64,000 nt of DNA, taken from the NCBI GenBank assembly GCA_963820525.1, contig CAWGAA010000003.1, positions 416,001-480,000 on the forward strand, read 5' to 3'. This stretch comes from an uncultured Spirochaetota bacterium (GTDB lineage: Bacteria; Spirochaetota; Spirochaetia; SZUA-6; Fen-1364). Below the pieces are notes generated by a model. That model had not been told where the DNA came from. It did no database searches and saw nothing but the letters and a program-made list of their open reading frames with translations. Below are positions 1-64,000 of this stretch, piece after piece (positions within the stretch are counted from its first letter, which is position 1; the number at the start of each line of letters is the position of its first letter). The position numbers and the translations under genes are program-made.

Positions 1-384
1 TTCGCAGACCGCCTTCGAGTAGTCCCACGCCTTGCCCCAGGAGTCGATCCCGGTCACGTGGGCTTTGGGGTGCCGTCCGGCCAGGGCGATGGTCAGGGGG
101 CCGTTGCCGCACCCGATGTCGAGGGCCCTGCCTTCGCCGTTCCAATTCAGGCGATCCAGCACCAGCTCCCAAAGCATAGCCTGGATATCCCCGCCGCGAG
201 GGGAGAAGGCGCGGTAGGCATACACAAAGTAGGCGAGCGAGACAATGAATGGCGCTGCGCCGAGGAGGAAGGCCGGGTGCAGGAAAGATAGTCCCAAGAA
301 TAGGGCGCTCATCACGGCTGAGCCGTAGATCAGTTTGGTGGATACCCAATTGCCATAATTTGTGACCGCGATTTGTTCAGACAT
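1..384 (-). CDS. Class I SAM-dependent methyltransferase, membrane-anchored (partial; 3' end outside window)
   Basis: Manual translation from ATG 384 (SD AGGAGG): MSEQIAVTNYGNWVS..., hydrophobic N-terminus, motif I ALDIGCGNG, VTGIDSW. Not in the ORF track because it runs off the edge. Confidence 0.85.
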   Translation of the reverse strand, partial: MSEQIAVTNYGNWVSTKLIYGSAVMSALFLGLSFLHPAFLLGAAPFIVSLAYFVYAYRAFSPRGGDIQAMLWELVLDRLNWNGEGRALDIGCGNGPLTIALAGRHPKAHVTGIDSWGKAWDYSKAVCE

Positions 385-540
385 GAGTGCCTCCTGAAGT
401 GACCTGGACTAGGAGCCTGTCGGACTTGCCTGCTTTTGTGTATGTTCATGCACAACAACCCGAGGAAACCTGCATAAACATACACCGGCGGCCTGTCTGC
501 TGAATTTTTATGCAGGAAACGGCCAAAGTCCGACAGGCTC

Positions 541-1425
541 CTAGATCCCTGCAATCACGATACAGTGTGTCCCGTTGATGCGTCCAAATCTCGTCCCATC
601 TTCTGCCGTGAGATAAACTGCCTCCAGATCGGACGGCGTATAGTGCGAGAGAAGCTTGAGCCCGCGCTCGGCGAGAAAACCCTCGATTGCTCCTGCTTCG
701 ATGCCGAACGTCCATCCCTCGCCCGTACGTGCAACGGTGTCATAGATCCCCTGCTCGCCGTAGAACCGGTTCTCGCGCCGGAGCACCGAGGCATAGATGT
801 AGTCGAAGGCAACGATGCTCCCCTCCGCCGCACTGCCGCGAATGAAGGCCAGCGTGCCGTCCACCGCCTCCGGCTCCAGATACATCGTCACACCTTCCCA
901 TAGGAAGAGCGTTTTTTGCTTCTCTTGGTATCCCACCTCCGATAGCACATCGGCGAGATGCTGCTTGCTAAAATCAATGGGCGCGAAGACGAGCATCTTG
1001 GGCAGTACGATTTTTTTACGCTTCAGCACCATGAGCTTGTAGCGCTGTGTGGCGTGGATATCCAGTTCGAATATCGTCGTGCCCTTGTTCCTGCTTTGAA
1101 AGCGCAGCGCCCGCGTGTCCATGCCGGCGCCGAGCAGCACTATCTGGGGAAAGCCGCGATCCAGCGCATCTGCAAAGACCTCGTCGAGCAGTTGCGTCCT
1201 CGCCATAACGTATTCGTATATGCCAGTCGGAAACATCTTGCGCATAGACCATTTTCGCAGGAAAGGGACGTTGAGCAGGATCTGGGGGATGAGTGGGGGA
1301 AATATCTCAGCCAGATAGTCAGGCCCACGAAAGCGTTCGTCCTTTTCCCTGACGGCACACGCCCGAGAAAAGCACGTGTATCCGGCTGTGCTCGATCCCT
1401 TGCGTTCGATCGTTCGTTCTGCCAT
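541..1425 (-). CDS. SAM-dependent methyltransferase, LCM/O-methyltransferase-like family
   Basis: ART..D, QIVLLGAGMDTRA, FELD, WEGVTMYL motifs. Confidence 0.85.
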   Translation of the reverse strand: MAERTIERKGSSTAGYTCFSRACAVREKDERFRGPDYLAEIFPPLIPQILLNVPFLRKWSMRKMFPTGIYEYVMARTQLLDEVFADALDRGFPQIVLLGAGMDTRALRFQSRNKGTTIFELDIHATQRYKLMVLKRKKIVLPKMLVFAPIDFSKQHLADVLSEVGYQEKQKTLFLWEGVTMYLEPEAVDGTLAFIRGSAAEGSIVAFDYIYASVLRRENRFYGEQGIYDTVARTGEGWTFGIEAGAIEGFLAERGLKLLSHYTPSDLEAVYLTAEDGTRFGRINGTHCIVIAGI

Positions 1426-1496
1426 GGTTCAAGCTCCTCTCTCGATGAGTTTGGACGGCCATCCATCTCTCAGTGTCGTTTTCATGACGGCTTTTC

Positions 1497-1564
1497 TCGA
1501 ACCAGGCCGACCAATCGGCTGCCAGGTGGCCGGTAACTCGGATGTCGTAGCGCTGCCGTTTCAT
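1497..1564 (-). pseudogene. Remnant of a small conserved hypothetical protein (YxIRVxGHL...WS.WF)
   Basis: MKRQRYDIRVTGHLAADWSAWFE after SD AGGAG. Similarity to the family is recalled from memory and is lost immediately after this stretch. Confidence 0.4.
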
Positions 1565-2000
1565 CCCTGTGTCTCCTGCGGCGGGCCTGCACACTCTCAC
1601 CTCCGACAGACTAAGGATAGCCGACGGAGGCGGAGATGAGGGTCCGCCGGTGGCCCAGAAGCAGCCCCTCGTCCAGCCGCTCGATCAGTCGGGGCCGCTC
1701 TACTAGGTTGGGGTGCGGCGGCGGGATGTAGAGTTTCGTGACCAGAAGGGGTGTATCCATCGCATCACAATCTTACCATGTTCGTGATAGGAAATACGAC
1801 GATTCCCCGGATTCGCCATCGACTGCGATGGCTCTTAGAGCTTAACACCCGCACTCGTATACTACACCATCAGCCCTGGTGCACTGGATACGGGTATTGG
1901 AGTCGAAACGGATCCCTCGCGATGGACAGATGCGGATCGAGGGAGCGTGGCAAAAAAAACCGCGATTGCCCGACGAACATGGAAATGATACGCTTGACCG

Positions 2001-3032
2001 GTGATCCTTAGCGAAAGGATTCTCATTTACGGAACCGGGGTGATCGGCAGCTTGTACGCGGTCCGCTTTTCTCGCGCGGGATTCGACGTGACCGTATTGG
2101 CGCGTGGAGACCGTTTGAACGCGATCCGCTCCGGCGGACTGCGGGTGAGGCACGTATTCCTGGGGGAGGAAGAACGGGCCGACGTCAGGTACGTGGATTC
2201 CCTCGATCAGGCGCGGGAGTACGATCTGGCGCTGGTCACCGTGCGCGCTCCGCAGATCATGAGAGCGTTATCGGACCTGGCGCGCTCTCCAAATCCCGCG
2301 CCGGTGGTCGTGATCGGCAACAACTTCCAGGGACACGCTGAACAGGCGGCGTGTATCGGACACGGACGGCTCGTGCTCGGCTTCGGATCTTTCGGCGGAT
2401 ACCGGGATGAGGGGGTCATCGTGTACCTGGACGGACGGACCCCCAAGCGTCCCGAGGCGGAGCGTCGGCGCGCGACCACCCTGGGGGTGACGTCACCGGA
2501 AGCGGAGCCTGCTCTATCGTACGCCATCGACTGTTTCAGGGCCGCGGGACTCCCGACGGCAAGAAATGCCGATATGGTGGCGTGGCTCAAGTGTCATGCC
2601 GCCCTTGTTTTCCCGCTTGCCGGCGCGATCTACGCGGCCGGGGGCGGGCAGGAATGCACCTGCCGCACCCGCGACGCGTTGGTGCTGGGCGTGCGGGCAT
2701 GTCACGAGCTTTTCCGCGCCCTGCGGAAGCTCGGAGTGGGGACGGAGCCGAGGAGCTTGAAGCTGTTCTTGGGAATGCCCGAGCCGCTCATCATCCGAAT
2801 GCTCGAGCGTGGACTGGCCGGCAGGAGCGCCGCGGTCGCCGTGTTCGGGCATGCGAATGCCGTGGGTGGACGCAGGGAGATAGCCGAACAGGCACTGGCG
2901 CTCGACGCGTTCGTCAGGGCCGCCGGGCTTCCGCTTGAGAGCTGGGACTGGCTGCTCCCCTACTTCGCCCCCGGCAATACCGTCCCTCCGATCGCGGACG
3001 GAAGCAGGGCTCTCCGGCTCCGCGTGTGGTGA
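2001..3032 (+). CDS. Ketopantoate reductase (PanE/ApbA) family protein
   Basis: ILIYGTGVIG Rossmann motif, DVTVLARG, YDLALVTV. Confidence 0.8.
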   Translation: MILSERILIYGTGVIGSLYAVRFSRAGFDVTVLARGDRLNAIRSGGLRVRHVFLGEEERADVRYVDSLDQAREYDLALVTVRAPQIMRALSDLARSPNPAPVVVIGNNFQGHAEQAACIGHGRLVLGFGSFGGYRDEGVIVYLDGRTPKRPEAERRRATTLGVTSPEAEPALSYAIDCFRAAGLPTARNADMVAWLKCHAALVFPLAGAIYAAGGGQECTCRTRDALVLGVRACHELFRALRKLGVGTEPRSLKLFLGMPEPLIIRMLERGLAGRSAAVAVFGHANAVGGRREIAEQALALDAFVRAAGLPLESWDWLLPYFAPGNTVPPIADGSRALRLRVW

Positions 3033-3115
3033 GGGAGCGCCGCAGCCCGGACCGCCCCTATCGGCTCGCTATTCCCGAAACGGCGGACCACACGAGCACC
3101 GTCCGCCTCCTGCCA

Positions 3116-3220
3116 AACCGCAATCCCTTCCGGGATGTCGTGAAGGGCGATGGCGACCGCGATGATGATGCCGAGGGCGAGATCCTGTATCGTGCCCACG
3201 AACGTGGTAATGCCTTCATG
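3116..3220 (-). pseudogene. Internal fragment of a ZIP/ZupT metal transporter
   Basis: EGITTFVGTIQDLALGIIIAVAIALHDIPEGIAV matches ZIP TM4-TM5; the rest of the gene is absent. Confidence 0.6.
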
Positions 3221-3354
3221 CTCGGCGTGACTTTGAGGCGCCGCGCATTACTGCGGCCGAAGGATGGAGTCGGCCGCCCGCGGCGAGCGGGCTGTCAGGG
3301 GCCTATGGGGGAGCCGGCCGCCCGATTGAACGGGCGGCACAGCGCCTTTGAATC

Positions 3355-4719
3355 TCAGCCTACCTTGGGAAGGGCCAGCTCGGCCTTCATGATGGCCGCC
3401 TCGGGATACTCGTAGTCCTCCATCTTTCCGCTGAAGTACTGCTCGTAGGCAGCCATATCGAAGTGGCCGTGGCCGGAGAGGTTGAACAGGATCACCTTCT
3501 TTTCCCCCGTTTCCTTGCACTTCTTGGCCGCCCTGATCACCGATACGATGGCGTGGGCGGACTCGGGGGCGGGGATGATCCCTTCCGTGCGGGCAAAGAG
3601 CACGGCAGCCTCGAAGGTTTCCTTCTGCTTCAACGCTTCGGCCCGGATGATCCCCTTGGCGTTGAGAAGGCTCACGATGGGCGATGCCCCGTGGTAGCGC
3701 AGGCCTCCCGCGTGCACGGAGGGCGGGATGAAATCGTGCCCCAGGGTGTACATCTTGGCCAGGGGAATGAGCTTTCCCGCGTCCCCGAAGTCGTAGGCGT
3801 AGATTCCCCTGGAGAGCGACGGGCAGGCTAGGGGCTCGGATGCGATGAACTCGATATCCCTCTTGCCCGAAAGCTTGTCCTCGATGAAGGGGATGGCGAT
3901 GCCGCCGAAGTTGCTCCCGCCGCCGTGACAGGCGATCACGATGTCGGGCATCAGTCCCAGCTCTTCGAGCACGGCGCGCGCCTCCAGCCCTATCACCGTC
4001 TGGTGCATGAGCACGTGGTTGAGCACGGAGCCAAGGCAATATTTGACCTTGCCGCCTGAGGTGGCCGCTACCTCGACCGCCTCGCTGATGGCGATGCCCA
4101 GGGAGCCGGGGTAGTTGGCCTTGTTCTCCAGCATCTTCTTTCCAATGTTCGTTTCCTTGGATGGGCTGGGCGTCACCTTGGCGTTGTAGCATTCCATCAT
4201 GATCTTTCTGTACGGCTTCTGCTCGTAGGAGGCCCGGACCATGAAAACCTTAACGCCGACGTTGAAGTGGACGCCGGCAAAGGCCAGGGCGCTGCCCCAC
4301 TGCCCCGCCCCCGTCTCCGTCACGAGGTTCTTCACGCCCTCTTTCATGTTGTAGTAGGCCTGGGCGACGGCCGTGTTGGGCTTGTGGCTTCCCGTGGGCG
4401 TCACGCTCTCGTTCTTGAAGAAGATCATGGCGGGTGTTCCGAGGGCCTCCTCGAGGAACTTGGCCCTGATCAGGGGCGTGGGCCGGAAGAGAGAATACAC
4501 CTTGAGCACCTCGTCGGGGATCACTATCTCCCTCTGACTGGAGACCTCCTGCTCCAGCAGGCCCATGGGGAAAAGGGGCGTAAACGCCTCCAGCGGTACG
4601 GGCTTGCCGTCGGCCGGGTTGAGCATGGGCGGAAGCGGCTCGGGAAGGGAGGGAAGAATGTTGAGCCACTTCTTGGGGATCCCATGGGTTGGGAGTTGGA
4701 AGATCCTGTTGTCGGTCAT
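3355..4719 (-). CDS. trpB: TrpB2-type tryptophan synthase beta chain (stand-alone)
   Basis: GSHKPN PLP lysine, TETGAGQWG, CHGGGSN, HAGGLRYHG, PAPESAH, NLSGHG; 454 aa with the N-terminal extension of TrpB2; no trpA adjacent. Confidence 0.93.
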   Translation of the reverse strand: MTDNRIFQLPTHGIPKKWLNILPSLPEPLPPMLNPADGKPVPLEAFTPLFPMGLLEQEVSSQREIVIPDEVLKVYSLFRPTPLIRAKFLEEALGTPAMIFFKNESVTPTGSHKPNTAVAQAYYNMKEGVKNLVTETGAGQWGSALAFAGVHFNVGVKVFMVRASYEQKPYRKIMMECYNAKVTPSPSKETNIGKKMLENKANYPGSLGIAISEAVEVAATSGGKVKYCLGSVLNHVLMHQTVIGLEARAVLEELGLMPDIVIACHGGGSNFGGIAIPFIEDKLSGKRDIEFIASEPLACPSLSRGIYAYDFGDAGKLIPLAKMYTLGHDFIPPSVHAGGLRYHGASPIVSLLNAKGIIRAEALKQKETFEAAVLFARTEGIIPAPESAHAIVSVIRAAKKCKETGEKKVILFNLSGHGHFDMAAYEQYFSGKMEDYEYPEAAIMKAELALPKVG

Positions 4720-4811
4720 GGAAGACTCCTCTCTTTCTCTGTCTATGGCGCGCTCGCCGCGGCACTGCCGCGGGCGAAAGGCGCATGTCCGCCGCGCACC
4801 GCGCGGCGCTG

Positions 4812-4842
4812 AAAATAAAAAAACCCGGGCTCATGCCCGGGT
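4812..4842 (-). terminator. Second intrinsic terminator in the trpB2 leader
   Basis: Minus strand ACCCGGGC-ATGA-GCCCGGGT followed by TTTTTTATTTT. Confidence 0.8.
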
Positions 4843-4852
4843 CTTCGCGCAT

Positions 4853-4905
4853 AAAAAAACCGCGGGCGGTTTCGCTCTCCTTCGGGGAGGAAAACCGCCT
4901 GCGGT
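4853..4905 (-). terminator. Attenuator (3:4) terminator of the trpB2 leader
   Basis: Minus strand ACCGCAGGCGGTTT...AAACCGCCCGCGG followed by T7. Confidence 0.85.
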
Positions 4906-4927
4906 CTCCTGATTCGGTGCTACAGCC

Positions 4928-4984
4928 TCAGGTGGACCGGGGTCTCCCTCCCGTGATCCACCACCACCAGTTGCGCGGCCGCAT
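4928..4984 (-). CDS. trpL: Trp attenuator leader peptide MRPRNWWWWITGGRPRST (may start at in-frame GTG 5008)
   Basis: Four consecutive TGG codons, followed by alternative hairpins and a U-tailed terminator, directly upstream of trpB2. Confidence 0.9.
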   Translation of the reverse strand: MRPRNWWWWITGGRPRST

Positions 4985-5016
4985 CTGCAAGAGGACTTTT
5001 CGTACCACGGAAAACA

Positions 5017-5044
5017 ATGATGCATATCTATTCATTCTTGTCAA
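5017..5044 (-). promoter_or_regulatory. Candidate sigma70 promoter for trpL-trpB2
   Basis: TTGACA (5044-5039), 16 nt, CATCAT; overlaps the end of the LysM gene. Confidence 0.5.
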
Positions 5045-6430
5045 CTTTTTTTTCAGGCAGGGGCGCCGGCGCGAGGGGCCCGGAAGCGCCGCCACCGATG
5101 GAAAGCTCCGAGCCGGGATAGATGAGGTTGGGGTCCTGGATGCCGTTTCGTTTTTGCACCTTGTTCAGGAAATCGAACCAGCTGCCCTGCACGAGCCCTT
5201 CCACCTTGAGCGAGAGGTAGATTTTCCACAGGCTGTCGCCCGCCCTCACGGCATAGGAGAGCCCTTCGGCCTGGTTCCGGGGTTTTTCCTGGTTCTGCGC
5301 GGATGGAACGATCGAGGCCGAAGCATGCTGGAGGGCAGGGGTCCTGGCGGGCATGGGCCGGAGGAAGAGATAAAAGAGGACTGCCAGCGCGATGACGGCG
5401 AATGCGGCGCATCCAAGAAGCACTCCCCGCGGAATGCGAGGGCCTTTCCCTTCCGAAACCCGCCGGGAACGTTGCCCGCCGGCGGGCGAGCTTCTCACCG
5501 CGGGAGGCTGGATATGGAGCACGGGCGGCGGCCCGGCTTTCACGTGAGCGGCTCGTCTGGGGGTCTTTACGGGGGCTTCCTGCTTCACCGCGGCGCCGCT
5601 CCTCAGGACCGGAGCCCTGGCGCGGCGCACCGTCTTCACAACCTTCTGTTTTAGCTCCCGCTTCGAATCAAGCCCCTCTGGCGGACCGCTCGCCCGGGAC
5701 AGGGCTTCATCCGAGAAGTATTTGTCAAGGAAAAAGGAAGCTGAATCGCTGGTGATCCCTTTCCTGCCGGGACCGCTCTCCTCCCATTCCAGCGGATCAT
5801 CCGCCGCGCTTGCCGTCTTTCGAAGCTCGGCCCACAGTGCCCGATAGTCGGCCGACGGGACGCCTCGCCTTTTTACACGCGCTGCAAGGGAAGGCGAGCA
5901 ATATGAGAGAACGGAAAAAATGAGCTGGAAGTTCTCGTTGCTCAAGTCTTCGCGCAGCGAAAGCAGGTAGAGATGCAGAAGGACCGAGGGATTGGCGATC
6001 CTCTTGACCTCCTGCCCGATCTCCAGGCCTTTCTTCACAAGCACGCGCTTCTCCAGATACGTGTATTGCGTAATCTCGAAGAGAAGCGGTTGGGGGATGG
6101 GCACCTCCGCTTTGAAAAGGACCCCGAGACAAACTGGAACTGCGGGAGGCTCAAGCTGCCGGGGATGGTGCAGGTGAAGAACCGAAGAATACGCTGGGGC
6201 GGGGAGCCCATGAGGTGAAGGAGGCAGCCTACCAGGAGCGACGCCTCCGTGGACATCGGGGCACGCTCCATCATCTGTTCTCGGATCCTCTTTCGCGCGG
6301 CAGGGAAGAGCTCGGGCCGAAGCTCGACGGAAAGCGCTTTCCACGTGCCGGGGAGATCCAGCGGCGCGCCTCGAAAAGGGCTTTCGAGGAGGTCTCTCAG
6401 TCGACTTTGGAGCGTTCTTTCCCGGGGCAT
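5028..6430 (-). CDS. Membrane-anchored LysM-domain protein (apparent frameshift at ~6126)
   Basis: C-terminal LysM (YAVRAGDSLWKI...NGIQDPNLIYPGSEL) preceded by a TM helix (VLLGCAAFAVIALAVLFYLFL). ORF 6430-6035 joins the 497-aa frame at FQFV/LGVLFK if one C is added. Confidence 0.7.
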
Positions 6431-6492
6431 ACCGAAGCCATTCGCATCCGCTTGCGGCGGCGCCGCCTCTGGAGCGGAAATGTGCGTGAAAA

Positions 6493-6521
6493 ATCGTAGC
6501 TGAGAGAGGGAAACGTGTCAA
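6493..6521 (-). promoter_or_regulatory. Sigma70 promoter of the LysM gene
   Basis: TTGACA-17 nt-TACGAT; the ORF-track TTG start at 6521 is this -35 box. Confidence 0.7.
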
Positions 6522-6620
6522 GGAAAACTTGTGCCGCCTGTCGCGGGTAATTTTTATTCATTTCAAGGCCGAGAATTATGCTGGGGGCACCGACCGGGAC
6601 CGCCCGCGAAAGGGAAACAT

Positions 6621-7430
6621 GTGCTGACGAAGATCACCAGGTACAAGACTCAAGGCAAGAAGCGGGCTCTGGCCATCTCCTATCGCAGGAGGACGAAGAG
6701 CGCGCTCCTCGCCCTTGCCCGCAGCGTCATCCTCTGCAATACCGTGGAATCTGTGGACGCGGCGGCCGCGCTCGCCCAGGTGATCAGCCGTGAGGGCATG
6801 AACAACCGCAATTACCTGCTGTTTCTCGTTGTGTTGGATACCAATAACCCCCACGTCATCGACGTGCTCATCGGGCGGAGAAACCCGTACCTGCTTTTTT
6901 CTCCGATAAAGCCGAATTGGTTTCTCATCAAGGAGACCTTCCGCATCCTGGCGAAATACAAGGTGAACGAGCTCTGCGAGAAGGCGCTCCTCGCCCTCAT
7001 CGGCGTGGTGCAGAACGCCTATAAAGCATCAAAGGACGGTCACCGAATCTATCCCCTGAGCCTCTCCGCCGTCTACTCGATAGGAAAGTACCTGGACAAG
7101 GAGAAGGACCAGCTGGATGAACGCAACAGGCTGCTCCTGGAGATCCTTTTCGACATCTATTTCGTGGGCATCGACAGCGAGGACAATAACGCAATACGGG
7201 TGGGGATCCGGGCGAACGATATCCGCATGGCGTATTTCGACAACACGAAAAAGATGGTGGACGTCATTCCCCACGTTCTGCTCCTTCACGAAGAGGCCCG
7301 GCCTCCCATCGCCCCGCTTTATTTCGCGGGCGCGGGAAAAAGGGAAGCGCAGGAAAGAAAACCGGGCAAAAATCGCCCGGGGGAGCGCACCCAACCCCGT
7401 TCCCGCCGAACACCCTCACGCCCGAAATAA
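6621..7430 (+). CDS. Unknown-family paralogue 1 (basic N- and C-tails)
   Basis: GTG 6621 after AAGGGA; shares the motifs GMNNRNYLLF, N..VIDVL, SIGKYLD, NRLLLEIL and IRMAYFD with the four downstream genes. Confidence 0.8.
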   Translation: MLTKITRYKTQGKKRALAISYRRRTKSALLALARSVILCNTVESVDAAAALAQVISREGMNNRNYLLFLVVLDTNNPHVIDVLIGRRNPYLLFSPIKPNWFLIKETFRILAKYKVNELCEKALLALIGVVQNAYKASKDGHRIYPLSLSAVYSIGKYLDKEKDQLDERNRLLLEILFDIYFVGIDSEDNNAIRVGIRANDIRMAYFDNTKKMVDVIPHVLLLHEEARPPIAPLYFAGAGKREAQERKPGKNRPGERTQPRSRRTPSRPK

Positions 7431-7432
7431 AT

Positions 7433-7461
7433 TTGACAGCCCGCCGACGACGAACTACACT
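7433..7461 (+). promoter_or_regulatory. Sigma70 promoter upstream of paralogue 2
   Basis: TTGACA-17 nt-TACACT. Confidence 0.75.
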
Positions 7462-7516
7462 ATTACTATAGGCATTACATTCGGGCATCGGCTCGTGAGT
7501 CCGCAGGGAGGCAGAA

Positions 7517-8233
7517 ATGCTTCAGTTTCCGATACTCACATTCTGGAGCGAGGATGACCTGTACAAGCTCCAGGTGCAGGCGGTCTCCTGGTTCCTGAGA
7601 TGCGACTCTCCCCGCAGCGTGGAGGCGTCTCTGGAGTTCGCGCGATACCTGAACTCCAAGGGCCTCGACAGCGACAACTACCCGCTCTTCCTGGAGATGC
7701 TGAGGAACGAGAACGGCTTTGTCGTGGAAGCGCTGGTAGGCAGGGAGAAGGCTTTCGATCTGTTCACGCGCGTGCAGCCGAACCCCTATATCCTCGATTT
7801 CTGTTTCCAGATGCTTCGTCAGTACTCGGTTGGAGGGGTGCACGATCTCACCCTGGAGATCATCTTCGGCATCCTGTACCGCACGTATCACAGCGCCAAG
7901 GAGGGGTACATGCTCCATCCCCTCACCGTCGAGGACGTGAACTCCATCGGGAAATTCCTGGACAAGTCCCGGGACCAGAACAATTCCATCAACCGGTTCA
8001 TCCTCGACATCCTCACGGACATCTCGGAGTATCGCTCCATCAACAACGAAAACCCCGCCGTCGACAGAGTATCCTCTCACGCGACGGCTATCCGAAACGC
8101 GTTCTTTGACAGGAAGAAGAAAATGGCCAGCGTGATGCCCTCGGAGATCCTGGTACGCAAGGAGTATTCCGAGACTCTCGTGCGGCCGAGGAAGCAGAAG
8201 AAATTCACCGATACCGAGAAAACAGGAGAATGA
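7517..8233 (+). CDS. Unknown-family paralogue 2
   Basis: SD GGGAGG; GLDSDNYPLFL, DVNSIGKFLD, NRFILDIL, IRNAFFD. Confidence 0.88.
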   Translation: MLQFPILTFWSEDDLYKLQVQAVSWFLRCDSPRSVEASLEFARYLNSKGLDSDNYPLFLEMLRNENGFVVEALVGREKAFDLFTRVQPNPYILDFCFQMLRQYSVGGVHDLTLEIIFGILYRTYHSAKEGYMLHPLTVEDVNSIGKFLDKSRDQNNSINRFILDILTDISEYRSINNENPAVDRVSSHATAIRNAFFDRKKKMASVMPSEILVRKEYSETLVRPRKQKKFTDTEKTGE

Positions 8234-8246
8234 GAGGAGGTAGCGC

Positions 8247-8939
8247 ATGGCTCAAATGGACGAGTTCAACAGGGAGGTGTGGTCGGAGGATTCGATATTC
8301 CGGGTCGAAAACCACATCATCAACAACATCTTCGCCGGTAGGACGGTGGACGCGGTGGAGGCGGCGATCACCTACACGTCTTTCCTGCGCAGGAGCGGCC
8401 TGACCAATGAAAACTACCCGCTGTTCCTCAAGCTGCTGGAAATGGACAATCACTTCGTGATCGACTCCCTGCTGGGGAGCACGGACCCCTTCCTGTTCCT
8501 CACCCCAATCCAGCCCACCAAGCACCTGGTATCCACGTGCTTCAGGCTGCTCACCAACTGGCACCCCGGAGGCATCTACCCCAAGACCCTCGCCATCGTG
8601 CTGGGTGCCCTCCAGGCGACGTACAGCTACGCCAAGGACGGATACAAGATCCACGATGTGTCCATCAATGACGTGAACAACCTGGGCAAGCACCTGAACA
8701 AGGAAAAGGGCCAGGACGAGCCGGTGAACAGGGCCATCCTCGATATTCTCGACCGCCTTGCCTCCCTCGAGGGACAGGGAGACGACGCGATGGAGCTCAT
8801 CGCCCGGCAGTGCAACGTGATCCGCGGCAACTTCTTCGACAAGCGCCGCAAGATGGAAGACGCGATTCCCCAGGTTCTCCTGGTCAAGTCCGACTTCCTC
8901 GTGAAAGAGGTTCTTCCGAGCCTCGTGTTCGAAGATTGA
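8247..8939 (+). CDS. Unknown-family paralogue 3
   Basis: SD GAGGAGG; GLTNENYPLFL, DVNNLGKHLN, NRAILDIL, IRGNFFD. Confidence 0.88.
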   Translation: MAQMDEFNREVWSEDSIFRVENHIINNIFAGRTVDAVEAAITYTSFLRRSGLTNENYPLFLKLLEMDNHFVIDSLLGSTDPFLFLTPIQPTKHLVSTCFRLLTNWHPGGIYPKTLAIVLGALQATYSYAKDGYKIHDVSINDVNNLGKHLNKEKGQDEPVNRAILDILDRLASLEGQGDDAMELIARQCNVIRGNFFDKRRKMEDAIPQVLLVKSDFLVKEVLPSLVFED

Positions 8940-8961
8940 CGATTCGACAGGAGGGTGAGAT

Positions 8962-9819
8962 ATGGTAATTCTTGACAGACAGAAGACCTATACGGCAAAG
9001 GAGATCGCGGCCATCGAGAACAAGATGCTGGGCGGGATTCTGGCGTGCCGGACGACGGAAGCGGTGGAGGCTGCCATAACGTACGCCCGCTTCCTGAACA
9101 AGACCGGCTTGACGGCGGAAAACTATCCTCTCTTCATCAAGGTGCTGGAGATCGGCAACCACTGGGTCATCGATGCGCTCATCGGCACCCGGGATCCGTT
9201 CCTGTTCTTCAGCTCCATCCAGCCCAACTACCAGCTGCTCACAGCGGCGTTCAACCTGCTGGCGGAAAGACACCCGGGGGGCCTGTACGCGAAGTCCCTC
9301 TCCGTGGTGCTGGGCATCCTCCAGGCGGCCTACAACGTCCCCATCGACGGGTACAAGATCTACGGCCTGACGGTGTCGGACCTCAACGCCCTGGGCAAGC
9401 ACCTGGACGAGGAAGCCGGCCAGGAGGATTCGCTCAACCGCTGCATCCTCGACATATTGGAGAAGGTTGCGCAACTGGAAGGCCTGGATGCGGCCAACCG
9501 CGACATGGAAGAGGTGGCGATCCACGCCAACGAGATCCGAAACTTCTTCTTCGACAGCACCAAGCACTTGAACGAGGTCATCCCGCCCGTGCTCCTGGTC
9601 CGCATGAGCTACAAGGACTTCGAGGTGCCGCCGCGCAAGGAAGTCGAGTTCACCAAATCGAAGCTGTTTGACACGGACAAGATCGCCAAGGAGCAGATCA
9701 ACATCAGGGTGTCCTCGCGCGGTCAGGGCACCACCAAGGAAGCCAAGGAAGCGCCCGCGCCGGCTGCCCCGAAAAAGAGCACCGAATCTTCCGGCGGCTC
9801 CGGGCGGAAGACCAAGTAG
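8962..9819 (+). CDS. Unknown-family paralogue 4 (low-complexity C-tail)
   Basis: SD AGGAGG; GLTAENYPLFI, DLNALGKHLD, NRCILDIL, IRNFFFD. Confidence 0.88.
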   Translation: MVILDRQKTYTAKEIAAIENKMLGGILACRTTEAVEAAITYARFLNKTGLTAENYPLFIKVLEIGNHWVIDALIGTRDPFLFFSSIQPNYQLLTAAFNLLAERHPGGLYAKSLSVVLGILQAAYNVPIDGYKIYGLTVSDLNALGKHLDEEAGQEDSLNRCILDILEKVAQLEGLDAANRDMEEVAIHANEIRNFFFDSTKHLNEVIPPVLLVRMSYKDFEVPPRKEVEFTKSKLFDTDKIAKEQINIRVSSRGQGTTKEAKEAPAPAAPKKSTESSGGSGRKTK

Positions 9820-9921
9820 TCGAGTCGGATCTCACGGGGGCGCCGCGGGGTGCGAGCGCGCTCTTAAGTCCCGTGTCGCCCTTCACTGTTCGCCTGAGCT
9901 TGAGGAAACGAAGGTAAGCCC

Positions 9922-10626
9922 ATGGACGTGAAAAAGCTGAAAGAGGAAGCGAAGGTAGGCCATATATCCCAGGATTATATAGACTACCTCAAATACAGGT
10001 TCATCATGGAGGTGCTGGACTCCCCTGATACCCCATCGGCAAACGCCCTCTGGGCATACGCGAGCTTCTTGAACGATCACGGGATCAACAGCGACAACTA
10101 TCCACTGTACATCGAGCTTCTTGCCAGCAACAACAAATCCGCCATCGACGCGCTTCTGGACGGCCACGATCCGGAGAAGTACTTCGATTGCGTGACGCCC
10201 AACCCCTATATCGTCAGGGCCACCTTCGAGACCTTTGCCCGGTTCAAGAGCAACGAGATCTACGATAAATCCCTGAGGGTATTCCTGGGATTCCTCTTCA
10301 AAGTGTACGAGTCCTCGGAGGTGGGCTACCAGTTGTATCCCCCATCAATCGCGGATGTGAACAACCTTGGAAAGTTCCTCGACGAATCGAAGGACCAGGA
10401 GTTCCCTCTCAACCGGGGCATCCTCGACTGCCTGGGGTGTCTGGCGGATTTGGAGAAGCCCCATGAGACGAGCATCGAAAAGCGGGAGCTCGCCGCTCAA
10501 GCCGGAAGGATCCGCTCTGATTTCTTCGACGCCAAGCGCCGCCTGAACCAGTCCATTACCGAGGTGATACTGGAGAAGGCCAAAAAGCCGACCTTCGGGG
10601 TACCCCCCGAGCATATCTACGGATAG
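9922..10626 (+). CDS. Unknown-family paralogue 5 (most divergent core)
   Basis: GINSDNYPLYI, DVNNLGKFLD, NRGILDCL, IRSDFFD. Confidence 0.85.
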   Translation: MDVKKLKEEAKVGHISQDYIDYLKYRFIMEVLDSPDTPSANALWAYASFLNDHGINSDNYPLYIELLASNNKSAIDALLDGHDPEKYFDCVTPNPYIVRATFETFARFKSNEIYDKSLRVFLGFLFKVYESSEVGYQLYPPSIADVNNLGKFLDESKDQEFPLNRGILDCLGCLADLEKPHETSIEKRELAAQAGRIRSDFFDAKRRLNQSITEVILEKAKKPTFGVPPEHIYG

Positions 10627-10673
10627 GGGGGCGGCCCCAGACCGACCCCTCCCCTTTCCCCCCGCTCCCATCA

Positions 10674-11600
10674 TCAACCCTTCTTGCCCTTTCCGTAAAT
10701 GGCCCGGAAGGTCTTTCCCATGTCCAGGTACTTGTCCTCTCCGGAGGGTGCCGCAGCGGCGGGGAACTGGCTCTCGAAATAGCCGCGCACATAGTCGATT
10801 CGCTTGAGAATGTTGGCCGCGACCGTCCTTGCCAGCGTGGAGCGGTCTTTCTGGAAACGGAGGCACACCTTGCAGAGCTCCAGGAGCATCTTCTTGCCTA
10901 CCGGCTTGAAGGCGTTGAAGCGGATGTTGAAAAACTGCATGTCGTAGCCCTGGAAGTGCTCCAGCTTCAGGGGGGTCAGGTATCGCGTCTTCTCGGTTCT
11001 CTCCCAGCCGAAGGTTTTAGGACGTCCCTTGATCTTCACGCCCTCGTGGAGCAGGTCCACGTTCGAGTAATCGATGGCGATGACGATCTGGTCGTCCTTG
11101 GAGTTGTATCGGATCATGTAGTTGTTGGGGTTTCTGTCCTCATCGTAGTAGATCCAGCGGTTGATCAGGTCCAGGAGGAGCTGCTCCTTGAGCTGAAGGA
11201 TGTCGGTATAGTTGGCCCCTGAAAGCTGCTCCGCATGGGTGATGATCTTCGTCGCCTTGTACAGCGTGCCGCCGATGCGCGTCACGATGGTGGGGGCTGA
11301 AATGGTCCGCGAGAAGAAATCGAGGAAGAAGCAGATGGAGCCCATCGCGGCCCGCACCGCCTCATCCGCCGCGATGGGCTTCACGATCCAGCTCTCCCCG
11401 GGGTTGTCCCGCTCGACCGCGCCGACGTAATCGCGCACCTCCGCGAAGAAGGGGATTTTCAGGGACTGATCTATGGACAAAAGGTCGTCCACGGAGAGCT
11501 TCTTCAAGAGCTGCTCGTAGCTCTGGTCCGCGCACAGGAGATGAATCAGCTCCGCATCGCGGAGAAAGCGCGGAACCTCGGAATAGTCGAAGTATCCCAT
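10674..11600 (-). CDS. Atypical kinase, PI3K/PI4K-HipA-like fold
   Basis: SD GGAGG; WIVKP (ATP-binding Lys candidate), catalytic-loop-like DEDRNPNNY, metal-binding-like AIDY. Confidence 0.75.
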   Translation of the reverse strand: MGYFDYSEVPRFLRDAELIHLLCADQSYEQLLKKLSVDDLLSIDQSLKIPFFAEVRDYVGAVERDNPGESWIVKPIAADEAVRAAMGSICFFLDFFSRTISAPTIVTRIGGTLYKATKIITHAEQLSGANYTDILQLKEQLLLDLINRWIYYDEDRNPNNYMIRYNSKDDQIVIAIDYSNVDLLHEGVKIKGRPKTFGWERTEKTRYLTPLKLEHFQGYDMQFFNIRFNAFKPVGKKMLLELCKVCLRFQKDRSTLARTVAANILKRIDYVRGYFESQFPAAAAPSGEDKYLDMGKTFRAIYGKGKKG

Positions 11601-11639
11601 CGAATACCTCCCGTTGACAGCGTGCCCGAAAGCCCGCGG

Positions 11640-12587
11640 CTAGCGATAGTCGTCCATGACGTAGCGGCGCGGCTTGAGCTCGAGATCCGCGTACTTCACG
11701 TTATAGCCGGAAGAGGAGCGAATCGACAGGTACGGGCATATCGTCTCCAGCGTGTCGTAGAGGATGACGTGATCGTGGGTGCCGAGGATATCGATCCAGA
11801 TCGAATCCTGCTCTCCCCACGTCCACATCGGGTTGTGGCCCACGATGAACGGGATGCTCTTGGGGCAGCCCAGGAGTCGCCTCGTCTCGTCCAGGTCCTC
11901 GGGCCCGTACTCCTTCATGCTCGGGGTGGAGCGCGTCTCGTTAAGCCTGTTCCACGTGAGCTGCCAGAAGTAGTTGTCGAAATGCCGAACATTGATGAGC
12001 TCGTTCCTGGTGATCCCGCCCCGCACGGGGCCGGCGTGCGTTGCCAGGAACCAGCGGTGGATCACGAACAGGGGCAGCGCATCGTAGAGCTCCTGCATCA
12101 GCTCCACGTACCGCTTGCCCCGCGCCTTGGCCAGCGCCTCCCGCCAGAATAGGCCCTGCTGGATGCCGCGCTTGGAGAGCTGGGGGTTGAGGGAGTCGTG
12201 GTTGCCCAGGATGTAGATGACGTTGTCGGGATACTCGTTGAGAAGCTCAATGATGATGTCCATGGTCTCGATGGAGGAGTCCATTTCGTAGGCGAAACCG
12301 GTCTTGTCGTTATGGACGGCGTCGCCGAGGAAGAGCAGCACCGCCTTGTTCTGCCGGACCTTCGACAAATTGTCCGAATCCTTGAGGATTGCGCGAAGGT
12401 TCTTGAAGTTGCCATGCAGGTCCCCAATGACTATGAACTCCCTCTTCTCGCTGCGAGCAAACTCGATCAGCCCCCCGGGGCGGCCGTCGGAGCCGGCGGG
12501 ACGCAAGCTCTCATCCAGGGAGAGGACCTTGGCCACAGCGTCTTGAAGGAGTTTGGAGTGTCGATCGCGAACGCCGCGGACGCCCAT
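11640..12587 (-). CDS. Calcineurin-like (PPP-type) metallophosphoesterase
   Basis: GDLHGN, LGDAVH, GNHD, THAGP, VGHN. Start moved to ATG 12587, just after the PPIase stop. Confidence 0.88.
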   Translation of the reverse strand: MGVRGVRDRHSKLLQDAVAKVLSLDESLRPAGSDGRPGGLIEFARSEKREFIVIGDLHGNFKNLRAILKDSDNLSKVRQNKAVLLFLGDAVHNDKTGFAYEMDSSIETMDIIIELLNEYPDNVIYILGNHDSLNPQLSKRGIQQGLFWREALAKARGKRYVELMQELYDALPLFVIHRWFLATHAGPVRGGITRNELINVRHFDNYFWQLTWNRLNETRSTPSMKEYGPEDLDETRRLLGCPKSIPFIVGHNPMWTWGEQDSIWIDILGTHDHVILYDTLETICPYLSIRSSSGYNVKYADLELKPRRYVMDDYR

Positions 12588-12594
12588 TGCTGCC

Positions 12595-13605
12595 TTACTG
12601 GAAGTCGACCAGCTCCACTTCGAAGACCAGAAACGAGTCGGGAGGAATGGCGCCTGGATATCCCCTCTCGCCATAGGCGAGCTCCGGCGGAATCACCAGC
12701 AGCCGCTTCTCGCCCTTCTTCATTGCGGCGAGCGCTTCGTTCCATCCCGGGATCACCTGCCCGATCTTGAACTGGGCGGGGCTGCCCCGCTCGATCGAGC
12801 TGTCGAATACCCTTCCGTCGAGGAACTTCCCCGTGTAGTTCACGGTCACCAGAGCGCCGGCCGCGGGGCTCGGGCCGTTTCCCGTCTTGAGCGCCTGGTA
12901 CATGAGGCCGGATTTTGTGGTCGTGAGCTTGGGCCACCGCTTCTGGATCTGAGTCAGGGCGGACTTCCTGGCTTCGGCACGCTTCTCCCCAAGGCCTGCC
13001 TTGGCTTTAGCCACCATGGCGTCGAAGCCGGCCTGGCTGGCCGTGAACGCCTTGGCCGCAGCGCCGATGCGCAGGATCTTGACGCTCACGATCTTGTCTC
13101 CCTGCTTGACGCTCTTCACCACGTCCATGCCCTGCACGACGCGGCCGAATACCGTGTATCCGCCGTCGAGCTGGGGGAGCTCCTTGAGAGTGATGTAGAA
13201 CTGGCTGCCGTTTGTGTTGGGCCCGGAGTTGGCCATGGCGAGGATGCCCGGCGCGTCGTGCTTCAGCTCCGCCACGATCTCGTCGGGAAACGAGTAGCCC
13301 GGGCCGCCGGTGCCGTCTCCTCGGGGATCGCCGCCCTGGATGATGAAATCCGCCACGACGCGGTGGAAGGTGAGCCCGTCGAAAAAGTGCTTGCCCTTCG
13401 AGCCGTTGGCGGAGATCGTTCCCTCGGCAAGACCGACGAAGCTTGAAACCGTCAAGGGAGCCTGCTGGAAGGCCAGGCTGCACACGATCAGTCCCCGGGA
13501 TGTATTGATTTGAGCGTACAGGCCGTCCGGCAGGCTCGTGGTTTCGGCGTGAGCGGCCATAACGGCCACCACAAGGGAAGAGGCGATAAGAAAAGTGTAT
13601 TTCAC
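12595..13605 (-). CDS. Peptidyl-prolyl isomerase, cyclophilin-FKBP fusion with signal peptide
   Basis: FHRV, IQGGDP, MANSGPNTNGSQFYIT (cyclophilin); VNYTG, FDSS, VIPGW, IPPELAYG (FKBP); GTG start 13605. Confidence 0.92.
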   Translation of the reverse strand: MKYTFLIASSLVVAVMAAHAETTSLPDGLYAQINTSRGLIVCSLAFQQAPLTVSSFVGLAEGTISANGSKGKHFFDGLTFHRVVADFIIQGGDPRGDGTGGPGYSFPDEIVAELKHDAPGILAMANSGPNTNGSQFYITLKELPQLDGGYTVFGRVVQGMDVVKSVKQGDKIVSVKILRIGAAAKAFTASQAGFDAMVAKAKAGLGEKRAEARKSALTQIQKRWPKLTTTKSGLMYQALKTGNGPSPAAGALVTVNYTGKFLDGRVFDSSIERGSPAQFKIGQVIPGWNEALAAMKKGEKRLLVIPPELAYGERGYPGAIPPDSFLVFEVELVDFQ

Positions 13606-13706
13606 GCGCCAGTGATAGCCCCTTCCACCGGCCGCTGTCAAGGGACTCACGATGGAGCGTTTACAAAGCCTGATCCGAGGGGTAAATTCTGGATTGAGGC
13701 TACCGA

Positions 13707-13949
13707 ATGAACGGCGAGAACAGGCGAATCCTCCTGCGAAACGAAGTCGAGGCCGCCCTTCTGGAGGAGATCCTCCAGCGGGACGGAATACCTCACTACA
13801 TAAAATCGTACCACGATCGCGTGTACGACGGAATCTGGCAGCTGCAGAACGGCTGGGGGCAGATCGACGCTCCCGTCGAATACCTGAGCGGGATAGAAGC
13901 GCTGCTCAGCCTGATCAGGAACAACAAGACCCTTCCGCCCGTCGTGTAG
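13707..13949 (+). CDS. Small DUF2007-like putative signal-transducing protein
   Basis: NEVEAALLEEIL...GIPHYIKSYHD..YDG pattern. Confidence 0.65.
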   Translation: MNGENRRILLRNEVEAALLEEILQRDGIPHYIKSYHDRVYDGIWQLQNGWGQIDAPVEYLSGIEALLSLIRNNKTLPPVV

Positions 13950-14111
13950 AAACGGCGGCCGGCGATACCCTCACCGCGGCGGCGAGATCTTCGCGCCGCA
14001 CCTGCGCCTGGAGAAGGCCCGCCGCCGGGCAATAGTCAAAAACCGCGTATTGCGCAATCAGGGCCTTGGCACTACACTCAAGGCGCACATAAGCGACAGG
14101 TTTTTTGGACC

Positions 14112-14966
14112 ATGATTCGAAACGGCGCAGCCCTCTTTTCAGCGAAGAAGGGCATCTGGATCTTTCTTTTCCTTGTCCTGTCGATATCCCTGTCGGCCGC
14201 CCTCGAACATGCCGACCCCGGGCAATCCACCCACACCCTCCGCATCGGGGAGAGAGACGTCGAGTACCTCAACTACCTGCTGTACCTGCCGTCCAGCTAC
14301 GGGAAGGATCCGATCAGAAAGTGGCCCCTCATTGTGGCTCTCCACGGAAGCGAGGAACGGGGAAACGATCCGGCCCTGGTGAAGGCGAGCGGCCTGCCGG
14401 CGCTCGTGGAAAAGAACAGGGAGTTCCCCTTCATCGTGGTCTCTCCCCAGTGCCCGGCAGACCAGAGATGGTCGCCCTCGTGGACCAAGAAGCTCCTCGA
14501 CGTGGTGGTCAAGCGCTTCACCGTGGACCGGGACAGGATCTACCTCACCGGCTACAGCATGGGCGGGTACGGCACCTGGGACACGGCGGAAGAGTATCCC
14601 GAGCTTTTCGCGGCAATCGCTCCCATCTGCGGCGGAGGAGACACGGATCAGGCGGGGCGCATCAGGGGCCTTCCCGTCTGGGCCTTTCACGGCGCGAAGG
14701 ACCCGAACGTTCCGGTTGACGAATCGATCCAGATGGTGCGGGCGCTCAAGCGCTACGGCGGGGAGGTGAAGCTCACGATCTATCCCGAGGCGGAGCACGA
14801 CGTATGGACGGTCACGTACCGAAATGCCGGGCTGTACAGCTGGTTTCTGACGCACAGGAAAATGGGCCCGGCCGTCCAGTACCTCCGCGCAGATCTCGGC
14901 AGGAGGGCCCAGGCCGGAATCCAGCTTCTCAAAAGCACCGTTCTCATCCCGATGACGGTCCACTAG
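14112..14966 (+). CDS. Alpha/beta-hydrolase (carboxylesterase/peptidase S9-like), probably exported
   Basis: LHGSEERG, GYSMGG nucleophile elbow, FHGAKD, H-D-V-W; N-terminal hydrophobic segment. Confidence 0.85.
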   Translation: MIRNGAALFSAKKGIWIFLFLVLSISLSAALEHADPGQSTHTLRIGERDVEYLNYLLYLPSSYGKDPIRKWPLIVALHGSEERGNDPALVKASGLPALVEKNREFPFIVVSPQCPADQRWSPSWTKKLLDVVVKRFTVDRDRIYLTGYSMGGYGTWDTAEEYPELFAAIAPICGGGDTDQAGRIRGLPVWAFHGAKDPNVPVDESIQMVRALKRYGGEVKLTIYPEAEHDVWTVTYRNAGLYSWFLTHRKMGPAVQYLRADLGRRAQAGIQLLKSTVLIPMTVH

Positions 14967-15008
14967 CTCAAAACCGAACGCCGGAGGCTCTCGGGGCGCG
15001 CGTAGGAG

Positions 15009-15527
15009 TCAACCTGAGCTCTCCAGCTCCACCTCCGCCGGGTCATCGGGCCGGGCCACCACCCTCCACTGCTGGGCTTCCCTGTCGAAATCCGCGATCT
15101 TCTCCAGCGGCATCTTGATGTATCTGCCCTTGGCCTCCACGGCGACTTCACCGCTCGCCAGCAGCAGCTCTCCCGATCCCTCGAAAAAGCGCGGGGAATC
15201 CTTGTCGATGCGTCCTACGACGCGAAGCGCCCCGCCGATGGGGATGGGCTTTCGAAGGCGCATGGAGAACTCGACCGTCACGCCCCACACCTCGCCGCTC
15301 CCGCGCATCATGATGGCGCGGCCGATCGTCTCATCCAGGATGGCGGCTGCCACCCCTCCGTGGAGCCGGGCAGGATAGCTCTGGTGCCCCTCCGACGGCT
15401 CGAACACTGCCAGGAGCTCCCCGTTGTCAAGCTCGTAGAAGGCGGTGCGCAGGCCCATCGCATTGGAGAGGCCGCAGACAAAGCACATCTTGGTGTTTGG
15501 CTGTTTGCCCGTCACCTTTCGTCTCAT
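15009..15527 (-). CDS. PaaI-family hot-dog thioesterase
   Basis: CFVCG..N..GL, HGG..AAILDE; start at MRRKV (15527). Confidence 0.85.
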   Translation of the reverse strand: MRRKVTGKQPNTKMCFVCGLSNAMGLRTAFYELDNGELLAVFEPSEGHQSYPARLHGGVAAAILDETIGRAIMMRGSGEVWGVTVEFSMRLRKPIPIGGALRVVGRIDKDSPRFFEGSGELLLASGEVAVEAKGRYIKMPLEKIADFDREAQQWRVVARPDDPAEVELESSG

Positions 15528-15531
15528 CTCT

Positions 15532-17226
15532 TTACTCCGAAACAAGCACGATTTGCGAGGCCTCGTGGTATTCGGGCCCCAGGTGGGGAAGAAGCTCGGC
15601 CACGTCCCGCTCGCTTCCCTCGATGCCCAGGGCGGCGAAGCCTTTGTCTCCCCGTGCGCCCAGCTGCAGGTCCACGACGTTGACTCCTCGCGAGGCAAGG
15701 GCGGAAAGAAGGACGAGGAGCACTCCCGGCTTGTTGGCGTGCACCGTGATCAGCATGTGGCGCGAGACGGGCACGGGCAGCCATGCCCCGTCCACCTCCA
15801 GGAGGTAGGCCGGCGCCCTCTTCAGCGGCGGAAGGGCGATGCGCTTCTCCGGCTCGATGCTGAAAAAACGCTCCCGGGCGGTGCCGATGACGAAATCGAC
15901 GGCCTCGCGCACCCGCTCCCGAGGCCCGTTGAGGGTCAGGTAGGCCGTGGCCGTCCCGTCCTCGCGCGAGTTGAGGTAGGCGGTCTCCACGTTGATCTCC
16001 TCGGAGGCGAGGGTGTTGAGCAGTATCGCGAGGGTCCCCGGGGTGTCCGTATGGTGAGAAAACAGGCACGACAGCTCCCCGCCACGGTACGCCGGCACGC
16101 GGTCCGAGATCGTGAGAGACCTGTCCAGCCTCCGCGCGCGCAGGGCGTGGAACGACCCCAGGGACGAGGACTCGGGAAAGATGCGGGCAAGCGGCTTGAA
16201 GTCTCCCCCAAAGGAGAGGTGGGGGATCTCCAGGCGCAGCTCGCGATCGAACCTCTGGTTGAGCATCTCGATGGCGAGGTTGAGGACGCGAAACCTGTCC
16301 TCTCCCCGCGTGCCGCGCGGGGCGGTTTCAAGGGGGCGCTTCTCGGGGATCCCGCGGGAGAAGGAGACGTAGTAGCGGTAGCCTGCCTCCTGCATGTGGC
16401 GGATGCCGGCCGCGTAATCCTTGCCAAGGTCCTCCACCCCATGGGTGTCCGAACCGATGGCCACGGGGATTCCCAGCCCGCGCGCCCGCTTGAGGATCTC
16501 GAGGTCGGGATAGATTCCCACTCCCTTGCGCAGGCCGGAGAGGTTCACATCGAGGGCGAGGTTTCGCTCCGCGATCATCTCCAAAAGCGTGAACAACCGG
16601 TGGGACGCCCCGTCGTCTGCGGAGTCGAAATCCTTGAAGGAGTCCGGCAGGGGAGCATAGAGCTTGGGAATGTCGAGGTGGCCCACCACGGAGATGATCT
16701 GGCCGCAGGCGTCCACCATCTCGATCATCTCGTCGAAATACCCCTCCCACAGCCCCTGGAGTCCTCCCCGCAGGCCGATGAGACGCTCCGTATCCTCCTT
16801 GGAGCCGTCGTAGGGAATCCCCTCGGGGGAGAAGTGGACGGAACAGATGACGAAATCCACGCCGGGGGCCTGGTAGAGCTTGGCGCGGGTCCACTCCATT
16901 CCCAGCCCCGTTCCCAGCCACTCCAGCTCCACGCCGAAGCGGATCCGGATCCTGCCCGCGTAGCGCCGCCGCAGGTCCTCCATCCTGGCCGAATAGTCGA
17001 AGTATGCGGCGTCCCCGCGGATGAACTTGACGTCCGTGGCCCGCTCGCTGGCATAGCGGAACCGCGTGAGCCGTGGAGTGTGGATGATGAGGGTGAGAGA
17101 GGGGAATCGGAGAGCCAGGGCGCGCTCGATCAGGCCGTCCAGGTCGTCCACCCCATGGCTGACGTGATCCTTTCCCGTTCCGACGTGTATCCCGTGGGTC
17201 TCCCAGACGTGCGCTCCGCGTTCCAT
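15532..17226 (-). CDS. PHP-domain histidinol-phosphatase-like protein fused to two ACT domains
   Basis: GVELEW, CSVHF, VVGHLD, GSDTH (PHP/HisJ); DTPGTLA..LNTLASEEINV and NKPGVLL..LSALASRGVNV (ACT). Confidence 0.8.
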   Translation of the reverse strand: MERGAHVWETHGIHVGTGKDHVSHGVDDLDGLIERALALRFPSLTLIIHTPRLTRFRYASERATDVKFIRGDAAYFDYSARMEDLRRRYAGRIRIRFGVELEWLGTGLGMEWTRAKLYQAPGVDFVICSVHFSPEGIPYDGSKEDTERLIGLRGGLQGLWEGYFDEMIEMVDACGQIISVVGHLDIPKLYAPLPDSFKDFDSADDGASHRLFTLLEMIAERNLALDVNLSGLRKGVGIYPDLEILKRARGLGIPVAIGSDTHGVEDLGKDYAAGIRHMQEAGYRYYVSFSRGIPEKRPLETAPRGTRGEDRFRVLNLAIEMLNQRFDRELRLEIPHLSFGGDFKPLARIFPESSSLGSFHALRARRLDRSLTISDRVPAYRGGELSCLFSHHTDTPGTLAILLNTLASEEINVETAYLNSREDGTATAYLTLNGPRERVREAVDFVIGTARERFFSIEPEKRIALPPLKRAPAYLLEVDGAWLPVPVSRHMLITVHANKPGVLLVLLSALASRGVNVVDLQLGARGDKGFAALGIEGSERDVAELLPHLGPEYHEASQIVLVSE

Positions 17227-17361
17227 GGCGGTGAGTGTAGCAGAAAAGGCCGGTACGCGTCTGTGCGCCCTCTCCGCCTCTCTCGTGGTTCGACGGTGAA
17301 ATGCGAATCCTTGAACGGCGATCCCTTCTTTACTATCTTAAGGTGAGAGGGGGCGGCTGAA

Positions 17362-17817
17362 GTGGATGCACAGCAAATGTCCGATAAGCTGCGGACGATC
17401 ATCGACGCTCATGGCGCCGGAATCCTCGCATCGACGGATGCGGAGGGAAGGCCCCACGTGCGGTGGCTCACTCCCGTGATCTTTCCCTCCCGGCCCGGGA
17501 GCATCTACGCCCTCACGGTCCCTATTTTCCCCAAGGTGGGCCAGCTTCGCGCCAGTCCCTTCGTGGAATGGCTCTTCCAGACCCCTTCCTTGAGCGAAGT
17601 GGTAACCGTCCGCGGCAGGATCGTCGTCGTGGACAACCCGTCCCTGCGCTCCCAGGTGCTGGAGGCGATCGGCAAGCGTCTCTTTTCCCTCTGGAAGCTG
17701 ACGCACGACGCGCGGGACCTGGCCGTGCTGGAGACGGAGATCGAAGAGGCGACCTACTACAAGCCCATGGAGGGCAGCAGGGAGGCCGTTTCCTTCGGCA
17801 GGCAAGGGAGCCCGTGA
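17362..17817 (+). CDS. Pyridoxamine 5'-phosphate oxidase-like FMN-binding protein
   Basis: GILASTDAEGRPHVRW, K..QLRASP.V pattern. Confidence 0.7.
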   Translation: MDAQQMSDKLRTIIDAHGAGILASTDAEGRPHVRWLTPVIFPSRPGSIYALTVPIFPKVGQLRASPFVEWLFQTPSLSEVVTVRGRIVVVDNPSLRSQVLEAIGKRLFSLWKLTHDARDLAVLETEIEEATYYKPMEGSREAVSFGRQGSP

Positions 17818-18812
17818 TGGCGAAGCTGAAACAGAAAACGGCCCCTGAGGTGGATGTGCTCACGGGATATCTACGGCAGATGCTCCTCATCCGCAGGTTC
17901 GAGGAGAAGGCGGCACAGATGTACGGCCTTCGAAAGATCGGGGGCTTCTGCCACCTCTACATCGGCCAGGAGGGGGTGGCGGTCGGCGCCATTTCCGCCC
18001 TTGACCTCGGCCGGGATTACGTCGTGACGGCCTACCGGGACCACGGCCACGCCCTGGCCTGCGGGATGGACCCCAAGACGGTCATGGCGGAGCTCTTCGC
18101 CAAGGAGACGGGATGCTCGCGGGGCAAGGGCGGGTCCATGCACCTGTTCGACAAAGACAAACACATGTTCGGCGGAAACGGCATTGTTGGGGCCCAGATC
18201 CCCGTGGCCACGGGGGTGGCCCTGAAGTGCCGCTACAGGAAGGACGGCGGGGTTGTGCTCTGCTTCTTCGGAGACGGAGCCATCCACCAGGGCTCGTATC
18301 ACGAGAGCCTCAACATGGCCAAGATCTGGAACCTGCCCATCGTCTACATCTGCGAGAACAACCATTACGGGATGGGCACCGATTGGCGGCGGGTCTCCGC
18401 CGTGACCGACTTTTCCTCCATGGGCTGCTCTTACGGCATCCCCGGCAAGCAGGTCAACGGCATGGATGTGCGCGAGGTCCACCGGGAAGTCTCCGCCGCG
18501 GTGGAAAGAGCGCGCGCGGAGTCCTCCCCGATGTTCCTGGAGATGCTCACCTACCGCTACCGCGGCCACTCGATGAGCGACCCGGCGAAATACAGGACCC
18601 CGGAGGAGCTGGAGTCCTACAAGAAGCAGGACCCCATCCTCATCCTCAAGCAGGCCATGACCGAGTCGGGGGCCTTGAGCGAATCCGACTACGAGGCGCT
18701 GGACGCTTCCAGCAAGGCGGCCTGCGAAGAGGCGGTGAGCTTCGCCGAGGAGAGCCCCGAGCCTCCCCTCCAGGCGATGTACGAGGACGTATTCTCCGAG
18801 GGTGAAACCTGA
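17817..18812 (+). CDS. pdhA: Pyruvate dehydrogenase E1 alpha
   Basis: GFCHLYIGQE, YRDHG, GDGA, TYRYRGHSMSDP; start ATG 17817. Confidence 0.95.
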   Translation: MAKLKQKTAPEVDVLTGYLRQMLLIRRFEEKAAQMYGLRKIGGFCHLYIGQEGVAVGAISALDLGRDYVVTAYRDHGHALACGMDPKTVMAELFAKETGCSRGKGGSMHLFDKDKHMFGGNGIVGAQIPVATGVALKCRYRKDGGVVLCFFGDGAIHQGSYHESLNMAKIWNLPIVYICENNHYGMGTDWRRVSAVTDFSSMGCSYGIPGKQVNGMDVREVHREVSAAVERARAESSPMFLEMLTYRYRGHSMSDPAKYRTPEELESYKKQDPILILKQAMTESGALSESDYEALDASSKAACEEAVSFAEESPEPPLQAMYEDVFSEGET

Positions 18813-19789
18813 TGGCCTCAATCACGGTCCGCGAAGCGCTCCGCCAGGCCATGGACGAAGAGATGGCCAGGGACGACAGGATCATCCTCCTGGGCGAAGA
18901 GGTGGGCGAGTACGACGGCGCCTACAAGGTGAGCCAGGGGCTTCTCGCCAAGTACGGACCCGAGAGGGTGATCGACACCCCCATCTCGGAGCTGGGGTTC
19001 ACCGGCATCGGAATCGGCGCCGCGATGGCGGGCCTCCGTCCCATCGTGGAGTGGATGACCTTCAACTTCTCGCTCCAGGCGTTCGACCAGGTGGTCAGCA
19101 ACGCGGCCAAGATGCGCTACATGTCGGGCGGCCAGTTCAGCCTGCCCATCGTCTTTCGCGGGCCCAACGGACCGGCCGAGCACCTCGCCTCCCAGCATTC
19201 CCAGGCGCTCCAGTCGATGTTCGCGCATGTCCCCGGGCTCAAGGTGGTGGCGCCGTCGAACGCCGCGGACGCGAAGGGTCTGCTCAAGGCCGCCATCCGC
19301 GACGACAACCCCGTGATCTTCATGGAGGCGGAGCTCATGTACGGGTGGAAGGGCGAGGTGCCTGAAGGGGAGCACATCGTCCCGCTTGGCGCGGCAGAGG
19401 TGAAACGGGCGGGAAAGGACGTCACCCTCGTCGGGTTCTCCAAGCCCCTGAAGACGATCCTCGAGGCGGCGGACGCCCTCCTGACCCAGGGGATCGAGGC
19501 CGAGGTGGTGGACCTGCGGACCGTCAGGCCCCTGGACGAGCGGGCGGTCTACGCCTCCGTGTCGAAGACCAACGCCTGCGTCGTGGTGGACGAGGCCTGG
19601 CCCTTCGCGAGCGTCGGCTCTCACGTGGCGTGGCTGGTTTCGCGCAACTGCTTCGACGATCTGGACGCTCCCGTGGAGCTGGTGTCCTCCGAGGATGTTC
19701 CCCTGCCGTACAATCACACCCTGGAGCTCGCCGCACAGCCCTCCGTGGAAAAGATCGTGGACGCCGTGAAACGCGCCCTGTACAGGTGA
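18812..19789 (+). CDS. pdhB: Pyruvate dehydrogenase E1 beta
   Basis: GEEVGEYDGAYKV, DTPISE, QHSQ. Confidence 0.95.
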   Translation: MASITVREALRQAMDEEMARDDRIILLGEEVGEYDGAYKVSQGLLAKYGPERVIDTPISELGFTGIGIGAAMAGLRPIVEWMTFNFSLQAFDQVVSNAAKMRYMSGGQFSLPIVFRGPNGPAEHLASQHSQALQSMFAHVPGLKVVAPSNAADAKGLLKAAIRDDNPVIFMEAELMYGWKGEVPEGEHIVPLGAAEVKRAGKDVTLVGFSKPLKTILEAADALLTQGIEAEVVDLRTVRPLDERAVYASVSKTNACVVVDEAWPFASVGSHVAWLVSRNCFDDLDAPVELVSSEDVPLPYNHTLELAAQPSVEKIVDAVKRALYR

Positions 19790-19798
19790 GGAGGGGTC

Positions 19799-21154
19799 AT
19801 GGCAGAAAAAGTGGTGATGATCGCCCTCTCTCCCACGATGGATGCGGGAACTCTCGTGAAGTGGCGCAAGAAGGAAGGCGACACGGTGAAGAGCGGGGAC
19901 GTGATCTGCGAGGTTGAGACGGACAAGGCCACAATGGACTACGAGTCCAGCTCCGAGGGCGTGCTCTTGAAGATCCTCCTCCCCGAGGGAGGGCAGGCGA
20001 AGGTGGGAGACCCGATCGCCATCCTGGGAAAGCCGGGAGAGGACATCGCCGCGCTCCTGGCGGAAAGCCCCCCGCCGCCCGCGGCGCCAAAGCCCATTTC
20101 GGCAGCGGCGGCGCAGGTCCCGGCCGCCGGGCTCTCGGGGCAGCAGACGGCGCCCGCTCCGGCAGCGCAGATCGCCCAGACCGGCCGCACCCTCAGCTCG
20201 CCCCTTGCCCGAAGGATGGCCAGGGAGCGTGGAATCGACCTCCGAGCCGTGCCGGGAAGCGGCCCGGGCGGGCGCGTCGTTAAGCGGGACATCGAGACGG
20301 CTTCCACCGGCGCATCGCGGGCCGCGGCGGGGCTCCCCGCTTCGCCGGCCTTCCCGGCGGGGCCTTCGACATTTGCGGGCGGCGCTACTCCGGTCCTTGC
20401 CCCCGCGCCGCAGGACCAGGTCCTGCCGCTCACCGGGATGCGCAGGACCATCGCCCGGCGTCTCTCGGAGTCGATGTTCACGGCGCCGCATATCTACCTC
20501 ACGGTATCCATCGCCATGGACGCGATCATGGCCGCTCGGCGGGAGCTGAACGCGGGCCGCGCGCGAAAGGTGTCGATGAACGCCTTTCTCATCAAGCTTT
20601 CCGCCGAGGCCTTGAAGCGGCATCCCCGGGTGAACTCCTCGTGGAACGGGGATTCAATCCTGGTGCGGGGAAGCATCGACATCGGCCTGGCAGTAGCCCT
20701 CCCGGACGGCCTTGTTACTCCGATTGTCAGAAACTGCGGCTTCAAGGGAATCGGCGCAATCGACGAGGAGCTCGCGGACATGGTCGAGCGGGCGCGCGCG
20801 GGAAGGCTCGCGCCTGAGGAGTACAACGGGGCGAGCTTTTCCATCAGCAACCTCGGTTCCTTCGGGGTGGAGGAGTTCACCGCGGTCATCAACCCTCCCG
20901 GCTCCGCCATCCTCGCCGTGGGCGCCATCAAAAGGCAGCCCGTTGTCGATGAAGAGGAACAGCCGGCGCCGCCGGGAGGGCGGCCCATCGCCGCGCCGGA
21001 CATCGCCGGCATCGGAGGGCCCGCCCTCACCGTTCGAAGCATGATGCGGGTCACTCTCTCCTGCGACCACCGCGTCATCGACGGCGCCGTGGGCGCCGCG
21101 TTTCTTGCGGACCTGCGGGCTATGATGGAAAACCCCTTTCGCATACTGTATTGA
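19799..21154 (+). CDS. pdhC: Dihydrolipoamide acetyltransferase E2
   Basis: Lipoyl ETDKA, SPLARR E3-binding domain, DHRVIDGA. Confidence 0.95.
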   Translation: MAEKVVMIALSPTMDAGTLVKWRKKEGDTVKSGDVICEVETDKATMDYESSSEGVLLKILLPEGGQAKVGDPIAILGKPGEDIAALLAESPPPPAAPKPISAAAAQVPAAGLSGQQTAPAPAAQIAQTGRTLSSPLARRMARERGIDLRAVPGSGPGGRVVKRDIETASTGASRAAAGLPASPAFPAGPSTFAGGATPVLAPAPQDQVLPLTGMRRTIARRLSESMFTAPHIYLTVSIAMDAIMAARRELNAGRARKVSMNAFLIKLSAEALKRHPRVNSSWNGDSILVRGSIDIGLAVALPDGLVTPIVRNCGFKGIGAIDEELADMVERARAGRLAPEEYNGASFSISNLGSFGVEEFTAVINPPGSAILAVGAIKRQPVVDEEEQPAPPGGRPIAAPDIAGIGGPALTVRSMMRVTLSCDHRVIDGAVGAAFLADLRAMMENPFRILY

Positions 21155-21175
21155 AACAGCAGGGAGGAGCATGAT

Positions 21176-22567
21176 TTGAGCGGTTTCGATTACGACGTGC
21201 TCATCATAGGCTCAGGCCCCGGTGGCTACGTGGCCGGGATCCGCGCGGCGCAGCTCGGGCTGAAGTCCGCGGTGATAGAGAAGGACAAGCCGGGGGGAGT
21301 ATGCCTCAACATCGGCTGCATCCCCTCCAAGGCCCTCATCCACCAGGCGGAGATCTTCCGTGGAATAGCGGCGCTTCAGGAGGCGGGGGTCACGGTCGAC
21401 TGCACGGGATTCGATTACGCCAAGGTCTACGAGAAATCCCGAAAGGCCGCGGACACGCTGTCCCGGGGCGTCGAATATCTGCTGAAGAAAAACAAGGTGG
21501 AGCTCATCACGGGAGAGGGAAAACTCTCGGGAAAGAACGAAGTGCTGGTCGGCGGCAGCAGGAAGGTGACGGGCAGGAACATCATCATCGCCACCGGCTC
21601 GCGCCCGCGAGAGCTTCCCGGCTTCCCCTTCGACGAAAAGCGGGTCCTCTCGTCCAACGGCGGGCTCATGCTCACCAAGCTTCCCAAGAAGATCGTCATC
21701 CTGGGCGCAGGCGCCATCGGCGTGGAGTTCAGCCACATCCTCAACGCCTTCGGGGTCGAGGTGCACCTGGTGGAAATGATGGACCGCATCCTTCCCCTGG
21801 AAGACGCGGAGAGCGTTTCCGTTCTCGAGCGGGCCTTCAAGAAGCGCGGGATCTCGATCTCAACATCCACCAAGGCCCTATCAATGGAAAAGGGAAAATC
21901 GAGCGTCAAGGTCGTCCTGGAGGATTCCTCAGGCGTGAAAAGGACGGTGGAGGCGGATCAGCTCCTTGTGGTCGTGGGGCGTGCCCCGAACTCCGAGAAG
22001 ATCGGCCTGGAGACCGTGGGGCTGTCCACGGAGAAGGGCGCCATCCCCGTGGGGGATTTCTATCAGACGAAGGTGAGCGGAATCTACGCCATCGGGGACG
22101 TGATTCCCGCTCCCCTCCTCGCCCACGTGGCATCCAAGGAAGGGGAGATCGCGGTGGAGCACATCGCGGGCAAAAATCCGCCGCCGCGCATCGACCCGCT
22201 CTCCATTCCCAACTGCGTGTACAGCGATCCTCAGGTGGCCAGCTTCGGGCTTCCCGAATGGAAGGCGAAGGAGCTGGGCCGGAAGTACCAGAAAGCGAGC
22301 TTCCCGTATCGCGGGGCGGGAAAATCGGTGGCGGTGGAGCAGACCGAAGGCTTCATCAAGGTCCTGCTCGACGCCGACACGAAGGAGATCATCGGCGCCC
22401 ACGCGGTCGGTGCCGAGGCAACCGAGCTCCTGCACGAGATCCTGCTTGCGCGAACCGCGGAGCTGCTTCCCGAGGACATCGCGAACATGATCCACGCGCA
22501 CCCCACGCTGTCGGAGGCGGTCATGGAGACCATGCGCGCCGCCGAGGGCTGGGCGATTCACATCTAA
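21176..22567 (+). CDS. lpdA: Dihydrolipoamide dehydrogenase E3
   Basis: GSGPGG, GGVCLNIGCIPSK, HAHPTLSE. Confidence 0.95.
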   Translation: MSGFDYDVLIIGSGPGGYVAGIRAAQLGLKSAVIEKDKPGGVCLNIGCIPSKALIHQAEIFRGIAALQEAGVTVDCTGFDYAKVYEKSRKAADTLSRGVEYLLKKNKVELITGEGKLSGKNEVLVGGSRKVTGRNIIIATGSRPRELPGFPFDEKRVLSSNGGLMLTKLPKKIVILGAGAIGVEFSHILNAFGVEVHLVEMMDRILPLEDAESVSVLERAFKKRGISISTSTKALSMEKGKSSVKVVLEDSSGVKRTVEADQLLVVVGRAPNSEKIGLETVGLSTEKGAIPVGDFYQTKVSGIYAIGDVIPAPLLAHVASKEGEIAVEHIAGKNPPPRIDPLSIPNCVYSDPQVASFGLPEWKAKELGRKYQKASFPYRGAGKSVAVEQTEGFIKVLLDADTKEIIGAHAVGAEATELLHEILLARTAELLPEDIANMIHAHPTLSEAVMETMRAAEGWAIHI

Positions 22568-22699
22568 AGCCCGGTTTCCGGCTTCACCCTTGCGCGCTCA
22601 GAACCCGGGATATATGCTCTAGATATATGATCGCTTGCCCCTCATTTTCCATTCCCGTTTTTTCTCGGATGGCGGGCCCTATCCTGTAAGAGAGGCGGC

Positions 22700-25015
22700 A
22701 TGGAGATCGAGAAAAAGCGCGCTTCAAGAATCTGTTTTCTGACCGACAACATCATCAGCTTCGGAAAGTATCAGACCCTGATCTGGGAAGGCGCCACGGA
22801 AGCCGCAAGAAAAAACCGCGTCGATTTTGCCTGCCTCTGCGGAGGAACCCTCGAAACCTCCCCCTTGAGCCCCTACGAGAAAAGGCGCAACGCCGTCTAT
22901 GAGCTCATCAACCCCGGCCATTTCGACGGGCTCATCGTCATCTCAACGGTGGGCAGCTTCATCGGCCTGGATCAATTCAGCGCCTTCCTGCGCCGCTTTT
23001 CGCCCCTCCCCACGGTGGTCATAGGCCGGCCGACCGAATCGTTCGCCTGCGTCGTGGAAGAAAACTACTCCAGCATGAAGGAGCTCGTCAGCCATCAGAT
23101 CCGGACGCACGGAAAGAAGCGTATAGCCTTCATCCGCGGCCCCGCCGCCTTGCAGGAGATGGAAGACCGATTTCGTGCCTACCAGGACGCCCTCAAGGAA
23201 AACGGAATAGAGTACGACCCGAGCCTCACGTTCATGGGAGACCTGATGCCGGATTCGGGAAGGAGGGCTTCCGAGTTCTTCTTCGATGGAAGGAGAGCGG
23301 CGCCGGACTGCCTGGTCGCGGTCAACGACAACATGGCGCTTGGCGCGATCGAGGAGCTGAAAAACCGGGGGATATCCATCCCGGACGATCTGGCCGTGGC
23401 GGGATACGACGACATCGAAGAGGCGGGAGTTTCGATTCCGGCCCTCACCACGGTCCGATCTCCCATCAAGCAGATGGGTTTCGCCTCCGTGGAGCTGCTC
23501 TTGAAAACGCTTCGGGGGAAACCGGGCCCGTCCCGGCTGACGCTTTCCTCGGAGGTCGTCATACGGGAATCCTGCGGCTGCTCGCTCACCAAGCTCGTCA
23601 CGTATCGGCCCCGGCGGAACAGTCCATCGGCCGGCCTGCCCGGAATCAGAAGGAATAAGAAGCGGATCATCGGCTCCCTCTCCCGGCTCTTCAATGGAGC
23701 CATGGAGAAGCGATTCATCGAAAACCGTCTTGAAACCCTCTTCGATTCGTTCGTCAAGGATCTGGAGGAAAAGAAGCCGGTCCGCCGCTTCGCCACGAAC
23801 CTATCGGCCGTCTTGAACGATACCGTTCTCTCGGACAGCAACATCCTGCTGTGGCATGGAATCATCGCTGCGTTCCGCAGGAAGGTCCAGGAGTTCCTGA
23901 CCGAGACGGAGGACATCGACTATGCTTCCGCCCTCTGGGATTCAGCGCTCCTGGTGATAGCCAACTACGCCTTCCGCATTCCGAAGTTCCAGACCATCGA
24001 GCGCGAGAAGCAGTCCGAGATCCTCAGGTCCGTGGGCAGGAACATCAACACTCTCTACGACATGCAAAGGCTGGCGGAGATCATCACGGACGAGCTTCCC
24101 AGGCTGGGCATCCGGTATTTCTTCATCTTCATGAACGAGGAGACGGCGGAGGGAATGCGCTGCGGAGGCATGCTCTCCGGCACCCTCAGGCTCACCGCGG
24201 CCTTCTGCGCCGGAGCGAGGCTGAACCTCGAGGCGATGCAGAAGGAGTTCCATCGCGACGCTTTCTTCGAGGACTTTTTCACGATCGCATCGAGGCAGGG
24301 CGAGAACGCGTCATTCCTGGTGGAGGCGCTCCACTTCCGGGAAGAGAACTTCGGCTTTGTCGTCTACCAATCCGACGCGCGCTCCAATGTCATCTTCGAG
24401 AATCTCACGGGTCAGATCAGCAGCGTCCTCATGAGCAGCATCCTCTATCACGAGCGGCTGGCCGCCGAAGCCAGGCTCACGTCAGCCCTCCAGGAGCTGG
24501 AGAACACGAACGAGAAGCTGGAAAGCTATTCCATCATCGACGAGCTCACGGGGCTGTACAACAGGCGGGGGCTCTTCACCTTCGCCGAGCAGCAGATGAA
24601 CCAGTCCATCCGCACGAACAAGCGCTTCCTCCTGTTCTTCGGCGACATGGACGACCTGAAGCTGATCAACGACGGCTGGGGCCACAGCGAAGGCGACCGC
24701 GCCCTGCGGGCGCTCACGAGGATTCTTCAGGACTCGTTTCGGAAATCGGACATCATCTCCCGCATCGGCGGGGACGAGTTCGTGATCATCGCGCCGGAAA
24801 CGCCGGCCTCCATGGCGGGCGCGATTCTGGACAAGCTGGCCGAAAAAATCAGGACGGCGAACGAAAAAGAGCCCCACCAGTATCCCCTGGACATCAGCTT
24901 CGGCGTCGCCGAGTTCGACGCTGAAAAAAAACCGGACATCGAATCCCTTCTTGCCGAGGCGGACAAGCAGCTGTACCTGAATAAGGAAAGAAAAAAGCAC
25001 CAGGCCGAAGAATAG
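22700..25015 (+). CDS. Diguanylate cyclase with N-terminal LacI-type sugar-binding-like sensor domain
   Basis: NDNMALG, GYDD, PALTTV, IRESCGC (LacI effector fold, no HTH); DELTGLYNRRG, RKSD I-site, RIGGDEF. Confidence 0.88.
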   Translation: MEIEKKRASRICFLTDNIISFGKYQTLIWEGATEAARKNRVDFACLCGGTLETSPLSPYEKRRNAVYELINPGHFDGLIVISTVGSFIGLDQFSAFLRRFSPLPTVVIGRPTESFACVVEENYSSMKELVSHQIRTHGKKRIAFIRGPAALQEMEDRFRAYQDALKENGIEYDPSLTFMGDLMPDSGRRASEFFFDGRRAAPDCLVAVNDNMALGAIEELKNRGISIPDDLAVAGYDDIEEAGVSIPALTTVRSPIKQMGFASVELLLKTLRGKPGPSRLTLSSEVVIRESCGCSLTKLVTYRPRRNSPSAGLPGIRRNKKRIIGSLSRLFNGAMEKRFIENRLETLFDSFVKDLEEKKPVRRFATNLSAVLNDTVLSDSNILLWHGIIAAFRRKVQEFLTETEDIDYASALWDSALLVIANYAFRIPKFQTIEREKQSEILRSVGRNINTLYDMQRLAEIITDELPRLGIRYFFIFMNEETAEGMRCGGMLSGTLRLTAAFCAGARLNLEAMQKEFHRDAFFEDFFTIASRQGENASFLVEALHFREENFGFVVYQSDARSNVIFENLTGQISSVLMSSILYHERLAAEARLTSALQELENTNEKLESYSIIDELTGLYNRRGLFTFAEQQMNQSIRTNKRFLLFFGDMDDLKLINDGWGHSEGDRALRALTRILQDSFRKSDIISRIGGDEFVIIAPETPASMAGAILDKLAEKIRTANEKEPHQYPLDISFGVAEFDAEKKPDIESLLAEADKQLYLNKERKKHQAEE

Positions 25016-25091
25016 CTCAGGCGGCGCCCAGACCGCGGCTCGTGAAAAGCGCTGAGCCTACCTCTGAATGCGAGCCTGAGGTGGCCCCCGT

Positions 25092-26121
25092 CTACCGCTG
25101 GACCCGGCCGGAGCCGGACCCGCCCATGAGGCTCTTCACCTCGGAAACGGAGAGAAGGGGCAGGTCTCCGGGAATGGAATGCTTGAGGCACGAGGCCGCG
25201 ACAGCGAACTCCAGCGCCTCCTTCGGCCCCGACAGAGAGCCCAGGCCGTAGATCAAACCCGCGGCAAACGCATCGCCGCTTCCCACCCTGTCCACCACGT
25301 CGCGGATCTCGTAGCCGCGGGAAACGAGGAACTCGCTTCCCGTGTGCAGCAACGGCGGACCAACCGTTGTCGTCAGCGGAGCGGCTCTGGCGAAGGGTTA
25401 TGGCGAGATGGGAGAGGTTGGGGTATTTTGAAAGCACCTTTTCCGCGAGCCCCCGGTACTGGCTGGGCTCAAGCGATCCGGATTCAACGTCGGCGGCTAC
25501 GCTAATTCCCAGGGATTTCTGGCAGTCCTCCTCGTTGGCCATGGCGACGTTCGCGTGCTTCACGAGCTCCCCCATGATCTCGGGGGCTGACGCGCCGTAC
25601 TTCCAGAGATTCTTTCGAAAGTTCAAATCGCAGGACACGGTGACGCCCATCCCGCGCGCCTTCTTCACCGCCTCCAGGGAAAGATCCGCTGCGGACTGGG
25701 AAATTGCGGGAGTGATGCCCGTGATATGCAGCCAGCCCGCGCCGGAAAGCGCGCTTTCCCAGTCGATGTCGCCTTTTTTCGCCTCCGCGATGGCGGAGCC
25801 GGCCCGGTCATAAATGACCACGGAGGGTCTCTGATTGGCGCCGCCCTCGAGGAAGTAGATCCCCAGGCGGCTTCCCTTTCGAACGATTGCCGACGTGTCT
25901 ATTCCATGCCGGGCGAGCTCGGCGACGCACGCGTCGCCTATCGCGTTCGCGGGTATGACGGAGATGTAGGCCGAGTCCAGGCCGAAGCGCGCCAGGGCCA
26001 CGGCGACGTTCGCCTCGCCTCCGCCGAAGGTCGCCTCGAAGCGCGGGCTCTGGAAGAAGCGTTCCGCACCCGGCGGCTTGAGACGCAGCATGATTTCACC
26101 GAAGGTGACGTATCGCGCCAT
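25092..26121 (-). CDS. kdgK: 2-keto-3-deoxygluconate kinase (PfkB family), frameshift at ~25351
   Basis: [25 protein letters not shown]; the DRVGSGDAF...LKHSIPGD C-terminus is in another frame; removing one T restores WSAVLHTG. Confidence 0.85.
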
Positions 26122-26140
26122 GCCCACCTCCTCTCTTTTC

Positions 26141-27097
26141 TCACCTCTGCAGAAGGTGGACGGCGAATCCGGAGATCTCGGCGTCGAGGTAAATCGCGGT
26201 GAGCCTGCCGTCCTTCTCCTTCGCGGTCTCCGGCTTCGAGTGAACGCCCTTTCTCTCGAGGCAGGCAAGGGCCCGCGGGATACTCAAGCTCGAAACGGCC
26301 AGGTGCCCATGGGACCCGAGAAACGGGCCCTTCATGAACTCGAAGCCGCCGGCGAAGGTCGAGCTGTTGCCGTCCTTGAGGGGAAACGCGAAAAGCCGGG
26401 CCATCTCACGGGCGCCGGCCATCGCGCTTTCCGCGCTCGATTCATTGATCCCCACGTGGGCCAGCTCGAAGCCGAGGGAAAGGGCGACCGCTTCGCGCGC
26501 GAGCTTTTCGATCTCGTCGAACTTTCCGGCTGAGATCATCGCATCCTTGGCAATCCACGTTCCGCCTACCGCCAGAACGCGGTTGAAAGAGAGGTATTCC
26601 TTGATATTGGAAGGATCCACTCCGCCGGTTGGGATGAACTGTACGCCCCCGAAGGGCGCCGACATGGCCTTCAGGAACTCCAGTCCTCCCGAGGCGCCCG
26701 CGGGGAAAAACTTCAAGACTTCCAGGCCGCGCTCGAGGGCAAGCTCGATCTCGGTGGGCGAGCACACCCCCGGGGTCACCGCGATTCCCTCACCGACGCA
26801 GTAGTCCACCACCTTCGGGTTGAAGCCGGGAGAGACGATGAAGCGCGCCCCGGCGCCGACGGCTTTCTTCACCTGCTCCACGGAAAGGACCGTTCCCGCC
26901 CCGACCAGGAGCTCGGGAAGCTCCCGGGTAATGGAGGCGATAGCCTCCTCGGCGGCCGCCGTTCTGAAGGTTATCTCGACAATCGGAAGGTCAGCCGCGA
27001 GGAGAGCCTTGCCCAGGCCCACCGCGTCCGACGCCTTGTCTATCTTGACCACGGGGATGACCCCGATCTCTCCGATCCTCTTCAACGCCTCGTGCAT
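26141..27097 (-). CDS. eda: KDPG/KHG aldolase with C-terminal extension
   Basis: EITFRT, GAGTVL, FIVSPG, KFFPA, PTGG; start MHEAL 27097. Confidence 0.9.
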   Translation of the reverse strand: MHEALKRIGEIGVIPVVKIDKASDAVGLGKALLAADLPIVEITFRTAAAEEAIASITRELPELLVGAGTVLSVEQVKKAVGAGARFIVSPGFNPKVVDYCVGEGIAVTPGVCSPTEIELALERGLEVLKFFPAGASGGLEFLKAMSAPFGGVQFIPTGGVDPSNIKEYLSFNRVLAVGGTWIAKDAMISAGKFDEIEKLAREAVALSLGFELAHVGINESSAESAMAGAREMARLFAFPLKDGNSSTFAGGFEFMKGPFLGSHGHLAVSSLSIPRALACLERKGVHSKPETAKEKDGRLTAIYLDAEISGFAVHLLQR

Positions 27098-27144
27098 TCC
27101 GTCTCCTCCCTCGCCCAAGACCGCAGGCCCGAGTGAAAAACCAA

Positions 27145-28134
27145 TCAGCGCGCAAGCGCCCGCGCCGCCGACGGTGAGTTCACCGGATAGACCGGTTTCC
27201 CGCCGGTGAGGACGGCCGCGACGTTCCTGGCCGCCTTGGTCTTGAGCTCAACAACGGACTCCTCGCTGTACCAGCCCGTGTGATCCGAAAGAACAACGGT
27301 GTCCAGGCTCCGCAGGGGGCTGTCGGCGGGAAGCGGCTCCTTTTCGAAAACATCGAGGCCGGCGCCCGCGATCCGTCCGGCCTGGAGCGCACGCGAGAGA
27401 GCCCCCTCGTCGATAACGGCCCCGCGGGAAGTGTTGATGAGGATGGCGCTCGCCTTCATCCGCGCGATTTCACGCGAGCCGATCATTGCCCTGGTATCCG
27501 CTTTCAGCGGAACGTGCACCGAGATGTAGTCCGATTCTTCGAGCACCCTCTGGAGGCTCGCCTTTTCCCCCCCGGCCTTGGCAATGCTTCCCTCGTCCTC
27601 CGTCGGGTCGCAGACGAGCACGCGCCGAAAGCCGAAGCCGCTGACCTTGCCATGCAGGCATTTTCCCACCCTGCCGTATCCGATGATCCCCAGCGTCTTT
27701 CCCGCGATCCTGCTCGTAGGCTGGTCTCTGTGGAGATTCCACCCCCCCTGGCGGATCCGTCTGTCCTTGTAGGCGATCTTTCTCACGCAGGACAACAGGA
27801 GCGCCATGGCCTGATCCGAGGCTTCCTCGTGGCAGTAGTCCGGAACGCGGGCCACCCAGATCCCCTTCCGCGTGGCCGCCTCCACGTCGACATTGTCGAA
27901 GCCCACCCCGTAGCGCGAGATGACGCTGCAGCGGGCGAGGCCCGAGATGATCGCTTCCGTCATGGGAAAGAGGTTCACCAGAATCCCGTCCGCTTCCCGC
28001 AGGGCGACGGCCGCATCCTCGGGGCTCGTGAGGCTCCTCACCTCCAGGCGGGCGCCGATCTCGCCGAGGACCGCTTCCTCCTCCCGGTAGCTTCCGAATC
28101 GGTCGTCGGTGACGACGACGGTGAACATGTCCAT
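27145..28134 (-). CDS. D-2-hydroxyacid dehydrogenase (CtBP/SerA-like)
   Basis: RYGVGFDNVD, GIIGYGRVG, INTSRG, LDVFEKEP; SD GAGGAGG before ATG 28134. Confidence 0.9.
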   Translation of the reverse strand: MDMFTVVVTDDRFGSYREEEAVLGEIGARLEVRSLTSPEDAAVALREADGILVNLFPMTEAIISGLARCSVISRYGVGFDNVDVEAATRKGIWVARVPDYCHEEASDQAMALLLSCVRKIAYKDRRIRQGGWNLHRDQPTSRIAGKTLGIIGYGRVGKCLHGKVSGFGFRRVLVCDPTEDEGSIAKAGGEKASLQRVLEESDYISVHVPLKADTRAMIGSREIARMKASAILINTSRGAVIDEGALSRALQAGRIAGAGLDVFEKEPLPADSPLRSLDTVVLSDHTGWYSEESVVELKTKAARNVAAVLTGGKPVYPVNSPSAARALAR

Positions 28135-28275
28135 GAATGGTCCCCTCCTCGATGCTCGAACTTCCAGTATACATGATCGGCGCAGCCGCAATCCAGGCCA
28201 AGGGGAAGATCGGGCGCCAGCTTGCGCGGGGTGTGCCGATGGGATACAAAGTGAGCAAATCTCGAGGAGGATGCA

Positions 28276-29409
28276 GTGGGTTTGGCCGTCGAGATCCTTC
28301 CCGTGGAGTCCGGCAGGGGCCGGCTCGCGGACCAGTTCATCGAGCTTCCCCACGGGGTCTACCGGGGATGTGACCGCTGGATCCCCCCGTTCAGAATGGA
28401 CGTGCGCGCCCTTCTCTCCCGCAAGCATCCCTTCTTCGAGCGCTCCGCCGCGGCCTTCTTCATCGCCCGGCGTGACGGCCGGGCCGTGGGCACGATCGCG
28501 GCCATCGACAACAGACCCTTCAACGAATGGCACAAGACAAGGACGGGCCACTTCCACTTCTTCGACGTCTTCGAAGACCCCGAAGCCTCCCATGCCCTCT
28601 TCGAAGCGGCATTCTCGTGGTTTCGGACCCGAGACCTCGACTCGGTCATGGGCCCCTTCGGCTTCGGCCTCATGGGGATGGGGATCCTGGTGGATGGTTT
28701 CGAGCACCACGCCGCCATGACCATGATGGGCTACAACCACCCCTACTACCAGCGGCTTCTGGAGAGCGAGGGGATGGCCAAGTTCAAGGACCAGCTGTCG
28801 GCCTACATCGACGCCCGGAGCTTCGCGCTGCCGGATAAGATCCGGCGGGTAGCCGAGATCGCCCTTGCCCGCGGCAATTTCACTGTCCCCGATTTCACCT
28901 CCAAGAAGGAGCTGGCGCGCTACGCCCAGGACATCGGCAGGGTCTACAACGAGTCCTTTATCAGCCACGGGGACGAGTACAATCCCTTCTCCGAGGGCGA
29001 GATCGCCCGGATAACGGAGGAGCTGATCCGGGTAGCTGATCCGACCCTGATAAAGCTCCTGCTCTATAAAGGGGAGGTGGCCGGCTTCCTCTTCGGCTTC
29101 CCCGACCTGTCGGCGGCCTTACGGAGGTCCGGGGGCAGGATAACCCCCTGGGCCATCGCCGACCTGCTCCTGGAATACCGGCGCACCCGGTGGCTCATCG
29201 TGAACGGCGCGGGAATCCTGCCGCAATACCAGCGCCTGGGGGGCAATGCCCTTCTCTACTACCAGCTTGAAAAGATCGCCTCCCAGAGACAATTCCTCCA
29301 CGTTGACGCGGTCCAGATAGCGGAGACGACGGAAATGATGCTCGCGGACCTCAAGACCCTCGGAGGGAGGGTTTTCAAGGTCCACAGGATCTTCAAGCGG
29401 GCCCTCTAG
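28276..29409 (+). CDS. YghO-like GNAT-fold N-acyltransferase
   Basis: KHPFF, GP....MGILVDGF, YNHPYY, GILPQYQRLG. Confidence 0.7.
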   Translation: MGLAVEILPVESGRGRLADQFIELPHGVYRGCDRWIPPFRMDVRALLSRKHPFFERSAAAFFIARRDGRAVGTIAAIDNRPFNEWHKTRTGHFHFFDVFEDPEASHALFEAAFSWFRTRDLDSVMGPFGFGLMGMGILVDGFEHHAAMTMMGYNHPYYQRLLESEGMAKFKDQLSAYIDARSFALPDKIRRVAEIALARGNFTVPDFTSKKELARYAQDIGRVYNESFISHGDEYNPFSEGEIARITEELIRVADPTLIKLLLYKGEVAGFLFGFPDLSAALRRSGGRITPWAIADLLLEYRRTRWLIVNGAGILPQYQRLGGNALLYYQLEKIASQRQFLHVDAVQIAETTEMMLADLKTLGGRVFKVHRIFKRAL

Positions 29410-29507
29410 ACCGATCGCCCGCCCCTCCACGGGGTTGGCCGGCCCAGACGGCGAGCAAGCCCAAATGTTGACACTTTCGAACGCTTTCGGGCACAATGCC
29501 GCCAATC

Positions 29508-30416
29508 ATGAACGACAAGGTCGAGCTTGACCGCAGCCAGTTCGCCCAGACCATCCGCAGGATGATCGGAAACTCCCAGGGAGACCGCGTGGTGACGGAG
29601 AAGAACGTCTACCAGGAGGGAAACCCCTCCAACAAGCCGCTCATGCGGGAGATCGTGACAGACCTGATGCTCCCGGGAAGCCAGATCATCGGCTTCGAGA
29701 ACCTGGCCGAGCTGCATCAGCTTGCCCAGAGAAAGAAACCCTGCCTCATCCTGATGGAGCACTTCAGCAACTTCGACATCCCCTGCCTCTACGAGCTCCT
29801 GGAGAGGCGTGGCCCGGAGGGAAAGCACGTGGCCGACGCCATCGTCTCGGTGGCGGGGGTGAAGCTCAACGAGACGGGCAGCCTCGTTCTGGCCTTTACC
29901 GAGATTTTCACCCGCGTCGTCCTGTACCCCTCCCGCTCCATGGACAACATCATGGACCCCAAGGAGCGAAAGGAGGCCCTCAAGCGCCGCGCAAAGCTCA
30001 ACATGGCGGCCATGAAGGCGCTGATGAAACTGCGCAAGGACGGCAGGATCATCCTCGTGTTTCCCACCGGCACCCGCTACCGGCCGTGGGACCCCTCCAC
30101 GGGACGGGGCCTGAAAGAGATCAACTCCTACCTGAAGTTCTACTCCTACATGGTCACCATTGCCATCAATGGAAATACCCTGCTGCCCAACCCCAACGGG
30201 AACATGGAGGAGGATTTCCCCAACAAGGACGTGATGATCTACACGGTGAGCCCCGTTACCAGATGCGCCGAGTTCCGCCGGGAAGCCCTCAAGACCAGAA
30301 ATGGAGAGAAGGATCCCAAGCAGCACGTGGCGGACCAGGTGATGGCGGCGCTCGCCGCTCTGCACGAGCAGACCGAAAAGATCCGCCGTCCCCTCCTCGA
30401 TGCCCCGCAGGGCTGA
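29508..30416 (+). CDS. Glycerol-3-phosphate / 1-acyl-G3P acyltransferase
   Basis: HxxxxD (EHFSNFD), VFPTGTR. Start 29508 or 29496; TTGACA-18-CACAAT lies upstream. Confidence 0.85.
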   Translation: MNDKVELDRSQFAQTIRRMIGNSQGDRVVTEKNVYQEGNPSNKPLMREIVTDLMLPGSQIIGFENLAELHQLAQRKKPCLILMEHFSNFDIPCLYELLERRGPEGKHVADAIVSVAGVKLNETGSLVLAFTEIFTRVVLYPSRSMDNIMDPKERKEALKRRAKLNMAAMKALMKLRKDGRIILVFPTGTRYRPWDPSTGRGLKEINSYLKFYSYMVTIAINGNTLLPNPNGNMEEDFPNKDVMIYTVSPVTRCAEFRREALKTRNGEKDPKQHVADQVMAALAALHEQTEKIRRPLLDAPQG

Positions 30417-30437
30417 GGCGCCCCGGCTGAATACCCT

Positions 30438-31337
30438 CTAGTAGGGAAGCGTTTCGAGGCTGCACTCCAGAACCTGGGAAAGGGGCACGAAGCCCAGGGA
30501 CTGGAAGAACTCCGAGAAGCGGAGGGACTTGCCGGCAAGCTCCGTGGTGAGCTTGCTCATGCCCTTCTCCCGGATGTCGCTGAGGAAGCGCTTCATGATC
30601 ACCTGCCCCAGACCGATCCCACGCAGCTCCTTGATCACTGTAAGCTGAACGATGTGCACCGACTGTCCGCTCGCGACGCCCCAGGCGAACCCCGCCAGCT
30701 CTCCCGACGGAGTCTCGGCGACGAGCACGAGCGAGGCGTCGGCGTCGGGCTCCGGGATCCCCTCCCGCTTCTCCCGGAAGCGCGCATCGATGCGCGCCGA
30801 CTGCTCCTTGGGGAAGAGCTCGAAAAACGCCTCCCGATCGAGGCGGAGGATCTCCTCGCGATGCCCCCTCACGCCCCACTCCAGCGAGAAATCGCTCGTG
30901 ACCAGCTCGTCGGTCTCCTCAGGCTCCGGCGGCATCTTCTCCAGGCCCCGGGCTTCGCGGTTGAGGTTGTACCAGGAGATGATCACGGAGCGCAGCCGCT
31001 TTTCCTTGTAATTGAACCAGAGCTTTTCGATCTCGTGGTTCTTCTTGAGGGTGTTCTTGAAGTTGCGGAATACCCCCTTGCCGGTGGCAAGCGACGTTGC
31101 CAGAAGCTCCCGGTATACGGGGTTATACAGGGAAGTGACGAAACTCTCCATGAGGTGGAAGCCCTCCGCGGAGCCCCAGCGCGGAAGCGGGATGTACTGC
31201 TCCTTCGGATAATCCTCCGGGAGCGATTTCAACAGCAGAAGCTCTCCCGAGTCCGCGTCGATCACGTAGCGCTCCTCCTGATCCTCCATGGCGAATCCGA
31301 TTTTGTCGATCATCTGCGGGGTGAGCTCGAACTTCAT
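30438..31337 (-). CDS. UPF0158-like N-terminal domain fused to a GNAT acetyltransferase
   Basis: IGFAMEDQ, LPRWGSAEGFHLME.F, GKGVFRNFK; C-terminal LRGIGLG acetyl-CoA motif. Confidence 0.8.
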   Translation of the reverse strand: MKFELTPQMIDKIGFAMEDQEERYVIDADSGELLLLKSLPEDYPKEQYIPLPRWGSAEGFHLMESFVTSLYNPVYRELLATSLATGKGVFRNFKNTLKKNHEIEKLWFNYKEKRLRSVIISWYNLNREARGLEKMPPEPEETDELVTSDFSLEWGVRGHREEILRLDREAFFELFPKEQSARIDARFREKREGIPEPDADASLVLVAETPSGELAGFAWGVASGQSVHIVQLTVIKELRGIGLGQVIMKRFLSDIREKGMSKLTTELAGKSLRFSEFFQSLGFVPLSQVLECSLETLPY

Positions 31338-31402
31338 GGAAACAATTGTACGGGAGGCTCCCCGCTTGGATCAAGTCCACTCGCGCCCGGCGCCCCGTAT
31401 TG

Positions 31403-32780
<1,378 letters not shown>

Positions 32781-32805
32781 CCGGGTAGAATTACGCGAGA
32801 TCTGA

Positions 32806-32836
32806 GGGCTGCCCGGAAAGGGCGGCCCTTTTTTTG
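32806..32836 (+). terminator. Intrinsic terminator after eno
   Basis: GGGCTGCCC-GGAAA-GGGCGGCCC followed by a T run. Confidence 0.85.
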
Positions 32837-33094
32837 CGCCCACCATGGAGGTGGGCAGTCGAGTTCCCCTCTCAATAGCCGGTAATTGGCTGTCATGAGG
32901 GCCGGGATGCGACTACCGCTCGGTTACGGGGCCGGTTATTGCCGGGAATGCGCAACTTGGATCACCTCGGGTCGGGTGGCGATGGACGTGCCGAAGTCGG
33001 AATCGTGCACGTTTTCTTCGAGAAACGCACCTTGTAGGATCACTCATGCAGTCACTACCTTTAAAATATCTTCACAGGGAAGGAGGATCGATCT

Positions 33095-34426
33095 ATGCGA
33101 AGACGACTTTTCATGGCAATGGCGTTCTCAGGGGCATTCCTGCTCATCATCGCGCTCTCTACCGGCGTGGCCGCTCCGGTCACGCTCCAGTATGGATACT
33201 GGGGAGACCAGAACGAGGAGATTTCGACGACCAACCTGCTCAAGGTGTTCATGGACAAGAACCCCAACATCAAGGTCGTAGGCCTCCGCTTCGGGTCGAA
33301 CACCGAGTTCAACGACAAAATCACGACGCTCGCAGCCGCCGGCACGCTGCCCGACGTCAGCACGTTCTACGAGCCCAACGTGCTCACGTGGGGGATGAGC
33401 GGCAAGTTCGTGGACCTGACGGACTTCTACAAGAAGGGGCCCCCGAAGCTGGACGTCCTCAAGTTTGTCACTCCCGACGGCAAGATCGTCGGCATTAGTG
33501 TGGCAAATGAGATCCAGGTGATCTTCTACAACAAGAGGATCTTTGACGCGGCAAACCTGCCGTATCCTCCCGCCGAAGCGAGTAAGGCGTGGAACTGGAA
33601 CCAGTTTGTCAACGTTGCAAAGAAGCTGACCAGGGACTCGAAGGGCAAGACCCCGAATGACAAAGGCTTCGATCCGAAGAGCATCCGCACCTTCGGCGCC
33701 TGGGTCCAGCAGTGGTGGATGCCCTGGCTCACCTTTGCCGTGAGCAACGGCGGCGGAATGGTCAGTCAGGACGGGAAGAAGCTGCTCATGGACGATCCGG
33801 CGACTATCGATGCCATTCAGAAAATGGCCGACTTGATGAACGTTCACTACGTGAGCCCCGCGCCGCAGTCGCAGCAGATGCCGGGCGCTCCCGCGACAGC
33901 CCTTCTCAGCGGGCAGGTGGCAATGTGTATGGACGGAACGTGGGACCTGCTGACCATCGGGACCACGAAGGAACAGCAGGGACTTGATTTCGGAATGGGC
34001 GTTCTGCCCTACATGAAGAAGCTGGCGACAACGTCTGTGGGGACACCCGAGGTGGTCTACAAGAGTACCAAAAATCTCGATGAGGCGCTCCTGCTCCTGG
34101 GGTTCCTCATGGATCCCAACAGCTCCCTGCCTCTGCTCCAGAACGGCATCTGGCTGCCGAACGAAAAGCAGTGGTACACGAATCCGGACCTGATTCAGAA
34201 GTGGATCGGCAACCCGCGCCATCCGCCCGAGTACAAGACGGCCGTCGTGGATTTCGCACTCAACTATTCGAACCGGCTTCCGCTCTATTACGTCCCGACC
34301 TTTGCGAGGATGGATGACGTCATAGAAGCCGCGCTCGGCCAGGTGTGGCTCGGCCAGAAGACTGCAGCGGACGTGATAAAGAACGAGATCATGCCCAAGA
34401 TCACGCCGATTTTCCAGGGCAAATAA
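33095..34426 (+). CDS. Carbohydrate ABC transporter substrate-binding protein
   Basis: Signal peptide, AAGTLPDV, IFYNKRIFD, WNW, GQVAM. Confidence 0.88.
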   Translation: MRRRLFMAMAFSGAFLLIIALSTGVAAPVTLQYGYWGDQNEEISTTNLLKVFMDKNPNIKVVGLRFGSNTEFNDKITTLAAAGTLPDVSTFYEPNVLTWGMSGKFVDLTDFYKKGPPKLDVLKFVTPDGKIVGISVANEIQVIFYNKRIFDAANLPYPPAEASKAWNWNQFVNVAKKLTRDSKGKTPNDKGFDPKSIRTFGAWVQQWWMPWLTFAVSNGGGMVSQDGKKLLMDDPATIDAIQKMADLMNVHYVSPAPQSQQMPGAPATALLSGQVAMCMDGTWDLLTIGTTKEQQGLDFGMGVLPYMKKLATTSVGTPEVVYKSTKNLDEALLLLGFLMDPNSSLPLLQNGIWLPNEKQWYTNPDLIQKWIGNPRHPPEYKTAVVDFALNYSNRLPLYYVPTFARMDDVIEAALGQVWLGQKTAADVIKNEIMPKITPIFQGK

Positions 34427-34501
34427 CGGGTTTCGATCCGGCACTCACTGAGCGCCCCGCGCGATAATTGCCCGGGGCGCTCCCCTGTCGGGAGAGAGCA
34501 C

Positions 34502-35407
34502 GTGAGACAGCGAAAATTTCACGCAGAGGCCCGGGAAGCTGCGGCGGGGTTTCTCTTTGCATTGCCCGTTATTCTCGGTCTTCTCATCTGGGTGATCGCA
34601 CCAATGATCGGCGTGCTCTTCATAAGCCTCACTGACTGGACCGTCCTCAAAGCTCCCAGCTGGGTGGGAATCAGCAACTACGTCAAGCTCTTCATGTCCG
34701 ACCTCTATTTCTGGAACACACTCAAGGTCACTGTATACTATGTCATACTGAACACGGTCGGCACGACGGTGTATGCCCTGATCGTGGCCATACTCCTCAA
34801 CCAGAACATCAAGGGAAGGAGCATCTATCGAAGCATCTTCTACTTGCCAACGATTATCCCCATCGTTGCATCGAGCGCGCTCTGGATGTGGCTGTACAAT
34901 CCCGACTTCGGCCTTATCAACATGATCTTGCAGAGCGTGGGGCTCCCCCGGTCGCTCTGGCTCCTCTCCCAAACCACGGTGGTTCCTTCCATCGTGATCA
35001 TGAGCGTCTGGGGAGGCGCGGGCAACGCAATCGTAATCTTCCTGGCAGCCCTCCAGGGCGTGCCGCGGGAGCTCCTCGAGGCGGTGGAGATCGACGGCGG
35101 GAACTGGTGGCACAGGTTCCGCGCCATCACGCTGCCTATGATCTCGCCCGTCACGTTCTTCAACGTGGTCACCGGCCTGATCGCCTCCTTTACCATCTTC
35201 ACGCAGTCCTACGTGATGACCGAAGGCGGGCCGAACAATGCAAGCCTCTTCTATGTTCTCCTGCTGTACCGGGAAGGGTTCCGGCGCTTCAACATAGGCG
35301 GCGCGGCCGCCCTTTCGTGGGTGCTTATCATCATCGTGTCCTTCCTCAGCCTCCTGATCTTCCGGACCTCCCGACGGTGGATTTATTACGAAGGAGAACA
35401 GCGATGA
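34502..35407 (+). CDS. Carbohydrate ABC transporter permease
   Basis: WVGISNY, YLPTI, EAVEIDG (EAA motif). Confidence 0.9.
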   Translation: MRQRKFHAEAREAAAGFLFALPVILGLLIWVIAPMIGVLFISLTDWTVLKAPSWVGISNYVKLFMSDLYFWNTLKVTVYYVILNTVGTTVYALIVAILLNQNIKGRSIYRSIFYLPTIIPIVASSALWMWLYNPDFGLINMILQSVGLPRSLWLLSQTTVVPSIVIMSVWGGAGNAIVIFLAALQGVPRELLEAVEIDGGNWWHRFRAITLPMISPVTFFNVVTGLIASFTIFTQSYVMTEGGPNNASLFYVLLLYREGFRRFNIGGAAALSWVLIIIVSFLSLLIFRTSRRWIYYEGEQR

Positions 35408-36243
35408 GGCTGACCGCGGCACGCGCAACGGCCAAGGGTCTGGTCTATCTCGCTCTCACCGTCGGCGCCGTGTTCTGCTTCCTGCCAGTCTTCTGGCTGA
35501 TCCGAAGCTCTGTGATGACTCTGGGCGACATATTCAAGTACCCACCGATCTTTTGGCCCGCCCACATCCGCTGGCAGAACTTTGCCGACGCCATGCAGGC
35601 GAGCCCATTCCTTCTGTATTTCAGGAACACGCTCATCGTGCTCACCCCGAACGTGGTAGGATCCCTCCTCACGGCGAGCATGTCGGCTTACGGACTGGCA
35701 CGGTTCCGCTTTCCCCTGCGCAACTTCTGGTTCGCGCTCGTGCTGGGAGCGATCATTCTTCCCCCCGCGGTGGTGCTCATTCCGCAGTTCCTCATGTGGA
35801 GCAAGATCCACCTCGTGAATACGTTCTTCCCTCTCATCGTGCCGGTCTGGTTTGGAGGCGGCGCTTTCAACGTGTTCCTCCTTCGGCAGTTCTTTCTCAC
35901 GATCCCGAAGGATTTCGACGACGCCGCGCGGATGGACGGCGCCACATACTGGCGCATCTATTGGCAGATCATGATCCCCTTCATCCAGCCAGCTCTCATC
36001 GCTGTCGGGCTCTTCCAGTTCCTCTTTGCCTGGAACGATTTCTTCAACCCGCTGATCTACCTGAGCTCCAAGGAAACCTATACCCTGGCCATCGGGCTTC
36101 GGTTCTTCATCAGCGGCTATGCGACCTTCTGGAACAACCTCATGGCCGCCTCCCTCATTGTCCTTGTCCCGCCGGTGATCGTCTTCCTCATCGGACAGCG
36201 TTATTTCATTGAAGGCGTTACGCTCACCGGGATCAAGGGATAG
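35404..36243 (+). CDS. Carbohydrate ABC transporter permease
   Basis: ATGA overlap start; LRQFF..IPKDFDDAARMDG, WNDF, QRYFIEG. Confidence 0.9.
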   Translation: MRLTAARATAKGLVYLALTVGAVFCFLPVFWLIRSSVMTLGDIFKYPPIFWPAHIRWQNFADAMQASPFLLYFRNTLIVLTPNVVGSLLTASMSAYGLARFRFPLRNFWFALVLGAIILPPAVVLIPQFLMWSKIHLVNTFFPLIVPVWFGGGAFNVFLLRQFFLTIPKDFDDAARMDGATYWRIYWQIMIPFIQPALIAVGLFQFLFAWNDFFNPLIYLSSKETYTLAIGLRFFISGYATFWNNLMAASLIVLVPPVIVFLIGQRYFIEGVTLTGIKG

Positions 36244-36371
36244 GAGCGGCTCCCTCTATTTGAGCGCCAGAAACAAGGCGACGAAAAAGCTCTTGAAGAC
36301 GCAGTCGACGTTCGAGAACCCCGCTTCTTTCAGCAATCGAAGCTGGTCTGAAACGGGCGCGTCCCGGTCAT
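36214..36371. repeat. Left copy of a ~158-bp direct repeat (permease 3' end plus remnant of the methyltransferase 3' end)
   Basis: Gapless hand alignment to 48934-49091, about 16 mismatches. Confidence 0.9.
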
Positions 36372-36581
36372 GCGCAATCATACTGGTATCCGACTTGCAG
36401 CAATTTGAAGTATTGGATGTAATAGAAAGAATGGAAAACCGTCGTTTGGACTATCATTTAATTGAAATCACATGCTTTTCATGCTAGACTTGGATTAAAG
36501 CTAGCGTAGGTCCTGCTTTTTAGCGCAAGTACTTATGTATTCTCGTGCAAGTGGCGGATTCTTGCACGGCGTGAGTCGGGA

Positions 36582-38645
36582 ATGTTCGGCAGAAGAGGAG
36601 CATTCTGCCTTATCACGATCACCCTCTTTTCAGCGCTTTCGGCGCACGCGCTAGATTTCGCTCTTCGCTTCATGCCGGAAGCCTCGATGCCAATGCCCGG
36701 CGAGAGCGCCGAATTGTTTTCCGTGGGTGGGGGCGGGGTCTTGAGCGCGGACATGGAGCTGTTCGGCTTCCTCTCGCCCGCCCTGGAAATGGGATTCCTC
36801 CTGGCACCCGCTAAAAACACCGGAAAAAACTTTCTTCTGGCCAACGGCGGCATCGATCTCAGCGTTTTCTTCTACCCCATTCCGCGCCTGAAAACCAGGA
36901 TCGGGGCCGGCGGGGGAATGTACTACGGCCAATATGCAACGGCCCAAACGGCCTTCAATTACTATTGGAAAGCACGGGGCGAAATCGGCTATCGCTTCAT
37001 CCCGTCTTTTTCCCTCCTGCTGGGTGGAGAGTACACCCAATACCTGTATCGGGGCGGCACCCATTATTCCGGCATCTCCATCGGCCTCAGCGCCGATTTG
37101 AACCTCGGATTTCTCGCCTCGCGCGAATCGGGCATATCCTTGGCGACGACGCAGACGGATGCCGTATTTCCCATCCTCTACACCGCCTACGATCACGCTC
37201 CCCTGGGCTTCGCGAAGATCACAAACAGCGAGCAGGCGGAGATCCGTGACGTCTCCGTGTCTTTCCAGATCGCCAATTACACCTCTCAGCCCAAGCTCTG
37301 CGCGCGCCTTCCTCTCCTGGAAAGGGGAGGCTCCGCTGAGGTGCCCCTCTATGCGACGTTCAACGAGCGCGTGCTCGCTCTCGCGGAAAACACCAAGGTT
37401 CAGGCCGAAATCATCGTGAGCTACAGCCTGCTGGATGCGCGGATGGAATCCAAGAAGGCGCAGACCATCTCGTTCACCCATCGCAACGCCGCCACGTGGA
37501 AAGACCCGAACATTGCCGCGGCGTTCGTATCCCCCAACAACCCCGCCGTTCTGGAATACTCGAAATACATCGCGGGGTTGGTGCGGGACAGAATTCGTTC
37601 CGGAATTGACGGGAACCTCCAATATGGAATGGGCCTTTTTGAAGGCCTGCGCCTGGGCGGTGTGACATACGCCGCTGATCCCAGCACGCCGTACAAAGCG
37701 TATCGCAAAGATCCGAGCAGGATAGACTACCTCCAGTATCCCGGCCAGACCCTCTCATACAAGAGCGGAGAATGCGACGATCTTTCGATCCTCTTCGCCG
37801 CGCTTCTGGAATCGGTGGGAATCGAGTGCGCCTTCCTGCCGTTCGACGACGAGTTCTGCGTGGCCTTTGCCCTTGATGCAACGGAGGAGGAAGCCCGCGC
37901 GGCGTTTCTCGATCCGTCTTCGCTCGTGTTCCATGAAGGCAAGGCGTGGGTCCCGATCCGCATGTCGCTCATCCAGGAAGGATTCGTCGCGGCGTGGCAG
38001 GGCGGAGCCAGAATGTGGAACGACGCTCTCACCGGCGGCCTTTCCCCGCCCATGAACACGCTCGCGGCAGCATGGAAAACGTATCAGCCCGTCGGGGTCC
38101 CCGACGTGGAATCCCGGATCGCGAAACCCACGGAAGAACAAATCGCGGTTGCCTTCGAGAACGCCATTCACCGTTTCATCTCTGCTGAAATACAGCCCCA
38201 GGTGGGGAAGCTCGTTTCGCAAATGAGCCCGCCGGACGGCACGCCGAAGCAGCAGAACGCCCTGGGGATCCTCTACGCGCGCTATGGCTTGCTGAAGGAG
38301 GCGAAAGGAGCGTTCGAGAAAGCCGCGGCAGCGAATCACCTCCCCGCCCTGATCAACATGGGAAACATCTTGTTCCTGGAAGGACGCTATGAAGAGGCGA
38401 TCGGCTACTTCCAGCGCGTCCTCGCCGTGCAGCCCGCCAACACGGCCGCTCTCCTGGGCCTGGCCCGAGCCAAGTACGAGCTTGATCAATTCAGCGAATC
38501 CGATGCGTTGATCGGCAAGGTACGCGAGCTGAATCCGGAGCTGGCCGCGAAGTACTCGTACCTGGCATCACAGATCAGCGGTGCCGCCTCTCGCGCCTCC
38601 TCCGCACGGGATCGAGGCGAGATGATCTGGAGCACCGAAGAGTGA
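36582..38645 (+). CDS. Exported protein: beta-rich N-domain, transglutaminase-like domain (degenerate), TPRs
   Basis: Signal peptide; YLQYPGQTL..KSGECDDLSILFAALLESVG; C-terminal TPR helices (ALINMGNI...YEEAIGYF). Confidence 0.75.
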   Translation: MFGRRGAFCLITITLFSALSAHALDFALRFMPEASMPMPGESAELFSVGGGGVLSADMELFGFLSPALEMGFLLAPAKNTGKNFLLANGGIDLSVFFYPIPRLKTRIGAGGGMYYGQYATAQTAFNYYWKARGEIGYRFIPSFSLLLGGEYTQYLYRGGTHYSGISIGLSADLNLGFLASRESGISLATTQTDAVFPILYTAYDHAPLGFAKITNSEQAEIRDVSVSFQIANYTSQPKLCARLPLLERGGSAEVPLYATFNERVLALAENTKVQAEIIVSYSLLDARMESKKAQTISFTHRNAATWKDPNIAAAFVSPNNPAVLEYSKYIAGLVRDRIRSGIDGNLQYGMGLFEGLRLGGVTYAADPSTPYKAYRKDPSRIDYLQYPGQTLSYKSGECDDLSILFAALLESVGIECAFLPFDDEFCVAFALDATEEEARAAFLDPSSLVFHEGKAWVPIRMSLIQEGFVAAWQGGARMWNDALTGGLSPPMNTLAAAWKTYQPVGVPDVESRIAKPTEEQIAVAFENAIHRFISAEIQPQVGKLVSQMSPPDGTPKQQNALGILYARYGLLKEAKGAFEKAAAANHLPALINMGNILFLEGRYEEAIGYFQRVLAVQPANTAALLGLARAKYELDQFSESDALIGKVRELNPELAAKYSYLASQISGAASRASSARDRGEMIWSTEE

Positions 38646-38652
38646 AGCTGAA

Positions 38653-41600
38653 GTGAAACATCGCGCTTCATTAGCCGCTATCCTCTTCCTGCTGGCCTGC
38701 CGAATCGCCGGCGCTCAGGCCCAAGACAGCCTCACCGTGCGGGCCCAGGGGCAGGCCGTGTTTCCGATTCTGGAAGACGCGGCGATCTACACCATCGGCT
38801 ACGGCGGGTCGCTCTCCCTCGATTATTCCCTTTTTCCGTTTTTCTCCCCCTTCTTCCGCGTCGACTGGCTGAACGAGACCCCGCGGTCCTTGTCCACGCT
38901 CACCGTCGCGGGGACGGGACTCGGAGTCGATTTTTCCTTCACCCCCCTGGAACGGTTGGTCCTCCGGCTGGACGGGATGGGGGGCTACTATGCCGCGTTT
39001 TTCCGGGACATCAACGTCTCGAGCTTCTATATCGGGGGAAACGCGGAAGTGGGTTTCCGTATCTCCCCCTTCCTCACCCTTTCCGCATCGGGCGGCGTCT
39101 CGCGCTTCTTTGGCAAGAGCCAGCCGCTTCTCACCGCGGCCACCGCCGGACTGTCGGCCGCCTTTCACCTCAGCGGCCTTGGAGCAAGCCGGGTCCAGAT
39201 CGCTGTCGGGCGCATCGAACGCCTCTTCCCCGTGTTCTACTCCTATTACGACGACCATCCCTTCGGGTCCGCGATCATCTCCAACAAAGAGGAAGCCGAG
39301 ATACGCGACGTGCGCGTGTCGCTTTCCATGGCGCAATACATGGCGCAGCCCAAGCTGTGCGCGCAGGCGGACTCCCTGGCGCAGGGCCGCTCGATGGAGG
39401 TCCCCCTCTACGCCATCCTCAGCGACGCGGTGCTTTCGCTCACGGAAAACACGAAAGCGCAGTGCGAGATCATCGTGGACTACACCCTCTTCGGCTCCGC
39501 GCGGCAGGCGCGGGCATCCGCGGTGCTGGAGTTCTATCACCGCAACGCGATGAGCTGGGACGACGACCGCAAGGCGGCCGCCTTCGTCTCTCCCACGGAT
39601 CCTGCGGCGCTGTGGTTCGCGCGCTTCACCGGCAGGGTCGCTCAGGAGCGGATGAGGGTCGATATCGACCGAAACCTCCAGCTCGCGATGGGGCTGTTCG
39701 AAGCGGAGAGGCTCTACGGAATCAACTACGTCGTGGACCCCTCCAGCTCGTATGTCGAAAAATCGGCCAAGGACGACGCGGTGGACTACCTTCAGTATCC
39801 CCATCAGACCCTGTTCTACAGGGGCGGGGACTGTGACGATCTCTCCATCCTCTTTGCGGCACTTTTAGAGTCCGTCGGCGTCAGAACCGCCTTCATCACC
39901 ATTCCCGGCCACATCTACATGGCGTTCTCCCTCAGTGTGCCCGAGCAGGAGGCCCGGGAGGGAATTTTCGACCCCGCTCTCTTGATCTCCTACGGAGGAC
40001 AGGCCTGGGTGCCCGTGGAGATAACCATGGTGAAGGAGGGTTTCGTCAAGGCGTGGCGCATCGGCGCCAAGGAATGGGCGGATAACGTCAAGACGGGCCA
40101 AGCCCGGTTCTACCCCATGCGGGATTCCTGGAAGCTCTACGCGCCCGTGGGAATTCCCGACGTCAACCCGCGCTTCACGCTTCCCGATGAAAAGGACGTC
40201 GCACAGGCGTTTGACGATTCCGTGAACCGCTACGTGGCAAGGGAAATCGAGCAGGAGCTTGCGCTGTTCCTTGCCGCCCACCAGGGAGCGGATTCTCCCG
40301 AAACCGCAAACGAGCTGGGAACGATCTACGGCAGGCACGGCATGTTGAAGGAGGCCTGGACGCATTTCTCCCGGTCCGCCGGCTCGCGCAACGCGCGCGC
40401 CGCGGCCAACCTCGGCAACGTCGCGTTCCTGCGCGCGGACTACCAGACGGCCCTTACCCACTACCAGGAGGCTCTCTCCATCGATCCTGCGAACGCGGTG
40501 GCGCTTCTCGGCATCTCCCGCAGCCACTACGAGTTGGAACGCTTCGAGGAATCCGAAGAAGCGTACAGAGAGCTGCGCGCTCAGGAGCCCGAGCTTGCCT
40601 CCCGCTACGGCTACCTTGTTTCGATACTGAGCGGGCAAGGGAGAGCAAGGACCTTCTCAGAGCGGCTCTATTCGATCGTATGGGATTCGCCTTCCCGTCG
40701 CATCGCTCAGGCGCCTCGCGCGCCGGCAGCTCAGGCTCCCTCTCGTGTACCGATAGCTCAGGTCCCTTCTCCCGCGCCGGCAGCTCAGGCGGCCGCCCCG
40801 AAGACCGCTGAAACTGGCGCCGTCCCAGCAGCCGCCCCAGCGACCGCGCAGCCTATTCCTCCCGCAGCCGCTCAAGGGACGGTGCCCGAGAATGCCTCAG
40901 CTACCGCTGCGGCTGCTCCCGTGACCGCGCCTGTTTCTACCCCAGTGCCACAAGCTGCGCCCGAGACTGCCCCTGCCGCTGTAGCTGCCCCGGTGACTAC
41001 GCCCGCTGCCTCAGCTCCCTCTCCTGCGCCTGAGACCGCCCCAGCGAGCGCCCCTCAAGCAGCCCCAGTTGCTACTACGGCTGCTCCCGTGACCCCGCCT
41101 GTCTCTACCCCGGCGCCACAATCTGCGCCCGAGACTGTCCCTGCTGCTGTAGCTGCTCCCGCACAGTCTGCGCCCGAGCCCATTCCGGCTCCCCAGTCCG
41201 CGCCAGCGCCAACGCGCGAGCCAACGTCTGCATCCACATCGGCGCCGAATAAAACAGCGCCCGAACCCGCGCCTCTCGCGGCGCCGGGCGAAAAAGAACC
41301 GGCAACGGAATCCGCACCGGCGCCCAAACCTTTGGCGCCTCTGGAGCCGCCGCAGGCGCCCGCATCCAAGGGACAATCCCCCGCAAGCCCGAAGCCGGCC
41401 GGACAAATCCCCGCGGCCACCGCCACCCTCCTGGAGGGATTCAGTACCGCAATTCCAGTGGTTGGCAGATGGCGGTTGAGCGAGGAAACGGCCCGCCAGT
41501 ACGACGGCAAATCCCTTTTCGCCAAGCTGGTGGTCCCGCTTTTTCAGGCGGCCAAGCCCGTCCGCTATTCCTTCAGCGCCCGCTCAGACGGATCCGGATG

Positions 41601-41979
41601 GGTCGGATTCGGGCTGCACATTTTCGTTGATCAGCCCGCCGCGCGGTGGAGCTACGGATCGGGGAAATCGCTCCTGGTCTGGTTCACGAGCGATCCCGAG
41701 AGCTACGGAGACGAGCGGACGCGCCTTCAGCTCTATCGCTCCGAGAACGACATCGATATGCGCTTGCTGCGGGAAACGATCGTGCCCGAGTCGATTTTCA
41801 AGACCAACACCGTCTCCATCGACATGGACCCGAAAATGGGCACGCTCATCGTTCTCGTCAATGGAAAAGAGCGTCTCCGATGTTCAGGCTTCAAGGACAT
41901 CGCAGACGGCGCGAGCATGGTCTTTCGCGCCCTGGACAGGGCGACTTTCCAGAGCTTTCGCGTGGAGGAACTCCGATGA
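38653..41979 (+). CDS. Exported protein: transglutaminase-like domain, TPRs, Pro/Ala linker, C-terminal beta-sandwich
   Basis: Paralogue of the upstream gene; GDCDDL...IPGHIY...WVPVE putative Cys-His-Glu triad; ~230-aa PAT-rich linker. Confidence 0.78.
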   Translation: MKHRASLAAILFLLACRIAGAQAQDSLTVRAQGQAVFPILEDAAIYTIGYGGSLSLDYSLFPFFSPFFRVDWLNETPRSLSTLTVAGTGLGVDFSFTPLERLVLRLDGMGGYYAAFFRDINVSSFYIGGNAEVGFRISPFLTLSASGGVSRFFGKSQPLLTAATAGLSAAFHLSGLGASRVQIAVGRIERLFPVFYSYYDDHPFGSAIISNKEEAEIRDVRVSLSMAQYMAQPKLCAQADSLAQGRSMEVPLYAILSDAVLSLTENTKAQCEIIVDYTLFGSARQARASAVLEFYHRNAMSWDDDRKAAAFVSPTDPAALWFARFTGRVAQERMRVDIDRNLQLAMGLFEAERLYGINYVVDPSSSYVEKSAKDDAVDYLQYPHQTLFYRGGDCDDLSILFAALLESVGVRTAFITIPGHIYMAFSLSVPEQEAREGIFDPALLISYGGQAWVPVEITMVKEGFVKAWRIGAKEWADNVKTGQARFYPMRDSWKLYAPVGIPDVNPRFTLPDEKDVAQAFDDSVNRYVAREIEQELALFLAAHQGADSPETANELGTIYGRHGMLKEAWTHFSRSAGSRNARAAANLGNVAFLRADYQTALTHYQEALSIDPANAVALLGISRSHYELERFEESEEAYRELRAQEPELASRYGYLVSILSGQGRARTFSERLYSIVWDSPSRRIAQAPRAPAAQAPSRVPIAQVPSPAPAAQAAAPKTAETGAVPAAAPATAQPIPPAAAQGTVPENASATAAAAPVTAPVSTPVPQAAPETAPAAVAAPVTTPAASAPSPAPETAPASAPQAAPVATTAAPVTPPVSTPAPQSAPETVPAAVAAPAQSAPEPIPAPQSAPAPTREPTSASTSAPNKTAPEPAPLAAPGEKEPATESAPAPKPLAPLEPPQAPASKGQSPASPKPAGQIPAATATLLEGFSTAIPVVGRWRLSEETARQYDGKSLFAKLVVPLFQAAKPVRYSFSARSDGSGWVGFGLHIFVDQPAARWSYGSGKSLLVWFTSDPESYGDERTRLQLYRSENDIDMRLLRETIVPESIFKTNTVSIDMDPKMGTLIVLVNGKERLRCSGFKDIADGASMVFRALDRATFQSFRVEELR

Positions 41980-44900
41980 TCGAACGAAGGATCGCCGGCA
42001 CCAACAATCAACCCTCCCGGTGTGCTTCATGGCGAATGGCGCTCAGTGCGGCGCTTGCCTGCGCCGCCCTGGCGGTCCTTTCAGGCTGCCCAGATCCATC
42101 CAAGGACATTGATCTGAAAAAACTGATAGAAGACGACGTACACGCCGCCAACGCAGATATAGTCACGGTGAGGGTGGAGCCCGAGAACGACTCCGAGGGA
42201 AGCACAACCCCGTTTCCCACCTACGACGCTAAAGTCGGCATCCCTTTCTCCATTTACACGACGGTAAATGCCGATTACGCATTCATAAGGTGGGAGCAAA
42301 CAGGGGGAAACGGAGAAGTCGTATTCGAAGACGCGACAAAGACCGAAACAAAGGCCACGGTTAAAAAGAAGGCGGACAATATCGTCATTACGGCAACATT
42401 CGACGCGCGGCCGTATGTCGCCGGCATGCTACCGACGGGAAACGGTGTTATGCGCAACCAGCCCATTCGAATCGAGTTTTCCGAGTTGATCGATAGCACT
42501 ACGCTCTCTCTGGATACCACGGGGACGGGGTCCGGCACGATCAGCGTCAAAGCGAGAAGCCGTGATGTGCTCAACCCCCAGTCCGCTGTTTCCATCGCAG
42601 ATATTATTTCCTTCACCATCACTCAAGAGCCAGCGGGTTCATCCCCGACTTTCACTGCGGTGAACCTTGACGTGAAAAGCGGACAACAGCTTCCCGGACA
42701 GAACTTCATCACCGTGACCGTCCGAAAGAACGTCAGCGACATCGCGGGCAACATCATGAAGCAGGATGTCTCCTGGGAGTTCATTACTGGAAACAGCGTA
42801 GATGAAAATCCGCCCGTCATCAATTCATTTTGGATCATGCAGGGCGGCGCGACGCTTGCTGCCGATGGAAAGACGAAGTCACGGATGCTGACTCTGAACT
42901 TCGAGGCCGCCGATGACGGCATCATGGAAACGATCCATGTCGTGGAAACTCATGTGACCGACATGGACGGCACCCCCATTTCGAGGCAGCCGGTGCCAAC
43001 TGACCTCGACTACGCGAAGTCTACGATATACAGCCTCGCGACAACGGGTGACGGCAGGAAAAATATCACAGTTACCATCCTTGATACGTTCCGCCATGTA
43101 AGCGCGTCCAAAAGCCAGGACATCATTCTTGACACAACGGGGCCGGTGGCCTCGGCCTTTTCAGCGGAGTGCGGAGCATGGACCAACCTGGACTCCGTGC
43201 TGATCCATCAGACCGTGTCCGACGGCGGCACTCTGGGAAGCGCCGTGTCGAACATCTCGGCGAGCTTCTCCATCAACGGGGGCGTAAGCTGGCAGGCATG
43301 GCAGCCCGTGGTTGCCGTTCAATCCATTGCTATTTCAGGGACCGGAGCCGTCATCGTCGCGAAGTACCGCGACGAGTTGGGAAACGAGACGGCGTCTTCG
43401 GCATACCCCTCCGTGACGGTATCCCGTGATGTCGCGGCTCCCACAATTTCTTCCGTGCGGATCAATGCAGGCGCGCTCTACGCCACCGCCACGGCGGTGA
43501 GCCTCTCCATCACGGCGGTTGATAGCGGGGGAAGCGGCCTTGCCTCGTATCGCCTGGCCGAGACTTCGGATTTCAGCGGCTCCACCGCTCTTGATTGGGC
43601 TGCATGGACGTCGACGCCGTCGTTCACTCTCACATCAGGCGACGGACCCAAGACGGTATACGTTCAAGTGAGGGACGCCGCTGGCAACCTGGCCGCCGGC
43701 AGCGGCGGGATCACGCTGGATCTCACACCTCCCGTCATTTCCTCATTCCAGATCGCGGGCAGCGCGTCATACACCAGCAGCGCGGCGGTGAGCGTTTCGC
43801 TCAGCGCAGCCGACGGAACCGGGAGCGGAATATCGGGCTACCAGCTAAAACAGGGCACTCCGCCGACCGATGCGGACGGATGGACGAGTTGGGACGGCGC
43901 AGCCATCACTCCATCCTTCACGTTGAGCGGCACGGACGGAGCGAAGACCGTTTACGTCCGCGTCAAGGACGCCGCGGGAAGGGTTTCCTCAAGCTCTGAC
44001 GACGTGATTCTGGATACATGTGGACCTGCCATTTCCGCCTTCAGCGTGGCCAGTGGCGCGGCCTTCAGCGCGCCGGCAACGACCGTGAGCATAACAGCCT
44101 CCGACGCCGGGGTGGGAGTGTCGGCCTACCAGCTGAAGCAGGGCTCGATGCCCACGGATGCCGACGGCTGGACGAACTGGACGGGGGGAACCATCTCCCC
44201 CGCGTTCACGCTGAGCGGCGCCGACGGCATGAAAACGGTGTACGTCAGGGTCAAGGATTCCCTGAACAACATCAGCACAAGCTCGGACGGCGTCACGCTG
44301 GACGGCACGGCGCCCACAATCACGGACTTCAGGATCTTGGCGGGAGCGGCCTTTGCGGCGGCCTCCACGACGCTCAATGTCGCCGCTTCCGACGCCGGCT
44401 CCGGAGTGTCGGCCTATCAGGTGAAGCAGGACACGGCGCCCACCGATGCGGACGGCTGGACCGTCTGGACGGGCGCGGCAATTATCCCCGCATTCTCTCT
44501 CACGGGTGCGGACGGTTCGAAAACGGTGTACCTGCGGGTGAAAGACGGTGTTGGTAACATCAAAACGGGCCAGGACGATATAACCCTCGATGCCACCGGT
44601 CCTACGATAAGCACTTTCTCCGTCGCAGGTGCGGCGTCATATTGCGTTACTCCCACAACGCTGGATATTGCGGCGTCGGATGGCAGTGGAGTCGGGGTTT
44701 CGGCCTATCAGGTGAAACAGGGCTCGATGCCCACGGACGCCGACGGCTGGACCAGTTGGACCGGGGCCGCAATCTCCCCCGCGTTCTCGCTGAGCGGCGT
44801 GGACGGCCTGAAGACAGTATACATAAGGGCAAAAGACTCGCTGAACAACGTCAGCACAAGCTCGGACGACGTGACGCTGGACACCACGGCCCCGGGCATA

Positions 44901-47900
44901 ACGACGTTCAGGGTAGCAGGTGGGGCGGCCTGGGCGCCGCTATCCACCACGGTAGACATCACGGCCTCCGACGCCGGGGTGGGAGTGTCGGCCTACCAGG
45001 TGAAGCAGGGCTCGATGCCCACCGATGCCGACGGGTGGACGAACTGGACGGGCGGAACCATCTCCCCCGCGTTCACTCTCAGCGGCGCCGACGGCGGCAC
45101 GACTGTGTACCTGCGGGTGAAAGACTCCCTTGGCCACATTGGGACCGCGCAGGACGACGTGACGCTGGACGGGACGCTGCCGGACATAACGACGTTCAGC
45201 ATAGCGGGTGGGGCGAACTACTGCGTTGCCGACACGACGCTAGACATCACGGCCTCCGACGCCGGCTCCGGAGTGGCGGCCTACCAGGTGAAGCAGGGCT
45301 CGATGCCCACCGATGCCGACGGGTGGACGAACTGGACGGGGGGAACCATCTCCCCCGCGTTCACTCTCAGCGGCGCCGACGGCAATACGACGGTGTACCT
45401 GCGGGTGAAAGACACGGTGGGCAACATCATGACGGCGCAGGACTCCGTGTATCGCGACACCACGGCCCCGGGCATAACGACGTTCAGGGTAGCGGGTGGG
45501 GCGAACTACTGCGTTGCCGACACGACCCTAGACATCACGGCCTCCGACGCCGGGGTGGGAGTGTCGGCCTACCAGGTGAAGCAGGGCTCGATGCCCACCG
45601 ACGCCGACGGGTGGACGAACTGGACGGGGGGAACCATCTCCCCCGCGTTCACTCTCAGCGGCGCCGACGGCGGCACGACGGTGTACCTGCGGGTGAAAGA
45701 CTCCTTTGACCACATCGGGACGGCACAGGACAACGTGACGCTGGACACCACGGCGCCGGGCATAACGACGTTCAGGGTAGCGGGTGGGGCGGCCTGGGCG
45801 CCGCTATCCACCACGGTAGACATCACGGCCTCCGACGCCGGGGTGGGAGTGTCGGCCTACCAGGTGAAGCAGGGCTCGATGCCCACCGATGCCGACGGGT
45901 GGACGAACTGGACGGGCGGAACCATCTCCCCCGCGTTCACTCTCAGCGGCGCCGACGGCGGCACGACTGTGTACCTGCGGGTGAAAGACTCCCTTGGCCA
46001 CATTGGGACCGCGCAGGACGACGTGACGCTGGACGGCACGCTGCCGGACATAACGACGTTCAGCATAGCGGGTGGGGCGGCCTGGGCGCCGCTATCCACG
46101 ACGGTAGACATCACGGCCTCCGACGCCGGGGTGGGAGTGTCGGCCTACCAGGTGAAGCAGGGCTCGATGCCCACCGATGCCGACGGGTGGACGAACTGGA
46201 CGGGCGGAACCATCTCCCCCGCGTTCACTCTGACCGGCGCCGACGGCAATACGACGGTGTACCTGCGGGTGAAAGACACGGTGGGCAACATCATGACGGC
46301 GCAGGACTCCGTGTATCGCGACACCACGGCCCCGGGCATAACGACGTTCAGGGTAGCGGGTGGGGCGAACTACTGCGTTGCCGACACGACGGTAGACATC
46401 ACGGCCTCCGACGCCGGGGTGGGAGTGTCGGCCTACCAGGTGAAGCAGGGTGCCTGGCCCACCGATGCCGACGGGTGGACGAACTGGACGGGGGGAACCA
46501 TCTCCCCCGCGTTCACTCTCAGCGGCGCCGACGGCGGCACGACGGTGTACCTGCGGGTGAAAGACTCCCTTGACCACGTCGGGACGGCACAGGACGACGT
46601 GACGCTGGACACCGCGGCGCCGGGCATAACGACGTTCAGGGTAGCGGGTGGGGCGGCCTGGGCGCCGCTATCCACGACGGTTGACATCACGGCCTCCGAC
46701 GCCGGGGTGGGAGTGACGGCCTATCAGGTGAAGCAGGGCTCGATGCCCACCGATGCCGACGGGTGGACGAACTGGACGGGCGGAACCATCTCCCCCGCGT
46801 TCACTCTCAGCGGCGCCGACGGCGGCACGACGGTGTACCTGCGGGTGAAAGACTCCCTTGACCACATTGGGACCACGCAGGACGACGTGACGCTGGATGG
46901 GACGCAGCCGGACATAACGACGTTCAGCATAGCGGGTGGGGCGAACTACTGCGTTGCCGACACGACCCTTGACATCACGGCCTCCGACGCCGGGGTGGGA
47001 GTGTCGGCCTACCAGGTGAAGCAGGGCTCGATGCCCACCGATGCCGACGGGTGGACGAACTGGACGGGCGGAACCATCTCCCCCGCGTTCACTCTCAGCG
47101 GCACCGACGGCAATACGACGGTGTACCTGCGGGTGAAAGACACGGTGGGCAACATCAGGACGGCGCAGGACTCCGTGTATCGCGACACCACGGCCCCGGG
47201 CATAACGACGTTCAGGGTAGCGGGTGGGGCGAACTACTGCGTTGCCGACACGACCCTTGACATCACGGCCTCCGACGCCGGGGTGGGAGTGACGGCCTAC
47301 CAGGTGAAGCAGGGCTCGATGCCCACCGACGCCGACGGGTGGACGAACTGGACGGGCGGAACCATCTCCCCCGCGTTCACTCTCAGCGGCGCCGACGGCG
47401 GCACGACGGTGTACCTGCGGGTGAAAGACTCCCTTGACCACATCGGGACGGCGCAGGACGACGTGACGCTGGACACCGCGGCGCCGGGCATAACGACGTT
47501 CAGGGTAGCGGGTGGGGCGGCCTGGGCGCCGCTATCCACGACGGTTGACATCACGGCCTCCGACGCCGGGGTGGGAGTGTCGGCCTACCAGGTGAAGCAG
47601 GGCTCGATGCCCACCGACGCCGACGGGTGGACGAACTGGACGGGGGGAAGCATCTCCCCCGCGTTCACTCTCAGCGGCGCCGACGGCGGCACGACGGTGT
47701 ACCTGCGGGTGAAAGACTCCCTTGACCACATCGGGACCGCGCAGGACGACGTGACGCTGGACAGCACGGCTCCGGAAGTTGTCACCGCAACCTTTAATGT
47801 GAGCGCGGCCTTAGAGCTCAATGCAGATTTTACTGAAGCCGGCTCGGGGCTCGATCTGGGTACGGATAAGGTAATTTATTGGAGAACCTCAAGCCCTGCG

Positions 47901-48749
47901 ACTAAATATTATGCAACAGCAGCCTTAGCAGACAGCGACACATTTACGGCAACCCTCAGCAGTGTCAACTGGAGTTTTACATTTACCATACAAGATAATG
48001 TGGGCAACGTTGGCACGCAGCGTTCGTTCACCAAGAGCGGAAGTAGTACCTATACGCTGGATACGTTGGGCGGCGGTTCCTCGCCTGCCGGGGCGGTCTT
48101 GGGGATAATATCCGCTACAGTTCAACCCCCCGCTGCGGCAAGGAACCAGAGCACGGCACCGCAGGAACGCTTGGCGGCATCGCGCGCGCGTCCAGCGGCG
48201 CAGCCGCTCACGCAAGCAGCGCCACTGAGCGCTCAAGCTGCCCCGATTCTTCCCATGGTGACTCCCGCTCCAATCGCTTCGCCCGAGCGGAACGAAGCTC
48301 CCGTTTATCAGCCCACCACGGCTTCAAAGCGGGAAAAGAGCGTCGTGGAGAGAAACGGCACGACCGCAATATCTCCTATGGTCGCGGAGTCTTCGCCTGA
48401 ACCGCCTCAGAAAACGGATATCGGAACCGAACCCGACAGGCCCGGCAAGGAATACGTTCAACGGGACAAGGCAGCGCACCCGGCGGCGGCGCCGCAGGCA
48501 AGCGCCCCGATGACGGCACAGCAGGCAAGCCTGCCGGTGACGGAACCCGTCCGCGAGGCTGCCGGACAGGCCGCCAGAACGGTATCGGTCACGCAGGCGC
48601 CGAACAATCCACTGCCGTCAAACAACGAAAGGGACGACGGCAACTCGAAGCCCGTTCCTCGGCAGAACCTGTGGATTCCTCAGGAAACTCCCAGGCGGAA
48701 GAGAAAAATGGACGATGAAGAATGGAGTTCGCCGGGCTCCTTGACGTGA
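41976..48749 (+). CDS. Giant surface lipoprotein with tandem Ig-like ~96-aa repeats (putative adhesin), 2257 aa
   Basis: ATGA-coupled start 41976; lipobox-like LAVLSG-C; Big_5-like PYV...IRIEFSE domain; DxxxP...KTVY.RVKD repeats. Confidence 0.85.
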   Translation: MIERRIAGTNNQPSRCASWRMALSAALACAALAVLSGCPDPSKDIDLKKLIEDDVHAANADIVTVRVEPENDSEGSTTPFPTYDAKVGIPFSIYTTVNADYAFIRWEQTGGNGEVVFEDATKTETKATVKKKADNIVITATFDARPYVAGMLPTGNGVMRNQPIRIEFSELIDSTTLSLDTTGTGSGTISVKARSRDVLNPQSAVSIADIISFTITQEPAGSSPTFTAVNLDVKSGQQLPGQNFITVTVRKNVSDIAGNIMKQDVSWEFITGNSVDENPPVINSFWIMQGGATLAADGKTKSRMLTLNFEAADDGIMETIHVVETHVTDMDGTPISRQPVPTDLDYAKSTIYSLATTGDGRKNITVTILDTFRHVSASKSQDIILDTTGPVASAFSAECGAWTNLDSVLIHQTVSDGGTLGSAVSNISASFSINGGVSWQAWQPVVAVQSIAISGTGAVIVAKYRDELGNETASSAYPSVTVSRDVAAPTISSVRINAGALYATATAVSLSITAVDSGGSGLASYRLAETSDFSGSTALDWAAWTSTPSFTLTSGDGPKTVYVQVRDAAGNLAAGSGGITLDLTPPVISSFQIAGSASYTSSAAVSVSLSAADGTGSGISGYQLKQGTPPTDADGWTSWDGAAITPSFTLSGTDGAKTVYVRVKDAAGRVSSSSDDVILDTCGPAISAFSVASGAAFSAPATTVSITASDAGVGVSAYQLKQGSMPTDADGWTNWTGGTISPAFTLSGADGMKTVYVRVKDSLNNISTSSDGVTLDGTAPTITDFRILAGAAFAAASTTLNVAASDAGSGVSAYQVKQDTAPTDADGWTVWTGAAIIPAFSLTGADGSKTVYLRVKDGVGNIKTGQDDITLDATGPTISTFSVAGAASYCVTPTTLDIAASDGSGVGVSAYQVKQGSMPTDADGWTSWTGAAISPAFSLSGVDGLKTVYIRAKDSLNNVSTSSDDVTLDTTAPGITTFRVAGGAAWAPLSTTVDITASDAGVGVSAYQVKQGSMPTDADGWTNWTGGTISPAFTLSGADGGTTVYLRVKDSLGHIGTAQDDVTLDGTLPDITTFSIAGGANYCVADTTLDITASDAGSGVAAYQVKQGSMPTDADGWTNWTGGTISPAFTLSGADGNTTVYLRVKDTVGNIMTAQDSVYRDTTAPGITTFRVAGGANYCVADTTLDITASDAGVGVSAYQVKQGSMPTDADGWTNWTGGTISPAFTLSGADGGTTVYLRVKDSFDHIGTAQDNVTLDTTAPGITTFRVAGGAAWAPLSTTVDITASDAGVGVSAYQVKQGSMPTDADGWTNWTGGTISPAFTLSGADGGTTVYLRVKDSLGHIGTAQDDVTLDGTLPDITTFSIAGGAAWAPLSTTVDITASDAGVGVSAYQVKQGSMPTDADGWTNWTGGTISPAFTLTGADGNTTVYLRVKDTVGNIMTAQDSVYRDTTAPGITTFRVAGGANYCVADTTVDITASDAGVGVSAYQVKQGAWPTDADGWTNWTGGTISPAFTLSGADGGTTVYLRVKDSLDHVGTAQDDVTLDTAAPGITTFRVAGGAAWAPLSTTVDITASDAGVGVTAYQVKQGSMPTDADGWTNWTGGTISPAFTLSGADGGTTVYLRVKDSLDHIGTTQDDVTLDGTQPDITTFSIAGGANYCVADTTLDITASDAGVGVSAYQVKQGSMPTDADGWTNWTGGTISPAFTLSGTDGNTTVYLRVKDTVGNIRTAQDSVYRDTTAPGITTFRVAGGANYCVADTTLDITASDAGVGVTAYQVKQGSMPTDADGWTNWTGGTISPAFTLSGADGGTTVYLRVKDSLDHIGTAQDDVTLDTAAPGITTFRVAGGAAWAPLSTTVDITASDAGVGVSAYQVKQGSMPTDADGWTNWTGGSISPAFTLSGADGGTTVYLRVKDSLDHIGTAQDDVTLDSTAPEVVTATFNVSAALELNADFTEAGSGLDLGTDKVIYWRTSSPATKYYATAALADSDTFTATLSSVNWSFTFTIQDNVGNVGTQRSFTKSGSSTYTLDTLGGGSSPAGAVLGIISATVQPPAAARNQSTAPQERLAASRARPAAQPLTQAAPLSAQAAPILPMVTPAPIASPERNEAPVYQPTTASKREKSVVERNGTTAISPMVAESSPEPPQKTDIGTEPDRPGKEYVQRDKAAHPAAAPQASAPMTAQQASLPVTEPVREAAGQAARTVSVTQAPNNPLPSNNERDDGNSKPVPRQNLWIPQETPRRKRKMDDEEWSSPGSLT
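43428..47759 (+). repeat. Intragenic tandem array, ~15 units; 10 near-identical 288-bp units at 44880-47759
   Basis: ACGGCCTCCGACGCCGG recurs every 288 bp from 44961 to 47553; YQ(V/L)KQ..PTDADGW occurs 14 times. Confidence 0.95.
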
Positions 48750-48933
48750 GCGCCTCGAACTCTTCGGCGACAAGGGCGCGGTGAGCGCGTCGACCTCCAG
48801 GGGAGTCTTTTTCACGACCCGCCGGCGCCGGCCGGCTGTGTGTCGGGCTTCGCGACGGAGCCGACCCTTCTTGGACACTGCCCGAGGTGGGGGATCTGCT
48901 CGTAGTGGGGGGCTACGGCGCGCATGGACGGCG

Positions 48934-49091
48934 GGCGTCACTCTTGCCGGGATCAAGGGAGAAGAGCGGCTCCCTCTATTTTAGCGCAAGAAACACGGCG
49001 ACGAAAAAGCTCTTGAAGACGCAGTCGACGTTCGCGAAACCCGCCTCTTTCAGCCAGCGAAGCTGGTCTGAAAGGGACGCGTCCCGGTCAT
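48934..49091. repeat. Right copy of the ~158-bp direct repeat
   Basis: Matches 36214-36371; here the methyltransferase is intact and the permease end (GVTLAGIKG) is the remnant, with TAG changed to GAA. Confidence 0.9.
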
Positions 49092-49653
49092 AGCGCGATC
49101 GCCGATCTATGCTCTCCTGTATCCGCTCTTCAGGAAACCCGGCTTTGCGCACCTGGCTGAGCCAATGGCTCCAATACAATTCCTTCACGGCAGGCGTCTC
49201 GCCTCTGACCTGATCCACATTGATGAACGCGCCTGCATCCTTGAGCAAGCCGTGGATCCTCTTGAACAGCTCGCGCTTTTCCGGGTCTTCCAGGTGATGA
49301 ATCGACAGGCTCGATATTACGAGGTCGAATTCTCTCGACACGTGGATCTTTTTATAATCTCCCACAGTGTACTGGAACTGCGCGGAGTGCCCACGGAACC
49401 TGTCGCGAGCCACTCCGAGCATCTTGTCGGCCACGTCATAGAGCAGGAAGCTCGCCTTGGGATATTTCTTCAGTATGTGATCCGAGAACAGGCCGGTTCC
49501 CGCCCCCAGATCCAGAACTTCGATGGGCGCTGACGGGTCGAAGGGAATCAAATCCTGGGCGGTCCTGAAGATCTCGTCATAGCTCGGCACGGCCTTTCTC
49601 ATCCACTCGTCGTAGTACTCGATGGTTGCATTGAAGGCCTCATCGATGGTCAT
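48976..49653 (-). CDS. Class I SAM-dependent methyltransferase
   Basis: VLDLGAGTG, FDLVISSLSIHHL. Confidence 0.9.
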   Translation of the reverse strand: MTIDEAFNATIEYYDEWMRKAVPSYDEIFRTAQDLIPFDPSAPIEVLDLGAGTGLFSDHILKKYPKASFLLYDVADKMLGVARDRFRGHSAQFQYTVGDYKKIHVSREFDLVISSLSIHHLEDPEKRELFKRIHGLLKDAGAFINVDQVRGETPAVKELYWSHWLSQVRKAGFPEERIQESIDRRSRYDRDASLSDQLRWLKEAGFANVDCVFKSFFVAVFLALK

Positions 49654-49885
49654 GGCTCATCTCCTTGCCCGAGCGGCGCCTGGTCATTGCTGGAGGCTCC
49701 ATTTCGCGCCTCTAGAGGCCAGGGTAGCCGAACTTGAGCCTTTTCGGCAAATGGCGAGCGAGGCGAGTCAGCCCTTCCCGGCCGCGAACGTCACCTCCCG
49801 AAGCCGCGATGAGCGACTGTACTGATTCTTGAAGTTTCTTGATTACCCACATTTGCATTATTAAATTGGTCCAGGAGGAAAAGTT

Positions 49886-50272
49886 ATGAGTTACTATTTT
49901 AGCAAAGTTATAGAAATGCCTTTTGATAAAGCCTTAGAACAGGTTATTAAGGCCTTAAAAGAGGAAGGCTTCGGCATTCTCACCGAAATAGATGTACAAG
50001 AAACATTAAAGAAGAAATTAAATGTTGACTTTCGACGGTATAAAATCCTCGGCGCCTGCAATCCACCCTTTGCTTACCGTGCTTTGCAGGCGGAAGATAA
50101 AGTGGGAACCATGCTCCCATGCAATGTCATCGTTCAGGAGACTTCGGATACCCGAGTTGAGGCAGCAGCAATAGATCCTATTGCTTCCATGCAGGCTATC
50201 CGGAATGAGAAACTTGCCGGCATAGCCAGCGAAATACAGCATAAATTAAGAAGAGTTATCGAAAGCCTGTAA
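49886..50272 (+). CDS. DUF302-domain protein
   Basis: GFGILTEID, YKILGACNP, MLPCNV; visibly AT-richer than its neighbours. Confidence 0.85.
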   Translation: MSYYFSKVIEMPFDKALEQVIKALKEEGFGILTEIDVQETLKKKLNVDFRRYKILGACNPPFAYRALQAEDKVGTMLPCNVIVQETSDTRVEAAAIDPIASMQAIRNEKLAGIASEIQHKLRRVIESL

Positions 50273-50309
50273 GAGGCTGCTAGCTTTTATCCTGGGCGAT
50301 CGCTGCAGC

Positions 50310-50636
50310 TCACTTCTTCTTCATCGTGCAGCAGTCCAGCCGTTCATGGCCGAAGGCCTTCTCGTTGTTCTCCGCCATCCGTATGAGAAAGCGTTTGAAG
50401 GGGTTACGTTCGCCTTCGATGGGAACTTTGTAGCCGATGCCTTCGACGATTCCTCGGATTTGATCGAGGCTTATAATATAGGGATTGTATTCGATACGCA
50501 TCCGACCTATAGCGACCTGGATGCTGTCGATGCCGGGCTCGTTCGCGAGTGCAGCCTTGATCCTTTCTGCACATGCCATGCAGCTCATCCCTTGAACGGC
50601 AAGCTCCGCAGATTGAACGAGTGTCATGTCATCCAT
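50310..50636 (-). CDS. CopZ-like HMA protein with C-terminal LDCC motif
   Basis: VQGMSCMAC; C-terminal ...NEKAFGHERLDCC. Confidence 0.8.
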   Translation of the reverse strand: MDDMTLVQSAELAVQGMSCMACAERIKAALANEPGIDSIQVAIGRMRIEYNPYIISLDQIRGIVEGIGYKVPIEGERNPFKRFLIRMAENNEKAFGHERLDCCTMKKK

Positions 50637-50687
50637 GTGTCCACCTCCTGTGCGGGTGCTTCCCGCACGGAACTCATCGGTGCAGGC

Positions 50688-50978
50688 TCAATTCCGCTCG
50701 GGGGGAGCGGGGAGAAGAAGCTTCGACGCATTGACGGTCGTGTTTGATACGGGCTTTTGCACACCGCATCCTTCGTGGCCATGTCCGCCGTCTTCCTGCC
50801 CACGACTATGCCCTTTACCCATGAAGGCCATCATGAGAACGTGGGAGAGAGGGCAAAGCAGGACAAGGAACACCGAAAACGCGCCGAGACGTACCCCCAG
50901 GCGCGGCAATATAAAAAGGGCGGCCAGCATGACTGCGCAACCCGCCATCATAAGCCATGTCATTTTCCCCATCTTCAT
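50688..50978 (-). CDS. Small membrane protein, DUF2933-like
   Basis: Two TM helices, LLCPLSHVLMM, GH-rich tail. Confidence 0.7.
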   Translation of the reverse strand: MKMGKMTWLMMAGCAVMLAALFILPRLGVRLGAFSVFLVLLCPLSHVLMMAFMGKGHSRGQEDGGHGHEGCGVQKPVSNTTVNASKLLLPAPPERN

Positions 50979-51011
50979 AGGTCATTACCTCCAAACTGAC
51001 AAAATCTGCCC

Positions 51012-51026
51012 CACCCCGGTGGGGTG
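51012..51026. promoter_or_regulatory. Candidate CsoR operator
   Basis: CACCCC-GGT-GGGGTG inverted repeat upstream of the DUF2933/HMA genes. Confidence 0.55.
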
Positions 51027-51126
51027 TAAACACCACCCCAGCAATTCAGAAACTTCAAGCGCCTCGGCCTACCTCATCCAAGTACCCTCCGCTCTCATCT
51101 CCCCCATCACGAGATGTGGGGCGCTT

Positions 51127-52182
51127 TCATGCCGTCAAGGCAAAACGCCGCCTTAAGCTCTTCAGGAAACGAACGCATTCCTCTCGCCGGTGGGAGCATC
51201 CGGCCGGTGCATGCATGGATGCGCTCCCGTTGCGCCCTCTTAACGTCCTGGACGGGCAATAGAGGTTGTCCGCGCGAATGAAATCGAGTGCCGTAAACGG
51301 CAGGAGGGCCAGAGTGTCCATTGGGCATCGACCCTCGATCGCTTCACGGATACTCGTGGAAGAGGCACGGAACGGGAGCCGGCTCACCCAGTGGACATCC
51401 AAAAAAGTCATTACATCCTCTTTCGGTTCGCCGCGCTCGAGAAAAACCACCGACAGCTTTTGCATACGGATGTCCAATCCATCCGCGCGTTCTAAGATCC
51501 CTCGTTCCAACCGCTCGATCGTGTCCGGGCTCCCGGTACGGGGCTGAAGGCGGTGGAAATGATCTCCTCCGGCGATGTAATACGCATCAATCGGTTGCCG
51601 GGGATTCAGGGCAAGCAGCTCGAAAAACCACTCTTCTCCAGGCCGGCTGTCGCCGCAGGCGATCGGCGAGTAGGCGAAAAGGGGGTGGAATATCTTCAAG
51701 ACCTCCACAGCCATCCGGTGGCGAACGCCTTCCGGCGCGAGAAATTGCTTACGGGGATCGGTTCCCGCGATCACATAGATAATCTTGTCCAGGTGGAAGC
51801 GGGCCATGACTTCGAGACCGCTCAGGAGGTGCATCCAGTGCAGAGGGTTGGCAGCCGTAGGGAACACGCCGATGCGCAACCGCCGGACAAAAGGGCCGAC
51901 GTGGGGCGCGCCAGGCGAGAGCCTGAGTGGGTTCCAGGGCATTGCTCCTCCCCTGCGGATGACAGCTGCAATGCGCCCCAGGGCGGAAAGGGTGCCCCTC
52001 TCCAGGGAAGCGAATGCTCCAGTGTCGGCAAAGTCTCCCATGACCTGTCGCATGAGGTGAAGCTCCTCGATGACACTGCGGGCGACGCGGGCGGTGATTG
52101 GCTCGCCGGCTCCTTCGAGAGGCAACCCGAACGCATCCCTTGTCTCGGTATGTCTAATTTGCACTGCTTGCGCGATTGGCAT
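51127..52182 (-). CDS. NadD-like HIGH-family nucleotidyltransferase with N-terminal extension
   Basis: IGVFPTAANPLHWMHL (HxGH variant), YIAGGD, SSTSIRE, FIRADNLY; start uncertain. Confidence 0.7.
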   Translation of the reverse strand: MPIAQAVQIRHTETRDAFGLPLEGAGEPITARVARSVIEELHLMRQVMGDFADTGAFASLERGTLSALGRIAAVIRRGGAMPWNPLRLSPGAPHVGPFVRRLRIGVFPTAANPLHWMHLLSGLEVMARFHLDKIIYVIAGTDPRKQFLAPEGVRHRMAVEVLKIFHPLFAYSPIACGDSRPGEEWFFELLALNPRQPIDAYYIAGGDHFHRLQPRTGSPDTIERLERGILERADGLDIRMQKLSVVFLERGEPKEDVMTFLDVHWVSRLPFRASSTSIREAIEGRCPMDTLALLPFTALDFIRADNLYCPSRTLRGRNGSASMHAPAGCSHRREECVRFLKSLRRRFALTA

Positions 52183-52290
52183 TGGCTTTTTCTCCTTCCC
52201 CGCTTCTTCTTGAGCGTTGCACCCAGTCACCATGGTAACCGCAAGGTGCTTGAGAAAGGGAGCGTCATTCGGCGGGAAAGGAATAGGCAA

Positions 52291-53970
52291 TTATGCGGGT
52301 CTTCCCAAAGGAATTCGAAGCGTAACACGCGTACCGAGCCCGGGAGCCGCCTTTACCTCCAGTTGGCCTCCGATCAGCAGAGCTCTTTCCCACATTCCGA
52401 TCAGCCCATAGTGGCCCTCAACGCCCAGATCGGAATATTGCTCGGGGAGGACGAATCCGATCCCGTCATCACGCACACTTACGGACACATCCCCGTTCAC
52501 ACCACCAACGTCCACCCACGCGTGGGCCGCCCGTGCGTGGCGCCCGACATTGGAGAGCGCTTCCTGCACGATCCGGTAAACGGCCAATTCATCCCCCGGC
52601 GGAAACCGAAAGGGCGTTGCTTCGACGCTGAAGGACACGGGAATGCCCAGGTTCCTCTCAGCGTCGTGGGCCAGGGCTTCCAGGGCTGGGACAAGGCCAA
52701 GTTCTTCGAGGTAGATAGGACGAAGAGAGCGAGACAGGCGGCGAAGGTCTTCAATGGCTTTCCGGACCGCGCGGCGGAGCTCTTCAAGAAGAGGAGCCTC
52801 GCGGCGATCCCGCTCCCCCATGTTGCACGCGAGGATCTGGATCCGCTGGTCCAGGGCGATCAGGTCCTGGATCGTCTCGTCGTGCAGCTCGCGGGCGAGG
52901 TGCCGCCGTTCTTCTTCTTGAGCGTGGGTCACCTTTGCAGCGTACCCCCTGAGGGCTTGTTGGGCCGAGCGTACGCGTCGATACATGCTGGTGACGCTGC
53001 CTTCCAGCTCGCTTATCTCCGCCACCCCACCTACCGGCTTTTGAGGGGCGTCGAAATCTCCCGCGGCCATGCGTTCAGCCTGCGCCTGGAGAGCGCGCAG
53101 CGGAATCACGATGCGCCGCGCGCCGAACCAGAGAGCGAGCAAGGCGATCCCGAGGGTGGGGGCCATTGCCAATGGCGCGGCCAGAGAAATGCGCAGAAGC
53201 GGGCTTGCCACTCTTTCCCATGGCTCCTCGATCACAAGGGCCCAGGAAAGTGGACGCACCGGACCGTACGCTACCACATGCTCCCCCGTGGGGGTCTGGA
53301 GGAAGGTGGAACCGACTGAGCCTCGAAGCGCCTCGGCCACGCCCACGTGACTGGGCAGATCTTCGGTTGAAGGAGTAGCGCCTACTTCCGCAAGAAGCTG
53401 TGAGTGCTCATCCACGATGAAAGCGCTCTCTTCGCCGCCCATGCGTGCCAGGCCAGGGAGGGACATATGGATCAGGTCAGGGACGGAGAGCGCCGCGGTG
53501 ATGAAGGCGGAGCCCGAGCGAAGCGCCCAAAGGACGAAAGAAATGCCGTCTGAAGAAACCAGGGAGATCTTATAGGCGCCAAGGGGGGCTTTGACAATGA
53601 TAGCCGCCTCTGAAGAAACGCCTGTCGGTAAGGCACCGGCAACGAGACGCCCTTCCTTGTCGAGCAGCGCGAGCGAACCCGGGCTGTCGGAGGTCCCTTC
53701 GCCAAAGCCGCCGAGCGCATGCTCAGGAGTCACGCCTTCTTCGAGCTTCAGGGATACGCCCCGCAGAACCGCCTCCATCCGGAGAAACCTTTCAGAGATT
53801 CCCGCGGATGCGGCTTGCACGGCGCGCTCATCCCGCTCCGCCACCAGCTGGCGCATTGCCTGGCCGTGGAAGCGAACGGAAGCGAAAGAAAGCAATGTGA
53901 CGAGCACTCCAAAGGGAAGGATCAGAAGACCCAGAAGTTGAAAATGCAGCCCCCGAAAACGCAGCCTCAT
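52291..53970 (-). CDS. Sensor histidine kinase (HisKA_3, HAMP, extracytoplasmic sensor)
   Basis: ERRHLARELHD, QEALSNVGRH, DDGIGF, GLIGM; ATGA overlap with the regulator gene. Confidence 0.9.
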   Translation of the reverse strand: MRLRFRGLHFQLLGLLILPFGVLVTLLSFASVRFHGQAMRQLVAERDERAVQAASAGISERFLRMEAVLRGVSLKLEEGVTPEHALGGFGEGTSDSPGSLALLDKEGRLVAGALPTGVSSEAAIIVKAPLGAYKISLVSSDGISFVLWALRSGSAFITAALSVPDLIHMSLPGLARMGGEESAFIVDEHSQLLAEVGATPSTEDLPSHVGVAEALRGSVGSTFLQTPTGEHVVAYGPVRPLSWALVIEEPWERVASPLLRISLAAPLAMAPTLGIALLALWFGARRIVIPLRALQAQAERMAAGDFDAPQKPVGGVAEISELEGSVTSMYRRVRSAQQALRGYAAKVTHAQEEERRHLARELHDETIQDLIALDQRIQILACNMGERDRREAPLLEELRRAVRKAIEDLRRLSRSLRPIYLEELGLVPALEALAHDAERNLGIPVSFSVEATPFRFPPGDELAVYRIVQEALSNVGRHARAAHAWVDVGGVNGDVSVSVRDDGIGFVLPEQYSDLGVEGHYGLIGMWERALLIGGQLEVKAAPGLGTRVTLRIPLGRPA

Positions 53971-54665
53971 TTCTGCTCCATCCGTCCGATCTCGGGCGAG
54001 ATCCAGCCCAGAGAGACGGCGCGCATAACCGCCTCCGTACGACTCGCGGCCAGCAGTTTGTCGCAAATCCTTGCGAGATGGCCCTGAACGGTCCGGTCGC
54101 TGATTCCAAGCATAAAACCGATGCTCTTGTTCGTGTGACCCCTCGCCACCAGGCCGAGCACTTCCAACTCCCGCTCCGTGAGCTTTTCGACAGGAAGGCC
54201 GCCTGCCTCGCCTGAGATATCGGCCATTACCTTGCGGGCGATTGCGGGATCGAGAACGGACCTGCCTTGACTCACTTCGCGCACCGTGCGAACGATTTCA
54301 GCCGCATCGGCGTTCTTCAGAAGAAACCCGCTTGCCCCGGCCTTGAGAGCAGCCCGCACGTAGGGTTCATCGTCATAGGCGGTAAGGACGAGCACTCCCG
54401 TGGAGGGGCAGTTCTCGCGTACCCACGCGGCGATCTCGATTCCGCTTGCTCCGGGCATGCGGATATCGAGAATCGCCACATCGGGCCGCAGGTCTCTGAT
54501 GGCTGCCATTGCGGTCGGTCCATCGCCCGCTTCAGCAAGGATCGTGATCCCTGCCGATTCGAGGAAGCCGCGGATTCCCGCCCTCACCGCCGCATGGTCA
54601 TCCGCGAGTACGACACTGATGGGTTCAGGCGCCGAGCGAGCCGTCACGGACACATCGTCTTTCAA
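53967..54665 (-). CDS. NarL/LuxR-family response regulator
   Basis: LADDH, ILDIRMP, LTERELEVL HTH. Confidence 0.92.
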   Translation of the reverse strand: MKDDVSVTARSAPEPISVVLADDHAAVRAGIRGFLESAGITILAEAGDGPTAMAAIRDLRPDVAILDIRMPGASGIEIAAWVRENCPSTGVLVLTAYDDEPYVRAALKAGASGFLLKNADAAEIVRTVREVSQGRSVLDPAIARKVMADISGEAGGLPVEKLTERELEVLGLVARGHTNKSIGFMLGISDRTVQGHLARICDKLLAASRTEAVMRAVSLGWISPEIGRMEQK

Positions 54666-54726
54666 TCTCTTCAGCCTCCACGGCAGGCGCGCATACGCTG
54701 CTTTCTCCCGTGTACATGTTCTTTGG

Positions 54727-54748
54727 ATACCCTACCATGGTGGGGTAT
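54727..54748. promoter_or_regulatory. Candidate CsoR operator between the response regulator and copA
   Basis: ATACCCTACCA|TGGTGGGGTAT palindrome, one mismatch. Confidence 0.7.
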
Positions 54749-54908
54749 TCGAGACAAGAGGCCGCACCCGCATATCGAGGTTCAGCCGGCAGGCTTATTT
54801 GCCTACAGGCCCCGGCAAGGAAAATCGAGTAAATTCAAGAGGTCGTCGACACGAGCCCCACGAAGAGCGCCTCGCCCTGGCAGAGCGCCATATTGAATGG
54901 AGGTCACA

Positions 54909-57449
54909 ATGGTTGTTGATGTCGAGAAAATGTTGCGCTTCACCTTTTCAGCCACCACGGGCGTCCGCTCGGAGGCACCTGTCGCGCGTCTAGATATCCC
55001 GATCTCCGAACCGGCGGGAGACAAAGCCGGTAGAAACCTCGAAACTGCCGTTCGCGCCGCAAGGGGCGTCCAGAGGGTTTTTTTCAACCCCACCATGAAA
55101 AAACTTTCCGTCTGGTATCTAACCCGGGAAACGGGCGCAGTCGAAGTCTACCATGCCGTAAAGGAGGCCGGCTACGATACAGGCACCCAAAGCCTGCGCC
55201 TTCATATAAGGGGCATCTACTGCTCGGGATGCATCAGAATCATCGAGGATGCTTTGAAAAGCGTCCCCGGAGTGGAGGCGGCAACCCTCAATCCGGCTAC
55301 ATCGGAAGCCACGATCCAGTACCGGCCGCAGTCAACGGACCTCGCCCGATTGGAGAAAGCCGTTGAATCCCTGGGCATGTACACCGCGACACCGGCCCCC
55401 GGCGACAGCCCGGAGGAAGCGCGAAAAGAAAAGGACGACTCGGATAAGGAATACAGGACCCTCATGCGCAAATGGTGGTTCGCGGCATGCATAGGCTTGG
55501 TGACGATGATCTTCTCCTACCCCCAGCTTTTCCCCGGCCTGCGCGATCTTCTGCCAAAAGGAAGCCTTCAACTGCGTTACTTGTGGATGGGCATGGGGGC
55601 GGGATCGCTTGCTGTGATGATTTTCAGCGGCAGCCAGTTCTTTACGGGGATGTGGCAGTCTCTAAAGCATAGAACCGCCAACATGCACACGCTGATAGCC
55701 ATCGGAACCGGAGTAGCATGGATCTATTCGACGATTGCCGTCTTCTTTCCCCGGATCTTTCCGTCGCCTGAAATGGCGGACGTATACTACGACGTTACCG
55801 TGGTCGTGACCGGGCTCGTTGTCCTGGGGCTCGCCCTGGAAGTGAAGGCCAAGGGCAGGACGAGCGAGGCGATACGCAAGCTCATCGGGCTTCAGCCGAA
55901 AACGGCCCGGGTGATCAGGGACGGGAAAGAATCCGACATTGCCGTGGAGGAGGTGCTGGTGGGCGACACGGTGGTCATGCGGCCCGGCGAAAAGGTACCT
56001 GTGGATGGGCTCGTCGAAAGCGGCAGCTCGTCCGTGGACGAGTCGATGATCACCGGGGAAAGCATCCCCGTGGAAAAGCGGGAAGGCGACGAGGTGATCG
56101 GAGCCACCATCAACAAGACGGGATCCTTTCGGTTTCGCGCCACCAAGGTCGGCAAGGACACGGTTCTCTCCAACATCATCCGGATGGTCAAAGACGCCCA
56201 AGCCACCAAAGTCCCCATCCAGAGGATCGTGGACGTGGTGGCGAGCTATTTCACCCCCGCGGTCATCATCCTTGCCATAGCGGGTTTCGTCATCTGGTAC
56301 GACTTCGGTCCGCCGCCCGCGCTGAGCTATGCCATTATCATCGCCGTCACCACCCTCATCATTGCCTGCCCCTGCGCCCTGGGCATGGCAACTCCCATGT
56401 CGCTCACGACCGGTATCGGTCTAGGGGCGGTTACCGGCATCCTCATCCGCGGAGGAGAGTCTCTCCAAACGGCCAAGGCTCTGGATGCCGTTATCCTGGA
56501 CAAGACCGGCACCATCACCCACGGAAAGCCGGCGCTTACGGACATCCGCGCAATCGGGATGGAAGAAAATGAACTGCTCGCCCTGGCTGCTTCCGTGGAA
56601 AAAGGCTCCGAGCATCCCCTGGCATCCGCTGTCGTCGAAGCGGCCGAGGCGAGGGGCATATCCACGCCCTCCGTCTCGAGCTTCAACGCACTCCCCGGCA
56701 GGGGCGTGGAGGCGATGGCGGGCGGTCGGGCGATTCTTCTGGGCAATGCGAAACTGATGCGGGAGAAGGGCGTGGAGGCGGATTCTCTGGAGGAGGAGGC
56801 GCGGAGACTCGCCGGCGAAGGAAAAACCCCTCTTCACGTTGCGGTGGACGGCAGGAGCGCGGGCATTCTCGCTGTTGCCGACACGGTGAAGGAAGATTCC
56901 GCGCGGGCGATTCGGGCGCTTTCCCGCATGGGGATAGAGGTGGTGATGATCACTGGAGACAACGAGAGAACCGCGCTCGCCGTTGCAAAGCAGGTGGGCA
57001 TTACGAGGGTGCTCGCGGAAGTGCTTCCCCAGGACAAGGCGCACAACGTGCAGAAGCTCCAGCAGGAGGGCAAGAAGGTGGGCATGGTGGGGGATGGGAT
57101 CAACGACGCTCCCGCTCTTGCCCAGGCGGACGTCGGATTCGCTATCGGAACGGGAACCGACGTGGCGATCGAAGCGAGCGATATCACCCTCATCAAGGGA
57201 AGCCTCCAGGGGGTCGCTACGGCGATCCAGATCAGCGCGGCGACGATGCGGAACGTCTTCCAGAACCTCATTGGCGCGTTCCTCTACAACACCCTCGGGA
57301 TCCCTATTGCCATGGGGCTCCTCTATCCATTCTTCGGGATTCTGCTCTCGCCGCTCCTGGCTGCGGCGGCCATGTCTTTCAGCTCAGTCACGGTAATCGG
57401 CAACGCCAACCGGCTGAAACTGTGGAAACCGAGAGGAGGGCGCGCATGA
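54909..57449 (+). CDS. copA: Copper-translocating P1B-type ATPase
   Basis: CSGC HMA, TGES, CPCALG, DKTGT, EHP, GDGIND, YN and MSFSS Cu(I) transmembrane ligands. Confidence 0.93.
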
Positions 57450-57823
57450 GCATCGACAGAATAATCGTGACCCTTGCGGGCTTCGGCGTCGCGGCATTCG
57501 TCGTCTGGTTCTTCTGGCTCGTGAAAAAGCGCGGGGTCAAGTCCTCGCTCACCTCCTCCGGGTACCAGGAGGCGATGGTCGTGGTGAAGGGCGGCTACAC
57601 TCCGGATGTGATCGTGGTGGAGCACGGAAGGCCGGTGCGGCTTTCCTTCCGGCGCGATGAGACCGCTTCCTGCTCGGAAATGGTCATCTTCCCCGACTTC
57701 AATAAGTCCGCCGAGCTTCCCCAGGGCAAAGTCGTGCCCGTCGAGCTCCTGCCCGACAAGCCGGGCGAATACGAGTTCCACTGTCAGATGGGGATGTTCC
57801 GCGGAAAACTTATTGTCGAATGA
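57446..57823 (+). CDS. Membrane-anchored cupredoxin (CupA-like)
   Basis: ATGA coupling to copA; N-terminal [18 protein letters not shown]. Confidence 0.85.
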
Positions 57824-57842
57824 TCCAGAGAGGAGTCTCCGA

Positions 57843-60262
57843 ATGATAGATCGAACGGCGAACCCCGGGGTCTGGCTCGCCCTTCCCGCCCTGTCGTTTA
57901 TCAGCTACAGCGTTCTGACCTTCGAAGTCTCGCTGACACGGATTTTTTCCGTGATTCTCAGCTATCACTTCGTTTTCGCGATAGTATCCGCGGCGCTTCT
58001 CGGCCTGGGACTCGGCGGGATGTTCCTCAAGAGCTGGCAGCACGCCCTCCCCGCCTCCCACTCGCGTTTCAGCGCCACCCTTTTCGCGCTTCTGGTGGCC
58101 GCGTCCATCCTGGTGATCATATACCTGCCGATCTACAATTCGAACGCTCTGGCCGGCGGCGGTTTCTGGCTGTACCTGCTGCTCGCCACCCTCCCGTTTC
58201 TCGCGGCGGGGCTCGCCATTTCCTCAATGTTCCAGCAGTTCGCGGGCAAAGGCTCATTGTCGTACGCGGCGGATCTCCTGGGAGCCACCCTCGGTGCGCT
58301 CACGGTCGTTCCGCTGCTCGACTCCCTTGGCGGTGTGAATGCGGTTTTCTTTGCAGCCGCGGCCGCCGGGCTCGGCGCCGTCATTCTGGGATGGTCCCAG
58401 GTCAGGTTCCCCGTCTTCGCGGTCGTCTCATTTCTCGCCCTCGGCTCCCTGGTGACGGTGCTCGCCACAACGGGCGTACAGGTGCCCGTCCCGGTGGGCA
58501 AGGACCGGAAAAGGAGATGTACGAGTTCCTGGCCAACCCTTCAATAAAGGCCGGCATCGTGGAGAGCCGCTGGAGCTCCTTTGGCAGAACTGATCTCGTA
58601 AAGAGCGAGCTCCTGCCCAATGAAATGACTCTCTTCGTTGACGGAGCGGCGGGTTCCGTGATGTACAACTTGGACGCGCTTCGAAAGAATCCTCAGGAGG
58701 CCGCGCACCTGACGCTCCACTATGGAGAGTTCTTCCCCTTCTTGTTCATCCCGGAAACCGAGAAACAGTCCGCCCTCATCATCGGCCCGGGCGGCGGCAG
58801 GGACGTCGTGGTTGCCCTGCTTGGCGGCGCGAAATCCATCACCGCCGTCGAGGTGAACCCGGACGTCGTGGACATTGTCAAGAGGTACCAGGATTTCAAC
58901 GGAGGCCTCTATACGCGGCTTCCGAACGTACAGGTGGTGGTCGCGGAGGGCAGAAATTACGTTCGAGCTTCCGATAAGCGCTACGACCTCATCATGCTCG
59001 CCATCCCTATAACAAAAAGCTCACGCAGCGTCGAGGGGTACGCGCTTACCGAAAACTACCTGTTCACAGTGGAAGCCTTCCAGGACTACCTCAGCCATCT
59101 CACGCCCCAGGGCCGGATCATCATCGTCGCGCACAACAACGCGGAGATCTACCGGCTCATTTTCATGGCAGTGGAGGCGTTCGGATCCCGCGGAATACCG
59201 CAGGCGGACGCAATGAAGAGGATCTATACCGTGGCTTCGGAGATGATGCCGGCCGTAGTCATCAAGGGGGAGCCCCTCACCCCTGAGGAGGCCGATGCCG
59301 TCCACGCAGGAATGCACAACCTCGGTTTCGACATGAATAGCTCCTACATTCCCTATGTGAAGCAGGACACGATTCCACCGAATACGCGGCTCGACCTGGA
59401 GGAAAACCAGCGGATGTTCGATCAGATCCTCGAGGAAATCTCAGCCGGAAAGATGAGCATAAGCGCACTCGTTCACGCCGCGAACAAGGATATAAGCCCG
59501 GTCACCGACAACAGGCCCTTTTTCTACAAGTTCGAGAGGGGTCTGCCCAATCCTTTCGGAGCGTTCGCTTTTCTTCTTGTCGTTGCCGCAGTGGCTCTTT
59601 CCGTCCTGGTCTTCTCCCGGCGGAGGGCAAACACGGATACCTCCACGTTCCGGGGAGCGCTCCTCGAATGGCCCTCCCTGAAACTCTTTCTGCTCCTGTT
59701 CTCCGCCATCGGCGTCGGATACATGCTGATCGAAATTGCATTCTTTCAGAAGCTGATGCTCTTCATTGGACAGCCGCAGCTCGCCCTCACGGTCCTTCTC
59801 TTCTCTCTCCTTCTGGGAAGCGGGTTTGGAAGCCTGGCCAGCTCCCTGGTTCGGCGGAATGTTTACCGGGTTATCGGAGGAATCGCGATTGCGGTTGCGC
59901 TCGCCACCGTGCTTTTGGCCTTATTGTTCCCACGGGTATTCAGCCTGGGTCTGGATCCGAAGGCGGCCGCGGCGGCGATGCTCATCCCGCTCGGGATCCT
60001 CATGGGGTTCCCGTTTCCCCTCGCCGTCCGGCTGATGGATGCGAGCGGCTTTGGAGACCACGTTTACCTCATGTGGGGCGTGAACGGCATCGCATCGGTT
60101 CTCGGCTCCGCCCTCTCCATGATCGTAGGGATCATGGGAGGGTTCTCCAATGCGCTATTCCTTGGGGCGATCCTTTACGCGTGCGCGGCCGCGCTGGCCC
60201 TGGCCTTGCCGGCCGGGAAAGCGCGGGCCGCCCGGAAGAATCAGAGAGAATCGGCGCCATGA
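57843..60262 (+). CDS. Polytopic membrane protein with a spermidine-synthase-like SAM-binding domain (frameshift at ~58505)
   Basis: YAADLLGA, IIGPGGGRDV, AVEVNP, EGRNYV, ENYLFTVEAF, TDNRPFF, WGVNG; adding one C (GAC CCG GAA) fuses the two ORFs. Confidence 0.8.
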
Positions 60263-60292
60263 TAGCGGTGGTGGAGGCACTGTAGGAAAGAG

Positions 60293-60997
60293 CTATTCAA
60301 GCTCTTTCATATCGACAAACCGCCCATGCCAGGTGTGGTACCAAACCTGGCCGGTATACCCGTTCACTCCCAACATCCCAAAGGTCTTTCCGTCCTTCAG
60401 CACGTGGATTGTATAGTAGCCATAGAATGCGTCCGCGCCTTCCTCGACTTTCAAACCGGCCCTCTGCGCGTCCAAAGACTTCTGGGCAAGCTCGCGGGCC
60501 TTGGCAGGGGTAATGGGCATTTTCGACTGCTGCTCCGGTTGATAGAGGCCGCTCATCATGGCTCCCGTCATCATGCCGTATTTCTGGTTCCACATCATAT
60601 TCGGCCCCGGCTCGTTGAAAACCGCGCCTGTATACTTGTTCAGAAGAAGCTCGAATGCCTTCATGCCCGAGCTCTTCTCCGCAACCTCTACATAGAAGTG
60701 GTTTGAAAACTCCATTACCTCGCTTAATTTCAGGTCGTCATTGCCCCATGCGGCGAGGTATTTGCGGGCCTGCTCGACCGCCCGATCCAGTGTCATCGGC
60801 TGAGCCCCGGGCGGGATGTAATCCCAACCGCCCATCATACCGCCGCCCATCATTCCACCGCCCCATGCGCCTCCAGGGCCGCCTCCCATCATGCCGCCTC
60901 CCGGACCGCCCATCATGCTCTGCGCCGAGATGCCCGTGGGCGCAATCATTGCGAGGGCGAGAAAACCTGTAAAAAACGCTCTCTTCATCTGAATCAT
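60293..60997 (-). CDS. Exported Gly/Met-rich protein with PepSY-like repeats
   Basis: Signal peptide, MMGG repeats, EPGPNMMWN, FYGYYT, VNGYTGQVWYHTWHG. Confidence 0.7.
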   Translation of the reverse strand: MIQMKRAFFTGFLALAMIAPTGISAQSMMGGPGGGMMGGGPGGAWGGGMMGGGMMGGWDYIPPGAQPMTLDRAVEQARKYLAAWGNDDLKLSEVMEFSNHFYVEVAEKSSGMKAFELLLNKYTGAVFNEPGPNMMWNQKYGMMTGAMMSGLYQPEQQSKMPITPAKARELAQKSLDAQRAGLKVEEGADAFYGYYTIHVLKDGKTFGMLGVNGYTGQVWYHTWHGRFVDMKELE

Positions 60998-61131
60998 CCT
61001 GTTACTCCTTCCATAGTCGGCCTCGCGCGGGCAGATATGCGAATGCACCGTGCCCGCTTCAAGAAAAGGAGACCGGCCTGTGCCTTGGGCCGGTCTCCAA
61101 AGCGTCGACTTTCCCGTCATATGCCCTTTGT

Positions 61132-61296
61132 CTACGCGTGGCCATAGCGGTGCGGGTCGACGTCGAACGTCTTCGCACAGCCAGGCGAGCAGAAGTAGAA
61201 GGTCTGTCCCTCATGAGTTCTTGCCGCCGCGGCCTTCTTCGGGTCGATCTGCATCCCGCAGACCGGGTCTGTTGCCAGCCCTTCGCTTTCCTTCAT
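61132..61296 (-). CDS. YHS-domain protein (54 aa, not in the ORF track)
   Basis: MKESEGLATDPVCGMQID...GQTFYFCSPGCAKTFDVDPHRY; ATGA-coupled to the upstream gene. Confidence 0.9.
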   Translation of the reverse strand: MKESEGLATDPVCGMQIDPKKAAAARTHEGQTFYFCSPGCAKTFDVDPHRYGHA

Positions 61297-62069
61297 TTCT
61301 TACCTCCCATGGTAGCGATTGATAATCCCGCCTTTTCCCAGGCGCTCATGCCTCCTTCGAGATTGAAAACATTCGTATATCCGGCTTTCACAAGTTCCCG
61401 CGCCGCAATGTCGGACATGCGTCCGCTTCTGCAATACACGACGATCTTCGCGGTTCTATCCGCCGGGTACGCCTTGATCCTGGCTATGGTCTGATCGTAG
61501 GGGATGAAAGCGTCGGTGGGGGCGATTTCCCCTTCATAGAGAACATGGACATTTATAAAGAAGAAATCTTTCCCTTTCAGCATCTGATTGAGCTCGGCCG
61601 GCGTGACGTTCATGTACGACCCTTTCTCAACGCGAACGAGAGTGCCGCCGGTCGAAACCTTGCCGGCGCCCTTCCATGTGAAACTGATGTCCTTTCCTCC
61701 CCCCACGCCTTTCATGGTGAGCGTCAGCGAACCCTCCGCCCTGAGCGGGCCCGCGGGAAAAGAGAGTCTTCCCGACACGTGGTGTCCCCCCTTCCCGCCG
61801 CTCCAGGCCGACGCAGACTCCTCGTTCCCCTTCTCGCTTCTGAGACTCGCGATGCTCGTCATATCAAACGCCAGATTGTAGGAATGGGTATCCATTATCA
61901 CCTGAAAGTCGATTGTCGGAGCCGCAACGTCCTCCAGATTGACGGGGGTGACAATGACCGTCACACCCCCCGCCTCCGCTGCTCGCTTGAGCCCCGCATC
62001 GTCTTGCGCCACAGCCGATGCCGCGCCCAGGACGGCGAAAGCTCCCACCAGAACAAGAATCCGGTTCAT
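61293..62069 (-). CDS. Exported His-motif domain fused to a rhodanese domain
   Basis: Signal peptide MNRILVLV; MDTHS and GGHHVSG; VYCRSGRMS...NLEGGMSAW. Confidence 0.8.
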   Translation of the reverse strand: MNRILVLVGAFAVLGAASAVAQDDAGLKRAAEAGGVTVIVTPVNLEDVAAPTIDFQVIMDTHSYNLAFDMTSIASLRSEKGNEESASAWSGGKGGHHVSGRLSFPAGPLRAEGSLTLTMKGVGGGKDISFTWKGAGKVSTGGTLVRVEKGSYMNVTPAELNQMLKGKDFFFINVHVLYEGEIAPTDAFIPYDQTIARIKAYPADRTAKIVVYCRSGRMSDIAARELVKAGYTNVFNLEGGMSAWEKAGLSIATMGGKK

Positions 62070-62566
62070 GCACCCCCCTCGTGAATGTGCTGCGCCCTGT
62101 ATTTGATTATCCTTCGAACCATCAGGGATATGCCTGCCAGTGAAACCGCCAGCCCAAAGACCATAAAGGGAACTCTGTATGCGGCCAGAAATACAGCCGC
62201 GCCGCTCAGCCCGAGAAAAGGCAGCAGGTCCGCCACGCGGTGGGCGCAGCACGCCACCATGACTGCCGTCGACATGCCTCCGCTCGCGCCGGTCATCGCT
62301 GCGCTTCCCCTCATGCGCACGCGGATAATCGCTCTCAGATAAGAGAAAAGACCCACCTGAGCTCCAAAGCCAGCCGTGATCGGTGCGATAAGAAACTTGT
62401 CCTGCCCGAGCAGCACCACCGCCTGGGTCCAGCCCTGCGCAAGTCCGACAATGACGAAGTAAACGGCAAGCATGGCCAGCGACGCGGCTAAACCCAGGGA
62501 AGCGGGGAGGCCCACCGTCCAAAATCGGCCTCCAAATCTTCCGTCAAATGACATAGTCCGGCTCAT
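62066..62566 (-). CDS. Membrane protein with ACCAH motif
   Basis: About four TM segments, MVACCAH..DLLP; start uncertain (62554-62599). Confidence 0.7.
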   Translation of the reverse strand: MSRTMSFDGRFGGRFWTVGLPASLGLAASLAMLAVYFVIVGLAQGWTQAVVLLGQDKFLIAPITAGFGAQVGLFSYLRAIIRVRMRGSAAMTGASGGMSTAVMVACCAHRVADLLPFLGLSGAAVFLAAYRVPFMVFGLAVSLAGISLMVRRIIKYRAQHIHEGGA

Positions 62567-62756
62567 CGACGGAAAAGGGATAGCGGCTGATTGCTTCAAG
62601 CACGAAAGCCCTGATCCCGGGGTCTATTGCGGCGCTCGCTTTGCGGAAGCGCTCCGCCGCCGTGTCACGGGAAAACTCTCCATCCGCGACGTCCATGAAC
62701 CACCGGCGAAGGCCCTCTCCTGGTACCTGTCTCACGTTTCGGATCTCCGCCAGCAT
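62544..62756 (-). pseudogene. Probable internally deleted conserved hypothetical gene
   Basis: MLAEIRNVRQVPGEGLRRWF joined directly to VADGEF...ERF...ID..IRAFV; the family is recalled as having a longer middle part. Confidence 0.35.
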
Positions 62757-62842
62757 TCGCACCGCCTTCTCTCGCGGCTGCCGCGGCCCCTGGAATACAG
62801 TGGGCCTTGACCTTTCCGCGTGCTTCAAATATACATGAAGAA

Positions 62843-62857
62843 TACCCCTGGGGGGTA
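62843..62857. promoter_or_regulatory. Candidate CsoR operator upstream of csoR
   Basis: TACCCC-TGG-GGGGTA. Confidence 0.7.
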
Positions 62858-62901
62858 GGGTGGGTAGAAATGTTAAAAAACTTTAATCAGGGAGGTGCTT
62901 C

Positions 62902-63258
62902 GTGAAGAAAGGGAGCTCAGCGATGATGGAAGCGGGAAAGACTCTCCATGCTGACGGCGATAGGGAATCGCGCCACAGAAAGGGTCCCTCTCCCGCTAAT
63001 ACGGATGCCCTCCGAAGATTAAAAAACATCGAAGGACAAGTGCGGGGGCTCCAGCGAATGGTGGAGGAAGAAAAGTACTGCATTGACATCGTAACCCAGA
63101 TTTCAGCGGTCCGCGCCGCCTTGAACCAGGTGGGGCTGCTTGTTCTTCGCAGACACGTAGAGCACTGCGTCGTCGACGCGGTCAAGAACCCCGATCCGAT
63201 GGCGGGGAGCAAGATAATCGATGAAATGATGAAGGTCCTCGCGAGGGGCGAGTTGTAG
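62902..63258 (+). CDS. csoR: CsoR-family copper-sensing repressor
   Basis: RLKNIEGQVRG, YCIDIVTQISAV, HVEHCV (C-H-C fingerprint). Confidence 0.9.
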   Translation: MKKGSSAMMEAGKTLHADGDRESRHRKGPSPANTDALRRLKNIEGQVRGLQRMVEEEKYCIDIVTQISAVRAALNQVGLLVLRRHVEHCVVDAVKNPDPMAGSKIIDEMMKVLARGEL

Positions 63259-63409
63259 GAAGGTGCGGGCCCGCGGACCCGCACCGGTTCGGTTTACGTC
63301 TTGCATGGGTCGCTCCGCAAGGGGCCGCGCACACTTCCTCACTGTCGAGGCACTGCATATCGAGCTTTGCATTGGGATAGCGCCCCCAAGGGGCTCGCGC
63401 TGCCGTTTC

Positions 63410-64000
63410 CTATCCCGCCGCTCCCTCGCTCTTGCGGGAGAATCGTGGTGAGAGGGCGCGCGGCCAGAATCCCGGGGTGGCCTTCCGATAGCGGGCGTAG
63501 TCCTCACCGAACTCCTTCAGGGCGTCCTTCTCCTCCCGGTGCGCGAGACGCAGGTACATGGCCACGAGGATGGGGAACATGATAAGGGTGGGTATCGTGG
63601 GCCACTGGATGAGAAACCCCAGCATAATGATGATGAATCCAAGGTATTGGGGATGACGCATTTGCGAGTAGGGCCCTGTCGTCGCGATGGCGTGGGCTTG
63701 CTGTGCCCGATAGAGGAAGCCCCAGGCGCCGCCGATGAGGAGAAACCCACCCCCGATCGCTATATCGCTCAGCCAGTGAATGGGATTGGCGTGAGGGTTG
63801 CCGGTGAAACCAAGGAGCGCCTGCCAGAGGTGACCGTTGTTGTGCGTGAGAACCCCCAGGGCCGGATAGCGGCTCCCCAACCACCCAGAGAGCAGATAAA
63901 CCGTGAGCGGAAAGCCGTACATCTCGGTGAACAGCGCCGCAAGAAAGGCGGAAAAAGCCCCGAAGGAGCGCCAGTCCCTGCGACTCCGCGGGCGGGTGAA
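63410..64000 (-). CDS. Isoprenylcysteine carboxyl methyltransferase-family membrane protein (5' end outside window)
   Basis: EMYGFPLT, TTGPYSQMRHPQY, LAHREE. Confidence 0.85.
   Translation of the reverse strand, partial: FTRPRSRRDWRSFGAFSAFLAALFTEMYGFPLTVYLLSGWLGSRYPALGVLTHNNGHLWQALLGFTGNPHANPIHWLSDIAIGGGFLLIGGAWGFLYRAQQAHAIATTGPYSQMRHPQYLGFIIIMLGFLIQWPTIPTLIMFPILVAMYLRLAHREEKDALKEFGEDYARYRKATPGFWPRALSPRFSRKSEGAAG

Follow-up and report, generated by a model that had tools for sequence, protein, structure and literature searches.

The five consecutive genes at positions 6621-10626 of the window, the 64,000-nucleotide stretch of Spirochaetota DNA that is analysed here, encode anciently diverged copies of an all-helical protein that is not catalogued, and the module to which they belong looks like an undescribed phosphorylation-linked complex. 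In eukaryotic cells, scaffolds that assemble from paralogous helical-repeat subunits and respond to kinases are commonplace; few are known in bacteria. The features of the module and its surroundings are as follows.

4819..4846, minus strand: terminator-like hairpin of 12 pairs followed by a T-run, just past the LysM gene; consensus match only
5028..6430, minus strand: gene for a bitopic protein with a TM segment and a LysM domain (Pfam LysM, PF01476), frameshifted in the assembly and divergent from paralogue A
6621-10626, plus strand: array of five tandem paralogues of 230-285 aa each, from the ORF listing
6621..7430, plus strand: paralogue A, 269 aa from the start codon at 6621 (GTG, not ATG), or 299 aa from an alternative in-frame GTG at 6531
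7433..7461, plus strand: sigma-70-like site, TTGACA-17-TACACT, between A and B; weak, with four sites found versus 2.1 expected
7517..8233, plus strand: paralogue B, 238 aa, from the ORF listing and the alignment
8247..8939, plus strand: paralogue C, 230 aa, first gene of the core pair and source of the structure model
8962..9819, plus strand: paralogue D, 285 aa, second gene of the core pair
9922..10626, plus strand: paralogue E, 234 aa
10674..11600, minus strand: KIN308, an atypical kinase of 308 aa, convergent with the array, identified by structural match
11640..12674, minus strand: metallophosphoesterase, ORF of 344 aa (Pfam Metallophos, PF00149, E 3.6e-14)

Sequence and predicted fold of the five paralogues

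The five genes are true paralogues. In a MAFFT alignment, B, C, D and E are 31, 31, 35 and 27% identical to A, respectively, the identity between C and D is 47%, and 28 columns are invariant across all five proteins. This likeness is not due to chance, because orthologues specific to each paralogue occur in other genomes. The array contains the sole copies of the family in the 5.05 Mb source genome (five matches, all inside the array). The original prediction, made from the sequence of the window, had described five same-strand paralogues that share seven motifs in a fixed order, and this description is borne out by the alignment, in which the motifs appear, for example, as GLTNENYPLF, NHFVIDSL, QPN/QPT, GYKIH, LGKHLNKEKGQ, NRAILDIL and IRGNFFDKRR. 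The ribosome-binding sites, the host-like GC-ending codons and the lack of a TM segment that it had claimed are likewise found: purine-rich sites lie upstream of all five genes (GGAGG-like sites 5-12 nt upstream of genes 2-5, and AAGGGA before 6621), GC3 is 0.77-0.87 as compared to 0.82-0.86 in four neighbouring genes, and a TM segment is not expected in any of the five proteins, because the highest 19-residue Kyte-Doolittle mean is only 1.48. The genes are tightly spaced, B and C being separated by 13 nt and C and D by 22 nt. Paralogue A evolves fast, and its C-terminal tail is basic and looks disordered; paralogue D has a tail of approximately 55 aa that is enriched in K, S, T, A and P.

The family had been predicted to be unrecognised, and the catalogue searches agree with this. 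The five proteins match no Pfam family at E<=1 except for two chance-level rows (0.24-0.4), and they have no match in the NCBIfam, PADLOC, PHROGs and PDB-sequence searches. Among 34 diverse relatives, the only Arm/HEAT match in Pfam is one sub-threshold HEAT_PSME4_mid row (19 bits versus a cutoff of 25.2). The AlphaFold2 model of paralogue C is all helical (pLDDT 95.7, pTM 0.90) and looks like a generic compact ARM/HEAT-like alpha-solenoid without a specific relative. For many ARM proteins the Z of the structural match is 6-8, and the highest is 7.9 (rmsd 9.5, 179 aligned), values that lie below what unrelated helical repeats reach and are at noise level. Foldseek gives an E no better than 0.16 and a TM of about 0.3, with armadillo and designed helical repeats in the top rows. 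The best rows among ARM/HEAT solenoid adaptors are CNOT9 (4cru_B), the AP-3 trunk (9c58_D), the mDia1 DID (8fg1), MEILB2 (7ldg) and designed armadillo proteins. The family resembles these adaptors in its all-helical make-up, its length of approximately 230 aa and the stacking of its helical hairpins or triplets (Z 7.9-7.3 over 103-184 residues). However, it differs from ARM/HEAT families in that the paralogues match no Arm, HEAT or other Pfam repeat profile and have no detectable internal repeat (hhalign of residues 25-120 versus 121-215 with a 60-sequence profile, probability 0.9%). The resemblance of the modelled fold to ARM/HEAT proteins is one of fold class only. The structure prediction and search that had been proposed yield a confident all-helical model and no specific relative. 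Nothing is found in favour of the ring, filament or lattice that had been suggested for the assembly, the predicted fold being a compact ARM-like solenoid.

Orthogroups and the C-D pair

A tree of 127 homologues resolves five positional orthogroups, A (21 rows, SH-aLRT 96), B (11 rows, support 99), C (37 rows, support 97), D (36 rows) and E (22 rows, support 96), of which D forms one clade in the best tree with a weak support of 47. In 4-copy loci, the family member that lies upstream of the phosphoesterase belongs to orthogroup A and the last one belongs to orthogroup E. Paralogue B is found only in 5-copy loci, SAR324 and one 8-copy locus. The copy number of the family varies by lineage, being 2, 4 or 5, and exactly five tandem copies are present in 10 of the 21 genomes of the sister genus. 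The claim that the copies are non-redundant is supported by the retention of the five orthogroups across genomes. The family is distributed patchily across the phylum, being detected in 16 of 401 sampled Spirochaetota genomes, and within the phylum the orthogroup subclades unite related lineages and gene order is conserved. Most carriers of the family are uncultured.

Of the five paralogues, C and D are the most alike and evolve the most slowly; they are adjacent wherever examined and are present in several phyla. Paralogue C is 54-59% identical to its orthologues in Acidobacteriota, Myxococcota and Desulfobacterales, and paralogue D is 47-53% identical to its non-spirochaete orthologues from these groups, in which the C-D pair occurs alone with a small protein, S. 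Two-copy loci account for 15 of the 73 loci, and all 11 that were examined contain one C and one D, adjacent and in that order. The number of invariant columns is 65 among C orthologues and 63 among D orthologues, as compared to the 28 shared by all five paralogues. This difference suggests that the paralogues have been subfunctionalised.

It may be that the paralogues do not assemble with each other. They would then be separate peptide- or protein-binding adaptors or sensors, each with its own client, and their genes would be clustered only through shared regulation by the kinase and the phosphatase. Such an arrangement has precedent in the eukaryotic importin-alpha or 14-3-3 isoforms, and ARM-like solenoids often bind extended peptides. 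Many of the 28 invariant columns are polar (N, Y, K, Q, R and D), as a shared binding groove would show, and the difference in copy number between lineages also agrees with this reading. However, C and D are always together and adjacent, even in distant phyla, and their very high cross-phylum conservation suggests that most of their surface is constrained. We consider separate adaptors to be rather unlikely on balance.

The kinase, the phosphoesterase and other neighbours

Judging from its predicted structure (pLDDT 80.6), KIN308 is a PI4KII/CtkA-fold kinase with intact predicted catalytic motifs. In structure it is most similar to CtkA of H. pylori (Z 14.9, rmsd 3.5, 215 aligned) and to PI4KII-alpha (Z 14.2); other matches include Fam20 (Z 13.5), MavQ (Z 12.3), HipA (Z 12.1) and CotH (Z 11.9). 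Foldseek gives 103 matches at E<=0.001, and the 46 matches listed are PI3K/PI4K or CtkA. WIxK (K73), DEDRNPNNY (D152-Y160) and AID (A174-D176) are invariant in 16 KIN308 sequences, and by comparison with the motifs of the family these are taken to be the putative ATP-binding Lys, the catalytic-loop Asp/Asn and the metal-binding Asp, respectively. KIN308 shares with CtkA, PI4KII, HipA, CotH and Fam20 the fold, the WIxK lysine, a DxDRNxxN catalytic-loop-like motif and an AID(Y/F) motif, but it is only approximately 10% identical to them over the aligned residues and has no sequence-level match: the 16 members match neither PI3_PI4_kinase (PF00454) nor HipA_C or similar Pfam families at E<=1, and the KIN308 profile gives 0 matches at E<=10 against PDB sequences. 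KIN308, which is single-copy in the source genome, may act on lipids or on proteins, because its structural relatives include both lipid kinases (PI4KII and MavQ) and protein kinases (CtkA, HipA, CotH and Fam20).

The metallophosphoesterase matches PF00149 with 54.1 bits (cutoff 21.5). Translation probably begins at an internal Met at about 12587 and gives a protein of approximately 315 aa, because the N-terminus of the 344-aa ORF is unaligned and overlaps with the ORF at 12595-13650. GDLH, GD..H, GNHD, HAGP and GHNP, as well as the metal ligands D84, H86, D117, N157, H158, H212 and H279, are invariant in 11 phosphoesterase sequences. The enzyme may be a protein phosphatase (PPP), and it could also act on nucleotides; its best NCBIfam match is ApaH, which is weak (E 4e-4). 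Other loci encode a pseudokinase of 580-730 aa with a Pkinase domain (E 8e-14 to 4e-17), which in 13 sequences lacks the HRD and DFG aspartates, with a loop like IVYRCLNAEN and KPGY at the DFG position. This protein is absent from the module of the source genome, where the only match is a generic kinase domain on another contig.

Within 6 kb of the family, the kinase is encoded at 43, the phosphoesterase at 46 and the pseudokinase at 32 of the 73 loci. Among the 401 sampled Spirochaetota genomes, all 12 that encode the kinase are among the 16 that encode the family, and the two share a contig wherever both positions are listed. The association with a kinase/phosphoesterase pair, which was to be checked by synteny and co-occurrence, therefore extends beyond the window. 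Five of the 14 five-copy loci have no kinase or phosphoesterase within 6 kb, two of them being cut by contig ends and three not. The LysM neighbour, proposed as an envelope anchor, is retained in part: it adjoins the family in 27 of the 73 loci, but it is frameshifted in the window and is not found near Treponema-type loci in the 6 kb survey. The N-terminal approximately 115 codons of the gene lie in the ORF at 6035-6430 and the remainder, from about 6209 downward, lies in the frame of the ORF at 5028-6521; tblastn with an orthologue as a query gives two separate matches that are not in the same frame (E 2e-15 and 2e-43). In the alignment of the protein, the cytoplasmic N-domain is conserved and is followed by a low-complexity linker, then by a TM segment and, at the C-terminus, by the LysM domain, which matches PF01476 with 22.1 bits (cutoff 20.9). 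Elsewhere, genes for an RsbW-like HATPase_c_2 protein and two STAS proteins form a run with the C-D pair on a single strand (four Spirochaetales loci). In four loci of three phyla, the pair is accompanied by receiver-domain proteins bearing a long Glu/Lys/Arg/Ala-rich region, which is read as a coiled coil.

These neighbours would also fit a family that binds or acts on a small molecule, with the kinase and the phosphoesterase making and breaking a phosphorylated lipid or nucleotide ligand. The lipid kinases PI4KII-alpha and MavQ among the best matches of KIN308, the weak ApaH match of the phosphoesterase and the conservation of Y126, G132, K148, L150 and D198 (at least 90% in 60 diverse family members) are in its favour. 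However, the structural searches detect no enzyme-like fold match for the family, the alignment of the five paralogues shows no cluster of conserved His, Cys or Glu residues, and the STAS/RsbW-like, pseudokinase and receiver-domain contexts are protein-level signalling devices, so that a small-molecule role is improbable. A mobile or defence-related island in place of a core cellular module is very improbable, because the patchy distribution and the match of the pseudokinase's kinase domain to PD-T4-6 and similar PADLOC models, which is expected of any Ser/Thr kinase domain, are set against the lack of PADLOC (PADLOC-DB 2.0) and PHROGs matches for the five paralogues, the kinase and the phosphoesterase, the host-like GC3, the lack of a tRNA within the window, and the conserved gene order and lineage-wise subclades in Spirochaetota.

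A proposed complex and its relation to known systems

The best reading, drawn wholly from genomic comparison, is that A-E are soluble, non-redundant members of a hetero-complex under phospho-control, and we give it about an even chance of being correct. C and D would form an ancient core complex, which the accessory paralogues A, B and E would join in this spirochaete lineage. The assembly, or a client held by it, would be switched by phosphorylation, with the adjacent PI4KII/CtkA-fold kinase as a putative writer and the adjacent metallophosphoesterase as a putative eraser, and in many lineages the bitopic LysM protein, whose gene is divergent from A, may link the complex with both the inner membrane and the peptidoglycan. 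On this reading the paralogues would bind each other, the paralogues or a client would be the substrate of the kinase, and this substrate would be a protein. Any complex would be of variable make-up, because the copy number differs by lineage. The LysM frameshift in the window, the Treponema-type loci without LysM and the three uncut five-copy loci without phospho-enzymes count against this reading, as do the lipid kinases among the structural relatives of KIN308, the weak ApaH match of the phosphoesterase and the noise-level fold matches of the family.

More tentatively, the C-D pair may be an ancient ARM-like heterodimer, accompanied in its minimal form by the core of the small protein S (approximately 45 residues), that serves as the output or scaffold of a hitherto unseen cell-organising machine; in spirochaetes, it would have grown into a five-subunit peptidoglycan-tethered assembly. 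This possibility is somewhat doubtful. The phospho-inputs would be wired by lineage, as a receiver with a putative coiled coil, an RsbW/STAS partner switch, or a trio of atypical kinase, phosphatase and pseudokinase.

The family is strictly coupled in genomes to an unusual PI4KII/CtkA-fold kinase, and C and D are conserved across several phyla at a level that is usual for essential, multi-partner proteins. If the paralogues form a complex, it would be a new bacterial signalling output and a likely client for an orphan kinase class, and if this complex is tethered by LysM, it would bear on envelope organisation in free-living spirochaetes. The five orthogroups, the kinase and the small protein S are a clean target for Pfam/InterPro curation.

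The four Spirochaetales loci in which the C-D pair lies beside HATPase_c_2 and two STAS genes resemble RsbW/SpoIIAB partner switches, but the window lacks this context and the five paralogues have no STAS or HATPase domain. PknB/PstP and PrkC/PrpC are bacterial operons for a eukaryote-like Ser/Thr kinase and its phosphatase. The module resembles them in that a kinase and a phosphatase are encoded with their presumed targets and in that a Pkinase-domain protein is present at 32 of the 73 loci. It differs from them in that the predicted active kinase is PI4KII/CtkA-like rather than Hanks-type, the phosphatase is a metallophosphoesterase rather than PP2C, the HRD and DFG aspartates are missing from the Hanks-type member, and the partners are two to five paralogues of an uncatalogued family.

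Five tandem paralogues and their predicted fold

The original prediction of five consecutive same-strand paralogues in the window is borne out by the open reading frames and by the alignment of the five proteins. The genes of paralogues A to E, obtained by ORF calling, are located as follows.

Paralogue genes of the window
6621/6531-7430, + strand, paralogue A
7517-8233, + strand, paralogue B
8247-8939, + strand, paralogue C
8962-9819, + strand, paralogue D
9922-10626, + strand, paralogue E

The amino acid sequence identities to A are 31% for B, 31% for C, 35% for D and 27% for E, with 28 columns invariant in the alignment of the five, and every one of the motifs listed in the prediction is found in the order in which it was listed. 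The closest pair is C and D (47% identity). The genes are separated by gaps of 86, 13, 22 and 102 nt. The ribosome-binding sites and host-like codons ascribed to these genes are also found: GGAGG-like sites lie ahead of B to E and AAGGGA ahead of A, and GC3 is 0.77-0.87 in the five genes and 0.82-0.86 in four neighbouring genes. The only correction is that the start at 6621 is GTG, not ATG. The highest 19-residue Kyte-Doolittle mean across the five proteins is 1.48. In the genome that contains the window (5.05 Mb, 4 contigs), exactly these five places are matched by a profile of the five proteins.

The family was described from the outset as unrecognised, and it is assigned by none of Pfam, NCBIfam, PADLOC, PHROGs and the PDB sequences. 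The best Pfam E-value for the five window proteins is only 0.24, 34 diverse relatives give no Pfam match above threshold, NCBIfam, PADLOC and PHROGs give zero matches, and the best E-value in a profile search of PDB sequences is 0.036. When 1.84 billion cluster representatives are searched exhaustively with a profile, only 218 match at E<=0.001. A word-seeded search gives 1397 proteins, of which 120 are listed; all 120 are named 'hypothetical protein', and no precomputed Pfam domain is present among these 120. A search with a 60-sequence profile for fused forms of 500-2000 aa finds none, which is weak evidence by the tool's own statement. The ESM Atlas offers no lead for paralogue C (top feature score 0.86, low recognition, unrelated clusters). 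No account of the family or of the module, which consists of the paralogues, a 308-aa atypical kinase, a metallophosphoesterase and often a pseudokinase and a TM-LysM protein, is found in those parts of the literature open to full-text search. Both are undescribed in the catalogues, structures and papers examined.

The structure of paralogue C, predicted from a 60-sequence alignment (pLDDT 95.7, pTM 0.90), consists of twelve helices and zero strands. Foldseek finds no PDB match to this model at E<=0.001, and its highest-ranking rows, with E 0.16 and TM ~0.3, are either armadillo or designed helical repeats. The top match in a wide VIA-align search is CNOT9 (Z 7.9, rmsd 9.5, 179 aligned). The next ones, at Z 6.3-7.8, are adaptor trunks, formin DID, HspBP1, VHS/ENTH and importin-like repeats; Z values in this range are uninformative for helical repeats according to the tool's own note. 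The model suggests an ARM/HEAT-like solenoid for the family, a likeness that goes no further than fold class. A 14-3-3-like phosphopeptide binder, considered from the size, helicity, paralogy and kinase context, gains no support; the 50 listed matches of this wide search contain no 14-3-3 chain.

Orthogroups, copy number and distribution

The family genes were marked by HMM on ORFs called across all loci. Among 73 loci, four family genes are present in 32, two in 15, five in 14, three in 7, one in 3, seven in 1 and eight in 1, many of the small counts coming from loci cut by contig ends. An IQ-TREE tree (quick, LG+G4) was built from 127 members of 35 of the 73 loci, which were picked because their clusters are complete and their architectures varied, and its clades track gene position. 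At four-copy loci, the gene that lies upstream of the phosphoesterase belongs to orthogroup A (21 rows, SH-aLRT 96). All members of orthogroup B (11 rows, support 99) are from five-copy loci, from SAR324 or from a single eight-copy locus. Orthogroup C (37 rows, support 97) takes in the first gene of every pair, and orthogroup E contains 22 rows with support 96. The 36 rows of D fall into three well-supported subclades, which the best tree unites as a single clade at a weak support of 47. In the tree set, the identity to the nearest relative is 91-92% for C and D, as compared to 72-73% for A and B, and C and D of this genome are 54-59% and 47-53% identical, respectively, to those of non-spirochaete pairs. 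C and D are slowly evolving. Each of them has ~63-65 invariant columns of its own, as compared to the 28 common to all five paralogues. The copies are non-redundant, as was originally predicted: the orthogroups follow gene position, and C and D have invariant columns of their own. The family thus does not show the pattern that would count against the prediction, namely single copies, or copies of varying number, that form no orthologous subgroups.

In total, 209 homologous stretches were confirmed and 72 loci were kept. The nearest loci in public genomes are from peat, fen and soil MAGs labelled Spirochaetia/Spirochaetota (61-71% identity to A). More remote loci are labelled Treponemataceae, Rectinemataceae and Sediminispirochaeta, and a minority are labelled Myxococcota/Polyangia, Desulfobacterales, SAR324 and Acidobacteriota/Vicinamibacteria. 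The family is present in 16 of the 40 relatives examined. Of 21 sister-genus genomes, 14 carry it, and in 10 of these the matches number exactly five; another family within the order contributes two genomes, each with two matches. When Spirochaetota were sampled evenly (401 genomes), it was present in 16, and large families of this phylum are nearly devoid of it (0/75, 0/38 and 1/50 genomes), many carriers being incomplete MAGs. In some Spirochaetaceae/Treponemataceae, the paralogue set is present twice within ~8 kb (loci L035:8451-20334 and L073:633-11052, and ~2.269-2.280 Mb of contig C1 of the sampled genome G357, a module carrier whose 3.2 Mb are in one contig). Between the two copies at L035, two of three repeated genes are identical and the third is nearly so, which indicates a recent segmental duplication.

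Kinase, phosphoesterase and LysM neighbours

The paralogue genes of the window are flanked by the following genes.

Neighbouring genes in the window
3355-4719, - strand, TrpB-like PLP enzyme (NCBIfam E 7e-208)
5028-6430, - strand, TM-LysM gene, divergent from A (LysM domain, alignment of orthologues)
10674-11600, - strand, predicted atypical kinase, 308 aa (fold match, conserved motifs)
11640-12674, - strand, calcineurin-like metallophosphoesterase, 344-aa ORF (54.1 bits, metal-ligand motifs all invariant)
12595-13650, - strand, FKBP-type peptidyl-prolyl isomerase (E 2e-35)

The TrpB-like enzyme and the isomerase are housekeeping neighbours, neither of which is kept beside the module in other genomes. 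Within 6 kb of the family genes at the 73 loci, the kinase is found in 43, the phosphoesterase in 46, a Pkinase-domain protein in 32 and the LysM protein in 27. The kinase is found in 12 of the 401 sampled genomes, and each of these 12 is among the 16 that carry the family. These results confirm the suggested association of the paralogues with the kinase and phosphoesterase, and this enzyme pair is strictly coupled to the expanded form of the family. In the layout most frequent in spirochaetes, a single strand encodes A, phosphoesterase, kinase, C, D, E and pseudokinase, and some lineages also have the LysM gene divergent from A. In the window, the LysM gene (-) is followed by A to E (+), the kinase (-) and the phosphoesterase (-).

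Neither the 308-aa protein itself nor a profile of 16 sequences is matched in Pfam or among the PDB sequences. WIxK, DEDRNPNNY and AID(Y/F) are invariant in the alignment of this protein. Its AlphaFold2 model (pLDDT 80.6) gives 103 Foldseek matches at E<=0.001 and best matches CtkA (Z 14.9, rmsd 3.5, 215 aligned) and PI4KII-alpha (Z 14.2), with Fam20, MavQ, HipA and CotH as further structural matches. The modelled fold marks this protein as an atypical kinase, and its catalytic motifs look intact. There is an overlap of 80 nt between the phosphoesterase ORF and the end of the isomerase ORF, and the first 29 phosphoesterase residues are unaligned with orthologues; the true start is probably an internal Met (ATG) near 12587. 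The pseudokinase is a 580-730-aa Pkinase-domain protein, and the HRD and DFG aspartates are missing from each of its 13 aligned sequences. Its gene is not found in the genome of the window, where the only match is to a generic kinase domain on a different contig. The C-terminal ~220 residues of the pseudokinase (L053:11563-13620 and 12 aligned orthologues) form a conserved domain that follows the dead kinase domain and a disordered linker. This domain has no Pfam match; its motifs may resemble those of a degenerate P-loop (AAA_16/STAND-like) domain.

In the LysM protein, a conserved cytoplasmic N-domain is joined by a low-complexity linker to a TM segment, and the LysM domain lies at the C-terminus. 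The expected TM-LysM neighbour does adjoin the paralogues in 27 of the 73 loci, but the copy in the window is split by a frameshift: the gene lies in two frames with a break near 6100-6210, the N-terminal ~115 codons being in ORF 6035-6430 and the remainder in the 5028-6521 frame. Orthologues elsewhere are uninterrupted, and the frameshift may be a real lesion or a long-read assembly error. The LysM protein was also considered as a sixth, hidden paralogue and rejected (hhalign probability 0.2%).

The C-D pair and the proposed working of the module

At loci that contain C and D alone, the kinase and phosphoesterase are never nearby. An uncatalogued small protein, S, of ~70-100 codons with a conserved core of ~45 residues, is encoded directly beside the C-D pair in 11 pair-type loci of four phyla. 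It is absent from all four- and five-copy loci examined and from the genome of the window (96.7% complete). The C-D(-S) core is present in phyla beyond Spirochaetota.

Genes beside the C-D pair (coordinates of each locus)
L046:8933-9175, L067:8938-9177, L077:2533-2775, L063:5946-6203, S
L047:10974-11189, L032:10853-11086, L076:10801-11016, L072:2108-2404, S; S also at L087, L070 and L069
L069:10906-14016, - strand, receiver-domain protein
L070:13594-16764, - strand, receiver-domain protein
L047:11274-13616, + strand, receiver-domain protein
L032:11147-13075, - strand, receiver-domain protein

At four Spirochaetales loci (L046:6724-13261, and L067, L077 and L063 alike), the same-strand order is HATPase_c_2 (RsbW-like), S, C, D, a 362-aa protein, STAS, alpha/beta hydrolase and STAS. 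A ParA/MinD-like ATPase is encoded divergently from this operon, as is a protein whose C-terminus is S-like. The 362-aa protein was rejected as a relative of the kinase (probability 0.3% against the kinase profile). At four Acidobacteriota/Myxococcota/Desulfobacterales loci, C-D adjoins a 640-1060-aa protein with an N-terminal receiver domain and a common SPFS motif. The receiver domain is followed by hundreds of residues rich in Glu/Lys/Arg/Ala, which are read as a putative coiled coil, and this architecture presumably resembles that of FrzS/AglZ. The core pair thus occurs with three kinds of phospho-signalling partner, namely the kinase and phosphoesterase, RsbW/STAS proteins or receiver-domain proteins.

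From the demonstrated components, which are five non-redundant paralogues with a conserved C-D core, an atypical kinase and a metallophosphoesterase with intact motifs, and an often adjacent LysM membrane protein, the following working may be proposed. C and D would form a hetero-complex, which A, B and E would join. The kinase would write, and the phosphoesterase erase, a phosphate on this complex or on a client bound in its groove; candidate phosphorylation sites are the K/S/T/P-rich tails of A and D. The LysM protein would tether the complex to the envelope. We give this reading as a whole about an even chance of being correct. The ring, filament or lattice originally envisaged for such an assembly finds no specific support. 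Alternatively, the paralogues may act as separate adaptors that do not co-assemble, which is unlikely. It is more doubtful still that the module is a small-molecule or lipid system, and a mobile or defence island is very improbable.

When compared with known systems, the paralogue family shares with ARM/HEAT-like solenoids an all-helical likeness at Z<=7.9 and differs from them in that no internal repeat is detected, an internal duplication within the family being rejected on this ground. The 308-aa protein of the window lacks a sequence-level match to CtkA, PI4KII-alpha, HipA, CotH and Fam20, but is predicted to be alike to them in fold.
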